A stretch of DNA of 64,000 bases from a virus: IMG/VR virus record IMGVR_UViG_3300035698_029335, positions 13,459 through 77,458 of that record; one strand, given 5' to 3'. How positions within the stretch are numbered: position 1 is the first letter of the stretch; each line of letters starts with the position of its first letter. Below the pieces are notes generated by a model. It did no database searches, was not told the DNA's origin, and saw nothing but the letters and a program-made list of their open reading frames with translations. The position numbers and the translations under genes were made by a program. This document shows, piece after piece, positions 1 through 64,000 of this stretch.

Positions 1-174
1 ACTATCTTGGTTTCATATTTTAACTCTTGTATAGCTTGCAACGCACTAACAAGATTAGCGTTACTGTCGGGAACTATTTTACACCTCTTTCTCGAAATCC
101 CTTTCTGGTTTAATTAACGTTCGAACTCTTTCGCGAACCTTTCGTACTCTTCATTGTCGAACCCTGGTGTGCCT

Positions 175-945
175 TCAAGAACACTTGATTTCTTGTAGGA
201 TCTTATCTAAAGGTAAGTTGCCAGGATCTGTCTTTTCACTGGTCAAGTGATAGTGACCCAAGACACCCTTAAATGTACCATTGACCACTCTTTTTTCGAC
301 ACCACGAACTAGGCTACCATCTTTATTCAACGGAGCTTCTAAGTGTATGTTATGTGCCGTACAAACAGCTTTCGTCAGGGCTTTCAGAGCCTCTACTTGT
401 ATTGGATAAAAACCTAAGTACGGCTTCAATTTCCTGCCATGAATTTCATCATCATTGATGACCGGTCTTAATGGCTGCTGTTTTTCTTTGTAGCGTTTAT
501 TGAATTTCGCCTTGACTGGATTTGCTATCTCCACCCCGACGGAATGAGTATTGATACCTCGGGCATGCCAGGCAATGTCTTTTGTGTCTAGCAGTTGATA
601 TATGGTACCGTCATTATCGATACCGAAGTGCACAGACAAGCCACGTTCTTTAGTCACATCGATCATCTGTTGTGTGTTGATACATGCATCCCAATGTACA
701 GCAAACATCCTTGGGTGGCGCTTGCTTCTTTTCTTATAGTTTGCTGATTCGTAGCCGGGTCCACCTTTGTCAAACCTTACCACTTGATCCCACTCAATGA
801 GTACTTCTTTACCGTTGCAGAGTATATAATTCTTTTGGCTAAGAAGTTGCTTGACTCGTTTGGTACGGAACACATTATCGTTCTGTTCTAATGTATCTTC
901 TTTTGCCACACTTTTCTTACCAAGCAACTTCTTTAACCAATTCAT
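175..945 (-). CDS. N-acetylmuramoyl-L-alanine amidase (endolysin-like)
   Basis: Amidase_2-type motifs: VHWD, SVHFGID.DG.IYQL, AWHA, N..SVGVE, GH....K.DPG. Confidence 0.8.
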   Translation of the reverse strand: MNWLKKLLGKKSVAKEDTLEQNDNVFRTKRVKQLLSQKNYILCNGKEVLIEWDQVVRFDKGGPGYESANYKKRSKRHPRMFAVHWDACINTQQMIDVTKERGLSVHFGIDNDGTIYQLLDTKDIAWHARGINTHSVGVEIANPVKAKFNKRYKEKQQPLRPVINDDEIHGRKLKPYLGFYPIQVEALKALTKAVCTAHNIHLEAPLNKDGSLVRGVEKRVVNGTFKGVLGHYHLTSEKTDPGNLPLDKILQEIKCS

Positions 946-962
946 TTTATTCCCCTCGTTAT

Positions 963-1679
963 CTATACAATAATGTCAGCAATCCCAAACTTGACTGCTT
1001 CTTCTGCAGATAAATAGACGTTCATCTTGCGAGCCATCATTTTGTCCAGCTGTTTTTCTGTCATTTTGGTCTCTTTAACAAGAGCTGCCAAGTATTGTTG
1101 TTGTGTATACATGATTTCGGTGACCTCATTCTCGATGTCATGACTTGCGCCATGGGTTCCAGATTGAACTGAGTGGATCATAACACGACAATTTTTACCG
1201 ATTTTGCGATTACCTTTCGTTCCGGCTGCTAACAAAAGCACACCTGCAGACATAACAGAGCCTAAGCCAAAGGTATTGATATCACAGTCTTCTTGCACCA
1301 TCTTCATCACATCATAGAGGGCAAACATACCAAGAGCGCTGCCACCTGGTGTGTTAATAATAAAATCAATAGGCTGCAAAATATCAACCAAATCCACAAA
1401 GAATTCAGCCTCCGGGTCTGATTCGAACATCTTTCGCTCTTGCTTAGTAAGGTCCCTGGGAACCTGCTTTATGCGCGCCTCATGCAGTGTTAGGAGCTTA
1501 TATAAGACTTCCTCGGTCTTATCATCGTTCACGGGACCACAGAGCCCGACCATTCGAAAGTCTTTATTTTTTTGCAAAAATTCCTTCGCATTATCCGTAA
1601 GCTTAGGTTTGGACTTAGACTTCATTACTCTTTTAGTCTTTGTCTTTGCTTTAGAATTATTTTCTTTACCGCTCATCAT
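963..1679 (-). CDS. clpP: ClpP-family protease subunit
   Basis: INTPGGS, G.VMSAG..LLAAG.KG.R, VMIH, YLSAEEAVKFGIADII; start placed at the ATG overlapping the upstream stop (TAATG). Confidence 0.85.
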   Translation of the reverse strand: MMSGKENNSKAKTKTKRVMKSKSKPKLTDNAKEFLQKNKDFRMVGLCGPVNDDKTEEVLYKLLTLHEARIKQVPRDLTKQERKMFESDPEAEFFVDLVDILQPIDFIINTPGGSALGMFALYDVMKMVQEDCDINTFGLGSVMSAGVLLLAAGTKGNRKIGKNCRVMIHSVQSGTHGASHDIENEVTEIMYTQQQYLAALVKETKMTEKQLDKMMARKMNVYLSAEEAVKFGIADIIV

Positions 1680-1975
1680 TATGCACCCTTGTTTAATATT
1701 TTTATGTTTGCTTCTTCTATCCACTCGCTGCTGCCTCCGCCTTGGAACAACACTTCCACTATCAGATAGATATCGTAGTTATCTGTTGGTCTTGACGACC
1801 ACCTTGGAATCGACATCCTCTCTTTATATGTCGCTGTATCAACCTTTTCAACACCCATGAGTATGCCAATGGGATTACCAGCTCTCACAACATGCTTAAC
1901 TAACACCCCTCCAACGGTATACTTTTTGTAAGCTCCATACAGGGTATGAACTCGACGGTGATGCGCAATACTCAT
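1679..1975 (-). CDS. hypothetical protein (SH3-like C-terminal half)
   Basis: Co-oriented ORF, translationally coupled to clpP. Confidence 0.5.
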   Translation of the reverse strand: MSIAHHRRVHTLYGAYKKYTVGGVLVKHVVRAGNPIGILMGVEKVDTATYKERMSIPRWSSRPTDNYDIYLIVEVLFQGGGSSEWIEEANIKILNKGA

Positions 1976-2122
1976 GTTATCTCTGAATTGTTTTTTCTTC
2001 TTGGTCCTGTGCTAGTCTTTTTACCTGCAGGGCTTTCATATTCACCCGAAAGGCTTCTTCTTTTTCCGCGAAGGTCTGCTCAGGCTTGTGTTTTTTGTAG
2101 ATTTCTTTTGGCGATAACTTCT

Positions 2123-2374
2123 TCATTGAACGTCATAAAGTCCTCTGGGTGTCGGTACTAGCGAACAAATTCCATGATCTGTTAACAAATCTCTTGAAAG
2201 AACGAAAGGGATAAATGGCAAACCAATCGCATTAGTGCACGTATACGGAGCATATGTATAGTAAACACTATCTGGCGGAATGCTCTCGAAATCTTTAACT
2301 GAAGTGGAAGTGCCTTCTTTCGCCATTTTCAAGATCTCCGAAATTGCTTCTTTTCCTAGTTCACTTTTGAACAT
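2123..2374 (-). CDS. hypothetical protein
   Basis: Co-oriented ORF in gene-dense region. Confidence 0.4.
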   Translation of the reverse strand: MFKSELGKEAISEILKMAKEGTSTSVKDFESIPPDSVYYTYAPYTCTNAIGLPFIPFVLSRDLLTDHGICSLVPTPRGLYDVQ

Positions 2375-2407
2375 AACAGCTCTTTCTTTCTGTGTTTGTG
2401 TTTAACT

Positions 2408-2932
2408 TCATTTGATACAAGTTTTACTATTGTGTCCCGTTTCGCCGCACTTGCCGCATTTTCGTGGACCTCTTTCGACACGCTTCTTTCGGACCTTTCC
2501 GGTCTTTGTTTTTTTGTCTCTCACTACAGGTGCTACTCCGCACGAACGTACATTGTGCCCATATTCTCCGCACTTACTGCATTGGCGAGTAGACGTTTGT
2601 TTACCGTCTTTGCCACTCTTCTGCCTTAGTCCTATTTTGACATATTTTTTAATGTCGCCATATTGATCAAGTTCGTCCAACTTGAAGGCTTCGAATTCTT
2701 TTGCCCACTTTAGCCACTCTTCAGTGGTGCCGAAATCACGTGCGAAGAACAAAATACTCTCGCCTGTCTTCGGATTCCAGCCGTTGCCAGCTTTATTCCA
2801 ACCCATCAGGTACATAGCGATTCTTCGCTCTAAGCGCGCTTCGATACCTTGCTGGATATTGACCTGCATTCGGTATACGCAGTTGCTCAAACCTTCCTGA
2901 TTCATCTTCCATGCTTTTGCGCTAATGTCCAA
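2408..2932 (-). CDS. protein with two CCHC zinc knuckles
   Basis: CSKCGEYGHNVRSC and CGKCGETGHNSKTC; TTG start with GAGGAGG SD and an upstream sigma70 promoter. Confidence 0.7.
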   Translation of the reverse strand: MDISAKAWKMNQEGLSNCVYRMQVNIQQGIEARLERRIAMYLMGWNKAGNGWNPKTGESILFFARDFGTTEEWLKWAKEFEAFKLDELDQYGDIKKYVKIGLRQKSGKDGKQTSTRQCSKCGEYGHNVRSCGVAPVVRDKKTKTGKVRKKRVERGPRKCGKCGETGHNSKTCIK

Positions 2933-2952
2933 AACTTCCTCCTCTTTTGATC

Positions 2953-2981
2953 ATCTTATCACAGGTACGCTCAAAATGCAA
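2953..2981 (-). promoter_or_regulatory. sigma70-type promoter
   Basis: TTGCAT-17bp-TAAGAT with extended TG. Confidence 0.55.
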
Positions 2982-3056
2982 GCACTCTTTTCGAGTGTGC
3001 TGTTGATTTAACGCACAAGCTCTGCAAGCGCTTCATGAACAGCGATGGGTAAAAAA

Positions 3057-3313
3057 TCACCAGCTTAATTTTACTTTTTGTCTGTGCATAAAATTATGCA
3101 ACAAATGTCGCTGTATATAGCCATGATGAATGATAGCGCGTTTCGTGTCGCAAGACGTCTCGTATCCAGACGCGAATACCTGTCTGACGATGCCATCATG
3201 ATACAGTTTTATGTCGGTAACCAGAAGGACAAATTGCCTTTATGACCGATCAGATCATAATCCTTACTATAGATTAGATCTCCTATTTCAAGTATTTGGT
3301 AATCGGTATACAT
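3057..3313 (-). pseudogene. frameshifted GDLV-family gene
   Basis: MYTDYQILEIGDLIYSKD... stops early and continues in another frame (FVLLVTDI...); resembles 12435..12659. Confidence 0.55.
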
Positions 3314-3503
3314 ATGCTACTTATGCAGGTGTAAGGCGACCATGAAAGAAAATACTTCTAGTCGGGTGACATTCTTCCAATAAGCCAGTACACAAGTTAA
3401 CAAAGGTGTTGTTAACTCCGATTGTGGGACTGGTGCACAAATATTTATCTTTTTCTTTGTACATAAAATATCCTTTTTTCGTGTTGAGCCGCAGTGAGTT
3501 TTC

Positions 3504-3532
3504 AGTTTATCAGATCATTTTCTTTCTGTCAA
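3504..3532 (-). promoter_or_regulatory. early promoter, ATGATCTG class
   Basis: TTGACA-gaaagaaa-ATGATCTG-a-TAAACT. Confidence 0.8.
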
Positions 3533-3729
3533 GAGGCAAGAGCGGCTTTTGAAATTAAAGTCAACTCGCTTCTTAGGAAAAGCTGCGTCTTGGTATTGGT
3601 AGCCCATAATACTTCATACTGCGCAAAGAATCTCCTTACTCTTATTACCAATCCGGGGGTATTCTCGTACCCATACTCACCTGTCTTCACCAGGTCGCCA
3701 ACTTGTAAGTTTAAGCTTTCTACTGTCAT
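3529..3729 (-). CDS. small GDLV-family (SH3/KOW-like) protein
   Basis: LQVGDLVK...G.V....YEVLW...LTLISK; start moved to the ATG at 3729. Confidence 0.65.
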   Translation of the reverse strand: MTVESLNLQVGDLVKTGEYGYENTPGLVIRVRRFFAQYEVLWATNTKTQLFLRSELTLISKAALAS

Positions 3730-3736
3730 GATGGAG

Positions 3737-4912
3737 TTACCACTTTCGATACAATTGTTGCTGAATAGTCCGATGGGTAAGATTATCAAATTCACTTTCC
3801 CACATTTCAATTACCGTGTAGCCTTTCTCTTGCAGGGTCTGCCTTCTCTTTAGCCATTCATTGTATAGTGTTTTGTATTTCTTTTTGGAGATTGGATTTA
3901 TACCTTCAGGAGGATATTTGCCTGGGTTGCCGTGCCAAAAGTCACCAAGGAACTCATATACTGTGTTTGTTAATGGATTAAATCCATCAACCCTATATCT
4001 ACCTATCTTATGCTGCCTTAAGAGTATTGTGTCTTCAGTCAATACACCTTTCGTTTCTGTTGTTGCAGCTTCTATTTGATCTAACCAAGCTGCTTCTTTT
4101 TTGGAGATTGAATTGCCGCACTTACGACAACCGCTGCCTGCAAGATGATTGCTAGGTGTCTGCTCAAACGTATTGTGGTTCCTACATGTTATTTTTACTT
4201 TTTCTTTATTATTCTTGTATTCGGTCAAACTGTATTCATATTTATCTCCATGTACCACCTGGGCTCTTTCTATGAACTCCTTAGTTGAGAGTCGTCTAGT
4301 ATCAGCAACAGTAATAATGCTGCACTTAGGGCAACCATGTCTTCTCTTGCTAGTATGGTCGCCTGGTGTTTGTAAGAAAGAGCCATGCTGCTTACATACT
4401 ATTATTATCTTTTCTTTATTACTTCTATACTCAGTCAAACTATAATCATATAAGTTACCATGCAACAGTTTTGCTTTTTCTATGAACTCCTTGGTTGAAA
4501 GTCGCATACCACATTTAAAGCAGCCGTTGCCGCCATTAGTGTGGTTGCTTGGTGCTTGCAAGAAAGAGCCGTGCTTTTTACATACTATTTCTACTTTTGT
4601 ATGAGTGCCTTTGTATTCAGTCGAGCTGTAATCATACTTGTCACCATGTGTCGCTCTTGCCTTTTCGATAAACTGCTCGGTTGAAAGTTGCCTGAGGTTG
4701 TTAGCTACAACAGCTCCACATTGGGGGCAGCCACTTTTTTTCGACTTATTGGTGTGATTGCTTGGCGTTTGAAAGAAAGAGCCGTGCTCTCTGCAGACTA
4801 TCTCGACTCTTGTACGTGTGTTTTTAAATTCAACCAAATTATAACTGTATCTTTCTCCATGCACTGCTTGAGCTTTTTCTACGAACTCAATTGTTGTTAA
4901 TTTTCTTCTCAC
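3737..4912 (-). CDS. free-standing homing endonuclease: 4 Cys/His repeat modules plus PD-(D/E)XK/Vsr-like nuclease
   Basis: 4x (EFIEKA..HG..YDYS..EY.....KV.I.C..HGSF.Q.P.NH....GCP.C), then VDGF..TNTVYEFLGDFWHGNP; GTG start after GAGGT. Confidence 0.75.
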   Translation of the reverse strand: MRRKLTTIEFVEKAQAVHGERYSYNLVEFKNTRTRVEIVCREHGSFFQTPSNHTNKSKKSGCPQCGAVVANNLRQLSTEQFIEKARATHGDKYDYSSTEYKGTHTKVEIVCKKHGSFLQAPSNHTNGGNGCFKCGMRLSTKEFIEKAKLLHGNLYDYSLTEYRSNKEKIIIVCKQHGSFLQTPGDHTSKRRHGCPKCSIITVADTRRLSTKEFIERAQVVHGDKYEYSLTEYKNNKEKVKITCRNHNTFEQTPSNHLAGSGCRKCGNSISKKEAAWLDQIEAATTETKGVLTEDTILLRQHKIGRYRVDGFNPLTNTVYEFLGDFWHGNPGKYPPEGINPISKKKYKTLYNEWLKRRQTLQEKGYTVIEMWESEFDNLTHRTIQQQLYRKW

Positions 4913-4928
4913 ACTTACCTCTACAAGC

Positions 4929-4957
4929 ACCATAGGGCACATATTGAATTTTGTCAA
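4929..4957 (-). promoter_or_regulatory. sigma70-type promoter of the endonuclease gene
   Basis: TTGACA-17bp-TATGGT. Confidence 0.6.
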
Positions 4958-4959
4958 CC

Positions 4960-4989
4960 AAAAAGAAAAAACGCCGGGTGACCAGCGTT
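4960..4989 (-). terminator. intrinsic terminator
   Basis: AACGCTGG...CCGGCGTT hairpin followed by a T-run on the minus strand. Confidence 0.65.
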
Positions 4990-5020
4990 ATTCTCAAGAT
5001 TTCTCTACCTAAATCGGATA

Positions 5021-5836
5021 TTACTTTCTTTTTTGCGTGAGTTTCTTTGCAACTCGTTCTGTGATTTTCGAAATCGCCTCTTGCAAAGCAGCTTCTTCTT
5101 CAACCGGTCCTTCTTCTTCGAGCGCAATTGCTCCTCGCTTCTCTAACTCAGAAACTAATGCTTCGGTCGCAATGCCACTAAACTCATCTTCTTCTTCATC
5201 GCCCATTGCTGGAGCTGCATCAAGCTCTGGTGCAGGTGCGTCGTCCATTGGAGGCTCGTCCATGCCACTTTCTTCACCATCAATACTAACTGCAACGCCA
5301 AGGGCTGCAGCAACCGCATTTACAACCTTCTTCAGAAGGTCTTCTTCACCACTGCCAGCGCCCATTTCTGGTTCCATTTCCGGTTCCATTTCTGGTTCCA
5401 TTTCTGGTGCCGCGTCCATTGGGGGCACTTCCTCTTCACCACCCATTTCCGACTCTTCGTCGCCTTCTAGCTCTTCTTCTTCAAAGTTTTCTGCCAAAGG
5501 AGTTCCACCTTCGATACTTTTCTTTGTCACACTAGTATTGGATAGCTTATGATCTTTCTCATAAGATGTGCCAGGAATTTGCAACTTACCATCAGGTGAA
5601 TCAGGTACACCTTTACCTTGATCCGTAGCTACTCCTGATTCACCATTAGGGTTACTTTTTCCAGCACCTTCACGATGTGGTCCAGGTCCAGTTTTGTCGA
5701 AATTATCTTCCGCAAGTTGCTCTTCTTCATCTTCTTCGTCATAATTTTCACTCACAAACCCTTCTGTTAATGCCTTTGTCCCGGCTAACTTCATGAACTT
5801 GCGAATGTCGCTCTCTTTGATTATTTTTTTTCCCAT
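5021..5836 (-). CDS. highly acidic late protein, probable prohead/internal head protein
   Basis: Glu-rich, low complexity, N-terminal IIKESDIRKFMKLAG, late motif upstream. Confidence 0.55.
   Translation of the reverse strand: MGKKIIKESDIRKFMKLAGTKALTEGFVSENYDEEDEEEQLAEDNFDKTGPGPHREGAGKSNPNGESGVATDQGKGVPDSPDGKLQIPGTSYEKDHKLSNTSVTKKSIEGGTPLAENFEEEELEGDEESEMGGEEEVPPMDAAPEMEPEMEPEMEPEMGAGSGEEDLLKKVVNAVAAALGVAVSIDGEESGMDEPPMDDAPAPELDAAPAMGDEEEDEFSGIATEALVSELEKRGAIALEEEGPVEEEAALQEAISKITERVAKKLTQKRK
5362..5407. repeat. 12-bp coding tandem repeat (PEME x~4)
   Basis: ccatttctggtt-type unit repeated in frame. Confidence 0.7.
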
Positions 5837-5865
5837 TGGGTACTCCTCAGTATAGAAATCTAAGT

Positions 5866-5873
5866 TAAATAGT
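5866..5873 (-). promoter_or_regulatory. putative late promoter ACTATTTA
   Basis: Same motif upstream of several structural genes; 30 bp before the ATG. Confidence 0.6.
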
Positions 5874-5901
5874 TTTTTAAAACCTAAAAAGGCTTCTTCT
5901 A

Positions 5902-6345
5902 CTAGCCGTTGCCAGTATTTTTATCTCGTATCGTTCCGACCATGCTCGTTAATGTATGTTGTTCGTTTCGGAAGACTCTTTGTTCTGCCTCTATCTCTTC
6001 TAATAGACGTGTTTGTAGCTCTGAATTCTTTGCTATTATCGTCATCGCTTTTGCAGTATCTCGCATAGTGTCCTCAAGTGACTTACGAACATACCAAATC
6101 TTCACACCATCTTGATCACTTTTATCATGCCAGGCGTGCAATACTTCCAGCTTACTTTTGATAGGTTCCAAGAAATCACTCTTCAGTTCCATCAAGCTAC
6201 CCTTGAGTTTCAAAACACTTTCCTCCACAGCCTTCAGTCTAGTCTCCGAGTTTTGCAAATTCTTTTGACGGAACCATCCGAACACCTCTTTTACTGCCGC
6301 CATCACAATTATAACAACAAGTCCTATTACTGTGATATTTTCCAT
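5902..6345 (-). CDS. N-terminal TM plus coiled-coil protein (possibly holin- or lysis-related)
   Basis: Hydrophobic ITVIGLVVIIVMAAV followed by heptads; CTATTTA at 6374-6380. Confidence 0.5.
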   Translation of the reverse strand: MENITVIGLVVIIVMAAVKEVFGWFRQKNLQNSETRLKAVEESVLKLKGSLMELKSDFLEPIKSKLEVLHAWHDKSDQDGVKIWYVRKSLEDTMRDTAKAMTIIAKNSELQTRLLEEIEAEQRVFRNEQHTLTSMVGTIRDKNTGNG

Positions 6346-6384
6346 CTTTAATTCCCCTTACGAAATACAGTCGTAAATAGAAAA

Positions 6385-6642
6385 TCAATCAGGTAAAATA
6401 CATAATAATTTTTCTTTATTATATCGCTTTGAAAGCTTCTTTAGGGCAGCATTTTGAATCTGTAAAACACGCACATGACTTACACCGATCCTCTTACTTA
6501 TTTCTTCTAAGAACATCGGACCATGTTCATCAATAGCTATCAATGCACAATTATGGTCTTCCCCATGATCGATCCAATATTTACACTCCAGCACTGGACA
6601 CCCAACTCCTTTCTCTCTGCACTTCTCTGAGCATTCTTTCAT
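6385..6642 (-). CDS. Cys-rich protein with sigma70 region-4-like HTH
   Basis: M.LEEISKRIGVSHVRVLQIQNAALKKL matches the region 4.2 pattern. Confidence 0.7.
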   Translation of the reverse strand: MKECSEKCREKGVGCPVLECKYWIDHGEDHNCALIAIDEHGPMFLEEISKRIGVSHVRVLQIQNAALKKLSKRYNKEKLLCILPD

Positions 6643-7022
6643 ATGTCACTTTCTTCTTCTAGGATATCATAGATATCTTCGATGTCTTCAGGGTCCAAGA
6701 TAAACTTGTCGGATATCTCCTTCGCCATTACTTTTTCTTTCGCCATTATTGTCTCCAATCGCTTGCTACTGTTCTTTTTTGTCTTGCGATATTCTATAAA
6801 AAATTCTTCTATTAGTGGGTCTTCATCTATATAAGCTCTCATAATAGATCTAAAAAACTCAGCTTTTGTAAGCCTTTCGTTTCTCAACTTTATTGTTAAC
6901 CTTGTGATCTCACCATCTGTTGTTTTCACTACCACCATCCCATCATTCGCCTGGAAGCATGTGTTACCTACTATTCTACCATAGCGACTTGTTCTGCCTT
7001 CACCTTCTCTATCTTCACTCAT
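6639..7022 (-). CDS. hypothetical protein
   Basis: ATGA-coupled on both sides. Confidence 0.6.
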   Translation of the reverse strand: MSEDREGEGRTSRYGRIVGNTCFQANDGMVVVKTTDGEITRLTIKLRNERLTKAEFFRSIMRAYIDEDPLIEEFFIEYRKTKKNSSKRLETIMAKEKVMAKEISDKFILDPEDIEDIYDILEEESDI

Positions 7023-8086
7023 TTCAATATATGTGTTGTGGATTCTTCTATTGAGGCGGACGTTTGCAATAACGCAGAGGCATTTTCCCGAAGCTCCTCA
7101 ATATTTCGAGCACCTGAATATGAAAAGCCACTCTTTATATTGCCGATTAGTTCACTCATCACTGCGTGTATTGAGCCTTTAGCTGGTACCGTTGTTGATA
7201 CGCCTTCAGGGGCAGTTGCGAAGCCTCTCCACCCTTGTTGTGCCTCTTCACTCGCCATTCCTCTATATGATTTAAATTTATTTCCATTCACTTCAATTAT
7301 ATCATTTGGCGTCTCATCCGTACCGGCTAGCAACGATCCGCACATAACAAAGTCAGCACCAAAAGCAATAGCTTTAACCACATCACCAGCTTTTCGAATG
7401 CCGCCGTCAGCGATGATAGTTGGACTCGTTAATCCATAACCCTGACGATAAAGCTTTTGCTCATAGCATGCAGAAATAGCGCTAACATTTGGCACACCAT
7501 GCCCAGTTTTTAATCTGGTCGAACAAGTTGCTCCTGCACCGATGCCAACCCTCAGACTATCTACACCCCATTCAGCTAAATCGGTGTACGCATCACTGGT
7601 AGCTATATTGCCAGCCATAATATGCACTTCATTGCCATATATCCCACGTAGCTGCTCTACCGCCTCCTTCACCAATTGATGATGTCCATGTGCCACATCA
7701 ATACAGATAATGTTGGAATCTTCATCAATCTCCATTAACGCTGCAGCCCTCTCAAGATAGTCTCCCTTGACGCCGATGGCGGCACCCCAATGAAAGCGAT
7801 TGCCTATACACACCTTTTTACATATCGCTACTTGTTCATCAATAGTGTTATATCTGTGAACAATACCCAGCGCACCAAAATCAGCCAAAGCGTTACACAT
7901 TGATGATTCTGTCACTGTATCCATAGGAGCAGAAATAATCGGAGTACGATATAAGTACTGACCGCCCTTGATGTTTTTAAGCTTTGTTGCTAAAGAGACC
8001 TCTGCCCGAGATTTTATATCGCTGTATTGTGGCTTCAGTGTTACATCATCATAAGTCAATGCTTTTTGTAATTCTCTTAACTTCAT
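7019..8086 (-). CDS. IMP dehydrogenase / GMP reductase family protein (no CBS domains)
   Basis: LTYDDV.L.P, SAPMDTVT, DVAHGH, GIGAGATCSTR catalytic Cys loop, IIADGG, YRGMAS. Confidence 0.9.
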   Translation of the reverse strand: MKLRELQKALTYDDVTLKPQYSDIKSRAEVSLATKLKNIKGGQYLYRTPIISAPMDTVTESSMCNALADFGALGIVHRYNTIDEQVAICKKVCIGNRFHWGAAIGVKGDYLERAAALMEIDEDSNIICIDVAHGHHQLVKEAVEQLRGIYGNEVHIMAGNIATSDAYTDLAEWGVDSLRVGIGAGATCSTRLKTGHGVPNVSAISACYEQKLYRQGYGLTSPTIIADGGIRKAGDVVKAIAFGADFVMCGSLLAGTDETPNDIIEVNGNKFKSYRGMASEEAQQGWRGFATAPEGVSTTVPAKGSIHAVMSELIGNIKSGFSYSGARNIEELRENASALLQTSASIEESTTHILK

Positions 8087-8346
8087 ACTTCACGCTCCTT
8101 CACTCTTTCTGCAAAACCTTTTACTGCTTCTTCTGCTGCGTTCCAGCAAGTCGGGCAATAAGTCGCGACATTTTCACCACTTATGACAACCCTCCAAGTA
8201 CTCACTTCCTTAATGTCAGTCTTGTCGAAATCCTTGCCGCAAGTAAGACATTCATCGCCCAACTCGTCAAACAGTGCCATTTTCTGCTTCATATCCTTCT
8301 CAGCCATTTTTCTATTTTTCAACATACCACCACGAATCTTCTTCAT
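8083..8346 (-). CDS. small zinc-ribbon protein
   Basis: CLTC...CPTC. Confidence 0.6.
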   Translation of the reverse strand: MKKIRGGMLKNRKMAEKDMKQKMALFDELGDECLTCGKDFDKTDIKEVSTWRVVISGENVATYCPTCWNAAEEAVKGFAERVKEREV

Positions 8347-8816
8347 CGTCTCTCCAGTGTCTCACATACTAGTGGACCTTCTCTAGTGCCATCAAACTCC
8401 ACAACCATTGATGGAAAAGGTGCGCAATTTTTTTGATTACCGAACTTAAGACGACCTCTCACGAAGTAGATCTTTGTAGCTAGCATCACAAAGTCATTAA
8501 AGTATTTTGTGTCAGTACGTGAAGGTATAAGCATGACCGTCATCGTATCATCTTCTTTCGACTCCTCATAACACTTCTTTGCCCACCCCTTTACGTCAGA
8601 ATAAGGAGGGTTAACAAATACAGTATGCCCTTTCCATGATCTACTCAGTCCATCCATATCTTCAGTAAAGAAAACAGGGCACTTGGCGCTAGTAGCAGAA
8701 GCGCAAGGATCTAGTGTAAAATTGTACTTCTCATCTAGCATATCATAGAAGTCTTGCGGGGTGTCCCACTCATCACTCTTATTCGAAAACATTACTTTTG
8801 TTGAACTTTTATCCAT
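8343..8816 (-). CDS. phage DNA N6-adenine methyltransferase (Dam-like)
   Basis: DEWDTPQ, LDPCA, DGL...W, VFVNPPY, PSRTDT. Confidence 0.88.
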   Translation of the reverse strand: MDKSSTKVMFSNKSDEWDTPQDFYDMLDEKYNFTLDPCASATSAKCPVFFTEDMDGLSRSWKGHTVFVNPPYSDVKGWAKKCYEESKEDDTMTVMLIPSRTDTKYFNDFVMLATKIYFVRGRLKFGNQKNCAPFPSMVVEFDGTREGPLVCETLERR

Positions 8817-9327
8817 TACCCTTTCCGCCCTTGTAGTTAGAACCTGACGATCCGAAGCCGTCAGTACCTCTATTACTAATTGTTATTTCTCTATTATACA
8901 ATTCTCCTTCGTCACATATAGCTGCGTCAAAGTGTACAACTGGAATCAGTACTAATTGAGCTATTTTGTCTCCCGGTTCAATGAGTTGAGGGGAGTTAGA
9001 TACATTGTGCAAGATTACAGAAACTTCACCAGCGTACCCTGCATCGAGAACCCCACCGCCAACTATCAAATCTTTCTTACTGGACATACTAGAGCGATTT
9101 TTGACTTCAAGCATATAACCGTGTGGTATCTCAAACTTAAGTCCTGTCCTGAGTTTACTGTTTTTACCAGGGTGTACTACAATAGAACCACTAAGCATGT
9201 TCTTTTTCGGATCCATCTTATTCGGCTCAACGTCAGGGCAGAAAAATACATCGATACCAGCATCACTAGGGTTTTTTCTACTAGGAGAAATCACGTATGT
9301 GTGTGCCTTAGCATACCTTAAGATCAT
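8809..9327 (-). CDS. dut: trimeric dUTPase
   Basis: DAGID, RSS, GVLDAGYAGE, GDKIAQL, RG..GFGSSG. Confidence 0.92.
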   Translation of the reverse strand: MILRYAKAHTYVISPSRKNPSDAGIDVFFCPDVEPNKMDPKKNMLSGSIVVHPGKNSKLRTGLKFEIPHGYMLEVKNRSSMSSKKDLIVGGGVLDAGYAGEVSVILHNVSNSPQLIEPGDKIAQLVLIPVVHFDAAICDEGELYNREITISNRGTDGFGSSGSNYKGGKGNG

Positions 9328-9601
9328 TTGTCACCCCTTGCGGTTATAACCATCTCTTCCTCTCCATCTAAAAATAGAGCGAACTTCTTTTCCTCTACGT
9401 ATTCTTCATATTCACCAATAACGAGTTTTGTAAGCTCGGTACCATCTTCCATTATCTCTAGAGTCATTTCAATCATTTTTCCTCCTTTATTATACAATGC
9501 ATACCATTACCACACTTGCTGCACTCTGGTGGCTTTCTAGGTTCTTTAGTCACTACTTTTTGTTTGTTCCCACAAACACTACACTCATATGTCCTCATTA
9601 C

Positions 9602-10597
9602 TTATCCCAATAATTTAAGGTTGTGTCTTATGGAGCGCGTACTAAAGCCCCACTGTTCATCATAATCTAGCTTTGCCATGTATGGTCTATTCATGTGCAC
9701 AACATCCTTCTTCTTATCATAGCCCCAACACTTGATCCTCGTGACTGTGTTTGTTTCATCGATAGTTTCCAAGATGGCGTAATCTTTTCCTTTTGCCGTT
9801 TTCTTTAGAACAATAGCCTTAGGGATAAACCAAGTTAATTCCATTACTGGATCATATTCAGCTATCGGAGGTACCTTATATGCTTCCAGACGTTCCCTCA
9901 CTGCATCACTCAGTACCATAGCTATAGGATATATACCAGTTAACTGAATAAGGTTCAGTATCCTCTCTTCTCTCGAAAAGTCGCCTTCAGGAGCGTACAA
10001 TTTAATGTTGGCTTCCAGCTGGTCTTTGTTTCTTGGTCGATCGACTGCGACACACGACCAAAAATGCTTAGCCCCAGTGAACCTTTCATCAACTAGCTGC
10101 GCTAGCGCACCTGAACGGCACAATACATCTAAGTTGCCTTTGTTTAGTTTTCCGTATGAAACTCTTTCGTGGAAAAGCAACTCCTCAACGCTATTAAATG
10201 GTCGGTAATTAACTATCTCTTTAATCGCCGCATCACCAACACCCTTTATAGAGCTGAGTGGTTGAATTAGTGTTTTGCTATCTTCTTCAGCAATTTCCCA
10301 CTTTGAACCAGAGGCATTAATATCAAGACCTCTAATTTTATAACCAAGACTCTTAATGATGTTGTTCGCTTCTTCTTTCTTTGCTTCGCCTTGAGCATCC
10401 AAATAAGCAGCCAGCCACTCTGATGGGTGATAAGTCATCAACCAAGCACACTGATAAGAAACCATTGAATATGAAACGGCATGGCTATTCGAGGTCAATG
10501 TACCGTCAGTCAAATAAAATTGATGATCTTCGTGCTCTACCTCTAAGTCATAAGTGTCTATCTCGCCCATTTCTTCACAAGAAATTATCATCGCCAT
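9602..10597 (-). CDS. dnaE: DnaE C-terminal part: 37-aa split-intein C fragment plus 294-aa C-extein
   Basis: TYDLEV...HQFYL.DG.LTSN|SHAVSYS..SYQ.AWL, HhH LSSIKGVG, OB fold; AGGAG SD. Confidence 0.92.
   Translation of the reverse strand: MAMIISCEEMGEIDTYDLEVEHEDHQFYLTDGTLTSNSHAVSYSMVSYQCAWLMTYHPSEWLAAYLDAQGEAKKEEANNIIKSLGYKIRGLDINASGSKWEIAEEDSKTLIQPLSSIKGVGDAAIKEIVNYRPFNSVEELLFHERVSYGKLNKGNLDVLCRSGALAQLVDERFTGAKHFWSCVAVDRPRNKDQLEANIKLYAPEGDFSREERILNLIQLTGIYPIAMVLSDAVRERLEAYKVPPIAEYDPVMELTWFIPKAIVLKKTAKGKDYAILETIDETNTVTRIKCWGYDKKKDVVHMNRPYMAKLDYDEQWGFSTRSIRHNLKLLG
10487..10597 (-). mobile_element. split intein C fragment (DnaE)
   Basis: Blocks F/G ending S-N, followed by +1 Ser. Confidence 0.9.
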
Positions 10598-10629
10598 ATT
10601 CTTCTCCTAATTTGTAGACGCCTTTATTG

Positions 10630-10869
10630 TTACGTCGTATTAATTCTTCTATTACTTCCAAGTGTTTTCGTTCGAATTCTTCTCTTCTGTAGTTGTATAA
10701 ACTCACCCCTACGGATCAGTTTATATTGTATCACATATGTTTGCCCTTCATAGGAGAAACATGGAAGCTCCTGCAATATTTCAACGACAAGAACGAACTT
10801 GCCGCGAATATCATTAAAGCCAGACCAATTCGCACCTGTTAGCACTAAGTCGCCTACTTCGAACTTCAT
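10630..10869 (-). CDS. GDLV-family protein with a non-family C-terminal tail
   Basis: MKFEVGDLVLTGANW...PCF; lacks the family ATIVSK-like end. Confidence 0.6.
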   Translation of the reverse strand: MKFEVGDLVLTGANWSGFNDIRGKFVLVVEILQELPCFSYEGQTYVIQYKLIRRGEFIQLQKRRIRTKTLGSNRRINTT

Positions 10870-11043
10870 TCAATTGCCTTTATCTTCGTGGTTACATAGC
10901 CAATAGCCTGCCACTATCCATCATCACTAGTGTACCTTTGGCGACAAGAATTTTTGTCGTTTTCCTTCTTTTTGTCACCATGGCAACCAGCACCAGAAAT
11001 ATTCCATGCCTTTAATGCATTGAGATTCCTAGTTGCTGCAATT

Positions 11044-11196
11044 TTATTCCTGCGTCTTTTCTTTTTTCTCTTTCCCACATGTCCCACCGGTCGCCATATC
11101 TTCGACGACCTTACAGTCATCACCTGAAAACTCTTCAGACCAATGATCATTCCAGCTTTCACCAGTCAATTGTATGAGATCGCCGACCTGAAACAT
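11044..11196 (-). CDS. short GDLV-family protein (not in the ORF track)
   Basis: MFQVGDLIQLTGESW..., 50 aa. Confidence 0.5.
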   Translation of the reverse strand: MFQVGDLIQLTGESWNDHWSEEFSGDDCKVVEDMATGGTCGKEKKEKTQE

Positions 11197-11207
11197 GTTT
11201 TTTGTCA

Positions 11208-11540
11208 TTATTTTGCCAAGGAGAAGGTGCCATAAACATTATCACCGGTCTCATACTTCAACTCAAAGTCAACTGTTACCTCCTGATCGAACTCTAGTAC
11301 CTCCATGATGATCGTCTTTGCTTTGCGATCATATTCCCAACCAGCTGCAGCGGAACCAGAACAACCAAGCCCTACGACTTCACCATCAGTATGCTCGAAT
11401 GTGTGAGTTCCAGTGCTCAAGTTCTGTGCATTGAGACCGCTTTCGAGGAACATAAATTTAGCCATGTACATTTTCTCGCCGTTTGTCGTGACGAGACTAA
11501 ACTCCTCGAAGCCATGTGAGTCTGTACACACCTTCTTCAC
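11208..11540 (-). CDS. hypothetical protein
   Basis: Co-oriented, coupled ORF. Confidence 0.55.
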   Translation of the reverse strand: MKKVCTDSHGFEEFSLVTTNGEKMYMAKFMFLESGLNAQNLSTGTHTFEHTDGEVVGLGCSGSAAAGWEYDRKAKTIIMEVLEFDQEVTVDFELKYETGDNVYGTFSLAK

Positions 11541-11743
11541 GCAACTACTTTTGAAATCAACTTGATGGTCTCACGTTTGTACAAATTGTTGTCGGTCGCG
11601 TGCACGTCTGGCGTACACCATTCAATTCTGTAAAATCGCATAGCATAAATAATTACTCCAATCACAATGCCATAACCTAGCCTGGCGAACCTTTCGCCTG
11701 AAGCATGTCTCACTAGGTCTCCAATATGAACTTTTCGCATCAC
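11537..11743 (-). CDS. GDLV-family protein
   Basis: IGDLVRH...GIV...YRIEW...IKLISK. Confidence 0.65.
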   Translation of the reverse strand: MMRKVHIGDLVRHASGERFARLGYGIVIGVIIYAMRFYRIEWCTPDVHATDNNLYKRETIKLISKVVA

Positions 11744-11985
11744 AAAACCTTTGTCTTAGCTATCAGAGAAAGGGAAGTTGCGCTTCTGGTGATAATGAGT
11801 TCTCCATACTCTAAGCGATACACAAGCTTGTTGTCCCAATAGTGTGACCTATATTTTTCTACAATTAGAAAAGGTCGAACTGTAGTTATGGGAACCCCGT
11901 CGTTCAGCCGCTCTTCATCAACCAAACAAACTAAATCACCAATTTGAAAACTATAATCATCACAGTCATCATCACAGTCATGCAT
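11740..11985 (-). CDS. GDLV-family protein
   Basis: FQIGDLVCL...LSLIAK. Confidence 0.65.
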   Translation of the reverse strand: MHDCDDDCDDYSFQIGDLVCLVDEERLNDGVPITTVRPFLIVEKYRSHYWDNKLVYRLEYGELIITRSATSLSLIAKTKVL

Positions 11986-11993
11986 TGGGGTCC

Positions 11994-12200
11994 TTAAGTT
12001 GTAGAAACAAGTGAATCACAGGGCATTTCAATTCTCACAGCACACTGATTAATGCGTTTTTCCATTATATGATTTCGCCGGGTATGTGCACCAGAACTGC
12101 ATGCCTTCAAGTAGTTCACTTCTGTTCTTCCTGAAGCTCTCAATAAATAAAGTCTTGCCTCACCTTTACCTAGCTGATAAGATACCATCACATTCATCAT
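11994..12200 (-). CDS. hypothetical protein
   Basis: Co-oriented ORF. Confidence 0.35.
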   Translation of the reverse strand: MMNVMVSYQLGKGEARLYLLRASGRTEVNYLKACSSGAHTRRNHIMEKRINQCAVRIEMPCDSLVSTT

Positions 12201-12430
12201 AACTTTTCTGCTTTCTGTATTAGGAGGAGCGGCTTGTTTGAGCCTTGTTGGTTGCCAAAGAGCGAATGTTTCTCGCCAAAGGCAACAACGTAAGTGAGAT
12301 TTGTATCTGCATAGTTTTGATAGACAGAATCATACACACTAATAACTACACCTATACCATGCTCATTGATCAATTTATTAGAGTATATACTTGAAAGAGA
12401 TACTAAGTCGCCGACCTCTATTTCTTCCAT
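12197..12430 (-). CDS. GDLV-family protein
   Basis: IEVGDLVSL...GIGVV...Y.V.F...LLLIQK. Confidence 0.65.
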   Translation of the reverse strand: MEEIEVGDLVSLSSIYSNKLINEHGIGVVISVYDSVYQNYADTNLTYVVAFGEKHSLFGNQQGSNKPLLLIQKAEKL

Positions 12431-12434
12431 TTTA

Positions 12435-12659
12435 TCACCCTTTCGATATTTTATATTTCTTCCAGTTTCTGAGAGCGCCTCCGTATTCTTCTCGTTCGAC
12501 TACTTCGCAGGTGCCATCAAAAGGACAACTCGTGCCTGAAAGTAAAACATATGAATCATTTATTCCATCTGTAGCAACTACTAGAAATCGACAAGTACCC
12601 GTGTCTTCATTAATATCAATGTCGCTGCTGTATATAAGGTCTCCAACTTTTAGATACAT
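12435..12659 (-). CDS. GDLV-family protein
   Basis: LKVGDLIY. Confidence 0.6.
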   Translation of the reverse strand: MYLKVGDLIYSSDIDINEDTGTCRFLVVATDGINDSYVLLSGTSCPFDGTCEVVEREEYGGALRNWKKYKISKG

Positions 12660-12859
12660 TCTTCTAGCTCCTTTACTCTCGCGACAAGTTTCAAACTAGA
12701 GCCTTTGTGGGTCCTATTTGAATAGGTTGAATGAGGTTTATTATCTTGCCAGAGAATGATATATCTCTCGCCCTTAAAAGCAAAAGTAATTATGCCCAAT
12801 GCATTGTTCAAAATGGGACTCTTCTTGCATACTAAATCGCCTACTTTAAACATCAACAT
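12650..12859 (-). CDS. GDLV-family protein
   Basis: FKVGDLVC...GII...YIILW...LKLVAR. Confidence 0.65.
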   Translation of the reverse strand: MLMFKVGDLVCKKSPILNNALGIITFAFKGERYIILWQDNKPHSTYSNRTHKGSSLKLVARVKELEECI

Positions 12860-12957
12860 AATTATTCGTCCGACAAATTAATTGCCCGTACAACTCTTGC
12901 GACTGGGTTTGTAGCAGCAGCAATCAACTGAAGGTTTGTGGTTTTGATTGCGAAGCT

Positions 12958-13194
12958 TTAAGAAATGCCATACACAAACTCAAGCATAGGCAACTCTTCT
13001 TTGATCTGATGCTTATAGAGGCTATCTTTGGCTCGTGGGTGGTGGTCTGCTTTTAACTCAAAGCCATGCAAACCACACTTTCCAGACCACACTTTCCTAA
13101 TGGCTTGCTCATCTGCAGAAGCAAAATAAATGTCGCCCATTGAAGACGTTCCAGTGCTATCGCACCGCCTAATCAAAACATACATACCCAGCAC
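12958..13194 (-). CDS. hypothetical protein
   Basis: Co-oriented ORF. Confidence 0.45.
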   Translation of the reverse strand: MLGMYVLIRRCDSTGTSSMGDIYFASADEQAIRKVWSGKCGLHGFELKADHHPRAKDSLYKHQIKEELPMLEFVYGIS

Positions 13195-13209
13195 CCTTTC
13201 GTCTGCAAA

Positions 13210-13536
13210 TTATCTTAAAATAGTACCGCGAAAGCATCTTGTTATTGTGTGCCACTCACCGTCCCACGATGAATCACCCAACATCAATTGCCCTTTTTTG
13301 GTGTATACACCAACTCCATCAGTAACACCAAATTCATTCAGCAGACCGTTGAGTCGCTCTCTAGTGGTGGTCGTGTTCCATCCGGCAGTAGTAATGTGCA
13401 GCCCGAGATTAGAGAACTTTGCAATCTTGTTGCCGCGCAAAAACATCTCACCATCACGCACACATGTGTTTGCTTTGCCGAAGTTTTCTCCATCGAAAAA
13501 GGCTGCAGCTGCTTCTTTAGTGATCTTTCGTGACAT
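13210..13536 (-). CDS. hypothetical early protein
   Basis: First gene after a promoter, AGGAG SD; GW.TTTT.ERLN motif. Confidence 0.65.
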   Translation of the reverse strand: MSRKITKEAAAAFFDGENFGKANTCVRDGEMFLRGNKIAKFSNLGLHITTAGWNTTTTRERLNGLLNEFGVTDGVGVYTKKGQLMLGDSSWDGEWHTITRCFRGTILR

Positions 13537-13563
13537 GCGTAGCTCCTGGTTTTTGTTAAATTA

Positions 13564-13592
13564 AGTTTAGCAGATCATTTTGCATTTGTCAA
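13564..13592 (-). promoter_or_regulatory. early promoter, ATGATCTG class
   Basis: TTGACA-aatgcaaa-ATGATCTG-c-TAAACT. Confidence 0.85.
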
Positions 13593-13678
13593 ATATGTTA
13601 CGGCTCATATTCAACCACGCACTGTACCAGCATTAGTTCGTTCTGGTTCCGGTGCGCGAAAAGTGTTTTCGAGTCATC

Positions 13679-13900
13679 TCAACTCCTCAGTTGTTTTCGC
13701 CCATGAGACAATTCAGCAAGAGCAAAGCCTCGAATGAAGGCTTTGAAGAGTGGAATATTACAACCCACTTCACCGCCTTTCTTGACTAGCGTCATTAATT
13801 CATCATGCAACAATGGCACACATGTACCACCATCCTTGAAGTGCATTTTTCCCATTCGCTGAGCTTCTAAGAGTACTTCGCGAGCGTAAATCACAGCCAT
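13679..13900 (-). CDS. hypothetical protein
   Basis: AAGGA SD, co-oriented. Confidence 0.55.
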   Translation of the reverse strand: MAVIYAREVLLEAQRMGKMHFKDGGTCVPLLHDELMTLVKKGGEVGCNIPLFKAFIRGFALAELSHGRKQLRS

Positions 13901-13915
13901 TTTTGTTTCCTTCTT

Positions 13916-14113
13916 TTAAAAGATGCTCTTTTTAGCCGAAAGAGCGCACTGTTCCATCGATTCATCAACTGTGAGAGGTCGCAAGCCCATGATTTTATAG
14001 ATTTTTCCGGTAACTGCACGAATCTTCTTTTCACAGGCGACTGCCTCTGCCAACGTATCAGTGCATGCACAGACTTGCTTTGTTTCGTTCAAGATCACAT
14101 ACATATTGAACAC
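13916..14113 (-). CDS. hypothetical protein
   Basis: Follows a promoter. Confidence 0.5.
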   Translation of the reverse strand: MFNMYVILNETKQVCACTDTLAEAVACEKKIRAVTGKIYKIMGLRPLTVDESMEQCALSAKKSIF

Positions 14114-14133
14114 CTCATCTTTCTTATTTTCTT

Positions 14134-14162
14134 ACTCTACCAGATCATTTTGGTAAAATCAA
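14134..14162 (-). promoter_or_regulatory. early promoter, ATGATCTG class
   Basis: TTGATT-ttaccaaa-ATGATCTG-g-TAGAGT. Confidence 0.7.
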
Positions 14163-14166
14163 CCTT

Positions 14167-14661
14167 CTATTCGCATTTCGTTGAGGCAGGTGGCAATTCG
14201 TTTTGAGTTGCAGTCTTTATTAAGCCGACTCTCTCTGTATCTTCTTCTGTCCAATAAGTATCTTCGCTGTGAGTGGAACCATCATACAACCAGCCGGTCC
14301 TATCTCTAATATCCGTATGGGTTAGTTCGTGCGGCAATGCTAGTGGTATAGTGTATATGTCACTATTGGAAGTATTGTATCCAGTAACACAAATATCATC
14401 TTCTACCATATACGCGTCTTTGTATTGTTGTGTCACATCTAATGCAGCACTAAAGAACTCGATAGTGACTCCTTCATAGTTCCTACCAAGAAGAGCTAAT
14501 ACTCTTTCAGCATACACTCTCTCATCAACGCTCATGCCAATCAAGCATGCTCCAGAAGGCGCACTTTTGTGACCACCCCTTGCGAACTCGTTCTTACATG
14601 GTCCTTCTGGAATACAAGAGTTCATTAAGCAGACGGCAAGTATCATGATAGCATATTTCAT
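14167..14661 (-). CDS. putative lipoprotein with HExxH motif
   Basis: MKYAIMILAVCLMNS-C signal peptide/lipobox; PHELTH. Confidence 0.55.
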   Translation of the reverse strand: MKYAIMILAVCLMNSCIPEGPCKNEFARGGHKSAPSGACLIGMSVDERVYAERVLALLGRNYEGVTIEFFSAALDVTQQYKDAYMVEDDICVTGYNTSNSDIYTIPLALPHELTHTDIRDRTGWLYDGSTHSEDTYWTEEDTERVGLIKTATQNELPPASTKCE

Positions 14662-15221
14662 TCGACTACGCTCTTGATTGCCTTCTTGTCTAAGCCAATA
14701 ATAGCTCTATTAAGTGAACGCATGATGTGTTCCACTTTATTAGTTTCATCTCTGGTTACAGTGTCGGCATTTAGATGAGCTTCAAAGATGCATAGCTGCG
14801 CCACCAACTTTCTCGTTGCAATAATTGCAGTTGCGGTGCACTTATCATGACGACCCTTTACTCGTGCGGCTCGCTGCTGAGCTTCTTTCTTAGTCACGCC
14901 AAAGGCTTTTCTGGCTTCTATACGCTTTTTGTTCCACAATTCAATGATTGGCAACGAGAGATCATCGTCCTTCATGAAGAAGAGGCATGTTCGCTTATTT
15001 GAATTCAAAAAATGTATGAACTCATTCCACAAACCTGCCTCTTCTTGTGAAAGGTCGACATGTCTTGTAGCAGCTGCTTTTGTCATAGCATACGTCTGGG
15101 CTCCTAACGATCTCCTGCTGCTGTCCCAACGATTTGTTATCGACCACATTCGCTCTGTAAATTGCTCCAGGCGCTTCATTATTTCGCTCGCCAACGCTGA
15201 CGGCTCCTTATACTCTTTCAT
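14658..15221 (-). CDS. hypothetical protein
   Basis: GAGG SD, coupled to the next gene. Confidence 0.6.
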   Translation of the reverse strand: MKEYKEPSALASEIMKRLEQFTERMWSITNRWDSSRRSLGAQTYAMTKAAATRHVDLSQEEAGLWNEFIHFLNSNKRTCLFFMKDDDLSLPIIELWNKKRIEARKAFGVTKKEAQQRAARVKGRHDKCTATAIIATRKLVAQLCIFEAHLNADTVTRDETNKVEHIMRSLNRAIIGLDKKAIKSVVE

Positions 15222-15230
15222 CCTTTCCTC

Positions 15231-15395
15231 TTATTTGTATACTTTCGTTAATACACTGCTTGCATGCAAGAGTGTGGCACCTTTGTAGGTGCCAACTACC
15301 CACTCGACGCGTACAAATTGGTAGCCTATAGTTTGCACTATTTTTCCTAAGCTACCAGCTTCCAAGCGTACTTCTTCACCTATCTTAAAATACAT
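15231..15395 (-). CDS. GDLV-like small protein (not in the ORF track)
   Basis: MYFKIGEEVRL..G.LGKIV....VRVEW...LTKV, 54 aa. Confidence 0.55.
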   Translation of the reverse strand: MYFKIGEEVRLEAGSLGKIVQTIGYQFVRVEWVVGTYKGATLLHASSVLTKVYK

Positions 15396-15485
15396 CTCAT
15401 ACTCTTATTAAGGGGTGGGTGAAGTACAATGTCCAGCGGCGAACACAACTCTTATAGCGCTGATGTTTTACCGCTTTAATTATAA

Positions 15486-15806
15486 TCACGCCGATCCGTA
15501 TTTCGTCAGGGCTCGTTCTAGGAAGCCACCATCGAAAAGAGACTCGAACACTTCTTGTGGGATGCCCACCTTTGCGTGACTGAAGCGTGTCTTATTTTGA
15601 GCCATATTGAGGCGCTGTACTGCGATGTGCACCCCGAGCTTACGATTAGGGTTGTCGGCTGGATTCACAACACTGTACGCTGCGTCGAACGTACCATTGT
15701 CGTTTACAGTGTACACTAGGGTGCCCATCAAACGACCTCGCTCCGAGCTGTAATCGTTCTTGTTTTGGTGGAAATGTTTTACTTTAACTTTTTTAACTTC
15801 TTGCAT
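15486..15806 (-). CDS. hypothetical protein
   Basis: GAGGGG SD; D.PNRKLG..IA..RL motif seen in phage proteins. Confidence 0.6.
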   Translation of the reverse strand: MQEVKKVKVKHFHQNKNDYSSERGRLMGTLVYTVNDNGTFDAAYSVVNPADNPNRKLGVHIAVQRLNMAQNKTRFSHAKVGIPQEVFESLFDGGFLERALTKYGSA

Positions 15807-15845
15807 GTGTTCTTCCCTCAGCCTTGAATGGCTATTTGTTTACTG

Positions 15846-16109
15846 TTACTTCTCTTCGTCTTCGTCTATACTTACTGCTCTGCCTTTAATTAATGACAAA
15901 GGCACCCGGCAGCTGCGACCTAAATTCTGTAAGTACACCTCATATATACAGGTTAAATGTCCACCCACAACAGACGTATAAGGTCCTGAAAGAATGTACC
16001 CAACCCCAGCCACAAACTTTCCTTCTTCTTGCTTGTAAAGGCGACGTCGCATCGCGTGATCGCTCATGCTTATTTCGACCAAGTCACCTTCGTGATATAC
16101 TTCTTTCAT
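15846..16109 (-). CDS. GDLV-family protein
   Basis: YHEGDLVEI...GVG.I...YEVY. Confidence 0.6.
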   Translation of the reverse strand: MKEVYHEGDLVEISMSDHAMRRRLYKQEEGKFVAGVGYILSGPYTSVVGGHLTCIYEVYLQNLGRSCRVPLSLIKGRAVSIDEDEEK

Positions 16110-16314
16110 GCTAGTTCACCTTCGGAGAATACACAGCTCGCTAGTTTGATTCTAAGCTCACGAGTCATACAGGTCCCTCTTTTATTCCACAATACTTTAG
16201 CTAAGTGCAGTTGCTCTGCATAAGATACATGTTACCGATGACAATACCTATGTCGCCCTTAGATCCCTCTTCCTCTTGTAGGAGCTGCACTAAGTCGCCG
16301 ATGTTATATTGCAC
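16106..16314 (-). pseudogene. frameshifted GDLV-family gene
   Basis: VQYNIGDLVQL...DIGIVI hits TAG; the other frame continues AKVLW...IKLAS to a stop coupled to the next ATG. Confidence 0.55.
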
Positions 16315-16315
16315 T

Positions 16316-16531
16316 TCAATCTCCTTCGGGTATATATACAGCTTTCGCTAGTTTGACGTATGAGGCGTTATCAATACAGTGAACAGTCTGCCCTTCTAGC
16401 TCTCCCCACGACACCCTAATATAACGATCGTGCATTATATCGATGACAATACCTATATCACACACATGTTTTCCTTGCATGAAATACACTAAATCACCAA
16501 CGCTATAGTGCACCTTTCTTTTCTTCATCAC
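16316..16531 (-). CDS. GDLV-family protein
   Basis: YSVGDLVY...DIGIVI...IRVSW...VKLAK. Confidence 0.65.
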   Translation of the reverse strand: MMKKRKVHYSVGDLVYFMQGKHVCDIGIVIDIMHDRYIRVSWGELEGQTVHCIDNASYVKLAKAVYIPEGD

Positions 16532-16547
16532 TCACCTTGTTGCAGTG

Positions 16548-16599
16548 AAGTGAAGGTGTGACAACAGTGTTATTCAAAGTAGTTGTCACACCTTCACTT
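16548..16599. terminator. 18-bp perfect inverted repeat
   Basis: aagtgaaggtgtgacaac-16nt-gttgtcacaccttcactt; the T-run lies on the plus strand. Confidence 0.5.
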
Positions 16600-16603
16600 T
16601 TTC

Positions 16604-17806
16604 TTAGTAGTCGATAGCCACTACTTTTTCGTGAGTAGTGAAGTATGGATCTTTGGCTCCTCGAGAGTCAGTCATCCACAGTCTAGTACACTTTGAATTG
16701 ATGGGCTTTTCAGCATACATATCTGTCAATACAATGCAGCCATCAAAGCTTCGCTCGTTGATATATCGCGCAGGTGCATTGAAATCAGTACCACCACACA
16801 TCACTCGTTCGTGCGCCTTTCGTTCGTTCTTCTTCCAAATATACACCAAGTTGTCATCAACAACTGTGTCGAAAGGTACAACAGTGAATTCTGCCACTTC
16901 TGCAAGCTTATTCAATTCACTATAGAACGCTGACAACATCATGTCGCTGACTGAGCCAGACTGATCGATTGCGATTGCGATCTTTGCAGTTCTGAGGGTT
17001 TTTCGTCCGCTGTGAATGTATGGGTATCTACGGTTAATCTTCTTGACTGAAGATTGGTGGCTTGATCGTTGTGAGGTCTTCACAAAGTAACGAAGTACCG
17101 ACTTCCAATCAACCTTTGGAGTGATTCGGTCAATGATTTCTTGGCGCATGCTCGATGACACCGTGCCCCAACCACCCTTCATGCTTTGTTGCGCAGCTGA
17201 GGATATCGCCCCTTTCAATCGCTGCCTTGCAAGTTCCTTGATAGCCTCTGGGATCTTTCCGTCTTTCGACCAGCCATTGTGGGAATCAAACCCCTCACCA
17301 TTGCCGTCGCTGTCACCCTCACCGCCTTCGCCGTCGCTTGGCTGACCTCCTGGAATCCTTATTCCCTTCACTCCGAGACCAGATTTGAAATACCACTCTG
17401 CAGATTTCCCGCGCGGCATTTTCAACTTTTCTGGCAAGATTGCCTTAGCGTAAAGTTTCTTGATGTCGTCTCTGGGTTGGGCGGGGAAAATTTCGCTATT
17501 GATCGCTGCATCGGTCGCATAGTTCCATCGCTTTGTCATGCCTTCGGCAGGCATGCGTTCAGTGACATGTCCCAGGACGAGGTGCAGGAATTCATGAATC
17601 AAAACAAGCCTGATCTCTGCATCAGTGAGCTTGGAGAAGAAGTCGGCATTATATAGCATATCAAAACGCCCACTATGTGGGTTGACCCGAACTCCTGCAG
17701 TCGGAATCATCGTCGTAGGCGATTTAGTGACATGGCGGGAGAGTGCAGCATAGAATGGCTCTTCAGCCAAGAGTCGAGCAACGTGCATGTTCAGATCGAA
17801 AGTCAT
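16604..17806 (-). CDS. metallopeptidase-like plus VWA domain protein
   Basis: HEFLH (HExxH), N.ATD.AIN, G/D-rich linker, MIDAS DQSGS, GGTDF, LTD. Confidence 0.85.
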   Translation of the reverse strand: MTFDLNMHVARLLAEEPFYAALSRHVTKSPTTMIPTAGVRVNPHSGRFDMLYNADFFSKLTDAEIRLVLIHEFLHLVLGHVTERMPAEGMTKRWNYATDAAINSEIFPAQPRDDIKKLYAKAILPEKLKMPRGKSAEWYFKSGLGVKGIRIPGGQPSDGEGGEGDSDGNGEGFDSHNGWSKDGKIPEAIKELARQRLKGAISSAAQQSMKGGWGTVSSSMRQEIIDRITPKVDWKSVLRYFVKTSQRSSHQSSVKKINRRYPYIHSGRKTLRTAKIAIAIDQSGSVSDMMLSAFYSELNKLAEVAEFTVVPFDTVVDDNLVYIWKKNERKAHERVMCGGTDFNAPARYINERSFDGCIVLTDMYAEKPINSKCTRLWMTDSRGAKDPYFTTHEKVVAIDY

Positions 17807-17843
17807 CTTTTTTCCTTTTGGTTCTGGTGATCTGCCTGGAAAC

Positions 17844-17872
17844 ATTATAGCAGATCATTGTGGTTATGTCAA
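17844..17872 (-). promoter_or_regulatory. early promoter, ATGATCTG class
   Basis: TTGACA-taaccaca-ATGATCTG-c-TATAAT. Confidence 0.88.
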
Positions 17873-17980
17873 ATACGTTTCCCAAGTATCTTTTTCAGTT
17901 TACATCTGCGATGATCTCGGAAACTTTTCTAATATCTTCAGATTTCATAATGATCCCTGCCTTTCAAAGATCGTAACAAA

Positions 17981-18109
17981 TCATTCTCCTGTTGTCAACG
18001 CTTTGCTTATCATGGTGGCGGAATAGTCACAATGCCCACTATTGAAAGTAATCTCTTCCATTGTACCGTCACTCATTGCGAAGAACGGGTCACCAATCTC
18101 AAACTGCAT
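17981..18109 (-). CDS. internally deleted GDLV-family gene (42 aa)
   Basis: AGGAGG SD; MQFEIGD-PFF...DYSATMISK keeps both family ends. Confidence 0.5.
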   Translation of the reverse strand: MQFEIGDPFFAMSDGTMEEITFNSGHCDYSATMISKALTTGE

Positions 18110-18124
18110 AAATACCTCCTTGCT

Positions 18125-18153
18125 AGGATATCAGATCATCTCACTTCTGTCAA
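18125..18153 (-). promoter_or_regulatory. early promoter, ATGATCTG class
   Basis: TTGACA-gaagtgag-ATGATCTG-a-TATCCT. Confidence 0.8.
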
Positions 18154-18164
18154 CAACTACTCGT

Positions 18165-18193
18165 AAAGAAAAAGAGGGGCTTGCGCCCCCCTC
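18165..18193 (-). terminator. intrinsic terminator after the AAA gene
   Basis: GAGGGG...CCCCTC stem followed by TTTTT. Confidence 0.75.
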
Positions 18194-18213
18194 AATCACC
18201 ATTCAACTACTTC

Positions 18214-19356
18214 CTAGCTCTTAGCAGCTGCTTCTTCAGCCTCTTTCTTGGCTTGCATCCCAGTCAACAACTCACGAAGGTAAATAGAGACAGCTGTTTT
18301 CTTGCCATTAATAGTCACAGGTTGTGCATGCAAAGCAACAGTGTTTTCCGTCGGACCAACATTGAGTCCTCCCCAGATCTTCATGGCTGCTTCCGATGGC
18401 AAGGTGATGAAGTATTCACCAAGATTCTTGATCTGCTTCTTGGTCAACTTCTTAGCGAGCGACTCCATTGTTGCCATCTTCTCGATCAAGGTCAAGTGCT
18501 CAATAAGACCGTAGTCTTTAGTCAGCTCGAGCTTACCCTTGTCGATGATGTCAGCTGGCGACACTTGACGGTCATAAGATCCGAAGAAGTCTGAGAACGC
18601 ACAGGCTGCTTCAAACCCTACATAGCCAAGAGACAGAAGACGAATCTTATCGCTCCACTCTTCGAGCAGCCCTGATTCTCGCATGGTGTCATTCAGACGC
18701 TTCCAGGAGCGTCGCGAAGGGTACTTCTTATTTGCCACGAAGTCATCCTTCGCGTTCTCAAGGTGAGGAATGTTCTGATTCACGAAATCAAGAACAACCT
18801 TGTCGAGGTTATTATGCCCCAGCTCTCTGCCATCGGCATCACGAGCAGGAGCTTTGCCCCATTGCATCCAATCTTCAACAGAAGGAGAAATGTCGTATAC
18901 AGTCCAGCGATCGAGTTCTGCCGGATCCATCTCACCAACTTGATATTGTGCCCCCTCGTCACCCCCATTAACTGCCGCGACTACCAAAGTGTCCTTGTGT
19001 AGGGCAAAGCCGTTGAGCTTTCGCGAGTCAGTAAGCTCGAAGATGCCTTGACGTACTTCGATTACGGCACGGTCAACTTCATCGAGGAACAACATTACTG
19101 GGCTGCAGCATGCATCTTTAAACCAGTCTGGCGGGTTCCAAGCCGTTGCTGCATCTTCAATAGTCGGCAACCCAACCAGGTCACCTTCAGTCATTTGTGA
19201 GGCACGTCGTTCGACGACGCGAAGACCAAGATCTGCAGCTGCTTGGTAGACGACCTCAGATTTACCAATTCCATGTCGACCACGGATCATTAGCGGGTGC
19301 TTTGCTTCAAATACGAATGGAGCGATTTCACGGAACGTAGCAAAGTCAATCTTCAT
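18214..19356 (-). CDS. MoxR-like AAA+ ATPase
   Basis: Walker A GRHGIGKS, Walker B LFLDEVDRA, sensor AAVN, MDPA..DRW, SRRSW. Confidence 0.88.
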   Translation of the reverse strand: MKIDFATFREIAPFVFEAKHPLMIRGRHGIGKSEVVYQAAADLGLRVVERRASQMTEGDLVGLPTIEDAATAWNPPDWFKDACCSPVMLFLDEVDRAVIEVRQGIFELTDSRKLNGFALHKDTLVVAAVNGGDEGAQYQVGEMDPAELDRWTVYDISPSVEDWMQWGKAPARDADGRELGHNNLDKVVLDFVNQNIPHLENAKDDFVANKKYPSRRSWKRLNDTMRESGLLEEWSDKIRLLSLGYVGFEAACAFSDFFGSYDRQVSPADIIDKGKLELTKDYGLIEHLTLIEKMATMESLAKKLTKKQIKNLGEYFITLPSEAAMKIWGGLNVGPTENTVALHAQPVTINGKKTAVSIYLRELLTGMQAKKEAEEAAAKS

Positions 19357-19402
19357 TTCTCATCCTTTAGCAGAGAGTGGTTTGTTTGTCTCTCTTGGAA
19401 CC

Positions 19403-19431
19403 AGTCTATCAGATCATTTCTAATGTGTCAA
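19403..19431 (-). promoter_or_regulatory. early promoter, ATGATCTG class
   Basis: TTGACA-cattagaa-ATGATCTG-a-TAGACT. Confidence 0.85.
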
Positions 19432-19567
19432 CGTTCCTGGTGGTGTTTTTTATTCTTCTTTATAAACAGATAGTTATGCGGCTGTAGCTCTTATTTCTGT
19501 TCCTCCACAGTTCCTCTTTAAGGCTGCGCAGGGGAATGATCACTTTTGAGATCAAAAAAGCCAGACA

Positions 19568-19923
19568 TCAGCCTGGCAGTCTTCCGTCATATTTATCGAA
19601 GTCGCTTTCCCACATCTCCGCCACCGTATATCCTTGTTCTTGCAGAGCCTTTTTTCTTTTCAGCCACTCGTTGTGTAATGCACCATATTTTTTTTGACAA
19701 CCGGGTTTGTTCCCTCAGCTAGGTATTTGTCTGGCGAGTGTGCCGAGCGCACATTGGGCAACCTGCTGCACTACTTATGTGATTGCTAGGTGATTGCATA
19801 AAGACTCCGTGTTCTAAGCACACTATCTTTACTTTTGTGCGCGCCCTTGTAGTCAGTCAAATTATAGTTATAAGTGCCTTTGTGCACTAACCTAGCTCGT
19901 TTGATAAACTCATCTGTAGTCAT
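19568..19923 (-). pseudogene. miniature degraded copy of the repeat-module endonuclease
   Basis: MTTDEFIKRARLVH..., one frameshifted module, catalytic core missing, tail GYTV.EMWESDFDK with DNA near-identical to 50633-50687. Confidence 0.8.
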
Positions 19924-19934
19924 TGTTCTCCTAC

Positions 19935-20165
19935 TCATTCTTGATCCCACTTCCTGAACATCGAGACCTGATACCAGTCATCATCCTGGGTGGTGTACTT
20001 CTGACATGTGACATACTCTCCATTCCATTGGAAGGCTGGAGCGCCGTCGCCCCATTGTACAGCCATCGCAACGATAAGTTTAAATTCTCCTTTGAGACCA
20101 AAGTTCGCCCAACTTTCCCCTGTCAATTGTACAAGATCACCTATTTCAATTTCTTGTTCACTCAT
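19935..20165 (-). CDS. GDLV-family array unit 5
   Basis: MSEQEIEIGDLVQLTGESW. Confidence 0.75.
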   Translation of the reverse strand: MSEQEIEIGDLVQLTGESWANFGLKGEFKLIVAMAVQWGDGAPAFQWNGEYVTCQKYTTQDDDWYQVSMFRKWDQE

Positions 20166-20401
20166 GGGATGTATACATTACTTACAATGGTGGCTGAGTA
20201 GTCTTCGTAGCCACTTACGTAAGTTTCTTTACAATAAATGCTCAGGTAGTCGTAGATGTTGCCACTATCATAAGCAATTCTCGGGTGCTTCCCCACACCA
20301 ATGATAAGTGTCATTGTGTTGTACAACTCTGGAAAGTCACTCCGCCATGTAAGCCCAGTCAACTGCACAAGATCACCTATTTCGAATTCTTGCTCTTTCA
20401 T
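20162..20401 (-). CDS. GDLV-family array unit 4
   Basis: MKEQEFEIGDLVQLTG...DYSATIVSNVYIP. Confidence 0.75.
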   Translation of the reverse strand: MKEQEFEIGDLVQLTGLTWRSDFPELYNTMTLIIGVGKHPRIAYDSGNIYDYLSIYCKETYVSGYEDYSATIVSNVYIP

Positions 20402-20592
20402 GGTTTATATACTTTGCTTACAATAGTGGCTGCCCACCTTTCATTGACGTAATACAATTCGCCATTGTTAATAAACGCTGGTCCAAACATGTCTGATGTT
20501 GTTAATAATACAACGCTATCTTTAAGTTCTCCCCACCAATCTGCACCAGTTAATCTTACCAAGTCTCCTATTTCAAACTCTTGTTTTTTCAT
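20398..20592 (-). CDS. GDLV-family array unit 3
   Basis: MKKQEFEIGDLVRLTG...AATIVSKVYKP. Confidence 0.75.
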   Translation of the reverse strand: MKKQEFEIGDLVRLTGADWWGELKDSVVLLTTSDMFGPAFINNGELYYVNERWAATIVSKVYKP

Positions 20593-20784
20593 GGTCTACA
20601 TACCTTACTTACAATAGTGGCTGAGAAGTCGGTTTCGTATTCATCATAATAATAAATACTCCAGGTTTGCCGACAGGTCGAGAATGAGCCAACTGGAAAT
20701 ACCGGATCACCTTCAGCGTCATAACCAGTAATTCTGACCAGTCAGAATTACCAGGTCACCTATTTCAATTTTTTGTTCACTCAT
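20589..20784 (-). pseudogene. GDLV-family array unit 2, frameshifted
   Basis: MSEQKIEIGDLVILTG then an early TGA; the other frame reads VRITGYDAEGDPVF...DFSATIVSKVCRP. Confidence 0.75.
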
Positions 20785-20984
20785 GGATTGTATACCTTAC
20801 TTACAACTGTAACTTCCCATTCCTCGCCAACATAATATTTTTCACAATCAATAGGATCACAAAAACATGGCTGATAGGAGTTATTGAGTGACGTTATCAA
20901 TACAGTTTTGTTTTTAACTTCTTCCCACCAAGCATCACCAGTCAATTGTACAAGATCACCTATTTCAATTTCTTGCTCTTTCAT
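20781..20984 (-). CDS. GDLV-family array unit 1
   Basis: MKEQEIEIGDLVQLTG...VTVVSKVYNP. Confidence 0.75.
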   Translation of the reverse strand: MKEQEIEIGDLVQLTGDAWWEEVKNKTVLITSLNNSYQPCFCDPIDCEKYYVGEEWEVTVVSKVYNP

Positions 20985-21012
20985 GGTTTATATACTTTGC
21001 TTACAATAGTGG

Positions 21013-21663
21013 CTATAGTTTATACTTTTTAATGTCGCGCTCCTCTACCGTTACAGCACAAGTTCCACCAACAGGCATCAAGAGGTATTTTTTCGCCCCC
21101 ATTGCATGAGATGTTGGGACCTGGTGGTTAGAAGCAACGACGAGAGCGGCTTTCCACTCTGCAATATCTTTGAGGTGCTTCTTCAGAGTAACAAGCGCAC
21201 CATCAGCGAACTTTGGCTTTTCAGTGTATGCTATATAATAGCCTTCTGCGTACTTGCTGTGCACAAATTGCTTGTAAGTTCTCCTTGGCACAACATAGTC
21301 TTCTTCTTCAAAAATCCTGCTTATTAGTGCGCCCCAATAGCCAGTCTGATTGAGTTTGTTTGTCTCAAAGTAGAACTTAGCCATGATCATTGCACGTGGT
21401 CGCAATTCTGTTAAGTAATCACGCTTGTGCTTTTCTTCAAGCGCTAAGTAAGCCGGAGCGGTAGTTTCTTCGATTTTCTCAAAAGTTTTCATTTGCGCGT
21501 AGCTGAGATCACCATATTTTCGAAGAGTTTGCTCAATAGACTCAAGAAATTTCTTGTTCCACTCCGAAGTGTTGTCGGAGAGGGCTTCTGCTGTGTTTTG
21601 AATTCTCTCAAGGATCTGGTCAGGCATTCTAAACTCCTCTGTATGTATACTCCATCTTATCAC
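21013..21663 (-). CDS. hypothetical protein with C-terminal SH3-like module
   Basis: W...FLESI......LS..Q N-terminal motif; PKF..GALV C-terminal module. Confidence 0.65.
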   Translation of the reverse strand: MIRWSIHTEEFRMPDQILERIQNTAEALSDNTSEWNKKFLESIEQTLRKYGDLSYAQMKTFEKIEETTAPAYLALEEKHKRDYLTELRPRAMIMAKFYFETNKLNQTGYWGALISRIFEEEDYVVPRRTYKQFVHSKYAEGYYIAYTEKPKFADGALVTLKKHLKDIAEWKAALVVASNHQVPTSHAMGAKKYLLMPVGGTCAVTVEERDIKKYKL

Positions 21664-21902
21664 GGATCACTTTGAGAGTCAACCTCCATTTCCTCGCACG
21701 CCACCAACAAGCGCAGGCAGCGCAGCGCTATGTATTGTGGTCTCCTGGCTTTTCGAAACTTAACTACAAACCATGCCGATGGTAATACTGGCTTCTCAGT
21801 GACTACGCCGACGTCGCTCTGCAAATACCCAAAGAGACTGGTCGAATATTTGTCATCAGCTATGCATACCAAGTCGCCAACACTAATATCTTCTCGGTTC
21901 AT
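21660..21902 (-). CDS. GDLV-family protein
   Basis: ISVGDLVC...GVV...FVVKF...LRLLV. Confidence 0.65.
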   Translation of the reverse strand: MNREDISVGDLVCIADDKYSTSLFGYLQSDVGVVTEKPVLPSAWFVVKFRKARRPQYIALRCLRLLVACEEMEVDSQSDP

Positions 21903-22786
21903 AGTTCACGCTCACGCACTTTACTTGCAAGAGTGGCTGTATAATCGATCGCGTATTTGTGGACCCTAATCAATAGAATGTCTTTGGTAGCTACATACTT
22001 TTCGAGCATCAGATCTTTCTTTTGTACAACTTCAAGCTGCCCATGTATTTCTCTAAAATGATGTGGACCATCAACTTCTATTATCACCTTCATCCTTTTC
22101 GCATATATATCTATTTGCTTTCTCGACGTCAAGTTCATATCGAATAATACACTTTTTATCTGCCTGTTACTCTTAAAATCATATGTCGGAAATCTTTCCT
22201 TAATGTACATATACATCCACTTCTCTGGTTTAGACTTATACTTGTGCATTTGCTTTATACATTTGTTGTAGAAATCTTCTGGATTTTCTTTCCTCCATCG
22301 AGCAAGTACTTCAGCTCTCTTGTCTTGCACATCTTGTCTGGCTGAAGTTTTCATTGCTGTCTTTGAAGCACGTTCTCTAAAATCCTCTCTTTTGTTCAGA
22401 TTCCCAAGGAGTCTTGAGCGGCGAAGCCTCTCGGCAGGATTAGCCATTATCGATTTTGTTACAACTTGACCCATCCTAAGTTTTGCCTTCTCGGTCATGG
22501 TTTCATACCCCATCTCTTTACATCTGCTATTACTGCAGTTGTGCTCCTCCTTATAGTGTGGCGACAAATCGGCAGATACAAAGCTGCACAACTCACACGC
22601 TATAAGGTCTCCCAATTCTACACCCCTTTCCTTACAAAGCTCACAAACGTATCTGTGATTGAAGAAAGCCTTTATACTGTATAGTTCATAATCGCAAGCT
22701 ACAGCAGTTCCAAACCTCTCTTCGCAATCTCTCTTATTGGCAGCTTTTCTCCGCATTTTGTCCTGAATTTGTGATCTTTCGTGCAT
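21899..22786 (-). CDS. Vsr/DUF559-like endonuclease adjacent to the DnaE split intein, probably C-terminally disrupted
   Basis: SKPE, QIDIY, IIEVDGPHH, KD, LLIRV; the tail DYTATLASKV is GDLV-family sequence. Confidence 0.7.
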   Translation of the reverse strand: MHERSQIQDKMRRKAANKRDCEERFGTAVACDYELYSIKAFFNHRYVCELCKERGVELGDLIACELCSFVSADLSPHYKEEHNCSNSRCKEMGYETMTEKAKLRMGQVVTKSIMANPAERLRRSRLLGNLNKREDFRERASKTAMKTSARQDVQDKRAEVLARWRKENPEDFYNKCIKQMHKYKSKPEKWMYMYIKERFPTYDFKSNRQIKSVLFDMNLTSRKQIDIYAKRMKVIIEVDGPHHFREIHGQLEVVQKKDLMLEKYVATKDILLIRVHKYAIDYTATLASKVREREL

Positions 22787-25578
22787 CTTATTACTCTCCC
22801 GTCACTTAAAGTATACTTATACACTTTTTTGACGCCGTTTTTATGTCTCTTTTTGACAGGGAGAAAAATATCCTTTTTCGTCTTTTCAGAGCGCGAACGC
22901 ACAATATCACCTGGCAGTACGTCAATAATCCTCTTATCACACAAAACATCACCACCGTCACTATAAATAGTAACCAGTTCATCAAAGTGCAAGCAAGCGT
23001 TGAAACCATAGCCAGCCCATAGCTCGCAGGAATGATACAACTTTTCTGCATCCATCTTACTAATTCCTTTTTCAATGCAGCCATCAATAAACTTCGGCTT
23101 AATCTCAGCCAACACCTTGTCTGCTTTGCCAGTACCCTTCTTAGTTAATACCTTTCTGAAGATGTTTCCGTCGTTCAGCGAAATACCTTTGCCAAGCTTG
23201 TGTGCCAATAATGCGATTTGTTCTTGAAACACAAGGAACCCATAAGTATCTTCGGTAACTTCTTTATGTAGTGGATGCAAATACTCAATTGAAGATGGGT
23301 CTTTTCTTGCTTCAATATACAACTTATCCACCTTCATACCCAATGCAGCTGGTCGAAAGATAGAAGTGACTGCTGAAATATCAGTGATATTGGTAGGCTT
23401 TACTTTTGTGCAAAACTTCTGTGCTCCTTCACCTGTAAATTGAAAGATGCCAGCCCACTTGCCTTGATGGAACACTTCTTCATATACTCTTTGATCGTCC
23501 ACGTCCAAAACATCTGGGTGTAGATTTTCATCATAATACTTCCTAACATCCTCAAAAGAAGGTCTCTTGATGCCGCGTGTGCGCTGCAGAATTCTCCTTG
23601 TCGCACCATCGATCATCTCTAAAGTAGACAAACCTAAGATGTCGAACTTAATAAAGCCCATAGGTTCCAAGTGCCTAACATTTTGACCTTCACTCCACGG
23701 CGTTTGACGTACACCCTTGCCGCTGATTAGTGGCATGTATTTGTTTAAGTCTTCTCCAATAACGCAGCCACCAGCATGCTTTGACTGACTACGAATGGAG
23801 CCGTAAAGTGCATCAATATACACTTCCACTTGTGGGTGTTTAACTAGAAACTTGTTAAGCGTATCACTGTATTTTTTGATTTCCTCAAAAGTAGGCACAT
23901 ATATACCAGTCTTTATGCCATTAGCTTTTTTAGCAGCTGGTGTTGCCTCTGAAATCATCTTACCGGTCACAACATTGACCTCAGCAAAAGGTATATCATA
24001 AAGCTTCGAGATGTCTTTGACTAACGATTTCAGTTGCAAAGTATTCCAGTTGGTAATAGGTACCACTCGGTTCTCGCCCCAATCTTCGATAAGCAAATCT
24101 TTCAATTCTGATGGATTTGAAACATCATAATCGATATCAGGCATATCAACTGCATCCGCACGCAAGAAGCGTTCGAATTGTAGGTTGTATTTTATAGGAT
24201 CAATCTGCGTAATACCAAGCGCATATGCCACGATGCTACCAGCTGCAGAGCCTCGCCCAGGAGCAGTTAATTGTACTTTTACAGCCTTATCTGCAATAGC
24301 ATTCATTGTCAAGAAGTATTTTGCAAAATTAAGCTTAGAGATTACCCCTAGTTCGTACTCAATTCTGTTCGTGTATGCGTTAGATATACGATATATCCTT
24401 TTCTTGCTTTTGTTCTTAATACTGAAGACCTTTTTCAGTCCTATCCCAACCAGCTCTTTTAGTTCTTCATCAGCCGTTTTACCTTCAGGCACAACAAAGT
24501 CAGGCAAACGAATTGTTGTGTCTGGCGCAAAATCTTCGATTACGTCATGAGCAATACTGTGTGTTAACTCGATGGATTTTAGCACCAAGTCATCATCATA
24601 TTTAATGTCCAAATCTTTCGTATATTTCTTGTACGCTTCCCACATCTGATTGCCGTTTTTAGGATACAATTCATACCCAACTTCTTCAACAGTCGAAGGG
24701 ATATCTTCGATGGACGCGCCCTTGCCTCCCATCCAGCCCAACTTCTTGTATACTAGTCGTGACTGCCATGCTTCGGGGCTAGGGTAGTGGCTGTCAGCTG
24801 TAGAGATTAGTTGTACTCCAAACTCCTTAGCCACCTTAATTACTAATTGATTAATTTCGTGTTGTTCAGGAATTGCATTCCACTGCAGCTCTGCATACCA
24901 TCTATCACCAAAAATACCTTGCATCCTTCGTGTAGTTTCGCGCATTGCCTCTAGGACTGTTTCCTCCCCTTCCTCTCTATGCAACCAATAATCTTGAGCA
25001 TAAATTCCACCCATACAAGCCGATGTTGCAATAACGCCTTCGCTGTGCTTCTCCAACAGAGCATAGTCAATGCGAGGGAAGCGATAAAAGTTCTTCTCAG
25101 TGTAGGATTGTGAAATAATCTGAAAGAGGTTGTTTAACCCTGTTTGGTTTTGCGCCAACAGGATCATATGCGCTCTTCTGTTTACTATGTTTTTATTACT
25201 TTTTTTAGTTTCTTCTTCATCTTCGATAGTAGCGCCAATAGATGAACCTTCATCTTTCTTTTTTCTACCTTTCTTAGTTTTATTTTCTTCCGCAATCCGC
25301 TCTTTGTCGAGCTTCCATTGTGTTAGGTCTGGGTGGAAGTAAGCCTCTACACCATAGATTGCCTTAAACTCTTTACCAGCTTCTTTCATCTTCTTGGTAT
25401 GCAATACTTGCTCTACTAGACCGTTCATATGCCCATGGTTTGTGATAGCCATAGCATCTCCTCCGTTTTGATAACAAAAATCAAGATGTTGATCAGTAGG
25501 ACCAAACCCGTCAAAAATTGAATATCCGTCATGAGCATGCAAATTGACATATGGGATTTTAGAAACTGTTCTTTTCAT
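22699..25578 (-). CDS. dnaE: DnaE N-terminal part (861 aa) plus 98-aa split-intein N fragment
   Basis: PHP NLHAH..YS..DG, TNHG, GRGSAAGS, PDIDYD, KFDILGL, GIFQF, GYGFNA|CL. Confidence 0.95.
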   Translation of the reverse strand: MKRTVSKIPYVNLHAHDGYSIFDGFGPTDQHLDFCYQNGGDAMAITNHGHMNGLVEQVLHTKKMKEAGKEFKAIYGVEAYFHPDLTQWKLDKERIAEENKTKKGRKKKDEGSSIGATIEDEEETKKSNKNIVNRRAHMILLAQNQTGLNNLFQIISQSYTEKNFYRFPRIDYALLEKHSEGVIATSACMGGIYAQDYWLHREEGEETVLEAMRETTRRMQGIFGDRWYAELQWNAIPEQHEINQLVIKVAKEFGVQLISTADSHYPSPEAWQSRLVYKKLGWMGGKGASIEDIPSTVEEVGYELYPKNGNQMWEAYKKYTKDLDIKYDDDLVLKSIELTHSIAHDVIEDFAPDTTIRLPDFVVPEGKTADEELKELVGIGLKKVFSIKNKSKKRIYRISNAYTNRIEYELGVISKLNFAKYFLTMNAIADKAVKVQLTAPGRGSAAGSIVAYALGITQIDPIKYNLQFERFLRADAVDMPDIDYDVSNPSELKDLLIEDWGENRVVPITNWNTLQLKSLVKDISKLYDIPFAEVNVVTGKMISEATPAAKKANGIKTGIYVPTFEEIKKYSDTLNKFLVKHPQVEVYIDALYGSIRSQSKHAGGCVIGEDLNKYMPLISGKGVRQTPWSEGQNVRHLEPMGFIKFDILGLSTLEMIDGATRRILQRTRGIKRPSFEDVRKYYDENLHPDVLDVDDQRVYEEVFHQGKWAGIFQFTGEGAQKFCTKVKPTNITDISAVTSIFRPAALGMKVDKLYIEARKDPSSIEYLHPLHKEVTEDTYGFLVFQEQIALLAHKLGKGISLNDGNIFRKVLTKKGTGKADKVLAEIKPKFIDGCIEKGISKMDAEKLYHSCELWAGYGFNACLHFDELVTIYSDGGDVLCDKRIIDVLPGDIVRSRSEKTKKDIFLPVKKRHKNGVKKVYKYTLSDGRVIRCTKDHKFRTKCGEKLPIREIAKRGLELL
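22702..22995 (-). mobile_element. split intein N fragment (DnaE)
   Basis: Block A CLHFDE, block B IRCTKDHKF, ends LPIREIAKRGLELL-stop. Confidence 0.92.
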
Positions 25579-26330
25579 TCTTCTCTCCAGTGATGATTTA
25601 AGATTACCCTATTACAATAGGTTCTACTTAAGTTATATTGTTTAGCTAGTGCTGTTATTGTAATGTCGCCTTGTGCATGGCGCTGTCGCATCTCTTTAAC
25701 GATTTCCCATGTTAACTTGTGCCCTCCTTTTGCACACAACCGTGCTTTTCTAAGGATCGACATTTTTTCTTTAATTTCAACTGAATGGAGTTCCCCGTGC
25801 ATAGGGTTACCTTTGCCTTGCATTCTCTTACTTTGTTCTGGTCGTTTCTTGCCTTTGCACCATGACTCCTTACCTTTTAGCGCTTTTGATAACTTTTCTC
25901 TTGTCTCGGGCGATTGAGTCTTGCCATACATAGGACTCAGATCTCCCCTCATTCCATACATCGGGTTGTTTTCACCGGATACATCAGCATGATTTTCAGA
26001 CATCCTCTTTCGTGCCTCTTCGGAGTGCTTTCTACCTAATGTATTTCCTGCTTTTGGGCAAATATTGATCAGCTGGCAAAATTCATAACTATCAATAACC
26101 GCCTACTCGCTCTCTATAAGTAATGCGGTTGTTGCAACTTGTTGAACTATTTCGAAACATATATCCTCCTCACCAAACTTATTATACACTCTTTGTAAAT
26201 GTATGTTGCCATGCTTATTGCCCCTTAGCATGCTTAAGTGATGAGCTTTACGTTTTGCAAAATTTATAGCGGAGCCTATATAAAACTTATCATAATTTGC
26301 AAAACAAATCTTGTATATAACATTGTTCAT
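25575..26330 (-). pseudogene. GIY-YIG/NUMOD3 homing endonuclease interrupted by an in-frame TAG
   Basis: VIY...FYIGSA...R...H; E-TAG-AVID at 26103-26105; the same frame continues G.KHSEEAR and GENNPMYG repeats. Confidence 0.8.
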
Positions 26331-26348
26331 TAATACTATTCTCCATCC

Positions 26349-26672
26349 TTATACGTGGTTCTTTTCTGCCCAATCAAATACAATTGAACGTACACCACCT
26401 TCCTTCTTGATAATCATAAAGTGCGCGCCATGTTTTTCTCTAAATCTTTGCGGAAACTTGTCAAACACTTTCTTTCTCATGTCTGCCATACAATCATATT
26501 CGACACGTTGTTTGCCTAATGCAGCTGCATCTTTAATATACAAGCTTGCCATTTCGACGCTCATTCTCAGAAATTCCTCTTCCTCTTCCGTGAGGTCTTT
26601 GTCGTCGTCAGCGTCCCTACCTTCCAGGATACTTTTAGACATTTCTCGCACTTCATCATAAAAATTCTTCAT
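26349..26672 (-). CDS. hypothetical protein
   Basis: GAGGAG SD, co-oriented. Confidence 0.6.
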   Translation of the reverse strand: MKNFYDEVREMSKSILEGRDADDDKDLTEEEEEFLRMSVEMASLYIKDAAALGKQRVEYDCMADMRKKVFDKFPQRFREKHGAHFMIIKKEGGVRSIVFDWAEKNHV

Positions 26673-26674
26673 CT

Positions 26675-27595
26675 CTACTCCTCTTCTTTATCTTCGCCTA
26701 CCTTAGAAAACTCGTGATACTTAAATCTAAATGGGCGTTTTGTTACTTTTTGAAGATCGGAACCGATATATTTACAATAGCTATCCCAATTTGAGATATC
26801 GTGATAACCTTCGATCTCACAAACATTTCCGTCTTCTAATATAGCACCTCCGAAGACATTTGTCAAGCCAAAATGCCGTGCTGAAAATCTTCTTTCAACA
26901 GGTATCTTTTCGCCCTTCAACGTCCTCTCTTCTTCGCTCCAATATGCATTCTCCCATGCGCCCGTGCCTTTTCTTATCTCTCTTCTAAACTGTACAAAAG
27001 TTGATGCGTCAAGTGTGAAGCCAAGAAACTTACCATCAGCTACAGTTTGACCTTCATGCGATAAATAAAACAACTCAGCTGAAGAGATCGCCAACCTGTT
27101 TTGCCACACTAGGTCAGTTGGGTATATGCCATACGGAAAGGAAACATAATATTTGCCTGGTGCAACCCATTTACTAATCAGCATTGAAATGTGATACGAA
27201 CGCTGAATTCCATACAGAATACTCCACGATAGACAATCCCTTCTCTTCCTGTCCTTGGGGTGAATCGGGATATAATATATCGGTATTTCCTTCTGTTCAC
27301 TCTTAGCATACTTTATATACTTGTGGCGATAATGGCTCGTAGGATCGAGAATCCAATCCCCTAATCGATGTCTTATTAGCGGTTGCATTTCTTTGTGACA
27401 CACTATCCAAATAGTTTCACATCCAGCCACTGCACATTCGTAGACTGCAGCTTCTACTGCTAAAAAATCCTGAGCTACTGGCATAAGAGAATCGTGCCAT
27501 GGCATATTAAAGTCTAATTTAGCGCCTGCTACAGGAACAATACCTGCCAGATGAAACCCGTTGTTTCCCGTAAAACCTGCCTCTATTTCTCCCAT
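26675..27595 (-). CDS. nucleotidyltransferase-fold (GT-A-like) protein
   Basis: LAGIVPVAG...L.PV......AV.E...AGCETIWIV resembles the NTP-transferase N-terminus. Confidence 0.6.
   Translation of the reverse strand: MGEIEAGFTGNNGFHLAGIVPVAGAKLDFNMPWHDSLMPVAQDFLAVEAAVYECAVAGCETIWIVCHKEMQPLIRHRLGDWILDPTSHYRHKYIKYAKSEQKEIPIYYIPIHPKDRKRRDCLSWSILYGIQRSYHISMLISKWVAPGKYYVSFPYGIYPTDLVWQNRLAISSAELFYLSHEGQTVADGKFLGFTLDASTFVQFRREIRKGTGAWENAYWSEEERTLKGEKIPVERRFSARHFGLTNVFGGAILEDGNVCEIEGYHDISNWDSYCKYIGSDLQKVTKRPFRFKYHEFSKVGEDKEEE
26838..26866 (-). promoter_or_regulatory. internal sigma70 promoter upstream of the dnaE-N region
   Basis: TTGACA-17bp-TATATT with extended TG. Confidence 0.6.
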
Positions 27596-28386
27596 ATGCC
27601 ACTCCCATCAAGAGGATCGCCCAGATTATTTGCCATTTGTTCGATCCCCCTAACTAAACCACAACACTTTTCTCGTTCTTCTTTCAGTACAGTATCTTCA
27701 TCAACTACGAGCAAGGGTCTGATATCTCGACGTACGTGCTCTATTTTTACAAGCAAATAAACCTGCTGACCCTTTCTACCCTTACCGTTTTTCACTCCTC
27801 TAATTCCATTAGCCTTCATTATGTCTGTAGTCTGAAACTTTGTCATAAGTTCAGAATTATTACCTTCTTCTTTTTCTTCTTCCGTCATTATCGAAGTTGT
27901 AACACATTCCTTTTCACCCCACTGCACACCAACTTCATAAAACGTTAATTTCTTTAAATTGCCTTCAGCAGCTACTTCTATCTCATCATGTTCATGCATA
28001 CTACCGCTCTTACTTGTAAACCAATCAAACACTTCACACAACGTACGCCCATCTTTTGTCAACACCTTGTCATATTGTACTATCTCTATTTCATTAGCTT
28101 TTATCAGGCAGCTATCGTTGCCTTTTGTGATGATAGTTATTTGTTCAGGGTTGTCTTCATCAAAGCGTATGTTTTGCACCTTGTCACCGAAAGGCATCAA
28201 TCCAGCCATCGAAAGGCAGAGTGCGTACCTGCGCCACAACTCTTCTTTCTCTAGTTCTCCCACCTTGTCGAAGAAGTGGTATTCTGGGCGTCCTTTTACT
28301 ATTATAGTGGTGCCGGTATAGTAAGCCCTTGCAAGAGCTTGCAAGGTATTACCTATTATGACTTTCTCATAACTAAAGCCCTTCAT
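27583..28386 (-). CDS. degenerate Rossmann/FAD-oxidoreductase-like protein
   Basis: N-terminal beta-alpha KVIIGNTLQALARA. Confidence 0.4.
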   Translation of the reverse strand: MKGFSYEKVIIGNTLQALARAYYTGTTIIVKGRPEYHFFDKVGELEKEELWRRYALCLSMAGLMPFGDKVQNIRFDEDNPEQITIITKGNDSCLIKANEIEIVQYDKVLTKDGRTLCEVFDWFTSKSGSMHEHDEIEVAAEGNLKKLTFYEVGVQWGEKECVTTSIMTEEEKEEGNNSELMTKFQTTDIMKANGIRGVKNGKGRKGQQVYLLVKIEHVRRDIRPLLVVDEDTVLKEEREKCCGLVRGIEQMANNLGDPLDGSGIWEK

Positions 28387-28389
28387 TGT

Positions 28390-29019
28390 CTAAAGGAACC
28401 CGGCTTCACGCATAGAAGAAATAGTGAGAGGGAATGTATCTAGTTGTTCCACCAGCTCCAACATTGCACGCGCCACATCGCGCACTTCTTTCTGTGCGTG
28501 TTCGTCATTACGCAGCTTCTGAAAGTGTGCAAATGAACGCCAATTGAATGAGATGTCTGCTGTAATTTGAGTACCATATGGTAAATAAAAGCGCGCACTC
28601 TCTTTGGCTCTTGCACGTGTATATCCATCAGCTACTAATCTATCCAGACATTCGTGATATTTCTTAAAAGAACCTTCAATATGTTCCTTTAGTAAATCTG
28701 CCTCTCCAGCCTTCCAATCAACTGGTAAATAATACTTATCCTTCAATTCTCGATAGCGTGCCGACTCGCCATTGATCGACACACCGACTCTATGCTTCAA
28801 GAGGTGAATATGTGTTGCAATATCCGTGGTTACCAAGAAATGTAACATAGATTTTTCAAACGGAGTATGGTGAGAATCCTTCGCCAACATTTTCAACAAA
28901 TTTCCGACCCTAGCTTTCTTAGCCTCAGTTAAGTCTCTACTAGTCGATGTCCAAGCCGACAATCCGTGTATCAGATCGCTTCCATATGTCCCAATTAACT
29001 CTACTTTATTTACTGTCAT
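28390..29019 (-). CDS. thyX: flavin-dependent thymidylate synthase
   Basis: H.TPFE, KHR..SIN.ESARY, KESARF.LP, NWRS, LR...HAQ.E.R. Confidence 0.92.
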   Translation of the reverse strand: MTVNKVELIGTYGSDLIHGLSAWTSTSRDLTEAKKARVGNLLKMLAKDSHHTPFEKSMLHFLVTTDIATHIHLLKHRVGVSINGESARYRELKDKYYLPVDWKAGEADLLKEHIEGSFKKYHECLDRLVADGYTRARAKESARFYLPYGTQITADISFNWRSFAHFQKLRNDEHAQKEVRDVARAMLELVEQLDTFPLTISSMREAGFL

Positions 29020-29426
29020 TATTCTCCCATTTGTTTTCCCATTTCTAGGAAACATGCTTTTATCGATTCGTACTGAAACAAATTAAATTCTAAGAACTTA
29101 TGCTTATACTTACTGATTTTATCATACACGTATAGAGTGCAAGTTGAGAATTCTTTACCAAAACGATCATCGCTATTTTCTTTTTCTTCGTATAGCAGCC
29201 GTTTTGGCTCTGCATCTTCATAATGTAAAGGCAAGCCGCCTTCCCCTCCTCCTGTCTTAAACCATAGTAAAACTGTCCTAAAGTGAGGGGCTGATAGGTA
29301 GACGCTGCCTTCTGTTACTCTCCTGAATTTGTAGTGTGTCTCTGTGTTTGACTTTTCAATATAAGTGCTACCAGCGCCAGCACTCACTCTGGTCACCTTA
29401 GCCACTGTGATTTTTTCAGCAACCAT
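29019..29426 (-). CDS. hypothetical protein
   Basis: Coupled ORF. Confidence 0.5.
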   Translation of the reverse strand: MVAEKITVAKVTRVSAGAGSTYIEKSNTETHYKFRRVTEGSVYLSAPHFRTVLLWFKTGGGEGGLPLHYEDAEPKRLLYEEKENSDDRFGKEFSTCTLYVYDKISKYKHKFLEFNLFQYESIKACFLEMGKQMGE

Positions 29427-29616
29427 CTTGAGGTTCCTTCTGACGTTGTTTAAGAAGCACTATTTCCATTCTTGCTTTCGAAAGAGCAAACAAAGCGTCA
29501 TCATTTGCGGATTGCCAAAACAATATTTCGTCGTGCTCTTCTTCACTAGCCAAGCATGCTAGAAAGTACTTCAGTACTTTAACTAAAATGTGCCTCATTC
29601 TTGTTCCAGAATACAC
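29416..29616 (-). CDS. hypothetical protein
   Basis: Coupled ORF, true start probably the second Met. Confidence 0.4.
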   Translation of the reverse strand: MYSGTRMRHILVKVLKYFLACLASEEEHDEILFWQSANDDALFALSKARMEIVLLKQRQKEPQDGC

Positions 29617-29879
29617 TCGACATAGTTTTCAAGGACAAGGTACACTCGCTCATTGCCAAGTACGAAACTCTCTACCATATTAGGAGTAACCTTTATCAGC
29701 TGCCCTTTGGTGATATCTACCGTTGAATCTGGCGCGCATTCTACAACATAATATAACCCATCATCAGTTACTGCTTCAGCAGCTTGTTGTATGAATGTCT
29801 CTAATGGATTAACCTCTTCCGAAGCCGCTGGGTCGTCTCGTCTAAGTCTGATGCGACGATTTCTTGGTCGTACTATCAT
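29595..29879 (-). CDS. GroES-like co-chaperonin
   Basis: VRPRNRRI, mobile-loop region, KG..I, YLVLENYV. Confidence 0.55.
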   Translation of the reverse strand: MIVRPRNRRIRLRRDDPAASEEVNPLETFIQQAAEAVTDDGLYYVVECAPDSTVDITKGQLIKVTPNMVESFVLGNERVYLVLENYVECILEQE

Positions 29880-30011
29880 TATTTTCTCCTTCTTCTGATT
29901 CAGAATCAAATGGTGATTGAACTATTTTCTTCGCAAAGTCCAATGTAAGACCTGCGAAGAAAATAGCCACGCATATGATTATGAAAAAATACATAAGCGT
30001 GTTCATTAAAC

Positions 30012-30287
30012 TTACCGCCTTTGGCTTCGCTTAATGACCTCAAATACTTCTGCAATATCCTCAATAGTTTCGTCGTTCTTCAACATGCGCATGGCTTTCG
30101 TTGTCAAAGTCATCTCTTCTTTAGTCAGCCACCCTTCGGTCTTGTAAAGCTCCTTGAGGGAAGCTTTGTGCTCTTTAAACGGTTGAATCGATTCGTCAAT
30201 GACGGTCATTGCCTTCGCAAAATCCACCATTCGTTCTTCTTTCGTTTTGTCTTCGTCTTCTACCTGTCCAGTCTGTTCGTTGCTCAT
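30012..30287 (-). CDS. small helical protein, possibly DsbA/GapR-like dsDNA-binding
   Basis: AGGAG SD, own promoter; ..KE....LKELY...G...K....A..M.K pattern. Confidence 0.45.
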   Translation of the reverse strand: MSNEQTGQVEDEDKTKEERMVDFAKAMTVIDESIQPFKEHKASLKELYKTEGWLTKEEMTLTTKAMRMLKNDETIEDIAEVFEVIKRSQRR

Positions 30288-30323
30288 TTTTCACTCCTAA
30301 AAGACGGGGCTCCCGCCCCATCT

Positions 30324-30352
30324 ATGATATCACATTTATCCCAATCCGTCAA
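30324..30352 (-). promoter_or_regulatory. sigma70 promoter
   Basis: TTGACG-17bp-TATCAT with extended TG. Confidence 0.65.
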
Positions 30353-30355
30353 GAA

Positions 30356-32281
30356 CTATTTTATGGGGCAAGCTCCTGACGCGCAACCAAGTTGGTCTTC
30401 TGTAATATCCTTTTCGGATATATGCAGATTAGTAATCGGTTGCACTTTTGCACGCATCTCTTCATATTCTTCTTTAGTGATCTCTTCGTATGGTGCCTGC
30501 ACAAATCCATGATCTGAATGTAAGCAAAATGATAGAGATTTTATATTAACGTTGTAGTTTTCTGTTAGCCAATTTTTTATAGCAGGCAGTTCTTCTTTCT
30601 TGTAATAAACTGTAACCGAAACTGCATTATCCGACCACTCAGTTTGTAAGCGCTTTACGATATCCAGTTGTTCAGTTGCATTAATATCTTTCGAAAATAT
30701 TGCGTGACTTGGCAGTTTGCATGGAAATTCAATGACATTTGTGCCATAGTTTTCAGAGCCATCGAGTTCTTTAGCAAATTCCACCTTATAGCCTTTTTCA
30801 CGACAAACATTGACCAATTCACTATCTGATGCGATTCTCATTCTCCGAATATGGTACTCAGAAAACCCTGGATGCCCGCCTGGTGTGACCCCAGCCAAAA
30901 GACTCAATGTACCACTAGGCTTGACTGTTGTCAATTTAATACTTTCAGGGAAACCATGTTTGTCACTATATTGTTTGTCGTATTCTCTTAGTTTTACGTA
31001 AGCTCCTGCTAGCCAACTCTTCTGCTCTTCTGTTGCCATACAGTAGCCTGTAATACCGATACCCATGCGCATATTAGCGTTCACAATAGCTTCCGTCTCC
31101 TTTTGGTGACATGGCAGTGCCAAACTATGCTTGTTTATTCTATAGAGGTACTTCAGCACTTTCATCAACTCTTCTTCACTCTCTATATTAGGGAGGAACG
31201 TCTCTGCCAAACAGCACGTTTCCTTATCAGCTAAACCTTGTTCGGCACATGGGTTAACCCCCTCAACTTTTGGATCTGGATATTGTAACTCTCCGGCTCG
31301 ACCCATCTTTCTGAAGTTTTCTATATTAATCAGTCCATATGGTTCTCCGTTGCCATTATATCCTTCCCAAAACTGCTCAGGCAACTTAGAAAAGTCGTCG
31401 CACACTACTGAGTTGTTGGAATTCTTTCGCCAATTAGGAATATTTCCCAAATCCCACCTTTTCGCATTTAGAAATTCAAAATCATCCATATCGCCGATGG
31501 CTATTTGCGCTGATCTTCTTATATTTCCAGCTACAACTATCTCTCCAATGATATTCATAATGTCCAAGCAATCAATTGGTCGAGCGCGCTTTCCTCGTCG
31601 AGCATCTAGCACTTTACAGATGTTGTCGATACCCTCAACAAGAATCTCAGGACCAGAAGCAGTACCTCCGAACCCCTTAATCTGGGTACCAGCTCCACGT
31701 ACACACATTGTAGAATAGCTAAAGCCTTCACCGGACAAAAAGTAAGCTTTAAGTACTTTACCCAAGAGTTTAACCCAACCTTGCCTCGTATCAGGTACAA
31801 TAAAGTCTACCCCTGCGCCCTCTTCTCTGTTAATTGCAATTTTCTTCTTCTTTACTTTAGGAAGTTGATATACATTTTCTCTCTGAATATTAAAGCCGAC
31901 GCCCGACCCTAACATTAGAGCATCCATTGCCCAAATAAAAGGATTGATAGGGTGATCTATAACCGTGAAAGAACAGTTCTGCAGGCTGAACAGTCCAAGC
32001 TTGTCGACTGTTTTCGTGCCGAGTTGCCAGAGAAATCGACCGGCGACGCTTCCTTTGAGATTCAAGAAGATATCTCGTAATTCCTCCTCTTCCTTGACAC
32101 TGAATCCTACACCTAGTTGCTTGTCGCAACCCTTCAGGATCCGCTCTATTGTGTCTTTAAACTCTTCTGTCTTTTCAGAATTCTCTTTCAGCCTACGCGC
32201 ATAGGTTCTCTTATAAACAATATAGCCAATCTCTCCCCATGGCGTTTCTACTTCTCTACTAAACAAGCTATCAATATTCAT
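30356..32281 (-). CDS. nrdJ: class II (adenosylcobalamin) ribonucleotide reductase
   Basis: KRTYAR, AGR.LW, NC, G.GVG, RRSA, NPCAE, TTVKPSGT, C-terminal CASGACP; no beta subunit nearby. Confidence 0.88.
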   Translation of the reverse strand: MNIDSLFSREVETPWGEIGYIVYKRTYARRLKENSEKTEEFKDTIERILKGCDKQLGVGFSVKEEEELRDIFLNLKGSVAGRFLWQLGTKTVDKLGLFSLQNCSFTVIDHPINPFIWAMDALMLGSGVGFNIQRENVYQLPKVKKKKIAINREEGAGVDFIVPDTRQGWVKLLGKVLKAYFLSGEGFSYSTMCVRGAGTQIKGFGGTASGPEILVEGIDNICKVLDARRGKRARPIDCLDIMNIIGEIVVAGNIRRSAQIAIGDMDDFEFLNAKRWDLGNIPNWRKNSNNSVVCDDFSKLPEQFWEGYNGNGEPYGLINIENFRKMGRAGELQYPDPKVEGVNPCAEQGLADKETCCLAETFLPNIESEEELMKVLKYLYRINKHSLALPCHQKETEAIVNANMRMGIGITGYCMATEEQKSWLAGAYVKLREYDKQYSDKHGFPESIKLTTVKPSGTLSLLAGVTPGGHPGFSEYHIRRMRIASDSELVNVCREKGYKVEFAKELDGSENYGTNVIEFPCKLPSHAIFSKDINATEQLDIVKRLQTEWSDNAVSVTVYYKKEELPAIKNWLTENYNVNIKSLSFCLHSDHGFVQAPYEEITKEEYEEMRAKVQPITNLHISEKDITEDQLGCASGACPIK

Positions 32282-32285
32282 TATT

Positions 32286-32768
32286 CTATTCCTCTTCCTT
32301 ATTGTTTTTGTTTTTACTTTTCGTCTTAAAAGCTTCGTACTTTTCTTTAAGTCGCTCTTTTTGCACTTTCGCGCCATTCCTTTGAATGTCTTCTATTGAG
32401 TCGTCTGTTGGCTCAAATACCTTTATGGCAACATTGGAGGTGTCCATGAAAACTGGACATACAATCCCATCATCTCCGTTCCGGTTCTTAGCTATAAAAA
32501 TCCTACCGCCATTAACCTGCTTATCAGCAATTGTTCGTGAAAGAGAGAAGATAAAGTCTGCCACAAAGCACTTATTGAATGCCTCGCTGATCGCCTCCAT
32601 AGTTACCACTTCTGCATTAAGACCTGAATTATGCGTGTACACTCCATTTTCTAGAAAAAACATATGAGTATCATCAACAGTAATGTCTATTGTTTCTTCA
32701 TCTCCGTACTCTTCTATCGAAGCTATTTCATCTATATTAAAATCTGCTATATTAAGTTCATGTTTCAT
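32286..32768 (-). CDS. helicase C-terminal part: 47-aa split-intein C fragment plus 113-aa C-extein
   Basis: TIDITV..THMFF.NGVYTHN|SG...ISE.F.K..VAD, KNRNG. Confidence 0.9.
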   Translation of the reverse strand: MKHELNIADFNIDEIASIEEYGDEETIDITVDDTHMFFLENGVYTHNSGLNAEVVTMEAISEAFNKCFVADFIFSLSRTIADKQVNGGRIFIAKNRNGDDGIVCPVFMDTSNVAIKVFEPTDDSIEDIQRNGAKVQKERLKEKYEAFKTKSKNKNNKEEE

Positions 32769-33841
32769 TTTTTCTCCATGAGATAATGTACGCACTTATC
32801 TACTGCTTTTAGTGGGTTTTCATCATATTCTTCTTCAGTGATCCTGAGAATTTGATAGCCTTTTTTTCTTAAGATTTTTTCCTTAATCGAGTCTTTCTCT
32901 TCTATTCTCGCAAGTGAGTGCCAATAAGTTCCATCAAACTCTATCACTTTGTCTTTATATAAAAAATCAACAGAAAACCAAAAACCACCTCCCATATCTT
33001 GATATTCTTTAAATTTAAATTTCTTCTCATTTCCAGCTTCTGCAAACAACACTTCAGACTCTAACAAAGAAGACTCTTTTAGGATACTCCAAAAAAGATT
33101 TTGAGATTTTTTGGAATAAGTATTACCTCGGCTACTACGCCTTGGGCTATCCATACCTTTGATAGATAACTCTGACATATGTTGGCAATATTTTTCCCAT
33201 TCTACTTCTGATTCTTCGCCATATTTCTCTTCAAACCACTCTTTTGAAAACCTTTTTCTCTGGTTCTTTCTTCTAGCATCCCACTTCCTGAGCCCCTCTT
33301 CTTTGCCATCGCGCTCAACAAACGATTCGAGCGATAATCCATTACCCCATCCGCCTTTACTTTTGACACTTTTTGTCCACTTTTCCAAATATTCTTCCCT
33401 CTTTTGCTTACCGACCTCATCACCATAACGTCTAATAAAAGAAGCCTCATCTATACTTGCTTTTGATGCACATAAATCTTCCCAAGCCAGTGTGCCATGG
33501 GTTTCGCTATAAACTTCCTTACTGAGTTTTTCTTTAGATGCTGCTATTTTTTCTTCGCGGAGTCTTTTTCCTTTCACGCCATATCTATTCTCATATGATT
33601 CTAAAGAACTGCTATCGTTTTTGAATTTCATTTTTGAGTTTTCAACTCGTTCACACCAATTTGGCTCAACGTTATGCTCTATCATTCTCAATAACATCGG
33701 TGTACAATTGTGAAAAGACCACCCTCGCTCTGTGCACATTTCATACACAGCTGCTAACTCTAGTGCTGCAGAGTCTGAAATGTTCACAACTCCTTTGTAA
33801 CTCTTGAACGACAATATTCTATTTATTATTTCATGTTTCAT
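32765..33841 (-). CDS. Vsr/DUF559-like endonuclease between the helicase intein halves
   Basis: RYG.E.G repeats; VDF...KVIEFDGTYWH...D..K...GY.ILRI.E. Confidence 0.8.
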   Translation of the reverse strand: MKHEIINRILSFKSYKGVVNISDSAALELAAVYEMCTERGWSFHNCTPMLLRMIEHNVEPNWCERVENSKMKFKNDSSSLESYENRYGVKGKRLREEKIAASKEKLSKEVYSETHGTLAWEDLCASKASIDEASFIRRYGDEVGKQKREEYLEKWTKSVKSKGGWGNGLSLESFVERDGKEEGLRKWDARRKNQRKRFSKEWFEEKYGEESEVEWEKYCQHMSELSIKGMDSPRRSSRGNTYSKKSQNLFWSILKESSLLESEVLFAEAGNEKKFKFKEYQDMGGGFWFSVDFLYKDKVIEFDGTYWHSLARIEEKDSIKEKILRKKGYQILRITEEEYDENPLKAVDKCVHYLMEKK

Positions 33842-33862
33842 GTTTCATGTTTCATGTTTCAT
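33829..33862 (-). repeat. (ATGAAAC)x4 plus ATGAAA tandem repeat
   Basis: Plus strand reads ttcatgt x4 then ttcat at the IntN/endonuclease boundary. Confidence 0.95.
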
Positions 33863-35194
33863 TTTTTTTGTTAATATCCCATCAGACACTTCTAAGCCTT
33901 CGTTTATTGACTTTAGTGTGCCATCTGCTGTTGGAAATTGATGTCTTGCAGAACAAATCATCGTTTTTCCACTTTTTAATGTAATTTTATAGGTTTTTTG
34001 TACTTCTTTAGGAAATACCTTAGTAACATCTTTGAAACCTTTATGTGTTTCAACCTGGTCGCCAACTCTTATGTCTCCTATTTTGATACTCCTTGATGCA
34101 CTACCATCTCTAATAAGTAGTTTAGTAGAGGTTGAAAAGCATCTATTTGTTTGGCTCGCAGTCCACAATGGACAAGCAAACTCGCCCGCAAGACCTCTTA
34201 ATTCCTCATAGATTGACTCCAGCTCATTTCTCTTCTCACGTTCCATCCTAGTTGGCTTGAGTAGATCGCCATAGTCAACTATAATAAGATTTACTTCGAA
34301 GCCTCGCTGAATTACTCTTGTCAAGTGGCTTCTAATCGTCGCAACACTCGCCGACTTAGTTGGATATTCTTTGATAATCAATTTACCGTTAAGGCTTTTG
34401 ATTTCTTCAAAGACTTCATCCTTCAGTCCATTGAGGGAGTTTAAGGGAAATTCAGTAATACACGAATCATATCTTCTGCCAACAACGGTATCTTGCAACT
34501 CTAGTGTATAGTGCACCACATTTAAGCCTGCTTTGAGAGCTGCAGCGCCAATATGCACCAATGCCATACTCTTACCCGCACCTGTTGGAGCGATACACAC
34601 TCCTAACTCTCCCTTACCGTGTCCACCTTGAATTAGACCATCAATAACATCCCAACCAGTTGATACTGGGTTTCGAGATTTCACGAGATAGCGTGACTCA
34701 AAATGCTTCAGGAAATCGTAACCCTGCTCATTGTCAGAACCTAATTTCAAGGCTTTGTTGATTATTTCTTGCACTGCGTCAAAAGAACTACTCTCCATCA
34801 ACTGAACGCTTTCTAACATTGCCGCTTTGAGGGTCTGCTTTTTGCAAAAATCAATTGACTTTTCCTTAACATACTCTTCATTAACTTCTTTCAGTGCACC
34901 AGAGACGATCTTAGCAAAATAATCCCTCACCTGCTTCTGCACAGTAGCATTCATGTGCTCTATTTCAGACCTAAGGAGAGATTCTACTGTATTTCTACTA
35001 GGATAAGCGCCATACTTATCTCGATAAGAATAGATAAGCTTGGTGAACTCTTGCAGATACTTTAATTCAAGAAAACTGGTCTTTAATACTTCGCCTACTT
35101 GATCTGCAAACATCGTATCGTCCATTATCAGCTGTGCCAGTTTTTCTTGAAACGGCTTTCCGAACTTCGATAATGAGGCTTCTTCTTCTATCAT
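33845..35194 (-). CDS. gp41/DnaB-like replicative helicase N-terminal part (351 aa) plus split-intein N fragment
   Basis: STGW..ID, APTGAGKS, YTLE, IIKEYPT, IIVDY.DL, WTASQTNR|CF; intein block B ICSARHQF. Confidence 0.92.
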   Translation of the reverse strand: MIEEEASLSKFGKPFQEKLAQLIMDDTMFADQVGEVLKTSFLELKYLQEFTKLIYSYRDKYGAYPSRNTVESLLRSEIEHMNATVQKQVRDYFAKIVSGALKEVNEEYVKEKSIDFCKKQTLKAAMLESVQLMESSSFDAVQEIINKALKLGSDNEQGYDFLKHFESRYLVKSRNPVSTGWDVIDGLIQGGHGKGELGVCIAPTGAGKSMALVHIGAAALKAGLNVVHYTLELQDTVVGRRYDSCITEFPLNSLNGLKDEVFEEIKSLNGKLIIKEYPTKSASVATIRSHLTRVIQRGFEVNLIIVDYGDLLKPTRMEREKRNELESIYEELRGLAGEFACPLWTASQTNRCFSTSTKLLIRDGSASRSIKIGDIRVGDQVETHKGFKDVTKVFPKEVQKTYKITLKSGKTMICSARHQFPTADGTLKSINEGLEVSDGILTKKMKHET

Positions 35195-36165
35195 TTGCTC
35201 CCCTTGATCATTCTATAAAAATTGATGAACATATTGTTAAAGTTCACTTCTCCAAATCCCTCCCTTATAATGTCTAACGAAAAGTTAGTTTGATTAAAGG
35301 CAGGCACAAAGTTGGCTAAAATGTCCTCCAGCACCTCTGTTCCTGCGTCACCAACCAGCGGCTTTGTTAGTTGCATCATCTTATAGTTCAATTCCACTAC
35401 TGCTCTACCCTCTTTGAGGCTTTCGTGTGCCTTGGAAGGCTTCTCAAGGGTGCCAATATATTCCACCAGATCATCAAAACTGTATCGTTGTTCTCCTACA
35501 AGGAATGGAAACCTTTTTGCTACAGTAGGCAACCCCAAACCTCTCACGCCGGGCAAGTTATCCGAAGAATCTCCTGTAATGGCTCTTGCGAGTGCAAAGT
35601 TATTTGGATGAATCTGAAACTTTTCAATTATACTATTTCGATTCAAGACCTCCTTTTGGATAGGTCTCATCATAACTGTGTTGCCATCTAACAATTGATA
35701 AAAATCTTTGTCGCTCGAAACTATTACTTTTTCACAATCTTTGTATTTTTCATGCTGTACAACGTAAGCGATTAAATCATCTGCTTCAACGCCTTCTACT
35801 AGCAGCTGCATCACTGGTGTCTTATTTAACATTTCAAACAATTTCAATAACTGCCAGTCTTTGTTTTCCGCTTCCTGTTTCTCGGTCAGTTGTCGTATGT
35901 TACGATTCAATCGTAAAGGGCTGCGTCCGTCCTTGTAGTCGCTCACTAGAGCCTTTCTACCTAATGAACCACCTGGTGCATCCCAAGCTACAATAACCTC
36001 ATCAGGGCTCGTCTCACGAATGATTTTTTGCAATGTTCTTAAAAAAGATATAGTGCCACCGCAAGGCTCTCCATTGGATGAGATGGCGGGAGAGACAATA
36101 TAGCCACGTATAAACTGATTAAGTCCGTCCAGCACCAAAACTCTTCTTTTCTTTTTACTGTCCAT
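35191..36165 (-). CDS. 5'-3' exonuclease / flap endonuclease (T4 RNase H-like)
   Basis: LDG.N, WD, YK..R, EADD, SSDKD, GD.SDN.PGV.G.G. Confidence 0.9.
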   Translation of the reverse strand: MDSKKKRRVLVLDGLNQFIRGYIVSPAISSNGEPCGGTISFLRTLQKIIRETSPDEVIVAWDAPGGSLGRKALVSDYKDGRSPLRLNRNIRQLTEKQEAENKDWQLLKLFEMLNKTPVMQLLVEGVEADDLIAYVVQHEKYKDCEKVIVSSDKDFYQLLDGNTVMMRPIQKEVLNRNSIIEKFQIHPNNFALARAITGDSSDNLPGVRGLGLPTVAKRFPFLVGEQRYSFDDLVEYIGTLEKPSKAHESLKEGRAVVELNYKMMQLTKPLVGDAGTEVLEDILANFVPAFNQTNFSLDIIREGFGEVNFNNMFINFYRMIKGSK

Positions 36166-36372
36166 AAAGTGCCTCATCAAAAAGCTCTAATTGCTCCTTT
36201 TCTGTTTGCACTTTATCAGCTAAATTGTCTAACTTCTTTGAAGCTAACCCAGAATCAAGACACTTTTGTCTCTCTTTGTCCAGTTGTTCAATTAATTCTT
36301 CTAACATTACCACCTCTCTGTTGAAAAGAAGCTGCTCCTGCCAAGGAGCAGCCTATATCTATCATTATTTTA

Positions 36373-37536
36373 TTATTCTACCTGTAGAGCTTCACCAACA
36401 CCGTCATTAAAATAGTCCTCGGCTTTACCAAGGCGCTGATCGAATTTTAGTATTATTTCTTCTTCTACAATCTCATTTACGCGTGCAACGAAAGAGGGGT
36501 CTGTCTTCATAAGTTCCACAAATTTCTTGTCACCTTGCCACTTCCTGAATTCAGTACCATCCTTATTAAGAAGCGTACCCCAGGTGCCACCAATGTAATA
36601 CTCTGAACCTTTAATCGCCAGCAAAATGGACTCTTCGTCCATTATGCCAACATGATCGCCCCAAAGAATCTTGAACTCCGCAAACCTATCCTGTGTTCCA
36701 AATCTAGACTTGACTAAACTTGCCTTAACATAAGAGCCGACTCTATAATCGTTATCATCGAACACGTTCTGCTTGTTGGAGGTCGAACTAGTAAGCCAGA
36801 TCCTTAGAGACGTTGCGTATACTGGTGTTTTTCCGCCAGGAGTAGTATACTTCTGCGTCATTTTAGCATACTTAGCGCCGCCTTGCACTGAAGCCATCCC
36901 ATCAATATTTGCCTTCAATTGATTCAATAATAGAACCGTACCATCATTATCACTTAATGGATTGATGATCTTGGAGAAAGCCTTGCTCAAGACACGTGCT
37001 TTCACGCCCACACTTGAGTTTGGATTCATATCTCCTTCCACATCTGACTTGGTCGGTGCCATCGCAACTGAGTCGAGAATGAAGAGAAACTTCATTTCTT
37101 TTATTTGCAGAAACTGTTCTATTACTTCCAAAAATGTTTCAAGATTTTCTGGAACCATCAATTGTATTTTAGATATATCTATTCCAGCAGCTTCCAGAAA
37201 TTCAGTATTTATGGCGCGTTCGAAGTCGGCATATATTGGCGTAATTCCCATCTCTATTGCATTTTTGGCTATTTGTACTGCCATATAACTCTTACCAGTG
37301 GACGATAGACCGGCTAACTCTGTTACTCGTCCAACCGGAATACCTGCTTTTTTACCCCTACAAATAGCAGAATCTAGCCATGTCGAACCAGTGGGAATCC
37401 ACTCTTTCACATCTGCTAGATTTTCCCCCTCTAAAAGGTCTGCGGATATCTTCGAGCCCGCTATTTTGTCAGCCATCTTGCGTAGCTGTGACATATCTAT
37501 CTTTCCTGGCGCTACTTTTTCTTTCTTTTTTCTCAT
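36373..37536 (-). CDS. RecA/UvsX recombinase
   Basis: IPTGS..LD, G.P.GRVTELAG..STGKS, D.E, ILDSVA, NQ, TPGG. Confidence 0.92.
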   Translation of the reverse strand: MRKKKEKVAPGKIDMSQLRKMADKIAGSKISADLLEGENLADVKEWIPTGSTWLDSAICRGKKAGIPVGRVTELAGLSSTGKSYMAVQIAKNAIEMGITPIYADFERAINTEFLEAAGIDISKIQLMVPENLETFLEVIEQFLQIKEMKFLFILDSVAMAPTKSDVEGDMNPNSSVGVKARVLSKAFSKIINPLSDNDGTVLLLNQLKANIDGMASVQGGAKYAKMTQKYTTPGGKTPVYATSLRIWLTSSTSNKQNVFDDNDYRVGSYVKASLVKSRFGTQDRFAEFKILWGDHVGIMDEESILLAIKGSEYYIGGTWGTLLNKDGTEFRKWQGDKKFVELMKTDPSFVARVNEIVEEEIILKFDQRLGKAEDYFNDGVGEALQVE

Positions 37537-37567
37537 TCCTTACCTCGTAATAGGTTAGGTAGTAGTG

Positions 37568-37595
37568 AAAGAAAGGGGAACGTAAGCCCCCCTTT
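37568..37595 (-). terminator. intrinsic terminator after the SSB gene
   Basis: GAAAGGGG...CCCCTTTC stem then TTT. Confidence 0.65.
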
Positions 37596-37619
37596 CCTCA
37601 CCATTACTTTTGCTTAGCG

Positions 37620-38387
37620 CTAGCTAAGTTGCTCAAAGGCACTGTCTACACTGCTAGCACCACCACCTTCATCAGAAGCAGTAGAACTGCCGTACTTCTC
37701 GGTACCATCATCACCTTCATCAGTTACTTCACCTTCATCACCAGCCAAATGCTTGTCAAGAGCAACTCTAGCATCAGCTGACGAGACCCGGTCATACAAC
37801 TCATCAAAATCAGGCACTGAATCTAGCAGTTCCTTGACTTCTTCTGCGGACTTGCCAGGCAAAAGTTCGCTACTCTTTCGGCGGGGTGTTACGCCAGTAG
37901 AAGGAAATTGAGCGCCCGATTCCTTGCCGTATTGCAGGGTCAAATCGACACCGTTATCGACATCAGTAATGTCGCCAAAGTCAGGATTTAGCACCAGACC
38001 GAGGAACTCCTCGTAGACTGTTTTGGAGTACCCATACACCTTGATTCCCGCATCTTCATCACCACGTACAATAACGGGAGAAAAGAAGCGTTGCTTTGCT
38101 GATATTTCTTTTGCCATCTTGATCGACTCTTCATCACCATCTTTATAGAGTTGATGTGCAAAGTCACACACTGCGCAATCTTCGTTGAAATTACGCTTTG
38201 GACACAAAAACCCCTGCTCTCCTACATTGTAGTGAAAGAAGTAATTCTTGAAAGGGTCTCCGTCGGCAGTCGGGACGATACGAATATCTTGCTTACCGTC
38301 TTTTGGCTTCCAAAACATTCCGCCTTTGCCGCGTTGCTTTGATTGAGCGAGTTTTGCCTTCATTTTTTTAATATCTAATTTAGCCAT
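37620..38387 (-). CDS. gp32-like single-stranded DNA-binding protein
   Basis: FWKP, IRIVP, H..C...C.VC zinc site, DITD...G.D, acidic tail. Confidence 0.85.
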   Translation of the reverse strand: MAKLDIKKMKAKLAQSKQRGKGGMFWKPKDGKQDIRIVPTADGDPFKNYFFHYNVGEQGFLCPKRNFNEDCAVCDFAHQLYKDGDEESIKMAKEISAKQRFFSPVIVRGDEDAGIKVYGYSKTVYEEFLGLVLNPDFGDITDVDNGVDLTLQYGKESGAQFPSTGVTPRRKSSELLPGKSAEEVKELLDSVPDFDELYDRVSSADARVALDKHLAGDEGEVTDEGDDGTEKYGSSTASDEGGGASSVDSAFEQLS

Positions 38388-38428
38388 TTTTCCTTTCCTC
38401 TTGTTGTTTTTTTACACCACTCTACGTT

Positions 38429-38701
38429 TTAGAGCGGCACTGTTTTGCCGAGTATATCATTTGCTACCTCGGTAATTGTTAATTCACCCTCAAGTGTTGA
38501 ATAATTGAAAACTCTGAAAGCAGACTTTTCAACATCCCACACACTCTCAAGTCCGTCGGGTAAAACCGGACTCTTTCCACCCTTACTAATCGCGTTTGCG
38601 AACTCTTGTGGAAAATCTTCTTTTTTGACAAAGCGCATTGTTCGCTTTGTTCCATCTTTCTTCGTATAAGTCCCTTCGAATAATCTCAAGCTTACCTCCA
38701 T
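38429..38701 (-). CDS. small SH3/WYL-like protein
   Basis: YTKKDGTKRTM ... VWDVEK.AFR.F. Confidence 0.6.
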   Translation of the reverse strand: MEVSLRLFEGTYTKKDGTKRTMRFVKKEDFPQEFANAISKGGKSPVLPDGLESVWDVEKSAFRVFNYSTLEGELTITEVANDILGKTVPL

Positions 38702-38711
38702 TGTGATGTGT

Positions 38712-38740
38712 ATTCTACATCAATTCGATCACTTTGTCAA
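38712..38740 (-). promoter_or_regulatory. sigma70 promoter
   Basis: TTGACA-17bp-TAGAAT. Confidence 0.7.
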
Positions 38741-39582
38741 GAACTTTTTTCGCCCTGGACGTGTTTTGTGTTCGCTAGGCAAAATACAAAATTATCCGCA
38801 TAAGACGTAGTGAAGATACCGTACATGACTTCGGCGTTCTCTTCTGCTCTTTCTTTTACTTGTATTTTTATCTTGCCCAACAGCTGCTTGTCTTCTTCTA
38901 GAAGAGCAGAGCTGACTGCATATAAATAGTATTTCTCATAGGTTTTATCCAGCGAAAAAAGCCATTTATCTTCTTTTTCTCCAATCTCAGTAACTCCTAA
39001 GGTACTGATTCTATTGGGGTCTTGGGGAGGGACTAACCTTCCCATGATAGGTTGAGTGTGCATAAACACTTGTGTCATATGGTATGTGGAAGCTATCAAA
39101 TCAGCTTGCTTTTCCTCATATTCCAAGATTGACACATCGCCAATTATGGTGTCTACAAGAGGCATATCGATGAGGAAAATTCTCTCAAAGACGCCAGATC
39201 TTGCATAGTTTTGCAAGACACTATATGTTACATGTTCCTGTGCTTTCTCTAGCTGCGTCATAAGTTCTGCGTCAGACTTCAAAAACATACACACTATCTT
39301 CTTTTGCTGAAGCTGTGACATTACTGCCAACGCAGAGCCACAAATAGCCTCAGAGCCAGTACAGATAAACAATACCTCTTCTTCGACATCAGCAAAGAAC
39401 TCACTGCAGTCCGGCGTGGCTTCTTCATAAGCTTCTACGCTCACTTGTTTCTGGAATCTTTTGGTATCCAAAGAGTCCTCAATATCAGTGTCAATTTTAT
39501 ACACCTTGTATTGCGGATACTTTTTAAACTTTTCAGATACTTTTCCAGCTAATTCACCTAAAGCCACTATACTTTGCATCAA
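38737..39582 (-). CDS. divergent tubulin/FtsZ-like protein
   Basis: IVALG..AGKV (T1-like), Y.IDT, VLFI..G.....GS (degenerate T4 loop), IFLID. Confidence 0.5.
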   Translation of the reverse strand: MMQSIVALGELAGKVSEKFKKYPQYKVYKIDTDIEDSLDTKRFQKQVSVEAYEEATPDCSEFFADVEEEVLFICTGSEAICGSALAVMSQLQQKKIVCMFLKSDAELMTQLEKAQEHVTYSVLQNYARSGVFERIFLIDMPLVDTIIGDVSILEYEEKQADLIASTYHMTQVFMHTQPIMGRLVPPQDPNRISTLGVTEIGEKEDKWLFSLDKTYEKYYLYAVSSALLEEDKQLLGKIKIQVKERAEENAEVMYGIFTTSYADNFVFCLANTKHVQGEKSS

Positions 39583-40760
39583 TTCACCTCAATCATTTTG
39601 TTAAGATCTTTGCCCACTTTCAATGATGTCCTGAATACGCCCAAGTCAGTTTTTGAAAATACTCTTGCCATTTCCATGATTTTGTCTTTTTCCAAAATAT
39701 CCAAGTCTACAATAATAGAATCGTGGATGATGAAGGCAATGTGAGAAGTAAGATCCTGTAGGAGCGCGTGCACCTTTACAGCTTGTCGCAAAACAAGGTC
39801 ACTTGTCGTACTTTGAATGATGTAATTTAGTGAATGATATTCATTAGAGGGAATCATACGCCCGAAATGGTTCTTTACGTCAAATCCGTTCCAGTACTTC
39901 TCCTTCACTGCGTCTGCATCATACAGTTTCGCAAAGGATGTTCCATCAACTTGTGTCGAGCCATAAAGCCAGGCAAAAATATCAGCTTTCGCCTTTTCTC
40001 TAGTTATGCCCAATTTCTCTGCATTCCAAGCATGTATATCTTCATCTGGTTGTGGAATCCCACTTAATGCTAGTAGCGTACGCAGATCTGCTGCATTGTA
40101 ATCCAGTTCAACAAACCAGCCGTTTTTAGGTTTAATCACAGAGCGGAAGCTTTTATCCATTGATAATATGGGAAAAGTACCTTTTAGGCTAGTGAGGCGA
40201 CCAGTCTTGGAACCAAATTGATCGAAATCAACAGTGTGTCTTGTCGCTTTCAGTTTTTTGATAAAATTCCTAACACGAACCTCTGATAGTCTATCCTTTA
40301 GCACTTGAGTGTCCACACCTACGCCTCTACTGCGTATATCTGAGAGCAATATTTCCAAGTTCAGGCGATGTTCATAATCGACGGGCTTTTTATAATGCAG
40401 AAACACACTGTCGATTATTCTACATTTGGCATCAAAATATTCTTTCAAAAATTGAACTGGCACCAAGTCATAAAAACAGACTTCATTTAAGTTTATCTTT
40501 GCCTCGAAAAAGGAAGTAATGAAAGCGCGAAGCTTTTTTGTCAAACGTTGCCACTCTGGCTTCATCTCTTCTGGGCAAACCTCGTCAAAAGTTTTTCCGC
40601 CACAATACAGATGGGCGTACTCTATACTTGAATCATGAAGAAACGGCATATAACGCCAAGTTCTGTCTAGGTTGTCCGGTATGTCGCCATGAAGCTTCAA
40701 CTCCCCCTTTGTATAGATCCCTACGCATTCCTGTTTGTCGTCGAGAGCGATAAAGGTCAT
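39579..40760 (-). CDS. short family A DNA polymerase
   Basis: TGRL, motif A ELDYNAADLR, DIH, motif B R..AK...F..LYG, N..IQS..SD, motif C IHDS; start moved to MTFIAL. Confidence 0.85.
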   Translation of the reverse strand: MTFIALDDKQECVGIYTKGELKLHGDIPDNLDRTWRYMPFLHDSSIEYAHLYCGGKTFDEVCPEEMKPEWQRLTKKLRAFITSFFEAKINLNEVCFYDLVPVQFLKEYFDAKCRIIDSVFLHYKKPVDYEHRLNLEILLSDIRSRGVGVDTQVLKDRLSEVRVRNFIKKLKATRHTVDFDQFGSKTGRLTSLKGTFPILSMDKSFRSVIKPKNGWFVELDYNAADLRTLLALSGIPQPDEDIHAWNAEKLGITREKAKADIFAWLYGSTQVDGTSFAKLYDADAVKEKYWNGFDVKNHFGRMIPSNEYHSLNYIIQSTTSDLVLRQAVKVHALLQDLTSHIAFIIHDSIIVDLDILEKDKIMEMARVFSKTDLGVFRTSLKVGKDLNKMIEVN

Positions 40761-40766
40761 TGATGC

Positions 40767-40795
40767 ATCATAACACGATCTCTTTCTTTTGTCAA
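40767..40795 (-). promoter_or_regulatory. sigma70 promoter giving a probably leaderless polA mRNA
   Basis: TTGACA-17bp-TATGAT, 6 nt before the ATG, no SD. Confidence 0.7.
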
Positions 40796-40797
40796 GC

Positions 40798-42033
40798 TCA
40801 GGAGGAGCGTTTTTTTGCAGAAAAATAAAAGTTACGTTCTTTCTTGCTTGAGCCAGAAGAGTTTTTGACCTTACGATCAATGTAATCGGCTGCAGTGTTG
40901 GGGTCTTTGCCAATGGCATAGAAATTTGCATTTTTTGCAAATATTTCAAACTTTGCCTGATCCCAGCTTAAATTCTCTTCGCGAGCACGGACAAAAGTAT
41001 AAAAGCGAAGCCAATATTCACTACCATATTCCTCGTCGAGGCTCACCTTTTCTTGCGGAGCCCGCACAAGCTCTTTCGTGCATACTTTCACTTTGCCGTT
41101 TTTGACCTTAAAGTCTGGTCTAACAATTATAGGCTTAGATGTTACATAAGAATTGTAAAACTCTATAACATATGTCTTCAAGGTATCGATATCGTAAAGG
41201 TGAGATTTGTAAAAACACTTATCTATTACAGTTGTAGCGGTCAAGCCATACTTAGCTAAGTATGGTGCCATAGCTGGAGAACCAATATCCGCAACAATCC
41301 TCCATGGGGCGTGTTTATCTACCTTGAACCCAAAGCGTTGAGCCGCTTCATTAAAGATTGGAAAATTAGCGTCCTCTAGGAAGTTTGCCACCTTTGGTAA
41401 GTCTTCTGAAAAGAGAGCATCTGATAACTCAAGTGCGAGACCTGATATTAGCGGAGAGGTCTTTTCAGACAGAATTAACTTTGTTCTAGTCATCGGAACT
41501 AATGGAGTAACTGAGTCTACAAATTCAGCAAAAACAATCATAAAGCTGTTAAAGTCCTTTATCGCTGCTTCCTTTTTATAAGCGAGCAAATAAGACTTGA
41601 ATTTTGTATAAATAACTTCCATCAGTTGGTGATAAGAAGTATTAATTGATTGCCACCCTCTTACCGGCTGGAAGTTCGCATATGGTCCTGATTCGTTAAT
41701 CGCACCTCTGCCTCTAAGGAATGCAAAATACTGCGTCAAGTCGCTAAAAGCGTCTGCAACAAAGTTTACAGCGAAGACAGCATCGCCAGTTATTGGCAGC
41801 TGCACTAAATGTCTTTCTGACAAATGGATCGCCCTTGCTTGAATATCCGATCTGCCATAATAAGGCTTTTCGTTCCAAAAGTCAATAGGTTTTCTTGGAG
41901 AAATCAATGATGATGAGAAAGCTAACTTATCATACAATTTTCTCTGGAAAAACAAGCTCCTAGAGTTGAGTGAATTACTTGCCTCAGGCATTGTATTCAA
42001 TAGGAGCGGTTCGTCTCTTTCTTTTTTAGCCAT
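40798..42033 (-). CDS. hypothetical protein, last gene of the tail/baseplate cluster
   Basis: Long ORF overlapping the end of the upstream gene. Confidence 0.65.
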   Translation of the reverse strand: MAKKERDEPLLLNTMPEASNSLNSRSLFFQRKLYDKLAFSSSLISPRKPIDFWNEKPYYGRSDIQARAIHLSERHLVQLPITGDAVFAVNFVADAFSDLTQYFAFLRGRGAINESGPYANFQPVRGWQSINTSYHQLMEVIYTKFKSYLLAYKKEAAIKDFNSFMIVFAEFVDSVTPLVPMTRTKLILSEKTSPLISGLALELSDALFSEDLPKVANFLEDANFPIFNEAAQRFGFKVDKHAPWRIVADIGSPAMAPYLAKYGLTATTVIDKCFYKSHLYDIDTLKTYVIEFYNSYVTSKPIIVRPDFKVKNGKVKVCTKELVRAPQEKVSLDEEYGSEYWLRFYTFVRAREENLSWDQAKFEIFAKNANFYAIGKDPNTAADYIDRKVKNSSGSSKKERNFYFSAKKRSS

Positions 42034-44716
42034 TTATGATTCTCACTTTATTGGTGATAGATGCCTTGTGGCGAACATCACTTGTCTTGACGAGGGCTAC
42101 TTCCTCATCTCCAATATTAAAAGTGCCATCACCCCTTGAGGTCCACTTAGTTTCTAATTCAGTGTCATATGTTCCTGGCGAAATACTACCCTTGACTGAT
42201 ATTATGTCAAAATAGCCTCCAATACCAAGGTCCCTTAAGACTTTTGCACGAGAATTAAGGCTAGCACCTCCACCGGCAATACTAGGAAAAACCGTCGGTG
42301 TAATGTGAACTTTACCACCCACATCAAACAAATTGTTTCCGACCATAGCTACTGTGGCATTATACTTATCTCTTAGTATTTTGGCAGGTCCTTGCTTATC
42401 AACCAAGTTGTTTTGAATGTTCGCCTCTGGCATGAATGGCATATCTTCACGTGTGAAATTAATATTCTTCGTTAATCCATTTTCATTGCCAAAGAATATA
42501 TGGTATATACCTTTACTTCTGTCGATATCGCCGTCTCCTTTTAGGTCAAAGGGGTTTTCGACAGTACCATATATAATAAGATAATTCTGTAATTGCTTAT
42601 CTTGAGCGGCTTTGCTTTTCTTCATAACAAATGGATGGTTCTTAAGTGCGTCTGCTTGCATTCTGATACCGCCCAATCCTTGCTCTTCAGCAAACAACTT
42701 CTCCCTAGCCTCACTTTCTGGCACAGATATGGCTTTATATGTAATTCTAGCTTGCTGTTTCGGTGCAAACTCACTACATTCGGTACTCAGAGCCCGTATA
42801 ACAAGATCGTTGATAACTGAATCTATGAACTTTTTAAAGCTCATGTTCTCTTTTCCAGGATCCGCTATGTTTTCATGGAACCAGTTGGCAAAAACTTTGA
42901 AAGACACAGGGATATCTGCAATATTAACACTAACCCTTTTTCCTTGATACACTTTATCATAAGTATATTTTTCATTCTTCAGACCCTTGACTTTTGCTAC
43001 CATGCCTGTATCAGACATCTGCCCATAATCATAGAAAGTCAATGGACCAGTCAAGACGCGCAAGTCTTTTTCCATAAAGCCAGCATTTTCGCCAGAACCT
43101 TTGTGATTAAACATGCCTTCTAGAACTATATTAATCAAGTCTCCCAAATAGAAAAACGTAACCATATAGGAATCTTCATCATATGCTTGACCTTCAGAAG
43201 TAAAATCCGATAGATTCTTGATAAGTTTGTTGGAGTACGCCAGCCTATCCTCAGGAGACAGATTAGCATTTTCTTCATTAGCATTCAAATAATCGACATA
43301 TCCACTTGATGCACCTACTGCTTTTGCGCCAGTAAGGAGATTTTGAGCCCCATCAGGGTTCTTTTCTGCATTTCTCAACTTAGTGCCTTCTGATTCTTTG
43401 TTTACCGCCTCTATGTCGCTTGTGTTGAGCTTATTTTGCGACGATAAAGTCTTTATCCTTATCTTCTTGTCGAAGAAGTTCTTGGGTGCACGTAAGTACC
43501 TAAGCTGCTTCTTTTCATATAAGCCTGTCATTATTCTTCGATAGCTAGCTTCCTTCGACGAACTACCTAGTTCTTCATATCGCTCTCGGGCTTCCTTCAA
43601 CTGTGCATCACTAATAGTCAATACATCATCTTTCCCAAGATCACTAATCTTCACTCCCGCCTTTTCCAATCTTGAGCGCTCCTTTGCGTTAAACGACTCA
43701 TGACGAGCGACTAGTGCAGCAAGGCGTTTTTGCTCCGCCACTGTTCTGGCATCCTGAAAAAGTATGTTTGCGTCTCTTGGGTCCGACATCGCCGACTCAG
43801 TGTATGATATATATTTAATTGTAAGCTCTACAGTTCCATCTTCTCGGAAGTCAATTTCATGTTTCTTTAAACCAAGATACATTACGATGTTATTTTTCTC
43901 CAATTCCTCGGTTATCGCCTGAGGAATCAAAGCTCTGTAGGTGTTCACTGGCAGTGTAGGTGCGTGCCACCCAACAACTGCTTTGATACGAAAATAATCT
44001 TTATTATACGTAAAACTTCCTTCGTTCTCGCCTTCTCTGAACTTTCTTTGAGGCAACAACAGGTCCGAATAAGCGATGTCCACCGATTCTTGTTTTGCTC
44101 CGAAATTAATCAATTTGGTATCCCTGACTTCGAACAAATCTTCTATGTTCTGAAAATGTAAAACAAGATCGGCTCCAAATGTATATTTATTAGCTGGATT
44201 GGTGCCAAGTGTCTTCCACTCAAAGCTCTTCAAGCCGACACCTGAGCCTCTACCGACGCCAGTCTTCATCATATCTGCTATCTTATCTTCTCTAGCAATA
44301 TCATCAAAAGGCAGCTCTACTGATGCAGTTTTGCCAGTAGCCGGATCCTTATATTCTTTATAGAGGCGTACTTTTGGTACTAATGCGCTAATTTGAGCTG
44401 CCGACATTGTCATTAATAAGTCAGCTTTGTCTGACTTATTAAACAACAAGTTTATAAGCTCAAAAGGTCGTTGGTGCTCGATTATCCCAAACTGCTTATA
44501 GCGCTTTGGTCCATTAAAGAGACCGCGATTAGAGGAGACCAGCACTTCCCAATTAAGCATCAAATAACATTGCTCTTGGAAACGAAGAGCTGCTTGGCGC
44601 TCATCACCCTTTAGTTCCTTATATTGATCTTTATCTAGTCTTTCTTTTTTGCCTTGCTCAACTTCGGCGGAGGTTGCTCCGCCAATAAGTCCATAAAGCG
44701 TGTCTTTTAATGTCAT
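42026..44716 (-). CDS. baseplate hub-like protein (gp27-like)
   Basis: Position after the LysM-like gene; C-terminal A.V.MVGN..F..G...GG.F.I..V...I..G.Y.T pattern. Confidence 0.55.
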   Translation of the reverse strand: MTLKDTLYGLIGGATSAEVEQGKKERLDKDQYKELKGDERQAALRFQEQCYLMLNWEVLVSSNRGLFNGPKRYKQFGIIEHQRPFELINLLFNKSDKADLLMTMSAAQISALVPKVRLYKEYKDPATGKTASVELPFDDIAREDKIADMMKTGVGRGSGVGLKSFEWKTLGTNPANKYTFGADLVLHFQNIEDLFEVRDTKLINFGAKQESVDIAYSDLLLPQRKFREGENEGSFTYNKDYFRIKAVVGWHAPTLPVNTYRALIPQAITEELEKNNIVMYLGLKKHEIDFREDGTVELTIKYISYTESAMSDPRDANILFQDARTVAEQKRLAALVARHESFNAKERSRLEKAGVKISDLGKDDVLTISDAQLKEARERYEELGSSSKEASYRRIMTGLYEKKQLRYLRAPKNFFDKKIRIKTLSSQNKLNTSDIEAVNKESEGTKLRNAEKNPDGAQNLLTGAKAVGASSGYVDYLNANEENANLSPEDRLAYSNKLIKNLSDFTSEGQAYDEDSYMVTFFYLGDLINIVLEGMFNHKGSGENAGFMEKDLRVLTGPLTFYDYGQMSDTGMVAKVKGLKNEKYTYDKVYQGKRVSVNIADIPVSFKVFANWFHENIADPGKENMSFKKFIDSVINDLVIRALSTECSEFAPKQQARITYKAISVPESEAREKLFAEEQGLGGIRMQADALKNHPFVMKKSKAAQDKQLQNYLIIYGTVENPFDLKGDGDIDRSKGIYHIFFGNENGLTKNINFTREDMPFMPEANIQNNLVDKQGPAKILRDKYNATVAMVGNNLFDVGGKVHITPTVFPSIAGGGASLNSRAKVLRDLGIGGYFDIISVKGSISPGTYDTELETKWTSRGDGTFNIGDEEVALVKTSDVRHKASITNKVRIING

Positions 44717-45058
44717 TTATACACCAAACAAAGATAGTACTTTTTCTAAAGGTTGTGGGATGAGAATTGTGTCGTTTAGCGCAACATCTGCTTCAGTTGG
44801 TTTTTTATTATACCATGCAATTACCCACCACAACTGTGCATTTCCATAAAACTGTTCTGCGAGCTTCCAATATCTATCGCCGCGCTTCCACAAAACAACC
44901 TCTACATCCAATGCAGCCATCTCTGAAGTGGAGGGCTGACCTAATGTTGGCGTCGTATGGTGCTTTATCTTCTTAACTCCACGCTCTTGGAGGTGTTTAC
45001 TATAAAGCTTGTCTTTATTATCTTTCGTTGAGCGCTCTTCATACCTAGAATAAGCCAT
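44717..45058 (-). CDS. LysM-like baseplate protein (gp53-like)
   Basis: GDR...LA..FYG...LWWVIA..N.......I.IP. Confidence 0.75.
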   Translation of the reverse strand: MAYSRYEERSTKDNKDKLYSKHLQERGVKKIKHHTTPTLGQPSTSEMAALDVEVVLWKRGDRYWKLAEQFYGNAQLWWVIAWYNKKPTEADVALNDTILIPQPLEKVLSLFGV

Positions 45059-45993
45059 TATTTTCTCCTACTCTTCGTAACATCGCCACTGTGGTATGGG
45101 AAACCCCTACTTCGTTTCCTGTCACTTAACCGAAGCTTCCTATTCCACCCTAATGGGCTGGTATGTAAGACAGTAAACTCACATGAGAATTTTATAGTCT
45201 GTGGAATTAACACTCCCTCAGCGACACCATCAATGCCAGAGTGTCCGAAAAACCCTTGCTCAATATCAGGTTCATAAGTCAACCCAGAGAGCTTACCTGT
45301 TAGCCCCGATGACGCTGCTCCGCCTCTAATACTTGCTCCATCGCGATTGTCCATGATTAGGTTTGCAAATTTCAACTTAAACAATGGTGCTGCAACCATA
45401 ACGCCTACCTTTCTCTTAATACCACCCCGCTTTCCGGCTAATATTTCTTGTTGAACTCTTTTTTCTGCAGCGAGTGCATTATTCTCCGCTGTTCCTGTTG
45501 CTGTATCGCCTGCTTCCAAGGTGTCCAAATAAGCCTGGTTAGCTCTATCAATACCAGCATCTTCGGTAGAAGAAGAAGCTGTATTAAGTTCCTCATATGT
45601 CGGATACAACATTGATATAAAACGTTCGGCTTCCCGTAAATTGAACCTTGCTTCTTCTACCGAAGCTGCTGGTACATCCCAAGACAGAGTAATGACTCGT
45701 CCTGTACGCTTAAAGGTGGAAATAGGGTCCATTCTACCAAATGTCTCTTGGTCGTTCCAAGTCGACTCATAACGGTCCTTAAAGTCAGTCAAAAAAGCCT
45801 TGAAATGCACTGTCGCACCGGTAGCTACTGAATGCCAATGGATAACATGACCCTTAGCGGTCGCTGTAGGTCGCTGAGTTCCTATATTATCAGACATATC
45901 AGAAAAGTGGTGACCATACCGGTCTTTGCCACGATTCACTCGCTCTTTATCGTTCAGCGAGTCATCTAATTGTCCTTTTCCATCACTCGACAT
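45058..45993 (-). CDS. tail tube initiator / baseplate protein
   Basis: F.AFLT.F.D.Y.S.W.....GR.DPI..F..T.R.I; follows the tape measure gene. Confidence 0.6.
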   Translation of the reverse strand: MSSDGKGQLDDSLNDKERVNRGKDRYGHHFSDMSDNIGTQRPTATAKGHVIHWHSVATGATVHFKAFLTDFKDRYESTWNDQETFGRMDPISTFKRTGRVITLSWDVPAASVEEARFNLREAERFISMLYPTYEELNTASSSTEDAGIDRANQAYLDTLEAGDTATGTAENNALAAEKRVQQEILAGKRGGIKRKVGVMVAAPLFKLKFANLIMDNRDGASIRGGAASSGLTGKLSGLTYEPDIEQGFFGHSGIDGVAEGVLIPQTIKFSCEFTVLHTSPLGWNRKLRLSDRKRSRGFPYHSGDVTKSRRK

Positions 45994-46034
45994 TCCTATT
46001 ACCCCTCTTTATCATACTTAGTCCGCCAAATATA

Positions 46035-48425
46035 TTATTCTAATGGAGTACGAGTTGTTCTACCACCAAGTACACTCTCATTAGCCTTTATTCTCGCCTT
46101 AATTTCAGAATCCAAAACACGACCAATTTCTTTCTTATCAATAACGAGCTTAATGTTAGGTTTAATGATGACTTGTGGTGCAGGTCCATTTACTTGAGGT
46201 TGATTACGATTCGAGGTGTTTTGAGCGTATTTAGCGCTGGCACTATTCATCTTGTTTACACTCTGTGTCGCAGTGGCTATCTGTGATGACGAGGCTGCCG
46301 CTCCAGAGGCTACAGCAGCACCAGCTAACACTGGCGCACCAATCATATAAGAGAAGGTCATAGCCTTTGTGAGAGGCATTCTTTCGATACTATTAACAAT
46401 ATTATTAATTTCTTGAGCTATCCTACTGTACCCTGCAATAGCTCCGGTGAAATCCACTCCCTTAAGTGTCGAATTGAACGCGCTCATAGCAAGGAGTACC
46501 CCAACAACTAGTGGAGCCACGAGAGCTATTGCGCCCATTGCTAATACTGATGTTGTGAAGGAACCTAATGCAGCTGCTGAAGCCAGCAACTGAGTTGGAG
46601 ACAACTTGGCAATTTCTGTCACTAATGCAGTTATGCCTTTCACAGCAACCCAAATTCCTACGCCAACCAAGGCAATACCACCGCCAATAAGAAGCATGGT
46701 GCCTCCCAATGCCAATAAGCCAGGAGCAGTAGCGGTTGCAGCTGCGCCCAATGCAGCGATACCTCCAGCTGCAGCTGTTGCACCTGCGCCTGCTGCGGCA
46801 CCACCAGCACCAATTGGACCCAATGATAAGCCGAAAAGTGCCGTTAACTTTGTGCCTATTACGAGCGCAGCAAAGAGACCAACCAGCGCAGCAAAGAAAC
46901 CAACCAAGATTGGCATCAAGACTCCGCCCATCATATCACTTATAGCCAAAAGACCATCCAAAACAAATTTAAATGTATTTACAAGCGGTCTAAGGCTCAC
47001 GGCAAATCTCATCATCACTGCCTGTAGCTGTGCAAAGATCGATTGTACATGCTTTGCATTTGCAGCCAGTTCAGCTTGTGATTTTGCAGCTTTCTTTTGT
47101 GCTTCTGTCATCCCGATCATTTGAGGGTTAAAAATTGCAGCCGCCTCGGTCATATCAGTGATACCTGCAGCATTCGCAACAGCCATCTTTAGAAACTTGC
47201 TCATTTCATGCCATTGTTGACCAGACAATTTTATAGAATCCTGCATCATCTTCAATCTTTCGTCTTCGGAAGCCAATAGCAAATCAACACTGTTAAGCAA
47301 ATCACCACCCAATATAGCATTAAGTTTGCCAGCTGAATCAGCTGCACCTTCAAATGTATTCATCTGGGAAGTAATAGCTAGCAAACTCTCAATAGCTACA
47401 CCAGTTCGTTTAGCACCTTCTGCCAAGTTCTTGAACACATCCACCATATTGGCGCCATGTTGAGCCAGTTGCGGAGCAGCATTTGCAAAGCCTTCTGCTA
47501 TTGCTGCAGGAGGCATAGCCAGAGCCTCTGCTGTAGCTATAAGCTCACGCTGCAGAACTTCTGCTTGCGTAACGGTCATACCCAGGGATCTAGTTGCAAT
47601 ATTTAAGTTTGATGCAGTTGTCGACGCATCAACACCCATCTTTTCTAGGATGGCAGTAGTCTTAGCTAGAGCTTGTTGTGACTGCGCACTTAAGGCGGTA
47701 AATTCCGCCATACCAACGTAAAGAGTTTGGATTGCATGCGCTGAATCGCTAGATGTGATGCCGAATTGACCAGTAGAACGTTCTATATCGACGATCATAT
47801 CGTTATATTTGCCCGCTGCGCCAGTGACCTTATTAAAAGAAGCTAGTGCTTCCTCTTGTGCAGCCAACAACAACAAGCTTGCCTGAACCATCGTGTCAAT
47901 GCCAGCTGTAGCTACATTTATTGGAGAAACCTGCTTCTTGAGGGTCACTAATGCAGCTGCCATCGATATACTGAACTTTTCGCCAGAGTGCAACATATGA
48001 CCAGCCATTGTTTCTGCCTCACCAGTAATGCCGGTAAATCTAGAAATAGCGCTGCTTAGCTTGTTAACATATCCATCTAATGCATTGCTCTGTTGAGCGA
48101 CCAATTCAAGAATCTCTTCGTTCTCTTGTCGAGTCTTGACGTACTCTTCTGCAGTTATCTTACCCATTTCGAATTGAGTTTTAGCCTCTCTAACAAGAAG
48201 CTTTGCTATCTCAAGTTCTTTCTGCTGTATCTCTTTATGAACATTTAATTGACTGCCAATATCAGACTCAAACTTAAGGCGTTTCTCGATAAGGACGAGC
48301 TCCGCTGCAAGCTCGCCCTTACTTGCTTCGATAATAGCTAGCCTTTTTTCAGCTGACTTATTCAACTCTTCGGAAAGACGTAAAGCCTCCGCAAGTATTT
48401 TTGGGTCTATTATTTCATCTGCCAT
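46035..48425 (-). CDS. tape measure protein
   Basis: Ala-rich helical protein with hydrophobic Gly/Ala segments, between tube/chaperone and baseplate genes. Confidence 0.8.
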   Translation of the reverse strand: MADEIIDPKILAEALRLSEELNKSAEKRLAIIEASKGELAAELVLIEKRLKFESDIGSQLNVHKEIQQKELEIAKLLVREAKTQFEMGKITAEEYVKTRQENEEILELVAQQSNALDGYVNKLSSAISRFTGITGEAETMAGHMLHSGEKFSISMAAALVTLKKQVSPINVATAGIDTMVQASLLLLAAQEEALASFNKVTGAAGKYNDMIVDIERSTGQFGITSSDSAHAIQTLYVGMAEFTALSAQSQQALAKTTAILEKMGVDASTTASNLNIATRSLGMTVTQAEVLQRELIATAEALAMPPAAIAEGFANAAPQLAQHGANMVDVFKNLAEGAKRTGVAIESLLAITSQMNTFEGAADSAGKLNAILGGDLLNSVDLLLASEDERLKMMQDSIKLSGQQWHEMSKFLKMAVANAAGITDMTEAAAIFNPQMIGMTEAQKKAAKSQAELAANAKHVQSIFAQLQAVMMRFAVSLRPLVNTFKFVLDGLLAISDMMGGVLMPILVGFFAALVGLFAALVIGTKLTALFGLSLGPIGAGGAAAGAGATAAAGGIAALGAAATATAPGLLALGGTMLLIGGGIALVGVGIWVAVKGITALVTEIAKLSPTQLLASAAALGSFTTSVLAMGAIALVAPLVVGVLLAMSAFNSTLKGVDFTGAIAGYSRIAQEINNIVNSIERMPLTKAMTFSYMIGAPVLAGAAVASGAAASSSQIATATQSVNKMNSASAKYAQNTSNRNQPQVNGPAPQVIIKPNIKLVIDKKEIGRVLDSEIKARIKANESVLGGRTTRTPLE

Positions 48426-48442
48426 TAAGTGGTGCCTCTATT

Positions 48443-48823
48443 TTAGTCTGAAAATGCCCAAGGTATTCCGGTGGCTCTTGTGAACTTTGCCGTTGCAGCA
48501 TCTAACTCTGCTTTACTTCTATATGTTCTGGGGTTATCTAGTCCATATTCGGAAAAAGCCTCTAAATACCTTTTCTCTCTAGAGAGCGCTTTTGCGAAAC
48601 TATCTATCTGAGATGGGCTACCTTTTATTTTAATAGGTAGTGAACTTCCTCGAAACATAGCACTCATTATATCTTTGATCCAAGCACCCATCATGCCCAA
48701 CAAGCCTTCATCGAGATTACCTGCTCTATATGACCCTAAATCAAGCACCATTGGTGGAATTTCACCGTCGTCTGCTATTACAGCGCCAGCTTGATGTGAT
48801 TCTTCAATATCTTCTTGCTTCAT
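48443..48823 (-). CDS. hypothetical late protein
   Basis: Late motif at 48842-48849, GAGGT SD. Confidence 0.6.
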   Translation of the reverse strand: MKQEDIEESHQAGAVIADDGEIPPMVLDLGSYRAGNLDEGLLGMMGAWIKDIMSAMFRGSSLPIKIKGSPSQIDSFAKALSREKRYLEAFSEYGLDNPRTYRSKAELDAATAKFTRATGIPWAFSD

Positions 48824-48854
48824 TTTATATACCTCGCCCTATAAATAGTGTCAC

Positions 48855-48883
48855 AAAAAAGAAGGAGGCATGTGCCTCCCCTT
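48855..48883 (-). terminator. intrinsic terminator
   Basis: GGAGGCAC..GCCTCC stem then TTCTTTTTT. Confidence 0.7.
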
Positions 48884-48884
48884 A

Positions 48885-49058
48885 TTATCGTTCTGTAGCT
48901 TCTGCTTCCAACTCTTTCTGTTTTACCAGTTTAGTAAACATCCACTTTCTTAACTTCACGTGCATGTTGTATGATTCTTGAAAGCCAAAGTTTCCATGGT
49001 AATTCAAGTAAAAAAGTTGTTCATAAACCTTTTCGATGTAATTATCGCTTAGACCAAA
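48885..49058 (-). CDS. probable frameshift-accessed C-terminal extension of the tail assembly chaperone
   Basis: No SD-led start; overlaps the upstream gene end at TTC TTT TGG; Y.M...LRKW motif. Confidence 0.55.
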   Translation of the reverse strand, partial: FGLSDNYIEKVYEQLFYLNYHGNFGFQESYNMHVKLRKWMFTKLVKQKELEAEATER

Positions 49059-49905
49059 AGAAGTCCGTATTAAACGGCACCTCCATTTCTGTTTCGAAAT
49101 CACAATCACTACACTTAAATGGTTGTCGCAATTCTATACTAGGCGCTAACCCAGCATATACCTTTCTAAGATGTCTGGCATCTACTGCAATCATGGATTC
49201 AATAGCATTTTCCAATTTAATACTATTCTTCTCATCGTTGATTGAAACAATAAACAACTTCATCTGCTCTGTGACAGTGTTTTCCGGCTGTTTATTCTTC
49301 TTTCGTTTAGCTAGTGTATCAGTCAGACTTCTCTCATCTCTACCAGAAAGAAGTCTGACTTCTACGTTCCATTTCGATCTAGGTAAAAGAATTTTCCACG
49401 TCCCATTTTCGGTAACAGTGGCTAAACTTGCATCACCCCCTTTAACGGTTTGCTGTTGTTCTAGATCAAACTTGAAATCTGTTTTTGCTTCACATGCCTG
49501 ACATACAACGCTCGTCTCGTAATCTGAGCCGTAGCCTGTAATCCTGGCAGCTATAAGTATAGCATTCTTGTCGGCTATTAGCATGTCGTCCGTTGACACT
49601 TTAGGTTCGATAAGAACACTTTCAACTAGGCGATTCAAAGCGACACCCTTTTTAAGCAAACTTCTGTTTACAAGGATATCTTCTTCCTTCGCCGTCATAT
49701 ACCTGATTTCTACTGTAGATCGACCTGCAAATGGGTGACCATCTGGATAATAGAGCCCCCGAGATGGCAAGTCGACTTGTTCTGTTGGCATCGGAAAGGA
49801 TAACCCTTCTGGAGCCGATGTTGTTTCTTTTTGTGCTTCTACAAGCAAAGAAGCACGTTCAGGCTCATCAACCCCGATACGTGCTTCATTATCTCTCTCT
49901 GTCAT
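49042..49905 (-). CDS. tail assembly chaperone / gp26-like hub assembly protein
   Basis: LPSRG..Y, MTAKEEDIL, two CxxC, ends DFFW; follows the tube gene. Confidence 0.7.
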   Translation of the reverse strand: MTERDNEARIGVDEPERASLLVEAQKETTSAPEGLSFPMPTEQVDLPSRGLYYPDGHPFAGRSTVEIRYMTAKEEDILVNRSLLKKGVALNRLVESVLIEPKVSTDDMLIADKNAILIAARITGYGSDYETSVVCQACEAKTDFKFDLEQQQTVKGGDASLATVTENGTWKILLPRSKWNVEVRLLSGRDERSLTDTLAKRKKNKQPENTVTEQMKLFIVSINDEKNSIKLENAIESMIAVDARHLRKVYAGLAPSIELRQPFKCSDCDFETEMEVPFNTDFFWSKR

Positions 49906-49928
49906 TCTAACCTCGTGAAACTAAAGTT

Positions 49929-50561
49929 TTAGTTTAGCTTCCATCTAGTATTTGCTTCGAGCCCAAGTGCTCCAATGATTTCATCTGCTTCGCTATGTCC
50001 AGAATTAGCTCCTGGTGCTGATTCAAGCTCTGCCCAGTCATACGTAATTTGGATTTTAATCTCTGACAAGTCGTCTGAATCATAGTCCAAGTCGCCAAAG
50101 TCGACATCAGAAATCCAAGCATTTTTCAAACGCCATGTTTCCAACTTTCCGTCTGCTGTTTCTGGCAGACCTTCCGAACCGAAGTTAGCTGGGTGATTGT
50201 CGCCCCATTGTTCGATAGTGATTGAGCCAAGCATGGAGACCGCTGAAGCTTTCGACATTGTCGTAACATCATTAGGAGTCTTTGGGATGATATACCCTGA
50301 AGCCTCAAGAATAGATGTCAATCCTTTTGCAGCATCTGGATTGGTTGGATCAACAATAGTAATCTCTACGTCATTCCACTCTACACGACCAGGATATTTA
50401 AAAGTATGATTAACATACTTGTGTTCAGCCTTCGTAACTGACATTTTTGGCTTAGTGGCTTTCTTTGCGACAAACGTTAGTCCGCCATCAAAAGCACCAA
50501 AGCGCACAAGAAAGCGATACTTTCTTTTTGGTTCTAAAGTTTTGTCTGTCCAAAATGCCAT
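49929..50561 (-). CDS. tail tube protein (gp19-like)
   Basis: EPKR.YRF, K.PGR..W, W.L.NAW...VDFGDLDY, I.YDWA. Confidence 0.85.
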   Translation of the reverse strand: MAFWTDKTLEPKRKYRFLVRFGAFDGGLTFVAKKATKPKMSVTKAEHKYVNHTFKYPGRVEWNDVEITIVDPTNPDAAKGLTSILEASGYIIPKTPNDVTTMSKASAVSMLGSITIEQWGDNHPANFGSEGLPETADGKLETWRLKNAWISDVDFGDLDYDSDDLSEIKIQITYDWAELESAPGANSGHSEADEIIGALGLEANTRWKLN

Positions 50562-50588
50562 ATTAAAGCCCTCTCTAGTGATACGCTA

Positions 50589-50596
50589 TAAATAGT
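50589..50596 (-). promoter_or_regulatory. putative late promoter ACTATTTA
   Basis: 28 bp upstream of the tube ATG. Confidence 0.65.
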
Positions 50597-50604
50597 GTCG
50601 GTCT

Positions 50605-51561
50605 TTAAGAACCACCGTTTTTTATTTTTTTCTTATCGAAGTCGCTTTCCCACATCTCCACTACTGTATACCCTTGTTTTTGAAGACTTTTCTTCCTTAG
50701 TTGCCATTCCGTGTACAATTTACCATACTTCTTCTTGGTCACAGGATTGACTTCCTCGGGTGAAAACTTGTCTGGGTTACCATGCCAAAAGTCTCCAAGG
50801 AATTCATACACCGTATTTGTTTCAGGATCAAAACCATCTACTTTATACCTCCCTATCCTATGTTGTCTTAAGAGTTTGATAGCGCTCTTTGTTTCAGTTA
50901 AGGCAGTCTCTTGTTCAGCTGTTATACCTTCTAGCTGATCGAGCCAAACTACCTCCTTTCTTGAAACAGCTGTAGAACTGGAGCACTTTGGGCAACCACT
51001 ACCTTTAAAGAAATTGCTAGATGTCTTGAAAAAGGAACCGTGGTTGACGTCGGCTCGACAAATTATTTCAATCTTGGCTCTATTGTTCGTATAACATGAC
51101 TTTGAATAATCATATAATTCCTCTCCACACTTCCTTATAGCCTCCTGGGTCCATTCTTCAGTCGAAGGGATAGCTGTGCTAGCACATCGGGGACAACCTC
51201 TGCCATGCAAATGACTTGTAGCTACTTGCTTAAACATACCATGCTCTTTGCAAATTATTTCTACCTTTTTGCCACTGTTCTTATATTGCACTTGGCTATA
51301 GTCATATAAGTGTCCGTGTACCTCTCTTGCTTTCGTGATCCACTCATCGGTAGTTGGCACATACTTACCTGCGCATTTGGGGCACCCCTGACCTGCAGTG
51401 TGGTGATCGTTAGGCTTTTGCATAAAAGAGCCGTGTTCTTTACATATAATTTCTACCTTTGTATGTGAATTCTTATATTCAACCAAGCTGTAATCGTATC
51501 TATAATCATGCTTACGCCTGGCTCTTTCAACGAATTCTTCTGTAGTAAGTCTTCTTCCCAT
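50605..51561 (-). CDS. homing endonuclease with 3 Cys/His repeat modules, paralogue of 3737..4912
   Basis: Same modules and nearly the same nuclease domain (LLRQH.IGRY.VDGF.P.TNTVYEFLGDFWHGNP). Confidence 0.78.
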   Translation of the reverse strand: MGRRLTTEEFVERARRKHDYRYDYSLVEYKNSHTKVEIICKEHGSFMQKPNDHHTAGQGCPKCAGKYVPTTDEWITKAREVHGHLYDYSQVQYKNSGKKVEIICKEHGMFKQVATSHLHGRGCPRCASTAIPSTEEWTQEAIRKCGEELYDYSKSCYTNNRAKIEIICRADVNHGSFFKTSSNFFKGSGCPKCSSSTAVSRKEVVWLDQLEGITAEQETALTETKSAIKLLRQHRIGRYKVDGFDPETNTVYEFLGDFWHGNPDKFSPEEVNPVTKKKYGKLYTEWQLRKKSLQKQGYTVVEMWESDFDKKKIKNGGS

Positions 51562-51568
51562 ATTTTGC

Positions 51569-51597
51569 ACTATACCATACTCGTTGCTTTTTGTAAA
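51569..51597 (-). promoter_or_regulatory. sigma70 promoter, probably leaderless
   Basis: TTTACA-17bp-TATAGT with extended TG, 7 nt before the ATG. Confidence 0.6.
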
Positions 51598-51682
51598 GGA
51601 GAAGTTGTTGTTCTTACCCGGCAAGGGTGTAATAACACCTTAGTATTTAGTACTGTCGGGCGCTATTTGAAGAGCTGTCCAT

Positions 51683-51709
51683 AAATAAAAAGAGCCCCGA
51701 AGGGCTCTC
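51683..51709 (-). terminator. intrinsic terminator after the sheath gene
   Basis: AGAGCCC-TTCG-GGGCTCT-TTTT. Confidence 0.85.
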
Positions 51710-51741
51710 AATATATGCATTTAAGCTTATTTTACAGTAAC

Positions 51742-54621
51742 TTACAAGTCTTCGAAGCTTGCGCCAGTCTTGGAAATAATGAAATCCAAGGCGATAAATT
51801 CAATGGCACGCGCAGGCTTCAAGAAGATTTTCGCATACATAATGTTTCTATCAATAAGGTCAGCTGTTGTTGTTGACTCATCCAACACTACTTTGAATTC
51901 AGCCAAGCCGAATCGAGATTGTACCGACTCTAACAAAGGATTAACTTTGTTTAGGAAGCGCTCCCAAGTAGTCAACACATTTTGATCGAAAACAAGACGT
52001 GAAGAGATTCGAGAAATTTCCTTTCGGAGGAACAACATCAATCTACGTACGTTAATTCGATCCAAAGCAGATTGAGTAACTTGTAGAGTTTTTTGACCGA
52101 ATATAACGATCCCCTCTTGTGGGAACGAAGCAATAGGGTTAATATTTACTTCATAAAGCGCATCTCGTTGCTTGCTGTTAAGCTTTTCACGCACATCTGT
52201 TACTTGCAACCCAGAAGAGCCTTCTGTCAAGCCACCACGTGAGAAGCCTGCAGGAGCAAACCACAATTCTGTTTTAGCTGCCGAAGAACCCATTGTTCCC
52301 AAGGCAACAACCGAAGGTGGAACCCACAAAGGTGAACCAGACTCTGGATCATTAATCTTGACCCAAGGATAGTATGTACAAGCATAGCTTGTGTTAAGTC
52401 CACGGTTTTTCAAGTTATCGATTGTATTGGCTACTGAGCCGAGTCTCGACACTTCGGTCAAGGTGCTTTCATGTGCTGGAGTATAGCCACCATCAATGTC
52501 GATAATCGAAAGTGCATCTGCACGATTTTCAATTGTGTCAATAAGGTGATTAGTAATTCCAGCAGCAGTAACACCAGGGATAGCAGCAAGGTTCATATTC
52601 ACAACTTCCGGATCTCGAATCGTGTCAATTGCTTGTCGCAAAGAGTGCACTGCATAGTTGCCTGTCTCTGTTGCTCCACCCAATGCCAAGAAGCTATTGC
52701 GGAAAGGGTCTCTTTCTTTAATATCTAGACCATCAAAACCACCGAAAAGCGGCATAGTGAACTTATCATGTCCTCGATTCAAGATAGCCTTATAGCCATC
52801 AGTTGAGCCAGTTACACCAGTTGCAGCTGCAGTGACCGAAGTACCTGCTGCACGACTACCAGAAAGGTAGTAAGACTTGACTGTTGAGCCAGACACTGCA
52901 GTAATTTCATCAAGAGAGAAGATGAAGGAATAACTAGTGTTTGTACCAGCAATGTGAGAATCAACTCCATCAGGCTTAACACGCACTAAGTCACGATAAT
53001 CTTCATCAAACCTATTTGCATTGACTTTTTGAGAAATGGCACCAAAGTATGCATCTGAATGATTCAAAACACCAGCGTCAGAACTAGAAACACGCAACGC
53101 TAGCTTAGGGAACTCAAGGCTAGCTGAGAAGGTCGTAGGACCGCCAACAACAGCCACGGTACCAGCGGTAGCAGGAGCATGAGGAACCGAACCAGTACCC
53201 ACCATAAGGGCAGTTGCAGCAACGGCACTGCCACTTACCAAACTAACGCTATTAAAGCGAGGTGCACCAAAGAATCCAAATGGAAGCATTTCCGGCTCAA
53301 TACCGCCTTGCTCCACAATAGTATTCAACTCAACACGTACATAGGTCGACTTGTTGTCATAATCACCAAGCTCTCGGTGTTTCTTTTCAGACTTAGACCA
53401 AGAAACATATTTATCACCAATTCGTGCAGCAATAAAGTCGCCTGAGTTAGGGTCAAGGTTTACATTAGTAAATTGTTCCAAAACTTCTGGCTTCGAATCA
53501 GTATCGTTAACCTTACGGATTGCAACACTGAATGTGCCGAAACGATTGAAGTTGTTATTGGAAGCCTTGATATCAGAAATAGAAATCTTGATATTGTTCT
53601 GTTCCCACTCACCCGAACCATCGCCTTTGTTTACAACAAAACGGAAAAGCTTTGTCATGTCTGCAGCATCGTAGCTACCAGTTGCGTTGCTCAAATCTTG
53701 ACCAATAACCCAGCCACTCTTAGCAGCTTGGGCTTCTACACCTTGGAAGTCTGCATGGCTAACAGTGCTGTTTTCAAGCGCCACTAGGACACCAAAGCAA
53801 CTACCTGCGCTAGAACCGCTATTTTCATCAACTACAGTCTTTAAGAAGCCTTCATGAGTCTCCCCAAGGAAATAGGTAGCCAAGGATGCAGCGGGAGTCA
53901 CTGAGTCGTTAGTTAATGTAGGATTAGTGTTGAACACTTTTCTTACATACTTTGAAGAATTAGGATTAAAGTTAAATGTAGTGTTCTTAACAGTAGCACC
54001 AGATTCATCTTCTACAATTGCTTGGAATTCAAAAGAGCTGCCGATATTTGCAACAAAGTTTGCAGCACCTTCGGTACCAACATCATTGCCACCAAAATCA
54101 TTACCTACAAGACGGATTGCGCCTTTATCTAGATACCAAACAGCCGCCAGAGCGCCAGTAATGTTTGTCGCATAAGCGGATGCTGAAGGGACAATGAAGA
54201 GACCATACGCACCGCCGTTTGTTGCAACAGCAACATCTGCGGCTGGATTTTCTGTTTTCCACCCTGCCAATTGGTAACCAGTCGTCGTTGGTTCATCACT
54301 TTGGGTACCAAGTAGTCTAACTACAGTAATAGTTCCTGAGTTCTTCAAATAGGCTTGTGCTGCATACGCTGCATATGTTGGCGAAGTGGTATTACCATCT
54401 CTCCAGATGTCGCCGGTACCAGAACCTTTTACTGGTGTACCGAAAAGTTGAACGTAATCCGAGAAGCTACCTACAGTAGTAGGCACCATTCCTGGTCCAC
54501 GTTGTGTTCGTCCAATGATTACCGGACCAATAGGTCCAGCTGTGCGATTAATTTGCGAACGATCAATCTCGTCGACAAAAACGCCAGGTGATACAAAACG
54601 GAATTTCTTTGCTGTGCTCAT
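51742..54621 (-). CDS. tail sheath protein (gp18-like)
   Basis: SPGVFVDEID.S, GG.DG, YYPWV, PPS, WFAPAG..RG, INPI, GQKT, RINVRRL. Confidence 0.95.
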   Translation of the reverse strand: MSTAKKFRFVSPGVFVDEIDRSQINRTAGPIGPVIIGRTQRGPGMVPTTVGSFSDYVQLFGTPVKGSGTGDIWRDGNTTSPTYAAYAAQAYLKNSGTITVVRLLGTQSDEPTTTGYQLAGWKTENPAADVAVATNGGAYGLFIVPSASAYATNITGALAAVWYLDKGAIRLVGNDFGGNDVGTEGAANFVANIGSSFEFQAIVEDESGATVKNTTFNFNPNSSKYVRKVFNTNPTLTNDSVTPAASLATYFLGETHEGFLKTVVDENSGSSAGSCFGVLVALENSTVSHADFQGVEAQAAKSGWVIGQDLSNATGSYDAADMTKLFRFVVNKGDGSGEWEQNNIKISISDIKASNNNFNRFGTFSVAIRKVNDTDSKPEVLEQFTNVNLDPNSGDFIAARIGDKYVSWSKSEKKHRELGDYDNKSTYVRVELNTIVEQGGIEPEMLPFGFFGAPRFNSVSLVSGSAVAATALMVGTGSVPHAPATAGTVAVVGGPTTFSASLEFPKLALRVSSSDAGVLNHSDAYFGAISQKVNANRFDEDYRDLVRVKPDGVDSHIAGTNTSYSFIFSLDEITAVSGSTVKSYYLSGSRAAGTSVTAAATGVTGSTDGYKAILNRGHDKFTMPLFGGFDGLDIKERDPFRNSFLALGGATETGNYAVHSLRQAIDTIRDPEVVNMNLAAIPGVTAAGITNHLIDTIENRADALSIIDIDGGYTPAHESTLTEVSRLGSVANTIDNLKNRGLNTSYACTYYPWVKINDPESGSPLWVPPSVVALGTMGSSAAKTELWFAPAGFSRGGLTEGSSGLQVTDVREKLNSKQRDALYEVNINPIASFPQEGIVIFGQKTLQVTQSALDRINVRRLMLFLRKEISRISSRLVFDQNVLTTWERFLNKVNPLLESVQSRFGLAEFKVVLDESTTTADLIDRNIMYAKIFLKPARAIEFIALDFIISKTGASFEDL

Positions 54622-54680
54622 TCTTAGTCTCCCCAATGAAAATCCAGACTTATATATGGACTAACGATTTAATTCTAGTG

Positions 54681-54688
54681 TAAATAGT
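54681..54688 (-). promoter_or_regulatory. putative late promoter ACTATTTA
   Basis: Upstream of the sheath gene. Confidence 0.6.
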
Positions 54689-54711
54689 TCGGCTTGCCTG
54701 CAAAGGCTTTA

Positions 54712-55557
54712 CTAGAACAACTTTTTAGTATCCAAATTTTTAAGGTCGCCTACCATCACTTTTTCTCGTGTTACTTTGACCTCTACTTGGTTCTCTGTGA
54801 TGACGACTTTCGGCAAATCTTCGTTGTCACCTTGTCCTACTAGATACCCTAACACCTTGATATCTATCTTGGTCCTAAAGAGTCTCTCTTCTTCCCCTAA
54901 ATCTGAACCATTATTGTCCATACTGTAGCTTTGCTGGATAAAGCCTTCGAACTTGTGCCCATCTTTCTTGACCAAGATATTATTGTTTCCCCCAGGGAAA
55001 GTAACAAAAGGTTGTATCAAATCATTCATTTGCTGCTGATATTCTGTCTTTATGTCGATACTGTAGGTACTTTCTACGTACACTGGAATAGGTATGGACA
55101 TTGTTTGATACACAGTCTTATTACTTTCGCCAGTAAAGTTCGGTTGCGAGAAACGTCGCCGGGCATCTGCATTTGCAAACTTCGAAGTTTTAGCTTGGTT
55201 TATCTTTTTAGAGATCTCTAATGTACCTCCACGTATATCTCCCGGAAACTGCTTGTTCTTTGGCTGACTAGCCCAATATACGCCTCTCTTGCTCGGATCC
55301 TTGTCGAAGCCAGTTCTCTCCATAGTAATAACAGGCAAGATGAAGGTGCCTTGATTATCTCGCAATCTTTTATCTGTTTTTACTTGAAATGCTCTCTCTG
55401 CGGCAACCCAGATCACTGGAACCTTTTTCCACCCCTCATTGGTCGTGGTATGCAAGTTCATTTCTTCATTCAACCAATCAAAAATAGCGGAATCTATTGT
55501 TTCGATAGTTGAAGGATTAAACGGTATTTCATTATTTTCGTAAGGCTTCTTGCTCAT
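54712..55557 (-). CDS. tail terminator / sheath stabilizer (gp15-like)
   Basis: VPVI....E, LP.I...R, P.PV....Y.I.I......QMN.L..PF; synteny. Confidence 0.7.
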   Translation of the reverse strand: MSKKPYENNEIPFNPSTIETIDSAIFDWLNEEMNLHTTTNEGWKKVPVIWVAAERAFQVKTDKRLRDNQGTFILPVITMERTGFDKDPSKRGVYWASQPKNKQFPGDIRGGTLEISKKINQAKTSKFANADARRRFSQPNFTGESNKTVYQTMSIPIPVYVESTYSIDIKTEYQQQMNDLIQPFVTFPGGNNNILVKKDGHKFEGFIQQSYSMDNNGSDLGEEERLFRTKIDIKVLGYLVGQGDNEDLPKVVITENQVEVKVTREKVMVGDLKNLDTKKLF

Positions 55558-55568
55558 ACTGTATCCTT

Positions 55569-56057
55569 TTATCTAGTGTCGAAGTTGCCTCTGCGGCTTA
55601 CCACCGCGATGGCACTTATTTCGAATCTGTGATCTGCTTGCCCGAACAACTCTCTTGGCTCACCTAATTTAACTATCTCGTAAAAGCGATCGCCGTACAT
55701 TACGAAATCCCCCTCTCTTACGAACAATTGCTGGTCTTCTGTTAATCTACGCTTATGAAATCCAATAGCTATTCTAGAAGTCTTATCTACACCATGATTC
55801 GTTGTTGTTGTCTCACTGCCTTCCCAGTTAACCAAAGCATAAACTCTCACTGGAGGAAGAAAGCTCTTCTCTATAGCCTCTCCATAAAGAGGGTGGAAGT
55901 TAGTATGCTCAAGGCTGATAGGGTAATAGAGTACCGCTTGACCGATTACTTTCTCGATCAATTCATCATTTACTTGCTTTGTATAATTACGCTCTTTGGC
56001 ACCCAAAAAAAGTGGTGGAGGAGCGTTCTGGGGCTGAGTCCATTTATTATCTGCCAT
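55569..56057 (-). CDS. neck / head completion protein (gp14-like)
   Basis: E.I...GQ.V.YY, LYGE, GD; synteny. Confidence 0.7.
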   Translation of the reverse strand: MADNKWTQPQNAPPPLFLGAKERNYTKQVNDELIEKVIGQAVLYYPISLEHTNFHPLYGEAIEKSFLPPVRVYALVNWEGSETTTTNHGVDKTSRIAIGFHKRRLTEDQQLFVREGDFVMYGDRFYEIVKLGEPRELFGQADHRFEISAIAVVSRRGNFDTR

Positions 56058-56072
56058 CTTACACCTCCATTA

Positions 56073-57398
56073 TTATCCAACAAACACTGCTGAAGGAATC
56101 TTTTCAAGGATCCTACCTGCAGCATCGACCAAATCAGCTCTCTGACTTTGCAGCTCAGTATAGGTCACTGAATCAAGATATGTCGTTAGTTCTTCACGTA
56201 ACTTATTCTTTGCTTCTTCAGCTGAACTTACCAATTCCGGTCCATTAAGAGTTACCGACTCACCAGGAATAGGCACAACTGCAAATTTAGACCTAACTTG
56301 CCCCAACATACCCTTAGCTATCTCTAAGGCATATCTACGAATCCAATGCTTACCAATAGCATTGATGTTTTTGAATGGAATATTAGTAAATGGTAATGTA
56401 TTGACGTTATTCACGCCTCCAATGCGCTGGTCAACACTAGTAGAGCCAGTAGCGTTCATTACATTAGCATCTAGTCCAATGTTCTCACCGACACCAGAAA
56501 TAGTGAACTCAAACCACATTTTCTCAATAAGTGAGTACGAAGGAGCAGGAAAGAACCTGACTTTATTATTTCTCAGTTCATATGAGTAGTGAGATGTTCT
56601 TGTGAATAAATTAGACTCATATGCTTTTGCTTGCAATTTATTGTGCCACGCTGGTATGACTTCAAATGTGCTGTCATCGGCATACTGCCCATAGGACGAC
56701 AAGTTGCCAACCGTGTTTAAGCCACCATAGAGACCATAGAAACGCCACATAGCTCTTGGCGTCTTATAGAACACCTTTCTAACCACTATTCTATTGTTTC
56801 CAACTAATCCCGCATATGGTACACCGCCTCCGGCTGATGCTGAAACTACTGTAGCTTGCAGATCATAATCTTGTTTATCCGTGACGACGTCAATCGATGC
56901 TGAATACACAGTGCTCTTGCCGCCAACGTTCGCTTCTTGTGATATAGCGTCGCCAATGTCTCTGACTGACGACATGTCAAATTGTGCATATCTTAGTGAG
57001 ACAGAAGTGCTAGTTCCTCCCGAGATGGGGTTGCTGAGGCTCGCTGATAACGCCGAACCGGAAACATACTCACCATCATGGTTGAAACAACCCGTAGGGG
57101 CTCCAAGCAGGTCTGACAGCACGTTTTTTGCTTGATGTAGGTTTATTAAATTTGAATATTCTAGTACAGCAGTTTCGTATGAAGAATACACATTATTAGC
57201 TGTTAATTCTATATCAAGGACATCGCCACCGAAGCTTCGGTATGTAAATGCCACCTGATCTACAGCGCCAGATAGAAAGTTTGTGTCATCTGCATAAATA
57301 CCAAAAGGCAAACCAGACGCTACATTACCAAAAGTGCCTGTTGCTGGCAAGGTAATTGCGCTGGTTTGCGATGATGGTGATAATGTAGTGATTGCCAT
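56073..57398 (-). CDS. neck protein (gp13-like)
   Basis: G...LDIELT, WIRRYAL..AK..LG.VR.KF..P.PG..V.LNG..L. Confidence 0.8.
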   Translation of the reverse strand: MAITTLSPSSQTSAITLPATGTFGNVASGLPFGIYADDTNFLSGAVDQVAFTYRSFGGDVLDIELTANNVYSSYETAVLEYSNLINLHQAKNVLSDLLGAPTGCFNHDGEYVSGSALSASLSNPISGGTSTSVSLRYAQFDMSSVRDIGDAISQEANVGGKSTVYSASIDVVTDKQDYDLQATVVSASAGGGVPYAGLVGNNRIVVRKVFYKTPRAMWRFYGLYGGLNTVGNLSSYGQYADDSTFEVIPAWHNKLQAKAYESNLFTRTSHYSYELRNNKVRFFPAPSYSLIEKMWFEFTISGVGENIGLDANVMNATGSTSVDQRIGGVNNVNTLPFTNIPFKNINAIGKHWIRRYALEIAKGMLGQVRSKFAVVPIPGESVTLNGPELVSSAEEAKNKLREELTTYLDSVTYTELQSQRADLVDAAGRILEKIPSAVFVG

Positions 57399-57424
57399 GT
57401 TCGTTCTCCTACAGAGTTGCACTG

Positions 57425-57432
57425 TAAATAGT
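57425..57432 (-). promoter_or_regulatory. putative late promoter ACTATTTA
   Basis: 27 bp upstream of the neck ATG. Confidence 0.65.
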
Positions 57433-57450
57433 AACGAACAATCGTAATAC

Positions 57451-58959
57451 TCACAACTCTAACAAATACACATTGTGCCCACAGTCATGAATCTGAGCTA
57501 CTCCGGCTTCGATAGCCACTTGCTTTTCTGTCTTCTTTATCATGCCGTTGGACGGGTCTGGCTTTTGGGCTCTGAACTTAAACCTAAAGTGCCTTACCTT
57601 CCCATCCGTATAGAAGTATCCAGTCGACGTGGGTGCCAACTGCGTAAACCCAGCCTTCTTATATGCTCCTCCTTCGGAAAAGCGTCGATCTGCGTATGTC
57701 AAGATTTTCTCATACTTTTCTTCTCGGGCGTACTCTATGACTTTCTTGAAGATCTTTTGAAAACCCCCTACAACAACCGTATCTAGTGCTGATGCAAAGC
57801 GCGATATTTCCAACACATTATCCCCATGCTTCTTCTGAATAGGTCTTTTCACTGATACACACGATACTAATTCGTCGTTATAGTATAGACCGAAAGCTTT
57901 TTTGTACCGTGTTTTGCCTGCTATGTGTGTTGCGTCGAAGAAGTCTCTTGATATGTTGTTGGGAACTTCCCTCACTTCACACTTGCGCGCAAAGATACGT
58001 CGTGAAGTTACCCCAAGTCTATGGCGAATCATTGATTTAACTACTTGCGGCTTCTTTTCCCACTCATCGCTGAAGATATGGAACAACTGAACATCTTTGC
58101 TTGCACACTCTTCCGTCTTTTCTTTGTGATACTTCTTAGACACAAAGTCTGTTGTGTGCCAGTATAAGCCATTGAATTCTACTGCGAAATTCCTTGATGG
58201 CACGTATACATCCAACTCTTTTGGAGCGATTAGAGAGCGGTCTGAGGTGATAATATCGGGTGTAATATTTCTAATAAACTCTGCCACTTCTTGTTCTGGC
58301 TTGGATGGTCCCACATTGGAGCACTTAGGGCATCGCGAATCGTTACTGATAAAATTATGCACAGTACAATCAAATACTGCGCCACAAGAAGAATGTAGTA
58401 TTCCTTCTTTAGTTTCACTTCTGTATTTCTCTGCATCTTTTTGTCTTACAAGCTCATAGCCGTCGCTCCTTTCAACTGTATCGATGAACTTCGGACCAAC
58501 TGCGTCTTTTCTTGTCTTACACTTTGGACAAGTTGCGTTGCCTCTTTTCAGATCACCAATAGTTGCGCTAAATGCTGTACCACACTTAATATGCGTGACG
58601 TCAGTCCTCTGTCTGATCCCTTTATAAACAAACCCTTTTGGCAATTCATATTTACCTGCTACAAATTCATAAAACTCAACATCTTTTCGTAAATGCGAAA
58701 CTCTTTTTTCCGTAAAACATTTAGCTTCTGGGCACCGACTTCCTTCGCCGACAAATTTTGATATCTTGACATCCAATTCGCGACCACATTGCAAATGCCG
58801 CACATTTATTCTTTGGCGCGCATTGACGTATTTGAAATCACCAATGATCTCATAATCTTCTAGCGTTGCAAAAAGAAGCCGAATCTCACCTTCTCTCGCT
58901 TGTCTATTGAGTTCGTGTTTATTTACGCTTTTTTTCTTTTCAAGTTTGCTATCTGTCAT
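57451..58959 (-). CDS. Hef-like homing endonuclease with Zn repeats
   Basis: H..CG...CP.C repeats; ELDVY.P...AVEFNGLYWH; IFARKC; RF....VVGG..K; YAD.R.S.G..Y. Confidence 0.75.
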   Translation of the reverse strand: MTDSKLEKKKSVNKHELNRQAREGEIRLLFATLEDYEIIGDFKYVNARQRINVRHLQCGRELDVKISKFVGEGSRCPEAKCFTEKRVSHLRKDVEFYEFVAGKYELPKGFVYKGIRQRTDVTHIKCGTAFSATIGDLKRGNATCPKCKTRKDAVGPKFIDTVERSDGYELVRQKDAEKYRSETKEGILHSSCGAVFDCTVHNFISNDSRCPKCSNVGPSKPEQEVAEFIRNITPDIITSDRSLIAPKELDVYVPSRNFAVEFNGLYWHTTDFVSKKYHKEKTEECASKDVQLFHIFSDEWEKKPQVVKSMIRHRLGVTSRRIFARKCEVREVPNNISRDFFDATHIAGKTRYKKAFGLYYNDELVSCVSVKRPIQKKHGDNVLEISRFASALDTVVVGGFQKIFKKVIEYAREEKYEKILTYADRRFSEGGAYKKAGFTQLAPTSTGYFYTDGKVRHFRFKFRAQKPDPSNGMIKKTEKQVAIEAGVAQIHDCGHNVYLLEL

Positions 58960-59022
58960 CGAGAATCTCCTGATTTTTTAAAATTTTCCATATTATAGCA
59001 CATTTAGTGACGCGCACAGAGC

Positions 59023-59058
59023 ACTATACCATAGAAAAAGGGTCCTGTCAAGGACCCT
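59023..59058 (-). terminator. major capsid gene terminator overlapping the endonuclease promoter
   Basis: AGGGTCC-TTGACA-GGACCCT-TTTT; the loop TTGACA lies 17 bp from TATAGT. Confidence 0.75.
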
Positions 59059-59083
59059 AATTCAAACCATACACTCAGTTGGG

Positions 59084-60814
59084 TTATCCCAAGAGGTTTT
59101 GTACGATAACTAGTCCATATAAATCTGGACGTACCATCTTCTTGCCATATCGGGTCATAACTCCCTTTCTAGGTACAAAGTCCTCAATTCCGAAGATGGT
59201 AGGAGTAACTTGAAGTGGCACATAAGGAGCATACACGTATCCACTTTCGAGGAACGAAGAACCTTTACGTCCAACCAAGATTACATTACGAGGGAAGTAT
59301 GGATCAACATAGACATCCCATTTCTTCGACAAGCTGCCAGCTTTCACTGCGCCAATATCACCACGACCATCATCATGCACAACGTTTGCTCGGAAGCCAC
59401 TTGTGAACTCAAGGATGTTTGCAACTTCAGGACTTACGACCACAAAGTTAGCACCACCACGAAGAGTCTTACGGTGAATTTGAGCAGATACATCATTGAT
59501 GGTTTCTACTAGGGTCTCATACCATTCAGACACAGTACCGGTAAAGTCTGCACCGAACAACGACTCATTAGCAGTGCTGCTAATAGGGGTTCCAATGTCT
59601 CGGTTAAGGAATTTACCTGGACGACGTGACCAGTGATATACTGCAGCAGATGCACCTTTGATAAGGTCTTCAAGAAGCTCTTGATCAATCTCAAGACCAA
59701 TTTGCTCGGAGAGGATGCTCGTAAGCTCCACTTCTGCATCAAGGTTATGATATGCGTTCAAGTCTTGTCCTAGTTCAGGAGTCCATTTTGCTTTCAATTT
59801 TTTAGTCTTAGCAGTCACTTCAACCGAATCAACTTTGATATCGATTTCAGGGATAGCAGCTTCACCTTCCAAGCCCCATGCAGTTGCACCAGCTACGGAA
59901 CCAAGTCCACCACCAGCTACAAGATTATCGCCCATTGCGAAAGTAACGCCAGGCAATACAGCAGCTGCAGCCATTTCGATAGGAGTAGAAGTACCAGCCA
60001 AGTCAACAATCGCAATACGAAGGTGAGTATAAGTATCACCAGTTTGCTCAACACCAGCAGCATTCGACTTTGCAGTCAATCTACGTACTTGCGAACCTGA
60101 AGCAACACCCGAAAGAGTCACAGAGACAAGGTCACTACGATTAAAGGGTTTTCCACCGGATTCCAAAGCACTCAGAGGAGTGGTAAAGATAGCGGCAGTT
60201 GTGGTACCAGAAACCAAGTCAGGGTCATGACGCAAAAGCAAGTCAAGATTGACAGCTCCAACACCAGCATTTGCTCCACCGAACGTACCAGAAGCTACGT
60301 TAGTAAGGGTAATACCCGAAGCTGAACCAGTAGGTGAGCTATAACCGTTGTTAAGGTTGTAGAAAGACTTTTCAGAAGCTCCACCACTTTGCGAAAGATC
60401 AACACCACCAGTGATTTGGCTTGCAACACGTGCTCCACCATACACTGACTCATTAGCAATACTACCAAGACGTGAACTATTAGTAGTAAAGTCAAGGAAG
60501 AAGATAAGACCCGATGGCAAGCTCATAGGCTGAACAGAGACAAGCTCGTTAGCAATCAAAGCACCAAAGACTCTACGAACGATAGGGAACGCAACAGCTG
60601 CGAAACCTTCAACATCACCAGCAGCCATAGAACTTGCTTCACGAAGCAATTCAGCAGCTTGGTTCTCTAGCAATCGAGCCATATTGCCTTTGGCATGCTC
60701 CGATTGTAGACCTTCAAGAAGACCGGTTTCGGTCCACTTATTGAGAAGTGCATGACTTTCGGCTGAACGGTCAACCTTAGAAATGCCTTCTGTTAATTTT
60801 TTCAATACACTCAT
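59084..60814 (-). CDS. major capsid protein (gp23-like)
   Basis: LLENQ, P.VRR, VQPM..PSGLIF, AKTKKLKA.WT.EL.QDL.A.H..DAE.EL, YAPYVPL, G.MTRYG. Confidence 0.96.
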   Translation of the reverse strand: MSVLKKLTEGISKVDRSAESHALLNKWTETGLLEGLQSEHAKGNMARLLENQAAELLREASSMAAGDVEGFAAVAFPIVRRVFGALIANELVSVQPMSLPSGLIFFLDFTTNSSRLGSIANESVYGGARVASQITGGVDLSQSGGASEKSFYNLNNGYSSPTGSASGITLTNVASGTFGGANAGVGAVNLDLLLRHDPDLVSGTTTAAIFTTPLSALESGGKPFNRSDLVSVTLSGVASGSQVRRLTAKSNAAGVEQTGDTYTHLRIAIVDLAGTSTPIEMAAAAVLPGVTFAMGDNLVAGGGLGSVAGATAWGLEGEAAIPEIDIKVDSVEVTAKTKKLKAKWTPELGQDLNAYHNLDAEVELTSILSEQIGLEIDQELLEDLIKGASAAVYHWSRRPGKFLNRDIGTPISSTANESLFGADFTGTVSEWYETLVETINDVSAQIHRKTLRGGANFVVVSPEVANILEFTSGFRANVVHDDGRGDIGAVKAGSLSKKWDVYVDPYFPRNVILVGRKGSSFLESGYVYAPYVPLQVTPTIFGIEDFVPRKGVMTRYGKKMVRPDLYGLVIVQNLLG

Positions 60815-60835
60815 TTTACAATTCTCCTTAAGAAT

Positions 60836-62065
60836 TTATTCTTTTATTCCGGCAAGTGCTTTCCATCTTTGACTATCTGGATGGTTAGCTATTTTACGTT
60901 GACTACTACGTGCAAACATTGATTTCTGTTTGTTCAACTCTTCACTTAGTGATTTCGGCTTCCGCGTTTTTGCAGGTGTGCCCACTGAGTCTATAAGCGC
61001 TTCATAAACAGCTCTTGCTTCATCAACACTTCCGGTTCTAGAAATAGCTTCGGCAATTTTTTCTTTTTGCCGCTCATTCAAGGAGATGCTCTTTAGAACC
61101 TCGTTTGTGTAAAGCAGTCTGGCATTAGTAAGATTGATATCTTGTAATACTTCCGACAACTCTACGACCTTTGACTTAAACTTATCGCTTCGGTCTTTAA
61201 GGTCTTTGTTCTCTTTAATTAGAGATTTCTTTTCTGAAAGAAGTTTTTTATTTTCATTTAATAGCTTGCCTTCAATTTTCTTTGTTTCTGTCAACACAAT
61301 TTTCTTGATCTGTGCTACGCCAATTGATTCGGTTACTTTGCTTGTTAGCTGCGGCACTTCCGGTTGCTTTTTAAAGCTATTCATAAAAACCTTTGTTGGT
61401 GCACTATGAACCTTTCCGGCATCACCTTGTACAGCAAGAAAGAATTCTACTTCCATTCCATCTGCACTTTTCACTGTAAACACATTTTCGCGCTTATCAA
61501 GGTAATGGTCGCCAGTTTGCGGGAAGCCATTTTTATAAAAATCTGCAGAAATGCCAGAAGATTCCTCAAGTTCTTCACCACCAGAACCACCGTTTGGAGG
61601 CTCATTGCCATCTGCCAGCATTTCTGCCAGTGCTTGCTCGTCGAGGTCCAATTCTTCATCTGAGCCGTCTTCTAGTCCAAGCTCTCCAGCCAGTTCCTCA
61701 TGACCAATGGTATCTTCCCCTTGGAATCCATCGTCACGCATTTGTTGTTCTAGAGCATCGAAATCGATTTCAATTTCTTCACCCTCATCAGGACAAGCAC
61801 ACAGTTGTTCTCCATCGGTGACTGCTAAGGGAAGATTAATGTCGTCATCAGCGACGCCCCGACCTTGGTCGGCTCCAGCACCTGCGGCGCCAAACATATC
61901 ACCCAACTCTTCATCCTCTGCAGGGTCATCCTGCTCAAGAATTACGTTGACTGCTTCTTTAATTTGTAGTGAATACTTGTCTAAAAGAGAGTCTTCTGCG
62001 ATTTTGAACGCGGCTTCTTTTAGAGTTTTTGCATCTACAATTGCTTGTTTTAACATTTGCGACAT
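60836..62065 (-). CDS. prohead scaffold/core protein (gp22-like)
   Basis: Acidic coiled coil directly upstream of the capsid gene; NARLLY.N; ends RWKALAGI. Confidence 0.75.
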   Translation of the reverse strand: MSQMLKQAIVDAKTLKEAAFKIAEDSLLDKYSLQIKEAVNVILEQDDPAEDEELGDMFGAAGAGADQGRGVADDDINLPLAVTDGEQLCACPDEGEEIEIDFDALEQQMRDDGFQGEDTIGHEELAGELGLEDGSDEELDLDEQALAEMLADGNEPPNGGSGGEELEESSGISADFYKNGFPQTGDHYLDKRENVFTVKSADGMEVEFFLAVQGDAGKVHSAPTKVFMNSFKKQPEVPQLTSKVTESIGVAQIKKIVLTETKKIEGKLLNENKKLLSEKKSLIKENKDLKDRSDKFKSKVVELSEVLQDINLTNARLLYTNEVLKSISLNERQKEKIAEAISRTGSVDEARAVYEALIDSVGTPAKTRKPKSLSEELNKQKSMFARSSQRKIANHPDSQRWKALAGIKE

Positions 62066-62098
62066 TGTTTCTATACCCCTTGAAAATGTTTCTCGTCG

Positions 62099-62106
62099 TA
62101 AATAGT
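62099..62106 (-). promoter_or_regulatory. putative late promoter ACTATTTA
   Basis: 34 bp upstream of the scaffold ATG. Confidence 0.65.
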
Positions 62107-62183
62107 GTTTTGGAAATGTAAAAGTCTTACAAATTTAATAATCGCATGTCATAGTCTCCTATTAACATGCGATTATAGCTATT

Positions 62184-62381
62184 TTACGCTTCTTCTTCTC
62201 TAGCTAGCTTCTCTAAAGTCTTTACACGACGTCTAGCCTTTTCTCTTCTTACAGCAGAAGGCTTTACATAACTCTGCCTATCTCTATATTCTTCTACTAT
62301 TCTTGCTTTTTTACACTTATTCAAAAACTTCTTTATAGCTCTTTCAATATGTTCACCCTTCTCGGGTCTAACTGCAACCAT
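62184..62381 (-). CDS. rpsU: ribosomal protein bS21 homologue
   Basis: V.V...E.IERAIKKF..K.....I.EE.R.R..Y.KPS..RR. Confidence 0.85.
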   Translation of the reverse strand: MVAVRPEKGEHIERAIKKFLNKCKKARIVEEYRDRQSYVKPSAVRREKARRRVKTLEKLAREEEA

Positions 62382-62391
62382 TTCTACCTCT

Positions 62392-62835
62392 TTATCTTAT
62401 TTGTTTTATTATGCCAAGTTTTGATATATCAATACCCGGATCATTTGGATCTGCATCACTCAATGCGCCACCATTTGGCGTTCCCTCTCTTGCACCAACA
62501 TCTGCTTTTATCGCTTTTACTCCACCAAAGATGTCGACGCCATTGATGTTCATGCCAGCGATACCACTGTACGCTCCTTCAACGGACTCTTCAATTAGTT
62601 CGCGTTGCCTCGAACGCATACTTTCGCTGAATGCTGCTAGTGGTTCCCTAATAGGCTTTTGCTCTGGCACAGACTGTACGGGTCTCTGTTGCGCTTGTGA
62701 TTCTTTCAGCACTGGCATCATACCCTTCATTACTTCTGCTACTATATTGCTTACAATACCGCTTTCTAAGAGAGCCTCTTGTATGCATTCACTTACAATT
62801 GGTTTGATTAAATTTTTCAAGTCGCTCTTTTTCAT
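62392..62835 (-). CDS. hypothetical head-associated protein
   Basis: N-terminal MKKSDLKNLIK.IV.E.I.E; coupled to the protease gene. Confidence 0.6.
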   Translation of the reverse strand: MKKSDLKNLIKPIVSECIQEALLESGIVSNIVAEVMKGMMPVLKESQAQQRPVQSVPEQKPIREPLAAFSESMRSRQRELIEESVEGAYSGIAGMNINGVDIFGGVKAIKADVGAREGTPNGGALSDADPNDPGIDISKLGIIKQIR

Positions 62836-63440
62836 TATTCTCCCAAAATATCATTCAACAGTCTGTTGATTTTATCACCTTTCGTGAAGATATTAGTGTT
62901 GTTTTTTGATTCACGTATATTCATAAACGCATTTTGAGTTGATGGTTCACTAACCATGTCAAAGCACAATAGTGTAAAGTCGTCTTCGACAATTGTGCCA
63001 CCATGTGTCTCTGTAACTGAGCCTAGTCCGCGTGATGAGATACCAAGCTTGACACCGCCATTGATAAGTTCTTTGAGAATCTGACCAGAAGGAGTGTTGA
63101 GGATTTTAATCTTTCCCATCACCTCGTTACCTTCCCACCAAATTTCTGTAACCAGGTGAGAAGCGTTCTTTAGGTTTATCACTGAGTCGTCTGGGTGGTC
63201 TAGTTCTCCCAACGCCCGCTTCTCTTGTACGAGCTTCTTATAGTTTTCTACTTCTCGCGTCAGCACTCGCTTACCATACACTCTGCCATTGCCGTTCTTC
63301 GCGTCAGCACGTTGCATGATTCCCGTAAGGTACATTGCAGTACCTGTTTTTACTTCCAACTTTTCAGATTCGTTGAGATGATCTTCACAGATCCCACCTT
63401 CGCACAAGCCAAACCATTCACGCAATAGCATCTTATTCAT
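62835..63440 (-). CDS. prohead core protease (gp21-like)
   Basis: N.NGRVY, ALGELDHP, SH, TPSG, GISSRG.GS, D.V..PS...A. Confidence 0.93.
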   Translation of the reverse strand: MNKMLLREWFGLCEGGICEDHLNESEKLEVKTGTAMYLTGIMQRADAKNGNGRVYGKRVLTREVENYKKLVQEKRALGELDHPDDSVINLKNASHLVTEIWWEGNEVMGKIKILNTPSGQILKELINGGVKLGISSRGLGSVTETHGGTIVEDDFTLLCFDMVSEPSTQNAFMNIRESKNNTNIFTKGDKINRLLNDILGE

Positions 63441-63443
63441 AAC

Positions 63444-63908
63444 TTACTTCCTCTGTAGAGCGTCTCTAACTAACATTGCAATATCCAACAGCTTGTCTTC
63501 GACATTTAGCTCTATATCTGTTATTCTTTGTGGAGATGAATTTTTCATGTTTTGTCGAACAAATCTTTCGAGAGGTCGCCACATCACATCATAAAGATGT
63601 TGAGACGTCAACTCTCCGCTGGTAGTTGGACCACCAAGACCATCGTCTTCCTCTTCTTCTTCGAGCATCCAGTCTGGCAAACCTTCTTTAGAAGCCAGCT
63701 GCGATTTGTGAGCAGATTGAAAAGCTTTTTCTTTCTGGTCTGCAGCTGCAGCAGCTCCACTATTATCTGTAGAACTTAAATGATCTCTATAAGCATCACC
63801 TTGGGCAGCTTGCTTTAATTGCTTCGCAAAAGGTCCCTTCATTTCCTTGAGGTAGTTCCTTACCTCTTCATCAATAGCCTTATTTAGGCGCTCTTTCGTA
63901 ATCTTCAT
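63444..63908 (-). CDS. hypothetical head-associated protein
   Basis: N-terminal MKITKERLNKAIDEEV; GGGGG SD-like. Confidence 0.6.
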   Translation of the reverse strand: MKITKERLNKAIDEEVRNYLKEMKGPFAKQLKQAAQGDAYRDHLSSTDNSGAAAAADQKEKAFQSAHKSQLASKEGLPDWMLEEEEEDDGLGGPTTSGELTSQHLYDVMWRPLERFVRQNMKNSSPQRITDIELNVEDKLLDIAMLVRDALQRK

Positions 63909-64000
63909 TATATTAAATCCCCCATTGTGTCTTCAACACTGCACTGATATTTTGTATATCTTCATCGGTATTATAAAACACCAACCTGCCTATTTCACCA

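Follow-up and report, generated by a model that had tools for sequence, protein, structure and literature searches.

Fractured genes were described in 2009 by Dassa, London, Stoddard, Schueler-Furman and Pietrokovski, whose examples included the gp41-1 to gp41-9 helicase loci (PMC2677866), and the three-ORF arrangement itself has been known since that report. The same authors gave an evolutionary model of fractured genes, in which step IIIa foresees the loss of the endonuclease flanks. The halves of the gp41-1 intein splice in cis once they are joined at the split site (Beyer et al., 10.1101/546465), and I-Bth0305I is the prototype of the EDxHD homing endonucleases (PMC3239194, PDB 3r3p). Here we analyzed a locus with this arrangement, at positions 32286-35194 of a 64-kb stretch of DNA (the window), a region in which all genes lie on the minus strand. 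Its features are:

35194..33845, minus strand: ORF of the helicase N-extein plus IntN, 449 aa, C-terminus ...LTKK-MKHET-TGA
34142..35194, minus strand: helicase N-extein, DnaB/gp41-type, residues 1-351, ending in ...WTASQTNR
33848..34141, minus strand: IntN, 98 aa, from Cys1 (CFSTS...), with its stop TGA at 33847-33845
33829..33869, minus strand: first boundary, a seven-A run (33869-33863) followed by four ATGAAAC and one ATGAAA
32765..33841, minus strand: free-standing predicted homing endonuclease, 358 aa, N-terminus MKHEII, apparently intact
32757..32773, minus strand: second boundary, with the second copy of a 17-mer and the overlap of endonuclease stop and IntC start
32628..32768, minus strand: IntC, 47 aa (MKHELNIADF...GVYTHN), ATG at 32768
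32286..32627, minus strand: helicase C-extein, 113 aa plus stop (SGLNAEV...), continuing the L002 helicase exactly after SQTNR

A preliminary description had proposed a helicase intein in three ORFs with an endonuclease between IntN and IntC, and this organization was borne out by the ORFs and by homology. Taken as a whole, the locus is best explained as a fractured gene in the genome of a large, uncultured phage from a salt lake, an explanation that we consider probable.

The helicase, the split intein and the middle ORF

The N-extein matches Pfam DnaB_C (E 5e-15), and the helicase shares 80% identity with that of L002, an uninterrupted protein of 464 aa that carries no intein. The 351-aa N-extein and the 113-aa C-extein together make 464 aa and are colinear with the L002 protein across SQTNR/SGLNAEV. 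IntN matches the gp41-1 intein structure 6qaz (E 3e-14) and, weakly, the Pfam families Hint and Intein_splicing; IntC, whose start is homologous in the relatives, aligns weakly (E about 0.1) to the C-terminal parts of gp41-1 (6qaz) and of the DnaB mini-inteins 4o1r and 1mi8. The residues of a class 1 intein are present, namely Cys1 (CFSTS...), the block B His (...CSARHQFPT...), the terminal HN and Ser+1 (...GVYTHN/S), and C352 and H418 are among the residues invariant in 11 sequences. The insertion site, SQxNR/, is used by all the intein-bearing relatives found. Judged from the sequence, a class 1 split intein of the gp41-1 type, predicted to splice, interrupts the helicase after SQTNR. The helicase would thus be made as two polypeptides, N-extein with IntN and IntC with C-extein, whose intein halves would associate and, through protein trans-splicing, produce the ligated 464-aa enzyme.

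The middle ORF matches Pfam DUF559 with 26.6 bits (cut-off 20.6) and also MTES_1575, and it aligns to the nuclease domain of I-Bth0305I (3r3p) with an E value of 0.0015. Its residues E301, D303, H308 and D317 are invariant in 9 homologues, and Pfam detected no NUMOD motifs in it. These features identify the ORF as an intact gene for a putative Vsr-like (EDxHD) homing endonuclease with a C-terminal nuclease domain. The enzyme presumably cuts helicase alleles of co-infecting phages that lack the intein or the endonuclease, thereby spreading the cassette. A tblastn search with the endonuclease as query gave only three matches, all of them distant, and blastn against 50,697 phage records gave none. 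The neighbours of the locus are phage DNA-replication genes, with a 5'-3' exonuclease upstream and NrdJ downstream.

Junctions and relatives of the locus

At the second boundary, the TGA of the endonuclease (32767-32765) overlaps the ATG of IntC (32768-32766) as ATGA. The ORF listing stretches the ORF of IntC and C-extein upstream to a GTG at 32795; the ATG at 32768 has a GGAG Shine-Dalgarno-like motif 6 nt upstream. No Shine-Dalgarno motif precedes the endonuclease start: the AGGA that the relatives have 6-8 nt before this start comes from AGG, the Arg codon in ...T-R-K, and the codon here is AAA. In the relatives, the IntN stop and the endonuclease start overlap by 4 nt (ATGA) in L260 and by 11 nt in L256, and are separated by 1 nt in L270 and by 2 nt in L272. 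The overlap of endonuclease and IntC occurs at the same place, as ATGA or as 7-14 nt, in L260, L272, L267, L256 and L246. Tight junctions are therefore typical of the close clade, in which the ORFs abut or overlap with no 5' spacer, hairpin or late promoter, so that the endonuclease would lack its own untranslated leader; a spacer before the endonuclease does occur in the distant clade (L246, L247, L254 and L263). The late-promoter motif TATAAATA was not found on the coding strand, and a promoter and terminator scan gave nothing above chance, the promoter-like sites being no more frequent than in shuffles. With all three ORFs touching or overlapping, termination-reinitiation coupling is the probable means by which the endonuclease and IntC are translated, and the range of forms seen within this intein family suggests that translation of the C-terminal half of the helicase may depend on the upstream ORF.

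The same three-ORF layout, with all three ORFs seen, is found in L256, L260 and L246/247/254, and the L270 contig is cut within the endonuclease. The relatives that share the split layout are only 40-55% identical in the endonuclease and 46-72% in IntN, which implies that the split is old. About 69 of the 80 representatives of IntN homologues (E <= 1e-10, counted from the table) end at the IntN end. The preliminary description had seen here a split intein being born; this view is not supported, since the layout is shared by diverged relatives, the IntN family is overwhelmingly split and the arrangement was already described in 2009 (PMC2677866).

The intein is absent from all 81 closest helicase loci, and in every intein-bearing relative IntN is more similar than the extein (for example, 70% vs 56%), a pattern which suggests that the cassette is mobile and sporadically distributed. 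Two relatives, L272 and L267, have internal deletions that took most of the endonuclease gene and kept both junctions. The L272 remnant, of 69 aa, corresponds to residues 1-8 and 309-349 of P0005 with 98% identity, and that of L267 has 40 aa; in both, the reading frame is open all the way from the original start codon to the stop codon at the IntC overlap, in keeping with coupled translation. In these two relatives, then, endonuclease loss left the split in place. A contiguous mini-intein homologue, P0036 (616 aa), was also identified. Longer proteins joining this IntN to an in-frame endonuclease were not found, which is weak evidence.

The heptamer array, the 17-bp repeat and the readings they invite

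The canonical end of IntN, ...GILTKK, is followed here by a 5-aa tail, MKHET, derived from the heptamer array; the IntN ends of the relatives are LLTRK or LLTKK followed directly by the stop. Tandem Repeats Finder reported a period of 7 with 5.4 copies at 33829-33866 (score 69), and direct reading gave four ATGAAAC plus ATGAAA, with ATGs at 33862, 33855, 33848, 33841 and 33834. The IntN stop lies inside the array; counting the ATG at 33862 as the first, the fourth, at 33841, is the endonuclease start. IntN and the endonuclease share a frame, with TGA-AAC between them, and loss of 21 nt from the array would fuse both in frame (read by hand). Frame reading of arrays with 2, 3, 4 or 5 units gave IntN...MKHET-stop and an endonuclease starting with MKHEII every time, the only change being the distance from the IntN stop to the endonuclease start (-11, -4, +3 and +10 nt), so that the gain or loss of one unit within this range turns no product on or off. 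Only the one-unit state fuses IntN to the endonuclease, and IntC is still separate in it; such an intein would therefore still splice in trans.

The 17-mer AAAAAATGAAACATGAA occurs exactly at 33851-33867 and at 32757-32773. Allowing two mismatches or fewer, it had 5 matches vs 0.11 expected, and none of 100 shuffles reached 5; the 12-mer ATGAAACATGAA occurs nowhere else in the window. Chance thus falls far short of explaining an exact match of 17 nt between the boundaries. The copies are 1094 bp apart, and recombination between them would give a reading TKK-MKHE-LNIADF in frame; a single A added to the six-A run of the second boundary would bring the endonuclease and IntC into one frame. The preliminary description had read the boundaries correctly, both in its protein ends (MKHET-stop, MKHEII and MKHELN) with the (ATGAAAC)x4 + ATGAAA array, and in its frame arithmetic (the 21-bp loss, the 1.09-kb deletion and the extra A).

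Neither the ATGAAAC array nor the 17-bp repeat is present in any of the relatives examined, where the two junctions of each genome share only 5-7 nt; the repeat is accordingly unrelated to intein continuity in the relatives, which counts against the preliminary description by its own standard. Being private to this genome, the 17-bp identity must be recent, and it probably arose through short-patch copying between two start regions that were already similar. We discarded the idea that it is a target-site duplication of the original endonuclease insertion, because the insertion predates the divergence of relatives without the repeat. The 17-bp repeat could mediate endonuclease loss, and there is no sign that loss occurs in this way.

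The array itself looks like a harmless stutter and not a frame switch. It is most likely a replication-slippage microsatellite, seeded by an imperfect duplicate that the endonuclease start already contained (ATGAAAC-ATGAAAT; in L260, ATGAAAG-TTGAAAC) and tolerated because every copy number of at least two keeps the IntN TGA and lets the endonuclease start at the last full unit. This neutrality is a matter of frame logic, and the stop-to-start distances could alter the output of the endonuclease. RNA folding of both boundaries revealed no structure beyond that of shuffles (first boundary z -0.77). We also rejected the idea that the A run is designed for programmed frameshifting or transcriptional slippage, as slips leave the architecture unchanged: a -1 slip ends the protein at LTKK, as in the relatives, and a +1 slip gives a short alternative tail. 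A search for (ATGAAAC)x3 in viral contigs returned five loci, all in unrelated intergenic DNA, and the array-flank pattern with a 22-52-nt gap had 0 matches in metagenome contigs, apparently without near-identical records.

Given that the distances could matter, slippage of the array might act as an expression rheostat, setting the spacing of stop and start (an 11- or 4-nt overlap, a 3- or 10-nt gap) and the number of decoy MKHET mini-ORFs and so tuning the endonuclease, with the one-unit state tethering it to IntN. The array sits exactly on the stop/start junction, reinitiation distance should matter at a start without a Shine-Dalgarno motif, arrays of 2, 3 and 4 units give spacings near those of L256, L260 and L270/L272, and at an unrelated locus the same heptamer ranges from 4 to 12 units between the related contigs L004 and L007, which indicates that it is slippage-prone. 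This reading is nevertheless unlikely: no copy-number variation was observed at this array, no relative has it, the protein products are identical at two or more units, and four units are short for a phase-variable tract. A broader proposal, that the locus is dynamic in the population and that slippage of the array and of the A runs together with 17-bp recombination interconverts the three-ORF split, a tethered IntN-endonuclease, a canonical endonuclease-containing intein and a cis-splicing mini-intein, seems quite unlikely to us. If it were true, a single genome would sample the whole homing cycle and let steps III and IIIa of the Dassa model be watched as they happen.

We find it very unlikely that the intein was fractured recently or works as a reversible switch, in which 17-bp recombination would yield a cis-splicing mini-intein and small slips a canonical endonuclease-containing one. 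The frame arithmetic holds, contiguous P0036 exists, joined gp41-1 halves splice in cis (10.1101/546465) and step IIIa of the model anticipates such a loss (PMC2677866); however, the split is old and common to relatives with a much diverged endonuclease, the 17-bp repeat is in none of them, L272 and L267 lost the endonuclease yet stayed split, and the failure to find a longer IntN protein with an in-frame endonuclease weighs slightly in the same direction. The slippage switch between cis and trans splicing put forward in the preliminary description fares poorly for the further reason that arrays of two or more units give identical proteins and the intein of the one-unit state would still splice in trans. 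Finally, tandem repeats are error-prone on some platforms, and the true sequence might have fewer units than four. Such an assembly or sequencing artefact is highly improbable, as the array, of 38 bp, is shorter than a normal read and fits well inside a single short one, and the flanking ORFs are clean, with starts and stops that all fit. Moreover, among the salt-lake metagenome runs that contain this stretch (X1-X4), run X1 (117 million letters), which may be the source sample, has in Logan's separate contigs every word taken from 32600-34100, although the sampled words need not span the array.

Comparison with known systems

The locus belongs to a leaderless clade of gp41-1-like fractured helicases in which the endonuclease is the middle cistron, abutting or overlapping the ORF on either side. 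This layout represents an intermediate predicted, and not shown before, for the step that places the endonuclease in frame inside the intein. One family provides a series (a contiguous mini-intein, fractured genes with and without the spacer, and remnants with both junctions open) that documents the homing cycle. The new gp41-1 relatives with Ser+1 may be of interest in protein engineering; at present, both the heptamer array and the 17-bp repeat are curiosities.

Like simple-sequence contingency loci, the locus has a short tandem repeat on a start/stop junction, whose copy number could alter expression; unlike them, it has only four units, no protein changes at two or more units and no polymorphism was seen. 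The gp41-1 insertion point (position 356 of P-SSM2 gp41), with native flanks presumably SGY/SSS, may lie three residues downstream of NR/SGL here. The intein resembles gp41-1 (PDB 6qaz, 6riz) in its homologous IntN, Cys1, terminal HN and Ser+1, and in being split at the conserved endonuclease-insertion loop, but the IntN identity is only about 45% over 73 residues, and IntN and IntC each have several extra residues at the split site. The endonuclease shares with I-Bth0305I a C-terminal Vsr-like nuclease domain, in which E, D, H and D are conserved, and a long non-catalytic N-terminal region; the match is weak and covers 54 residues only, and whereas I-Bth0305I resides in a group I intron of recA, the endonuclease here is free-standing inside a split intein.

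As in the fractured genes of 2009, the gene of a replication helicase lies in two pieces on one strand, with IntN and IntC in frame with its parts, a free-standing Vsr-like endonuclease lies between the halves with its 3' end overlapping the IntC start, and the whole is set among phage DNA-replication genes. The 2009 loci have a 27-51-nt non-coding leader, a hairpin and a TATAAATA late promoter before the endonuclease, all absent here, where the leader is replaced by a 3-nt same-frame gap inside a heptamer microsatellite. Downstream, the ORFs overlap by 4 nt, in comparison with 6-69 nt in those loci (PMC2677866), and, unlike them, the locus has its endonuclease ORF bracketed by an exact 17-bp direct repeat.

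Anatomy of the split helicase and its cassette

The stretch belongs to a 77-kb IMG/VR virus record with an estimated completeness of 43%, and the sequencing runs holding it came from salt-lake metagenomes. Reading both strands and listing the ORFs placed all genes of the region on the minus strand, with the helicase distributed over three ORFs:

35194..33845, minus strand: N part of a DnaB/gp41-type helicase plus the N-terminal intein half (IntN), 449 aa (Pfam DnaB_C, E 5e-15)
33841..32765, minus strand: endonuclease (middle ORF), 358 aa, starting MKHEII
ATG at 32768, minus strand: C-terminal intein half (IntC) plus helicase C-terminus, 160-aa ORF

In the first ORF, a Cys-initiated Hint segment directly follows the helicase sequence ...WTASQTNR, and the C-terminus reads ...GILTKK-MKHET-TGA. 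The endonuclease ORF begins three bases further on in the same frame, and its stop overlaps the IntC ATG at 32768 as ATGA. The IntC ORF starts with MKHELNIADF and runs to ...GVYTHN, after which SGLNAEV... opens the helicase C-terminus. Shine-Dalgarno motifs were present at the helicase start (GGGGAG) and at the IntC start (GGAG); folding revealed no RNA structure standing out at either boundary, and a promoter scan of the locus gave no outstanding signal.

IntN was matched by the split intein gp41-1 in its crystal structures (6qaz, E 3e-14), and IntC gave a weak alignment to the C-terminal blocks of both gp41-1 and DnaB mini-inteins. The middle ORF scored 26.6 bits against DUF559 (cut-off 20.6), a Vsr-like nuclease domain, and matched 3r3p, the catalytic domain of I-Bth0305I, with an E value of 0.0015. 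Its residues E301, D303, H308 and D317 were invariant in nine homologues, which fits the EDxHD motif that marks the I-Bth0305I endonuclease family (PMC3239194).

The viral contig L002, whose exteins are 80% identical, illustrates the splice junction: its uninterrupted helicase reads SQTNR-SGLNAEV, and the 464 aa of that protein equal the 351 + 113 of the present exteins. The intein was absent from the SQTNR site in 81/81 viral loci whose helicases are most similar, and in intein-bearing relatives IntN is closer to ours than the extein is (e.g. 70% vs 56%). Because of these two observations, the sporadically distributed cassette has probably spread horizontally, in keeping with a homing element.

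The helicase is followed immediately by an uninterrupted class II, NrdJ-like ribonucleotide reductase (30356-32281, minus strand); its ORF can be extended to an ATG at 32377, the likely start being MNIDSLF at 32281, 4 nt beyond the stop of the helicase. Elsewhere in the window (22699-25578, minus strand) a DnaE with PHP, NTPase and finger domains was found, whose match ends after GYGFNA. Since this ORF terminates in a second IntN (CLHFDELV...RGLELL*), 33% identical to that of the helicase (E 6e-7), the genome appears to have two or more split inteins from one superfamily. A regular-expression scan of the related contig L246 picked out, further downstream, two additional candidates for IntC-like ends, ...LLVHN|C and ...GTLSHN|T (rc ~8560-8760 and ~9548-9720), which may belong to other inteins, split or contiguous, in genes nearby.

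Repeats at the two junctions

The preliminary description of a three-ORF helicase intein with junction repeats was borne out by the ORF list, Tandem Repeats Finder and a 17-mer search, and its frame arithmetic was correct (21-bp fusion, 1094-bp in-frame deletion, one extra A). Its suggestion that the heptamers form a slippage switch between cis- and trans-splicing states is unlikely. Tandem Repeats Finder reported a period-7 array of 5.4 copies at 33829-33866, and we worked out its frames by hand. When n full ATGAAAC units precede ATGAAAT, MKHET-TGA ends IntN for every n >= 2, and the last full unit is always the endonuclease start; stop-to-start distances are -11, -4, +3 and +10 nt at n = 2, 3, 4 and 5. 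The fusion of IntN to the endonuclease arises only at n = 1, where IntC is still a separate protein. For these reasons the array is not a frame switch. Metagenome contigs scanned with the flanking sequences and a variable gap between them yielded no near-identical contig.

The distances themselves recur in close relatives: n = 2 and n = 3 give the overlaps of L256 and L260, respectively, and the short gap at n = 4 is similar to those of L270 and L272. The homologous endonuclease start of L260 (MKVET...) reads ATGAAAG-TTGAAAC, which points to a cryptic 7-nt periodicity older than the array; two substitutions would make such a sequence perfect and prone to slippage. Four relatives have AGG as the Arg codon of ...T-R-K, which places AGGA 6-8 nt upstream of the endonuclease start; in our locus this codon is AAA, so the start lacks a Shine-Dalgarno motif. 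ATGAAAC also makes up a variable microsatellite that has no connection with inteins: two viral contigs related to each other, L004 (rc 4730-4757) and L007 (1821-1904), have 4 and 12 units of it at homologous intergenic positions behind a short ORF.

Both boundaries carry the 17-mer in perfect copies, and allowing up to 2 mismatches gave 5 matches vs 0.11 expected; the 12-mer ATGAAACATGAA had no further occurrence anywhere in the window. Recombination between the two copies, envisaged in the preliminary description, would be a hypothetical route to loss of the endonuclease. Among five loci compared, this one included, the 17-bp repeat was found only here, the two junctions of each relative having just 5-7 nt in common. 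Because MKHE at the endonuclease and IntC starts resembles, respectively, MKVE of L260 and MNHS of L260 and L267, the two start regions were similar before the repeat arose, and that of IntC looks like the derived copy. The 17-bp identity could stem from recent copying of a short patch between them.

Age of the split and loss of the endonuclease

Many loci carrying this intein at an identical insertion point came to light in homologue searches and in two motif scans. In a distant clade (L246, L247, L254, L263 and others) IntN ends ...LFTKKS* and is followed by a spacer of ~55 nt that contains a TATAAATA-like element as well as a Shine-Dalgarno motif, and then by the endonuclease. In the close clade the IntN stop and endonuclease start are arranged as follows:

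L260: ATGA overlap
L256: 11-nt overlap
L270: 1-nt gap
L272: 2-nt gap

An overlap of 4 to 14 nt between endonuclease stop and IntC start marks the second boundary at every locus compared. An IntN-only search of 1.84 billion representatives gave 80 hits at E <= 1e-10: by our count ~69 stop no more than a few residues from the IntN end, ~9 run on past it, as does the 616-aa helicase P0036 with its contiguous mini-intein, and two others are multi-stretch repeat proteins. A search for a protein carrying this IntN with an in-frame endonuclease found none, which is weak evidence. The locus had been proposed to be a split intein being born; the presence of the same split intein in relatives whose endonucleases are only 40-55% identical to ours, together with the IntN hits, argues instead that the split state is old.

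Two relatives carry endonuclease remnants between the intein halves. That of L272 (5609-5818, minus strand) is a 69-aa ORF in which residues 1-8 and residues 309-349 of an endonuclease of the P0005 type flank a scrambled middle; it stays open between the original start and the stop overlapping the IntC start. Its retained parts are 98% identical to intact P0005, which makes the deletion very recent. In L267 (1340-1462, minus strand) 40 aa remain, a MIDRIL start resembling that of endonuclease homologues plus the last 36 endonuclease residues, open from the original start to the ATGA overlap with IntC. As both remnants keep the two junctions, natural decay of the endonuclease in the close clade proceeds by internal deletion. 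We read these junction-sparing deletions as an indirect indication of translational coupling of IntC to the ORF upstream of it.

Relation to known fractured genes

The first fractured genes described included phage gp41 helicases and the Vsr-like endonuclease family (PMC2677866), and the present locus has the arrangement defined by Dassa et al. 2009 in that work. The distant clade shares the layout of those genes, whereas the spacer is missing in the close clade (L260, L256, L270, L272); within this known class, our locus is a leaderless, tightly packed variant.
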